Positions 1 to 61,220 of a stretch of DNA of 61,220 nucleotides are shown here, piece after piece (the stretch's first letter is position 1; each line of letters starts with the position of its first letter). The position numbers were made by a program, and so were the translations under genes. The DNA lies in NCBI RefSeq assembly GCF_002571385.2, contig NW_019217798.1, positions 1,044,824-1,106,043 of the forward strand, written 5' to 3'. Source of the stretch: Stylophora pistillata. Taxonomy: Eukaryota. Under the pieces are notes generated by a model. It was not told the DNA's origin. It made no database searches and was given only the letters and a program-made list of their open reading frames with translations.

Positions 1-25800: not shown

Positions 25801-28800
25801 AATAGGTTGCCGACATCCTTAAGTGTGTCCGGAAGTCGGGCTCAAGTAACGTGTTTTTCTGTGTTGAAGTCGTCAAGTAAACCTTCAAGTTAACGTCAAC
25901 GTTTGTTGTTTTTCTATGTAGACGGAGTCTCAAGGACACCTCATTCAAATCCAGCCTAACTTCAAGGGAGACCTTATCGACAAAGTGCAGATTTTCATCG
26001 AGGATGTCACTTCATTTTCATCAGATTACCAAACGGTAAGGTGTCAATTTCCCAATTGACCTAAAATCAGCTTCAAAATTAGTTGACACTTTTTATGTGT
26101 AGAATAACACTACTGTTTGTGCAATACTCTAAATCATTGAACCAACCCCTCCCCCATTCAGTGTTGCGTGTTTGTAGCTAAAAGATCACAAAATCACAAT
26201 ACAACATTGTTTTGGGATGGAAGGGGACAAATAGGTTAACATAGTTAAGGCAAAAGAGATAAAAAGGAAGTAATAGGAATTTAGAGAGGTCAGTCTGTCA
26301 ACAGTTTTGTCAACGATTGTATTCAATTGCATGTGTTATTTTTCGTTACATGTAAGAATGTATCGCATATTACTTTGTTATAGTAGAGTTGGCGTCGGTA
26401 AACGAGTCAATGAGATTCTTTTCTTGGTAGTCCTAACTTCCTCTCCTCGGCTGCGATTCTTTATATTAACAGCCAAATTAAACAATTACAGGTCTATTTA
26501 ATCCATTTGTTAACTTGTTCACAGTGTCTCCAAGTACCTCGAAGGTGTTTAATACGTTGACCCCTAAATCAAGTTATTTTTTTTTTAACCCTTCTTTTTA
26601 TCTATCAATGCATATAATTATTTATTACTCCTTCTTTTTTCAGACTGGCCCAATGGTTCCAAATGTCCCTCCTCGTGAGGCTAGTGACAGACTGATCATC
26701 TTTCAGGTTAGTGCGCATGCCCTTTGAAACTGCAGCTGGAAATCTTAGCACCTTTTTTTTAACTTTATTTTACTAAGTATTCGCTATTCGTACTTACTTC
26801 CTACCAACCAGGACCCAGTTATGCAAAGGGCAGATGACGCTATCTAGCTGATAAAAGGCTATCCAGCGGATAAGAGATAGCCAACTGCACTGTACTGTCT
26901 TAGCCAGTGGATAGCACTCTCCAGCCTTCGAACAACCGGGGCCTGATGTTTATCCATTCTCACAACTTCATACGATAATTCTCCTTCCCTATTTCAACTA
27001 CGTGCAAAAAATCTCCCTAAAATCAATTGATGCAAAGGATGGTGGTTAACTAGGGTGTGTTACGGAAATCGTGTTTTACAAATATTGCATTAAAAAAAGA
27101 AGGATGAGGAAAATAACCCCTTAATTAGCTGAGTTTACTCTTTACTTCAAGCAGACTGGTCTGAGTCTTTTCCAAGATAATTTTGGTTTTATCCACTGAG
27201 TTTATAAAGTAAATTTTAAATTGTCAGAGCGAATGATGAAGAGCTCTGACAAAGGGCTAACGCTCGAAACGTCAGCTTTGAAATTATTTACATTGGCAAA
27301 TTTAAATTATCAACTCAGTTGATAAAACCAAAATTACCTTGCTACTCCCACTGACACAGCACCACAGTTTCTTTATAAACTCACTCCCTTTATTTCTAAG
27401 TCTTCCCCCAGTTCGACAGTCCATGTAAAGACTCCTAGTGAAGTGAAAGTAGTTTTTTTTTTTTAATATTTTTTCGTTGTTGTTGCAGAATCGATTTGAC
27501 GCGCTATGGCGTAAATACATCACATACTCCGGAGGAGAAGAGCTGTTTGGGCTCGCTGTGACAGAGTACCCAGACCTGATGCAGATCCGCCGAGAACTGA
27601 ATCTTTTGCAAAAGCTCTACGGCTTGTATAATGACGTCATTGACACTGTGAATGGATATTATGATATCCTGTGGGTTGACGTCAATATAGAAAAAATTAA
27701 CGTGGAACTTCAAGACTTTCAGACACGGTAATTCTACGATCAGAATAGCTCGCTGAAACGTTTCACTAATACCTCTGGGAGGGGTAGGCCGGTGTTCCCA
27801 ACAAGAGGGAGGGAGTGCTAAAAAGGGATGTCTGGTTATCTCATTATCCTAAATTATCGTAGAGGAGTAGAATCACAGGCACTCGAGGATCCTGTGCAGG
27901 AAATAGCTTATTAGCAGTGGGGATTTCAAATGAGCAGGATGGTTTTTTTTTTAAAATAAACTGCAATAGCTGACCACACCAGAGGGTTTTGTAGAAAACG
28001 AGCTGGCCTAGACGACGTGACTTAGAGGTGCGCTGAACTAAGAATCTAAAGGTCTGAGTTCGAGCCCCGACAATGGGTTGTTGTGGTGTGTTCTTATTCA
28101 AGACACATAACTCTCACTCTCACAGTGCCTCTCTATCCATTGGCTTACGGTGGAAAAGTTGACGAAATGTTGAGGGTTAATCTGCGATGCAGGTGCATCT
28201 CATCGATATGGTAATACCCAGAGGCACGTAATATTAGCGAAATCATGATAAGCAGGGATAGCAAGGCCCACCTTACTCGTGTGCATATTTCACCTTTACG
28301 GTGACCTGGAATTGCTGGACAGTCTTATTATTGATTGTAAACTCTGCATTTTCCTTCCAACAGATGCCGTAAGCTCCCTCGGGCTTTGAAAGACTGGCAG
28401 GCCTTCCAGGATTTGAAGCAAACCATCGATGACTTCAATGAAAGCTGTCCATTACTGGAACTGATGGCGAACAAAGCCATGAAACAGAGGCACTGGGACA
28501 GAATAGCTGGACTAACAGGACATACATTTGACATGGAGTCAGAAACATTCTCACTGAGAAACATCATGGAGGCACCTCTGCTGAAACACAAAGAGGATAT
28601 TGAGGTGTGAAACTAATGGATTGTGTCATTTTCTCTACTGTTTTCTTATTCTGTGCTTAGTAAACAGGTTACTGTCACGCCCTCAGAGAGGTTTATGGCA
28701 CAGGCTTAAGAAGGCTAAGCAGTCTCAAGCACTAGGTATTTTTCCATAAAGAGTCTTCCTATTTAAACTCTGGAAGGTCAGAGTTTGAACAAGGAATGGA

Positions 28801-31800
28801 CTTTCAAAACCTTCCAGTGTAAATGGCTCAACAAGAAAACTGTTCAGGGTCAAAAGGGAAATCCACCGCGGCACGTTTTCTCTAACAAGCAGTTTTAAAA
28901 AATTCTCTTTTTTGCATGAAGCGAACAATTTTTTCTTGTCAAGGTCTTTAGTATGTGAACTTAATTGTGTAGTTCGCTTTCTGCAGGATGTTTGCATCGC
29001 TGCCGTCAAAGAGAAAGATATAGAAGCTAAGCTTAAGTCAGTTGTTGCCGATTGGAGTACAAGGGAGCTGACTTTCGCAAATTTCAAGAATCGTGGCGAA
29101 CTGTTATTGCGAGGTGACAACACATCGGAGATTGTTGCGCTGATGGAGGACAGTCTCATGGTGTTGGGCTCTTTGATGAGTAACAGGTGACAGGAATTAC
29201 ATCTTAATGAAAGACTTGGGCGACTCGGCCTAGTTATTAGCCCGCTGTGTTCAGGATCGAAAAGCGCGTCATTGTTTCTTCGGGCTAGACACTTCGTTCT
29301 TCTCACGCTCCCCTCCACTTGGGAGTATATATTCATGGATACCGGCTAAACTGTCTGGGAAACCAACCAAAATGCCGAAGGGTAGCCCGTAATAGGCTAA
29401 TGTGCCATTCCGTGAGGAAGTATAGCAATTAATCCCTATCGCTTTGAAACCGGGATAAACTCTGGAAGCTGTTGGGTAGGTTTAATCGAAATGAGATGGC
29501 CAATTTGCAATTTCTGATGATAATGAGGCTATCATTTGTACCTCTTAGTAGTAGATGACTGAGCTAACAGCTCAGTTACAATTAAAAGCGTGTCAGATAT
29601 GTGCATCTGTTTGTAATTGACTTGTATAATTCTAAACATTTAGGTACAACGCTCCCTTCAAGAAGAATATCCAGAGCTGGGTACAGAAACTTTCTAACAC
29701 AACGGACATCATAGAAAACTGGCTAACGGTCCAAAACTTGTGGATTTATCTCGAGGCTGTTTTTGTTGGTGGAGATATTGCAAAACAGCTACCGAAGGTT
29801 TGTCTTCGTCTGGGCAAGATGCTTTTCAGAGCTGCTCTCGGTGTTAGTATCCATGAACATTTATTTTTTTATTTATTCCTTTTAGGAAGCCAAGAGGTTT
29901 CAGAACATCGACAAACAGTGGGTGAAGATCATGACTCGTGCACATGAGAATGCCAATGTAGTGCAGTGCTGTGTAGGGGACGAGACCCTGGGGCAACTGT
30001 TACCACATCTCCTGGAACAACTGGAACTTTGTCAGAAGTCACTCAGTGGGTAGGTCTCAACTCTTCATCTTATTGTCTTTCTTGAAAGTTCAGTGATGTT
30101 GTCTTCTTGTTATTACGGCGAAACACTACTGCGAGATCGGAGTACGACTGCTGTGTTTTCTGAAAAACGCTTTTTGCGTTACCTTACAGGTATTTGGAGA
30201 AGAAGCGTCTCGTCTTTCCAAGGTTTTTCTTCGTTTCCGATCCTGTCCTGTTGGAAATCCTTGGTCAAGCAAGTGATTCTCATACTATTCAGGTAAAACA
30301 GAAAAGCTGAAAAATCCAATATCGGGCCATGACTGTCATGCTTGTATATTTTTGCTAATTGTGGAACGCTTTTCACTACTGAGGCCATTTCTACGATATC
30401 CAAAGCCCATGTTTAAACGGGGGTGAGTGCGAAGTTTAAAACTCACTTTTATGAGAAAGGTCTAGACTTTGATCTAATTTATAAAGTGAGGACTCTTTTG
30501 GACTCGGAAAAGGCCTCTCCAGTATTGATTTAGAGAAATACCTACAACTAAGGTCAAGTAACTTTATCCAGATTCCAAACAGTTCTGTAGGTAGCAGCCC
30601 TTAAACCTTGTCACTGTATTTCTGTTTTTAGGCTCACTTGTTAAACGTGTTCGATAACACGAAGAATGTTAAGTTCCATGAGAAGGATTATGATCGTATT
30701 CTGGCCGTTATCTCCTCCGAGGGAGAAACAATAGAGGTAAGGAATACTCTTTCAACCTGTTTTGTTTATAATTTAATCGCAATATAAATTTTCTCACTGA
30801 TCATGCAATCCTCCAGGAACTGATTCCAGTTTAGTAGGTGAAACAATTGTCAAAGATCCTTTGAAAAGAGTGTCGTACGACCAAAGCCTCAAAGACCAAA
30901 CAACAAGCGATGTAAAGAATAAAAATGCAAAGATTTTTCACACAAATGAAAATTGGCCAAGATTCAGGGAGAATAAAAGCTTTTTCGACCTCTTATTGAA
31001 ACGTCTTTGTTGTTGTAGCTTGAGAAACCTGTTATGGCTCAAGGAAATGTTGAAGTTTGGTTGGGCACATTGTTAGAAATGTCTCGCAAGTCGGTTCATC
31101 ACGTGATCCGGACAGCGCACACTGCTGTACAAGATCAGGGTTTTAATCTTCTGGAGTTTCTCAATACATTCCCAGCTCAGGTGCGTCTGCTTCCATCTTA
31201 TTGTTCCATATAATGAACTTGACAGATGAATGGTTCATTCCTAGTGAATTACAATTAAGTACAACTTAGGAATAAAGTGTAGAAAATTTAGCTTAAGACA
31301 AATCTAAGTTAAAAAGGGAGCGATTAGCCAACACTTCTTGAGACGAAATGCGCTTTATTTAAGTGCTTACGAGAACAGAAAATGAGGTAAAGTTAATTAC
31401 TGGTTTTACTAACGAAATTAGGATTTTAAGCGTAATAATTTCATTTCCAGATATGAACCTGCAAACCCCTTAACAGCTTTCCAAATGGTCAAAATCATTT
31501 TTTCTATCAGTCTGTTCCTATTTCCATCAAACCGTCACGTACCTATGCCAAGTTATCATGGTCTATTTCGCTTATCAGTACTGTCGCCTTATCAGTATCA
31601 CTTTAAATTTTATAGGTGGGCTTGCTAGGGATTCAAATGATTTGGACCCGAGACTCAACTGATGCTCTAACAAACGCTAAGTACGACAAGAAGGTGATGC
31701 AACAAACCAACACAGCGTTCTTGGAATTGTTGAACGTGCTCATCGAGCAGACCACAAAGGAACTCACCAAAGTAGTGAGAACAAAGTTCGAGACACTGAT

Positions 31801-34800
31801 TACCATTCATGTCCATCAAAGAGACATCTTCGACGATTTGGTAAGTGAAATTGAAGACCCCAAAGATGAATGGATTAACCATTCTTTCTTGCATTTTGTG
31901 ATACTTGCAAATAATTCCAATGAGCGGTTCAAGACAATTTCACTGACAGCATCTTTCGTTTGGCAGGTTTCAACACGATATTGAAGATGGTCATATGCTT
32001 TACCATACGAAAAATTTTCAGACAGCGGAATACGAATAGTTCGTAGTAAATTTAAGAGGCTTTAAGCGTTATAAATAAATTGTGCTTATCGACAAAGAAA
32101 ACACCCTTAAATATAAACATAGATTAAAACGTAACAGCTAAGCGAGGAGGGGGAAGAGAGAGGAAGCGAATAAAGCTCACTATGAGTCTTGCAATGAAAG
32201 TGATGCTTTCTCTTTTTGAATTAAATGTGTTTTGACATGAACAAAGAACCTCCTTTGAACGTTATTGGTTCTTCTCTTGCAGTGTCGTATGCATATCAAG
32301 TCTCCAACAGACTTTGAATGGCTGAAACAAATTCGATTTTACTTCAAAGATGATACCGATAAATGTTTCGTCTCCATCACTGATGTTGACTTCTTGTACC
32401 AGAACGAATTCATTGGCTGTACAGAAAGACTTGTTATTACACCGCTGACTGATCGCTGTTACATTACCCTTGCTCAAGCTCTTGCTATGTCGATGGGTGG
32501 CGCACCGGCTGGACCGGCTGGTACTGGAAAAACAGGTTCGTTCAAGGCCGACTAAAAGTTGAGAGTGGTTTACTTAAGACGTTATTACACAATTGTTTAC
32601 TCACTCGTCCTCGTCGCAAATGAGGCCTTGCAAGTCCATAAATCAATCATTCAAATAATTAAACCGTCAAATTAAACAATAATTTAATAATTGAAAGAAC
32701 AAATACTATATGAACGCCTCATCTTGAAAGAGGGAAACTAGGCGACAAGCATGTATTAGTACTCGAACCCGGGACTTGCGGGTTGCACGTCCAATACTAA
32801 ATCTGCATCTGCACTGGGATATAAATTTTGGATTCAGTCTTTTTGTTCATGGGCAGAAATGAATTCTATAATTGGCAGTCCTAGAATATTTAATAGTAAC
32901 GTCTACTTGAAATTTGCATCGTCTAACGTTTGCTTATTTCAAACCACGTGTAGAAACCACCAAAGACATGGGTAAAGCTCTCGGAAAGTATGTAGTTGTA
33001 TTCAATTGCTCGGATCAGATGGACTACAGAGGTCTGGGGAGAATTTTCAAAGGTAAGGAGAGCATAAAAGTGGAACGTTTTTAGTGTTTCTATTAAATTA
33101 ATTACGGCTGAGACAATCGTAAATTTCTATCATTACTCGCAATACCTTTATATGGTTCAGAAAAAATCAAAACACTTTCCCTACTTTTACTGTCAACAGT
33201 TTAGAAAGCAAATGGCTTCAATCCAATCTGATAATTGTTATACTTGAACTGATATGGTAAATTCTCAATTTATGATGGAGAAATAGGGTATGAGAACAGA
33301 AAAACGTGTCAAGTTGAGGTTGCTATCTCGATGTAACCTCCAGGTTCTCTCAACTCATTAACTAAGAATGCAAGAATCACTCATCAGATCTCAGTAGGCA
33401 AATAGTTAAAACCAACTGAATTGTTTTGGTGTGTTACAGGACTGGCCCAATCAGGCAGCTGGGGTTGTTTCGACGAGTTCAACCGTATTGACCTCCCTGT
33501 TTTATCAGTGGCTGCACAACAGATCTACATCGTGCTGATGTGTAAGAAAGAGAGAAAGAAGCAGTTCATATTCTCTGACGGTGATGTGGTCGATATGAAC
33601 CCAGAATTCGGTAATTTGCCTCGAATTATACTCGTTCCATTTTTATAGATTGATGCACATTTCATCTTTTACAAACAGTCTGGAAAAATCTTATGATGTG
33701 TTTGATTGACTAACGAATTTGTCATTCATTTTCAGGAATCTTCTTGACCATGAACCCTGGCTACGCTGGGAGGCAGGAACTCCCTGAGAACCTGAAAATC
33801 CAGTTCCGTACAGTAGCCATGATGGTGCCGGACCGACAGATCATCATTCGTGTGAAACTCGCTAGCTGTGGTTTCATCGACAATGTAACACTAGCCAGGA
33901 AATTTTTCACTTTGTACAAACTGTGCGAAGAACAACTTTCTAAACAGGTAAGTTACCTGAAAAAAGTTATTATTTATTTCCTTTTGTTTCATATGATCTA
34001 GAACGACTTTCATCCCTTCTGCATTTAGTAGCCAGTTTTCATTATCATCAAAGTTATCATCAATATCATCATCATCATCATTTTTATACAAACACGATAA
34101 TCTTGCAGGATCTTGGCTCTGATCTTTTAAAGTAAACTAGCTATGAATCACACGAGGTTTTCAAGAACTTTCCCCATCGGTGGTGTTTTGTGAACATTGT
34201 ATGGGAAATGGAAAACTATGGCATTTTTGTCTCCGCCAGGCGGCGGCGAATGATACTTCTCTATCAGTATCACTCGCTCAGTGCAATGCTGTATTTTGTT
34301 GCAGGTTCACTATGACTTTGGCTTGAGGAACATTTTGTCTGTTTTGAGAACCCTTGGCGCAGCAAAGCGGTTGAGTGTTGGAGACAGCGAAAACACGATT
34401 GTGATGAGGGTGCTGAGGGATATGAACCTATCTAAACTGGTAAGATTTTGATGTCTCTACTCCTATCGCTTTGTGTGACCTTATCCTGACCCAGTTCCTC
34501 TGACAAAATGTTGGCGGAAAATGCTTCTCAAATTGGGTCCACCATACTCCTTCAATCTTACAATGCTAGTTTGGAATGTCATATTAAAATATTTTTTTGC
34601 TGTAGCTCGTGTTTTCCAACATTGCAACGTAGAGAAAGCAGGAAGGGCCTCTTGTTTCAGCAAATTTTTTCATTGATTATCACTTATCAAAGAGTTCTTT
34701 GATAGAGATATTTTTTTGAATTTGTTCCAAGCTTGTCACAAATAGTAGTTAGAAAATCTTTCTTTGCCCTGTAATCGTTTGCAGTTTTGTTTATTAGCTA

Positions 34801-37800
34801 ATTTGTTTCAGGAAGAGGTTCTCCTTTTTTTAAAGAGGTCTTAGATACCCGCCTTACAAGTACAATAATAGGTAACAATCTTGCGCCGTATGAAACTACT
34901 TTCATCTCCAAAAAAAAAAAGGTAAAAGTTGGCTTGGAATGAAAGAAAAACAAAAAAAAAAGCGATAATAGACCAAACAGTAATGAGAATGGCTAAGGAT
35001 GGAAATTATTAAAATAGATTACAATCGAAGAACTTGGAATAAAAGCTGTAATTTGTAGGATTCTTTAGCCAGCGTATCGCTGCTCCATTTAAACTGCTAT
35101 TTTTTCCTAAATGAGGTCTCTTTTTCCTTCAGATTGACGAGGACGAGCCACTTTTTCTGAGTCTCATAAACGATCTATTCCCTGGCATCGTGTTAGACAA
35201 GGCTGGGTACCCAGAGTTAGAACAAGCCATTGCTAATCAAGTGGAAGAAGCTGGACTCATCAACCATCCATCTTGGAGACTTAAACTAATCCAGGTATGA
35301 ATTTAATGTTAAACGCGTAAGTTTGAGTCGATTGGCCCGCCCTCAACACGTGTGGACGTGAGCAATGTAAGCTAGGTTGTGTACGAGGTCGAGACCTCTG
35401 AAGAAATGTTTTTTGTTTTTGGCTATTTTCAGGCTCAGCGTACGTGTACAATTGTCTTGAATATATGAATGAGACAAATTGACTGTTCTTGATTTCTCTT
35501 GCAGTTATTCGAGACACAGCGGGTGCGTCACGGTATGATGGTCCTGGGACCGAGTGGAGCGGGGAAAACTGCTTGCATTCACCTGTTGATGAAAGCGATG
35601 ACTGACACTGGCACGCCCCACAGAGAAATGAGAATGAACCCCAAAGCCATTACAGCTCCTCAGATGTTTGGGCGGCTGGATGTTGCCACAAATGACTGGA
35701 CGGATGGAATATTCTCCACCTTGTGGAGAAAGACTCTTCGAGCTAAGAAAGGTGTAGATAACATTTAAATAAAAGTGACCAGTTAGCTAAATTGTACCTT
35801 TGAGATGCGTGATGGAATATAAATATTCTGGGACATTGGTAAAAGCACAATAAGTCCATCATAACGTACATGATTGTACAGAATCCTACAGAGGTACTCT
35901 GCTTTTGACCTTTTAATTGCATTGCATTAAAAAAACAAAAAGCCTGCCAATAATTTTTTGCCATAGATGAGTTTTGGATTTAACTTCTCTTCTCTTAGTG
36001 TTGTTATTTACCTCTCTTAATTCCCAACTCTCGTAAGGCACGCTTAAAGACCAGCCTAGAGCGTAGTCCATTCCTATAATATTGCATAAGGCTCCAGATT
36101 TGTTTTTATTATTGTTCTTTTTTCAGGCAGTCAGTGACGATATGCTCACATTGATATTTCATGACTGTTGTCTACATTGACTCCGTACATGTAGTTCATC
36201 AGATGAATTTTATTCTGCGGCGATGTAATTAAATGATCGGGTGATCTTTGCAATGAACTTTTAAAATTGTTAATTGTTGTCTAAAAGCCTAAAATTGGAA
36301 GATGCCTGATTTTTTTTCTCAGCCTTCTTTAATGCAATTCATTTTAACGTAATTAACTGCAAAGATCAATCCGTCGCATAATTTGTGTTACTTCTTTGTA
36401 AGAGAACAGAAATTTACGTTTTAGCTTGTTAGTCTCTATGACCAACTCATTTTAACGAACTACATTAGGAGATCGTCTGCCACCTGATACTAACCCAATA
36501 CTCTTTGTTTCCTTTTCTTCACCAGGCGAACGAATTTGGATTGTGTTAGACGGACCAGTGGACGCCATCTGGATTGAGAACCTAAACAGCGTACTGGACG
36601 ATAACAAGACTCTGACCCTTGCAAATGGCGATCGCATTCCCATGTCACCTCAGTGCAAGATTATTTTTGAGCCTCACAATATTGACAACGCATCACCAGC
36701 TACTGTGTCACGCAACGGTATGGTGTACATGAGCTCATCTGGACTGGACTGGAGACCTGTGCTTCAGGTAGGGATTTTGTGACAAAATATTTGCTCGTGG
36801 ATCGTCATCTAATGTGACTGTGTGACGTAACGTACGCTCGTAATGGGTTATGTAATGAAGAGGTTGAAGTCAAGGGGTTTCAGTAGTGGCATTTATAACC
36901 TTTGATAATCATTTTTCATTTTCAATTGCCATGTTTTTTTTTTTGTTTGGTTTGTATTGGAAAGGCATGGCTTAATAAACGACCAGAACCAGAAGCGGAA
37001 GTCCTAAAGGCGTTGTTTCACAAATCATTTGACGAGATCCTCCGCTATGTGCAAGAAAATTGCGCCTTCAAGATGGATATTTTGGAACACAATTACATTG
37101 TACAGGTGAGTGAAATGTTGGCAAATGCCAAGTCTCGCTCTAGAACAGTTCCTACTCAATTTGGAGTAGTAGCTAAAATTGAACGTAGTGGCTTACCACA
37201 TGACACATGCGTGCAGTCATGCAAGTGGATGGTTGCAGTCACACTTTACACCGTGTCTTATTTGCTTTTGAACATTGCACTTCCTTCCTCCTTTTCAAGT
37301 ACATGAGTCAACGAGGACATGCCGACACAATTTCATTTTAGGCACTTTTAACAATAAACATTCAGCGTGAGAAAAAACATCCGATCCTATTCCACTTTCA
37401 ATGTTGCCCTTCTGATTATTTGTTGCTGTTGATTGACTAACAGGCCATTACACTACTCGAGGGGCTTATTCCCAGGAAAGAGGATGGTTCGAATGTGTCT
37501 GCTTCTCATCTGGAGCGGTTGTACATCTTCTGTGTCATGTGGAGTGTGGGAGCCCTGTTGGAGCTGGATGATCGGGCGAAGATGGAAGAATTCGCCAGAA
37601 CAAACTTTGAACTTGACTTACCTCTTATTGCCGAAGGATCACAGGACACAATGTTTGAGTTTCTTGTGAACGAAGGAGGTACCTGATTTGCAACAGATTT
37701 GATTTTTTAAATCAAAAACACTTTGCTGGGGGAACATGGGAAAATTGAACCGTGGGATGGTTACTAGAAGGGGGAGATGGAGGTTTTTCAGTAATTTATT

Positions 37801-40800
37801 ACTTAAATACTTGTTGCCCTAAAGTAAAGTCTACTTGAAAGGCTTACACATAACTTTGATTACCGAGACAAAGAAATATTAGAAACAAACATAACCAAAA
37901 ACTGACCTTATGTGTTGCAGGTGCAACCGACGATCTCAATACATTGAGATGGGTCAAGGCGACTCTTTCCTCCATGGAGTTCGGTTTAATTGAAAGCCAC
38001 ATAAAATCCAAAACACTCGGGGTGGATTTTAAGTGTTGTTAATTGGTCATACCTGCTTGTTCACTTTTCCTACTAAAACGTTTTTCTTAGGTGAGTGGGA
38101 ACACTGGAACACACGAGTGGAGGAGTACATTTACCCAAAGGATCATAACCCTGACTTCTTGTCTATTCTTGTTCCAAACGTGGATAATGTGCGAACAGAC
38201 TACCTCATTCAGGTGGTGTCCAACCAGGGAAAGGTTTGTAGTTTTTTATTTGTTTATTCATGTTTTGCTTTTGTTTGATATTGTTTAGTTGTGTCGTTTT
38301 GTTTTTCTTTTTGTACGAGTTATCATTTATATTTTTCATGGAGGATAGGTCCCTTGCTGTTTATTTTGCTCATTTTTTTACCTTTAGCTGGTGATTTGTA
38401 TTTTGAATCGATATTCACCAGTAATTTGGTGATTGGATTTTGAAGTTGAGGAAGGACCTCGGGAGAAAAGAAACTATTATTTCCCGATAGAACGATCTTG
38501 CGATGAGTGTAGCGCTCTCATCAAAAGACAATGGTCCTTTGAAAGAGCTGTGTCTTATAACCCACATATGTAATCCAAATCTAAATTATTGGATTTTCTT
38601 TGCATCTTCTAGGCGGCCTTGTTAATTGGAGAACAAGGTACAGCTAAGACTGTCATGATTAAAGGCAACATGGGAAAACATGATCCTGAGAGGCATTTAA
38701 GCAAAAGCTTTAACTTCTCCTCGGCCTCTACTCCTTTGATGTTCCAAAGAACAATCGAGAGCTACGTTGACAAGAGAATGGGAAATACATACGGACCCCC
38801 AGCTGGCAAGAAGATGACTGTGTTCATTGACGATGTTAATATGCCGATTATCAACGAATGGGGTGATCAGGTCGGTACATCTTTCCAAACGTTTCCCTCT
38901 CCAATTGTTCATATCTCGTCGAGCGAACTTAAATGAAGAGTCCTCTCTCCCCTGAAAAAAGTGGATATGAGAAGAGGCTCTCAGTTTTTGCACGGCGGCG
39001 ATGAAGTTTTCACTTTCGTCTGCATTTGTTTCTTTTCTCTCAACGTACTTAAGGTGGATAAGTAGAGTAGTTGGCAAAGAAAAGTGCTTAAATTTTCCTT
39101 TGATGATAATTTCTTGCTAGTAGTTTTCTTATCGCGATGAAAACCTCTCGATACATGGGTAAAATTTATCTTTCGCAAGCTTAACAGAGAAGCCCTATGG
39201 ATGTTAATCTCATAAGAAATCTGTGATCTTTAGCTCAAAACTAGTTTCTTCTGTGGCATAGGAACCGAACATTTGGTGTTCAGATAGACAAACACCAAGT
39301 TATTTTTTTTTCTTATTCCATGTTTTTTCTGCTGCCCACGACCGTTGTTGCAATTCCTTAGGTAACAAATGAAATAGTTCGTCAAGTGATGGAGAACAAA
39401 GGTTTCTATAACCTGGAGAAGCCCGGTGACTTCACGAACTTGGCGGACATTCAGTTCCTGGCTGCCATGATTCACCCAGGAGGAGGGCGAAATGACATCC
39501 CACAGAGACTCAAAAGGCAGTTCAGCGTGTTCAATTGTACTCTACCGAGTAACAGCTCCATCGACAAGATATTTGGTACGGACTTCAACGTGTTTTTTGT
39601 CTTGTCTAATTTGGATAACGTGCTTATAATGATCTATTGAGGCTATACACTTTACATCTCTTTTGAAACATCGTAATCAGGTATGAAGCTAGAGGCTCTG
39701 ATTTCCAAACTAATGGATGAAAATCCTCATGAAATTCACCAGAAATTGATATGAAATCCACCAAAAAATGTATTGAAAATGGTTTTAATTGTAACAGAGT
39801 GCGCTCCTAAATCTCTAATTTTTTTTTAAATAATCTGCACGCACTTCTTGACAATCTTCGAATTTTTGTCTTACTGAATGTTTCCTTTTCAAACAGGTGT
39901 GATCGGAGCCGGTCATTTTTGTTCAGAGCGTGGTTTTCCCAGTATCGTGCAAGAGTTAGCGAGGAACCTTGTGCCTTGTACCCGCAGGCTATGGCAACTT
40001 ACCAAGGTATTGATATTACTTCTTTTAGGATTTTTGTGCGTGTTGCGTTCTTTGTTCGTTCCCACGCGTCTTCAAGCTCTATTGGATTTATTTTTAGTTA
40101 TCTTATGTTACTTAATACGGATCGAACACCGTTTTTAACCAGTCATGCAGTAAGCCCCTTCATACTATGGCAGTTATTCTCTTCGCCTTCTTAGTAACCT
40201 TATCTTTCATTTCAACATTAGATTAAAATGCTTCCTACGCCAGCCAAGTTTCACTACATCTTTAACTTGCGAGACTTGTCCAGAATTTGGCAGGGTATCC
40301 TTTACTGCGTCTCCGAAGTAATATCGACGCAGGAGGCCTTAATGGCCTTATGGAAGCACGAATGCATCCGAGTAGTTTCCGACCGTTTCACAAATCCGTC
40401 CGACAAAGACTGGTTCGAGAAGACGATGAAACGAGTCATTGGCGAAGAATTGGGAGAAGACCTGCAGGCCATGATTGAAAATATGCCGTATCTTGTGGAC
40501 TTTTTAAGGTTTACTTATCAGTTTTTTTTTTTTTATGGATTAGCGATTCCCTTGTCGAATTTGCCACTTCCTTTTCTTTTCTACTCAAAATTTTGATTTA
40601 GAAACTTAATGGCAACCTTTCCTTAGTGAAGTCTTGAAATTGTGGAGAGGATGGAGGGGGGGAGGGGAGGGGGAGAAGAGTACCTTACTGTTAAAGCATG
40701 ACGGGTAAAGAGAGCGAGGAAACTGTTTCAATAGAGCCTCGACACCCCCTTCCCCTTTTTCTCCTTGAAAGGAACCCGTTGATGGAACGTTTCTGCGGTG

Positions 40801-52800: not shown

Positions 52801-55800
52801 TTACAACTTTGCCACCGTTAAAGGAAACCTCCACCAACGAAACAAAATTGTCGGCACAAATGGAAATAAAGTCTTCAGTCAGGTAAAAAATCAAAATAGA
52901 TATTGGCTATTTTTTTCGGAATTTTGCCTGTGGCGCTTAACAGGTGCTACTAGTATCCGCGTGATCTCCTTGGAACTCAGCGGAAAAAGTGGAAACCATA
53001 TCACGTCAAACGATCCACAATGGTACCTGCCCTGAATTTCAAGCATAAAAGGGGCTTGAATTTGTGTCCAGTTTTTATAAATTTTAGTTCTTGCTTCGCA
53101 ACTGTATTTTTAGCGACTCTTCATTTTACCAGACGTTTTCAATAGTTTAACGCCAACATGTGTGACCCGCTGCGTCAGTACGAGGAAAATAGGAGCATTT
53201 CTTTTGTACTAATATCATCAAATTTATTTGTGCAAATTAATTAACTTCCAGATCGCTCGTAACGAAAAACAGTGGAAAAACTGGTTTGACAAGGATGCAC
53301 CTGAAGAAGCGGACATTCCTGATGGATATGCAAACTCGTTGGACACGTTTAGAAAACTCCTGCTTATCAGGTTTGGTATTACCCAAGGAACTTATATTTT
53401 TTTGGAAAAATTAATTTGCTAATATAGAAAACGGCTCTTTCAAAAATACCGTAAGCATGTTGAAAAAACAAAGGCAAAAGAAAACAGAAACAAAACCAGC
53501 AAGCAGACAAAAGTCAAAAAGTTGTAAATAAGCAATTTGCTCACGGATATGCTTGGAGATGATAATTATCTTGAGTTTATCTCATTTGTCCTGTGGGTGG
53601 TAATAAAGGAATTGATGCGAATTGGGAGACTAATAAAGGCATTTACAGAAATTTGTAGACTGAAAACTTTAGGCGTCAAACGAACTGCCCCTCAGATACC
53701 AGTTAAGCACTACTTGTAACTGAGTTACGAAAGCTATTACCTGGAGTGTGGCAGGTTTTATTGGTTGCCTTGATCTTCGTTCGGATATTTGATAACAGTG
53801 TCTAAAAATTAGTTTGTGTTTACACATGTGAATGCCAAGTTACGAGCTAATACTCACAGATAATGGTTTTCACGACTTTCACTCAAATCATTAGATCTTG
53901 GTGTCCCGACCGAACCATGGCGCAGGCGCGGAAGTTCATCGCTGAGTCTATGGGACCCAACTACGCTGAGAACGTTATCCTCGATTTGGAGAAGACTTGG
54001 GAAGAGAGTGATAACAAAACACCGCTGATTAACTTTCTGTCCATGGGCTCAGATCCGACAAGCCAGATTGAAAACCTTGCCAAGAGACACAAGTTCGGTA
54101 AGGAACAAAGGAGACATTCAGGGTTTCAACAAAATTTTAGCACGGATTTCATTTTTGAACTGGGATACATTAGAGCATAAGAGGGTCAATTCTAGATATC
54201 AAATCTATGACAATTTTACTCCAAAAACAATCTCACCCATTTTGGTTTTTTTTAGATTGTTCAGTTTTCTGGAATCCTTTTAGGATCTAGTATTTTATTT
54301 CAGGGTTGACATCCCATACGATGTCAAAATTAGTTTGGAATATGCGAGGTACATGTGCCATCATTATAGGGATATCAGACACGCTAAACTTGGACCTAGA
54401 AGTAACTTGAGTGGGATTTCCTTTGGAATTAATTTTCTCTTGAATCGGAAAGAAACCAACAAGAGTAAAAATTGTGCCCTTAGATGTTACACAGCTTGTC
54501 CTAAAACTAATTTATTTTCCTTCTCAAATGCAGATTGCCGAGCCATTTCCATGGGACAAGGACAAGAAATTCACGCTAGGAAACTAGTCGGACAGTTCAT
54601 GCAAACGGTATGTATCCAGCCTGCGAATGATGCTTTACAACTTCTTAAGCAGACACTATCAAGACATAGAACAAGGGGTTACTCGCACGATTTTTTGTTG
54701 GCATGGCTCCCGTCATTCTAGTTCATGCAGAACTTATATTTGTATGGAGAGTCGCTGGTTATAAAATGAAAAGTGGGGTTTTGGGTGCGTCACTTCACGT
54801 GGTATGTAGCTAGCTTAGCTTTCATTGACTAATGGTTGCAGTGATTTTCCGTTCAATGCAAATCTCTTCTGGAATTTATGGTGTGATTATAAGGAAGAGG
54901 TCTACAGACCATGTGCTACAGGAAATGAGAACAGACGTTCGAGGACAACCTGTTTATTAAAATTTATTGTCTGTCGTTTTAGGGCGGATGGGCTCTTCTT
55001 CAGAACTGTCACCTTGGTTTGGAGTTCCTGGATGAGCTCATGGATACCGTTGTAGACACTGAGCAGGTTCACGACGGGTTCAGATTGTGGATGACCACAG
55101 AGGAACATGTTCACTTTCCCATTGGCCTCCTGCAGGTTTGTGGGCGAACCTATATTGCCATCTTTTCTCACATTCCTTCCTGTTTTAAAAGCCGGTTTTG
55201 CTTCGTTTTCGTTGGAAACAAAGACTTTGTATGGCAGTGGAAGATTTAGAAGAAAACGATGCATACGCACTAAAATTTAGATTGCCACAGCTTTTCAAAA
55301 TAAACAAATTCAAATGGTTAGATCATGGGAAAGTATTTCATTCGTAGTTTTTAAAGAATTGTATGCCAAACAACTCACGGTCATGTTTTCATTTCATAAA
55401 TGAAATTGACAGATGTCAATAAAATTCACCAATGAGCCTCCCCAGGGACTTCGAGCTGGACTCAAACGAACCTATAATGGTGAGTTGGTTTGGAATACTC
55501 CTTTCTGATCTTACTTTCCTAAACTACTCTCGTAAATGGTTCTTAACTGCCGATAATTCACTGTGTTTGCAGGAATCAGTCAAGACCAACTGGATGTCAG
55601 TAACCTTCTTCAGTGGAAACCGATGTTGTATGGTGTGGCTTTTCTCCATTCAACCGTTCAGGTAAGAATCTAAGTTTTCTCATTTATTACGTTTGAAGTT
55701 GTTAGCTGTTCTCAGTTCCAGTACTAGTAAAGCTGGCACCTTAATATTATGTTTTTCTGTTTGTGAAATGTTTCTTCCAACTCGAGGGTTCTTCCTTTCA

Positions 55801-58800
55801 CTTTCAGTGAACTAGTGTGTTAGCTTGACAATGTGGATTACATTGACACTTGCTCCATATCTGTAGAGAAAGATAAAGTCATAGAATATGCAAAACAGGC
55901 TTTTTAAGGCGGGCATCGTTAATCCTTTTTCCAACCAAAAGGAACACGCCCTCTTCTTAAATGTAGCATGTTGCTGATACTGAAAAATTAATGCCCAACG
56001 TTTTTGAAGGAATCAAAAATACGTCAACTCTTAATTTATTTTTATTGGCTTAAAAGTACGTCGCTACTTTCAAGAAAACTTTTCTATCTTTTTTCTTCAG
56101 GAGCGCCGAAAGTACGGGCCTTTAGGATGGAATATACCATACGAATTTAACCAAGCAGACTTTACGGCCAGTGTGCAGTTTGTTCAAAATCATCTGGACG
56201 ACATGGACATCAAAAAGGGCGTGTCTTGGAACACAGTGCGGTACATGTTGGGAGAGGTGCAGTATGGAGGAAGAGTTACAGATGACTTCGACAAACGACT
56301 GCTGAACACCTTTGCCAAGGTTTTTGACATTTTTTACTTTCCCTTGAACCTGAGTTCAGGCGGGCTTTGAATCTCTGTGCATGACATCATTCTAGACTCT
56401 AAGTGAGTCTGTGTTTTTTTCCAAAGTTATGTCTAGCTAGATTTATTTACTCTTGACAAGGTTGTACCTGGAGTATCAAACGATTAGTGATCATAACAAT
56501 AACTTTAATAATAGTAATAATTGTGGTAATATTGATTTATTAATACTCTGATACAGTCACCGATTCACAAGGGCTGAGACAGATCTTAAACCTCCGATAT
56601 TGCTTATCGTTCTTCTGGTTCTTAACCACTTTCAACATGAAGGTAGAAACTTATCTACGTCCTATTCAGAACACACGCATCTAATGCCGTAATAATACAC
56701 AAATGGCCGAATGGCAGAAAGCAAAAAAGTTAAGTTCTTGCCATTTGGCGTGCAAGTAAACCTGGCCCTAAATCGCTATTTCCTTGCTGATTCCTTTACA
56801 GGTTTGGTTTAGTGAATCGATGTTTCAGCAAAGCTTCAACTTCTACAAAGGTTACACCATTCCAAAGTGTACTTCAGTACCGCAGTATATGGACTACATT
56901 GACACTCTTCCCCTTGTGGACTCCCCTGAGGTGTTTGGTCTTCATCCAAACGCAGACATCACGTGAGTTATGTCTAATACATCAAATATATTTTCACCAT
57001 CGTTGTTGCAGTCTAGTGTCTGTTCATTATACATTCAAGAAACCGTATTTCGCGATCGCAAGAGGTATATAAAAATCTATTTATGGCAACTATTTTTTTT
57101 TTCGATATCCGAGGAACTGTTTGTCTGTTAAAGACACCCTTATTCTTCTCGATTTGTTCTAGTTACCAGAGTAACCTGGCCAAATCTTGCCTGGACACTA
57201 TTCTCAGCATTCAACCGAAAGATAGCTCTGGTGGCGGAGGAGAAACCCGCGAGGCTGTTGTCCAGCGGTTGGCTGATGACATGCTTGATAAGCTACCTGA
57301 AAACTACATTGCGCATGAGGTGAGCTGAATTACTGCCGTTTCTTAACACTTTGAATATTGTACGGATTGCAATTTTTGTTTTCTATTTGCGGGATTTCAT
57401 GAACAGAAATGGTGAAGTGGTGAGAAAAAATCCAACACCTTGTAAACCCTTTCTTATCAGCAAATATATTATCAGGAATGAAGTGACCTTTCCAATTACC
57501 ATCTTTCTAGCGTAATAACTCGATTTGCAAGTTACGACTTGCAAGATGCCTGTTCATGGTAAACTCGCTTTTGTCTAAACCGATCCTGTTGTCTTTCAAT
57601 GGTCTCCGTTTGCCATCACGTGGCATCAGTTTGGCATCACGTTTGTGCACGTGTTTCCGGAAAACATGTTGCTATCAGTGTAAATCTTGGCTCTGGATTA
57701 CAGGATAGAGTGTTTTATCTTTAAGATAACTTTCACATAGCTCGACGCGAGAAATGTGAATTGCGGTGTTTGTAGGGTTGACTTGAAGAAGTATGTTTAT
57801 ATTCTCATATTGTTAACAAATAGCAATTGAATGTCCGAATTTATTTCGGAAGTTTCTACGCTTGTCTTTGAAAAGTAGTAACAGGTATTCTTCGATATTA
57901 GGTCAAATCTAGACTACAGAAAATGGGCGCTCTTTCTCCGATGAATATTTTCTTGAGGCAAGAAATTGACCGAATGCAAAGGGTTATAACCGCTGTACGG
58001 CAGACACTGACGGACCTTAAACTTGCCATCGATGGAACTATTATTATGAGCGAGGTAGGTTTTGTACGTTCTGACTAATGTGTTCATTTTGAAATAATGG
58101 ATTTCCTATCTTTCAGTGTAGTAATATTGACAATTTTACGGGAGATGAACATGCAGCGCTGCACTAGTATCGTGTAAATGCTAGAGTGATTCAATTGATT
58201 TACCAACAAATAAACTGTACTGCCTGTAAAAAGAACGAGAAATTCAAATTCTGTCTATCAATGCTGTCAATCGATGCTGTGAAGAATTCTTCGTTAATTA
58301 CACGGTTAGAAACTGTGTTCATCTACCGTTGAATGAAGGAGCACGCACAAGTCTCAACCAATAGCCCATTTCCAAATTACCCTTGGCTTCATTTTTCAAA
58401 CGCATCCTGGTTCTCATCCTTTCATATGTTAATCCTTTTTCATTCACATGCAAATTAAACTCATTTTCACAAGAATGGTTGAGCACCAGGCCTCGTTTTG
58501 AAAAAGAGGTAATTAGGAAATGGGCTATTTAGAATGGCGTTTTTGCATAATAATGAATACAGTTTTGTGAGCAAATGAGATTACAGATTTCTTTGATTTT
58601 TTTAATGGGACTTAGATATTGTTTTATTGTTATGGGAAATACAAACGCAGTTACTTTTTTTCCTCTCTTTGTTCCTACTTGCTTTGTTTGTGAAGACTCC
58701 AACATCGAATGAGTTATTCACAAAGCTTATTCATTTCATTCTTTTTTTCGCCCACGTTGTTGCTCCCTTTCAGACTCTCAGAGATTCGCTTGATTGTATG

Positions 58801-60615
58801 TACGATGCCCGAATTCCTACTCACTGGAAAAAGGTATGTTAAAACGAGGGAAGCGTTGTTAATGTTTACAAGGGCGAATAAGTTTTAAACGCCATCACTC
58901 GTCGAGCGATTTTGGCGCTAATCCACTAGCTTAAATTCACTTTCTTCTGCGATTTTTTCGCAAATCTACCAGTGCTTAAAGTGGCAAGTTGACTGTGTAC
59001 GGAGTTTATACCGCAGCAAAGAAAAACAACTGCACGCCAAAAACGTTTTATTAAACAGTTAGACTATGTTTTTGAGATTTCCATCGGGTGATTGTTGACG
59101 AGAATGGAGCCCGAATCAACTCTCTTGCCTAAAAAACGAAGAGCGAATGATCCAATTGGTGTTATATGAATGACTATTCCTTTAAAACTTGCCAATAAGA
59201 CAGGCTCATGTTATTATAGGAAAATTTAAAAAAAATAGGCCCCGCCACTTGCACCCATTTCACTCTCTATCGTTCAGGGAGTTGATAGCGAATAGTTTTG
59301 CAAATTAGTCGATCTCAAAGGTTTGGTCACCAAGCATACAACTGTTCAATTGAGTATTTGTTGTCTCTTTAACTCACCCTAGTTGTTGCCAATTTAGTTA
59401 TGGTCTTTTTCACCTTTGTGTCACTCCAGATATCATGGGAATCCTCCACGCTCGGATTTTGGTACACAGAACTGTTGGAAAGAAATAACCAGTTTAGAAG
59501 CTGGTGTTTTGAAGGAAGACCCAATGTGTTTTGGATGACAGGATTCTTTAACCCACAAGGATTCCTAACCGCCATGAGACAGGTAAAGATTGCGGGACGT
59601 CATCTCAGGCTTATGTCGACTTACTCAACGCTGTTGAACAGACATTTAAGTGTTGTTCACTTCTCACTTACCAGCCCAGCGAAGATTTCATCCAGACCTA
59701 ACAACCTCACAGTCACTACTTGGATTTTCTTAGCTACTTCCGTTCCCTGTGTGGGTTTAAAGGAAAAGGTTGGCCATGAGCCAACAGGCTCATCCCTTCA
59801 AAGAACAAATAAACAAATAAGCTGAAGCAAATTGCCCAAAAACAAAAGCAACCAAATTGGAAGAAAACAGAGACAAACAAACAAAAACACTTATATTGAT
59901 GCAACTAGAGCTGTTGGGGAGAGCAAATGTTAGCTTTTCACCGGTCTAAAGATTTCCGTTTTTTGTTTTGTTTTTGTTTTTGTTTTTTTAATATTTTATT
60001 GTCCTCTGTATTTATATATTTATTTATTTCGTTTTCTTCAGCCATGGGTGTTTTGTTATTCGCGGACGCACCTCAACACTAACGGCCCATTGTAGCCTAT
60101 CAGCAAAATTCACAATCAACCCTCACAAATTTCCATATTCTTAGATGAGCTTGCAAAGAGAAAATTTGAACACTAGATGTGAATCAATCCATAAAAATTT
60201 CTTAGAAGCCACTATTGTCGTTTTGCAGGAAGTGACGCGCGCGCACAAGGGATGGGCCTTGGACTGTGTGGTTCTCCACAATGACGTCACACGGTTTTTT
60301 AAGGATGACATCGCTCAGCCGCCAGCAGAAGGGGTATATGTGCACGGGCTTTACCTTGATGGTGCTGGGTGGGACCGGAGAGGCTGTAAACTGGTGGAAC
60401 CCACGCAGAAGGTCCTTTTTACGTCCATGCCAGTCATTCACATCTATGCAATCAATATAACAGCTGGACGTGATGCCCGGATGTACCAGTGTCCGATATA
60501 TAAGAAGCCCAAGAGAACAGATTTGACGTACATTGCAAGCGTGGACTTAAAAACCAATCAGAATCCAGATCACTGGATTTTACGTGGTGTGGCTTTATTG
60601 TGCGACATCAAGTAA
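16824..60615 (+). CDS. DNAH5: Axonemal outer-arm dynein heavy chain, DNAH5/DNAH8-type; 5'-partial in this window, 72 exons traced
   Basis: Contiguous in-frame GT-AG exons: 16824-17000,17235-17348,17803-17910,18813-19259,19702-19787,20600-20927,21174-21380,21879-22196,22708-23845,24278-24513,25293-25397,25922-26035,26644-26706,27489-27727,28364-28604,28987-29186,29644-29797,29886-30049,30190-30292,30632-30736,31019-31180,31616-31840,32283-32535,32954-33052,33440-33610,33736-33947,34305-34439,35133-35294,35505-35751,36526-36767,36965-37105,37444-37678,38091-38233,38613-38870,39362-39575,39897-40006,40222-40508,40968-41037,41266-41388,41655-41785,42444-42762,42831-43057,44064-44286,44641-44742,45155-45229,45307-45474,46263-46391,46571-46657,47144-47281,47666-47793,48182-48350,49327-49482,49783-50028,50519-50611,50830-50934,51269-51407,51681-51795,51924-52080,52571-52726,53252-53370,53895-54097,54534-54607,54983-55135,55413-55479,55573-55661,56101-56319,56802-56962,57163-57319,57902-58054,58774-58833,59430-59582,60229-60615. 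Four P-loops: [32 protein letters not shown]. Also [22 protein letters not shown], the stalk/microtubule-binding segment [11 protein letters not shown] and the C-terminus [33 protein letters not shown] and the C-terminus point to the DNAH5/8 class; DNAH5 versus DNAH8 is not resolved. Confidence 0.95.
18358..18545 (+). repeat. Dispersed repeat with an internal tRNA-like module (copies also at ~1071-1280, ~20225-20563, ~44900-45050)
   Basis: Shared 5' segment (ctttcgacattgct...gtgtcaca) followed by a decayed A box and B box (ggtctgaggttcg...catgg..ctcaga) and a T-rich run. Confidence 0.55.
23890..24100. mobile_element. HH-A repeat, palindromic degenerate copy
   Basis: Minus-strand motif tgacaaaggcatacgctcgaaatgtcag at ~23945-23972; arms tttatcaactgag / ctcagttgatgaaa; family tail ccaccgacgcag...cccctttatt. 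Confidence 0.7.
26811..26943. mobile_element. PIF/Harbinger-like MITE with internal repeated ctatcc..ggata palindromes
   Basis: Ends ggacccagtt / aaccggggcc; internal gctatccagcggata and cagtggatagc. Confidence 0.55.
27178..27395. mobile_element. HH-A repeat, palindromic (antisense half followed by sense copy with hammerhead motif at 27241-27278)
   Basis: gagctctgacaaagggctaacgctcgaaacgtcagctt (core G8 mutated to A). Left arm ttttggttttatccactgagtt is the near reverse complement of right arm aactcagttgataaaaccaaaa. Confidence 0.75.
43545..43933 (+). mobile_element. SINE copy with an internal 14-bp minisatellite and (TTTACC)n tail
   Basis: 3' half matches the 8441 SINE (cctctctcca...atactcctagtcgcttcatgct); tail ttacctttacctttacctttacatttacc. 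Confidence 0.75.
43607..43718. repeat. Minisatellite, 8 x 14 bp (CCGAGTCGAGAGGG)
   Basis: Units start at 43607, 43621, 43635, 43649, 43663, 43677, 43691 and 43705. Confidence 0.95.
45590..45881. mobile_element. Non-autonomous element: terminal ~105-nt branched hairpin plus 21-bp perfect inverted repeats
   Basis: Hairpin 45590-45694; inverted repeat ttagtataatttcagagctga (45695-45715) / tcagctctgaaattatactaa (45861-45881). Confidence 0.8.
48708..48989. mobile_element. Decayed MITE
   Basis: Imperfect ends ttttcaattgagtgtagaaa / tttacgacacttagttaaaaa. Confidence 0.5.
49103..49279. mobile_element. MITE with imperfect TIR and flanking CATCCA direct repeat
   Basis: caggactcgacactaac / gttagagtcgagccatg; CATCCA lies immediately on both sides. 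Confidence 0.6.
58360..58529. mobile_element. MITE with 14-bp TIR
   Basis: aatagcccatttcc / ggaaatgggctatt. Confidence 0.75.
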
Positions 60616-61013
60616 AAGTTGATTTATCAACAATTCCATGGGGTAGACAATGACTTTTATGTTGTAGAAACTATCCTCTGATGTAATTGTGTGACGTTAC
60701 ACTGTGCCGTGTCACGCAACACGACAATCCCTTTCAGAGCACTACTATAGTACATTCAGAGATTCATAGAGTATATAGTTCTTCAAATTTTATTTATTGA
60801 CATAACTTTTTATCTTATGCACAAAGATTCACTGTGATAACATGTTTTAATCACATCCTACTGTTCACCTACAGTTGAACCAATTATTATTTTAAGTCTC
60901 GATTAATGAATATTCCTCTTCTACCGAAAAGTAAATACTATTAAGTGTGGAATGTCGCAATTGATAGCTTTGCCTCTAAAGTCTCAGTAATTTATTTGAG
61001 AGTGAATCTTGTA

Positions 61014-61217
61014 GAATAAACGTACTAACTAAAAGCACACACAACCCACAATTCCTCTATTCGCTCCGACGAAGGGCTAACGCTCGAAACGTCAGCTTTT
61101 GTAATCGTTACGGTGGCCAATTTACCATTTCAACTTTGTTGATATATCCAAATTATTTCGTTACTCCCACCGACGCAGCCCCAAACAGTTTCTTTCGAAA
61201 CTATCAGCCTTTATTCA
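61014..61217 (+). mobile_element. Hammerhead-bearing dispersed repeat (family HH-A), best-preserved copy
   Basis: GCT CCGACGA A GGGC-TAAC-GCTC GAAA C GTC AGC at 61063-61096, followed by the family tail (...caactttgttgata...cccaccgacgcag...cagtttcttt...ctttattc) shared with the copies at ~1290, 8240, 10840, 23890 and 27180. Bounded by gaataaa...tttattc. Confidence 0.75.
61063..61096 (+). ncRNA. Minimal type I hammerhead ribozyme motif (U4C variant core), predicted cleavage after GUC at 61093
   Basis: Stem I GCU/AGC, core C(C)GACGA, 4-bp stem II GGGC/GCUC, GAAA, and palindromic ACGU in place of stem III, as in minimal hammerheads associated with Penelope-like elements. Confidence 0.6.
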
Positions 61218-61220
61218 TTT

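Follow-up and report, generated by a model that had tools for sequence, protein, structure and literature searches.

Hammerhead-bearing insertions in introns of Stylophora pistillata are probably pLTR fragments of a Neptune/Nematis-type Penelope-like retroelement

What places a hammerhead RNA motif inside the introns of coral genes, and does it matter to the genes that house it? The question is posed by a palindromic insertion near position 27178 in a dynein heavy chain intron of Stylophora pistillata, one of six related loci in the window, by which we mean the whole 61,220-nucleotide stretch of DNA analyzed here. A first-pass annotation had read these loci as a high-copy, non-autonomous palindromic family with minimal hammerhead ribozymes. 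Our reading is that the six loci are truncated, partly inverted pLTR fragments of a Neptune/Nematis-type Penelope-like retroelement (PLE), likely inserted singly by that element's own endonuclease and reverse transcriptase (RT). We put its probability at roughly 85%.

The six loci are homologous: blastn with 27101-27480 as the query recovers them at E values from 6e-28 to 2e-14. Nor does the motif recur by chance. Specifically, the 398-Mb genome holds 556 exact cores with U at position 4 (U4) and 3,551 exact cores with C there (C4), and reversed-pattern controls gave 0. The proposed identity is the right one: the motif is a hammerhead of the minimal type I, its stem III being a palindromic ACGU. 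The U4 subfamilies, through their exact cores, show every part of the minimal type I definition (CUGANGA, an extra nucleotide, a G10.1-C11.1 stem II, GAAA, a palindromic stem III, and UH). Moreover, a PLE-associated hammerhead of Acropora digitifera, printed in the supplement of Cervera and de la Pena 2014 (PMC4209133), agrees with the Stylophora motif in stem I, in the CUGACGA core with its extra A, in stem II (GGGC-UAAC-GCUC), and in the C-G-U-C region of stem III. That paper also describes dispersed single motifs and opposite-strand pairs. The rows available to us from its alignment all have U at position 4, whereas the exact Stylophora cores are mostly C4.

Other parts of the first description needed correction. 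A canonical core is present in 0 of the 6 window copies, a strict CUGANGA...GAAA expression recovered 0 of the 6 loci, and an Rfam scan of the window returned 7 weak hits at E <= 5 with no hammerhead among them. The copy at 61063, earlier called the best preserved, reads CCGACGA (U4C); it lies about 450 nt behind the dynein stop, next to an assembly gap. No window locus carries a full core on both strands, as had been proposed for some, and the tail, said to be always the same, ends near either +90 or +150, counted from core nucleotide C3. The long inverted repeats seen at 27178 and 23890 are genuine (arm pairs 27173-27216/27298-27341 and 23884-23922/24005-24043). At the 10841 locus, the minus-strand motif is decayed (C3 at 10931; G8A, G12C), and CUGANGA is missing from the plus arm. 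At 23890, the plus arm begins near +28/+31 and has no ribozyme. Four loci are indeed intronic, with host genes on the + strand: spliced reads define the intron at 9582-12003, and exon edges define those starting at 7465 and 23846 and that at 26707-27488. Table 1 collects the coordinates.

Table 1. Hammerhead-bearing pLTR fragments in the window and the parts of the insertion in the dynein intron
Position	Strand	Feature	Basis or remark
1290..1379	+	Old solo pLTR fragment, 5'-truncated inside core, short 3' end	17% from old majority
8237..8321	+	Old solo pLTR fragment, U4G, cut site deleted; inside intron starting at 7465	Sequence, exon edge, subfamily comparison
10841..11025	.	Head-to-head insertion in spliced intron 9582-12003	blastn, sequence, spliced reads, subfamily comparison
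23884..24100	.	Head-to-head insertion, decayed minus-strand motif	blastn, inverted-repeat search, sequence
26707..27488	+	Dynein heavy chain intron, insertion host	GT/AG edges
27160..27169	+	Left copy, probable decayed target-site duplication	Matches 27395-27404 at 9 of 10 nt
27173..27216	-	Inverted arm, tail part, pLTR about +97 to +54, short 3' end	89% complementary to 27298-27341
27221..27235	-	Inverted arm, ribozyme 5' edge remnant (-8 to +6), ends at A9	Sequence, 15 nt
27243..27276	+	Minimal type I hammerhead motif, likely inactive	Sequence; equals published Acropora motif save G8
27277..27394	+	Remaining pLTR, tail lengthened by ~60 nt, as far as about +150	Older U4 subfamily, 11% from its majority
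27395..27404	+	Right copy, probable target-site duplication	Same 10-nt pair
61031..61220	+	Young-subfamily pLTR, U4C core (C3 at 61066), tail	0% from young majority, 98 sites

Within the insertion at 27178, the plus-strand motif has stem I at 27243-45/27274-76, the core at 27246-52, the extra A at 27253, stem II (GGGC-UAAC-GCUC) at 27254-65, and GAAA at 27266-69, followed by C-GUC, with a predicted cut after 27273. The G8A lesion reported at 27251 is correct, and it is a CpG transition. From the minus arm at 27221-27235, stem II, GAAA, and the cut site are all deleted. We note that G8A is common to both arms (27221-27235 and 27246-27252), as if the template had already been dead or the arms had been converted. 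The stretch 27173-27341 folds as a single long hairpin (-59.7 kcal/mol). For the candidate target duplication that flanks the insertion, chance pairs attain 10 nt in 3-6% of trials. The exon after the host intron matches Pfam DHC_N2 (E 1.5e-5, below the curated cut-off), and the last exon of the gene matches Dynein_C (E 2e-40); no dynein splice joints were seen in RNA reads, expression being too weak to show them.

The pairing of stems I and II was examined across 15 motifs. Paired positions make up 87.6%, with double changes in 3 of 7 pairs, a score reached by 33 of 500 shuffles and one that includes some columns fixed by the search pattern. Same-length stem II variants number 155 matches in the coral's own genome; the 100 of these listed contain no separate stem II family and look like single-step decay.

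The suspected link to Penelope elements is borne out by one locus in particular. At L049, the same pLTR sequence lies behind a 594-aa open RT + GIY-YIG frame, with 97 nt from the stop codon to C3. The frame matches RVT_1 (E 1.6e-7, above cut-off) and GIY-YIG (E 4.5e-4, just under cut-off). An RT fragment beside one copy, used as a query, gave 150 scored RT matches in the genome, and a pLTR is present in 16 of 20 RT-bearing stretches, the other 4 of which have assembly gaps. At L215 and L216, the order is pLTR, UTR, ATG, and ORF, a partial-tandem layout. The older subfamily, that of the 27178 copy, also runs into an endonuclease (L122, 73% over 85 aa), in a tblastn test in which 2 of 30 loci matched. 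The architecture is pieced together from several loci, and a single gap-free full-length copy was not seen; in the window, tblastn with the PLE protein found nothing. Just 5' of the element's ATG (L215:1500-1572) stand a branch-point-like word, a pyrimidine tract, and CAG, resembling an acceptor, which suggests that the element, like many PLEs, keeps a spliceosomal intron, here in the 5' UTR and with a donor that would lie in the pLTR. No spliced UTR reads occur among the joints shown, at a depth of 0-50. A second, different Penelope-like RT family adjoins one copy (L017:2264-3028 in the oriented locus).

Conserved motifs point to the type of element. The translations contain a CX4CxxC linker (CARARCKTC), a CxxC between GIY and YIG (CTYC), and DKG. 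The linker and CxxC motifs, as defined in Craig et al. 2021 (PMC8557442), place the element with Neptune/Nematis, the two clades taken together. The Neptune/Nematis elements described there likewise have an RT followed by a C-terminal GIY-YIG domain, DKG, a CX2-5CxxC linker, and a CxxC between GIY and YIG that forms part of a CCHH motif. Also shared are 5' truncation, partial tandems, an inverted 5' copy, a one-end tail, and a hammerhead in the pLTR; the tail is about 60 nt in the Stylophora element versus 30-40 bp in Neptune/Nematis. The coral element combines traits of endonuclease-bearing PLEs: a single RT + C-terminal GIY-YIG ORF beside the pLTR, partial tandems, inverted truncated copies, a one-end tail, and target duplications. 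The ribozyme motif, its PLE link, and the inverted, tailed architecture are already in print.

How the fragments may have arisen is suggested by their ends. The young tail pattern occurs 5,471 times in the genome. For the survey, 99 arms were picked by a tail pattern outside the ribozyme, taking the first places among the matches listed, on contigs C1-C3. Their 3' ends are bimodal, with 44 short (near +90) and 55 long (near +150). An inverted arm adjoins 56 of the 99, and in 45 of these 56 a short end is paired with a long one. With one mismatch permitted, a target duplication of 12 nt or more is found around 24 of the 36 inverted insertions and around 6 of the 27 simple ones, compared with 0.3-0.7% of shuffled pairs; the duplications measure 12-19 nt. 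Among the inverted copies we count 39 junction types in 46 entries, three insertions being counted from both arms; the junction seen most often joins the arms through 4 nt of microhomology and recurs in 230 exact copies. Thus, because 12-19-nt duplications flank two-thirds of the inverted insertions, one end is short and the other tailed, and many different junctions exist, the palindromic copies look like single insertions and not like the progeny of a single palindrome that multiplied.

The 5' ends are equally structured. After the 19 arms whose 5' end abuts an assembly gap were dropped, 51 of the remaining 80 begin at -9 to +7, 0 between -10 and -61, and 21 further upstream; the 5'-most end among all 99 arms is at -1064. 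The pile-up at -9 to +7 is also found in 15 of 28 non-inverted arms. The ends therefore gather at the ribozyme's 5' edge, not at its cut site (+28). The candidate reading in which copies start at the cut site, as a sign of cleavage in vivo, was rejected: a start at +23 to +33 is seen in 3 of 80 arms overall and in 1 of the 28 simple ones. In size, the copies span a continuum from stubs of about 60 nt to ORF-bearing copies.

The notion is that the element's protein would nick the two strands at sites about 13 nt from each other, with reverse transcription primed from each of them at one of two internal start sites. Where priming occurs in the upstream pLTR, copying would end after 100-160 nt at the RNA 5' end near -7, giving rise to the mass of solo stubs. 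Two cDNAs may then be joined head to head via the ribozyme's self-complementary words, producing palindromes. The hammerhead, if it acts at all, would do so in dimeric form or helped by protein, with the tandem RNA of the element itself as its substrate, and the intronic stubs would be passengers undergoing neutral decay. In vitro, a PLE of the anole cleaves and extends both target strands, starts reverse transcription at two internal sites, and inserts without needing hammerhead cleavage (Frangieh et al. 2024, PMC11167929). The match between those properties and the ends of the coral copies supports the both-strand, two-start model. The anole element, the Poseidon element PAc, shares with the coral element two 3' ends corresponding to two internal RT starts, AT-rich flanks, and RNA-seq without ends at the hammerhead cut site. 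The two elements differ in that the PAc ORF starts inside the hammerhead, whereas the coral element's ATG is about 225 nt behind C3, and in that the coral protein has a zinc-finger linker, which is missing from Poseidon. The sharp insertion ends in Stylophora (+90, +150, -7, and the 12-19-nt duplications) add in vivo support, from a second PLE clade, for a model whose in vitro demonstration comes from the anole (PMC11167929).

The retrozyme label in the first-pass annotation holds for a small part of the family. Locus L310 (G000:C459, locus 1415-3142) contains five full units and one partial unit of 315 bp, head to tail, each consisting of pLTR, UTR, and a C4 hammerhead, with the start codon absent. 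Locus L311 (G000:C67, locus 1288-2054) has the identical unit junction once, and no other locus matched it. This tandem is a minor derivative; no head-to-tail hammerhead tandem occurs at the window loci or in the 99 sampled arms, so for these the retrozyme assignment lapses. The tandem is in line with the view that retrozymes derive from pLTRs (10.64898/2026.07.22.740005). Like our fragments, non-LTR retrozymes are small, non-coding hammerhead repeats found in corals (Cervera and de la Pena 2020, PMC7229834; 10.64898/2026.07.22.740005). As those sources describe them, however, retrozymes form tandem arrays, with canonical fast hammerheads and circular RNAs in the coral studied, while the window copies are solo or head to head with a minimal hammerhead.

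Alternatives concern how the arms were joined and whether the short copies form a lineage of their own. The same element could have made palindromes when one cDNA folded back and primed itself, or through synthesis on an antisense template, rather than by two-nick priming. Self-priming has been proposed for the head-to-head palindromes of rotifer PLEs (PMC3846280), the motif is strongly self-complementary, and junctions cluster on it. Yet the two arms usually stop at different RT start sites, as the short/long pairing shows, and the whole unit lies inside one target duplication, which fits two priming events; we regard the fold-back route as possible, at odds well short of even. A DNA transposon of the MITE kind, with terminal inverted repeats that mimic a ribozyme, would account for palindromes of ~170-220 bp with target duplications, but it sits poorly with the unequal ends and the many single-arm copies, and continuity of the sequence into the RT-EN frame at L049 and L122 refutes it. 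We give it practically no weight.

More of the data bear on a self-sustaining non-autonomous family, SINE-like or retrozyme-like, in which solo pLTRs beginning at -7 would be transcribed from an internal promoter and mobilized in trans by the PLE protein. An internal promoter is known in D. virilis Penelope (PMC2377424), and such a family would be in keeping with the sharp 5' edge at -7/-9, the single junction in 230 copies, the two tandem loci with a C4 motif in every 315-bp pLTR + UTR unit, and the G8A common to both arms at 27173. Against it stand the diversity of junctions in the inverted entries, 5' ends that are continuous out to -1064, and a C4 allele and tail common to short and ORF-bearing young copies. 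No transcript start appears in the reads: a pile-up of RNA starts at -7 is absent, the element's 5' region having a depth of 0-50 versus about 8,000 for passenger pLTR reads. This absence weighs equally on the RNA 5' end near -7 that the run-off step would require. We consider a self-sustaining family unlikely, and the separate palindromic family originally proposed is not favored, given the stub-to-ORF continuum and the 39 junction types. That one junction recurs in 230 exact copies nonetheless implies that some short forms may propagate.

We return to fragments inserted singly by the PLE machinery and to their fate in introns. The first-pass annotation had raised the hypothesis that ribozymes active in sense introns cleave host pre-mRNA and that selection purges or disables them, with CpG decay as the alternative. 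Core lesions at all four intronic window loci are what selection would produce, and vertebrate retrozymes are reported to be excluded from introns (10.64898/2026.07.22.740005). However, the intergenic copy at 1290 is as decayed as the intronic copies, and the copy at 61063 is simply young. All five decayed copies in the window fall into older subfamilies, lying 11-18% from the nearest old-subfamily majority, whereas 61063 is identical to the young majority. Arms of the young C4 group (66 in all) differ from their subfamily majority by 4.7% on average. The corresponding means are 8.3% in the motif-picked U4 group, from 28 of 30 loci, and 9.8% in the old group, from 24 of 30 after 6 whose 5' parts are rearranged were set aside. 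CpG core sites mutate like CpG non-core sites (24/263 vs 77/726 in young and 11/48 vs 43/216 in old copies; p 0.55 and 0.69), in a comparison that pools sense-intronic copies with other classes. Non-CpG core sites change less than non-core sites (2/462 vs 55/1848 and 10/215 vs 100/857; p 0.0006 and 0.0016). Since the flank figure includes sub-lineage differences, the low core variation speaks for source elements under constraint and not for copies being crippled.

RNA reads tell the same story. The libraries are stranded, as the + strand spliced gene at 9581-12801 shows. Reads from the pLTR are abundant, and 84-86% of them continue into unlike sequence. Sense and antisense reads are about equal (ratios 0.83-1.31), and U4 makes up 11-13% of sense versus 12-15% of antisense reads. 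Neither cut-site ends nor a dip at the cut site appear in the stranded reads, whose starts and ends gather nowhere and in which passenger copies swamp any signal; the sample is expression-weighted, covers 2-6% of three runs, and consists mostly of C4 copies, so weak cleavage could escape notice. Selection against active intronic ribozymes is not supported and seems to us very unlikely, whereas core lesions that follow age and CpG decay fit. The accompanying suggestion of long dsRNA in pre-mRNAs stands in part: host transcripts containing fold-back junctions exist, making long dsRNA in host pre-mRNA possible.

What distinguishes the latest burst is the core letter itself. C4 occurs in 57 of 66 young arms (T in 7, matching the CpG reversion rate), and in 11 of 13 motifs beside RT matches; among RNA reads its share is about 86-89%. 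Metagenome contigs yielded 29 related motifs, 11 of them with C4. All 29 were found with a pattern of 11 spacer letters versus 10 in the motif, so that they represent relatives and indel variants, not the family itself; of 38 matches, 9 unrelated-looking ones were excluded, blastn matched 28 to the pLTR, and 1 was retained on inspection. In a tail-only tree (65 columns), the Stylophora C4 group is nested among U4 rows (98/91 and 100/98), and other C4 rows form two separate groups with weaker support (96/79, 85/91). The tree suggests that C4 arose more than once, and the variant recurs in other lineages.

Modeling offers one view of what C4 could do. In folding predictions, U4 monomers enter a CUGACG/CGUCAG decoy helix, with a stem I pair probability of 0.17; C4 would weaken that helix by about 1 kcal/mol, with a stem I pair probability of 0.82. 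Most young copies carry C4, and weaker self-cutting is predicted for them. C4 is a natural variant with lower activity in vitro that is sufficient for a viroid in vivo (PMC3088659), and the CYGANGA descriptor admits it (PMC13481778). We found no report of a C4 core in PLE hammerheads in the literature searched; Lunse et al. 2017, which lay outside that search, may have C4 variants. The small PLE hammerheads of that study cleave as dimers, according to a review (PMC6765202). We speculate, and hold the idea loosely, that cnidarian PLEs repeatedly swapped U4 for C and that C4 swept the latest burst here. Breaking the decoy might have retuned a dimer- or protein-dependent ribozyme or served a non-cutting role at the RNA 5' end, with stubs and palindromes recording the two RT starts and the RNA 5' end. 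In practical terms, about 86% of this genome's exact young cores would escape CUGANGA descriptors, and censuses built on them may undercount. The natural U4/C4 pair within one family provides a clean test of whether PLE hammerheads need cutting.

The window contains other features that touch on its annotation. The gene with the 46-aa exon at 7327-7464 we take to be UBE2V, a name drawn from its motif and the first-pass annotation; the exon has no Pfam match. Another dispersed repeat family, abundant in RNA reads and presumably SINE-like from its look, lies at 8511-8675, 28086-28137, 42175-42280, and 43719-43856. Three ~110-bp palindromic repeats occupy 12957-13285, in an expressed stretch that follows the final spliced exon (12801), and are the source of weak miRNA-like Rfam matches. 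An unrelated 105-bp hairpin at 45590-45694, with 51-nt arms that are 82% complementary, is probably a MITE-like repeat. At 14709-15188, nested inverted repeats of 45-55 nt surround a ~370-bp core, and RNA reads are absent from the 14640-15303 bin. Tandem arrays with 14-nt and 21-nt units are present at 43579-43732 and 15610-15798, respectively. Finally, 4026-5021 holds a single-exon, 331-aa frame that by eye has the look of a seven-transmembrane receptor.
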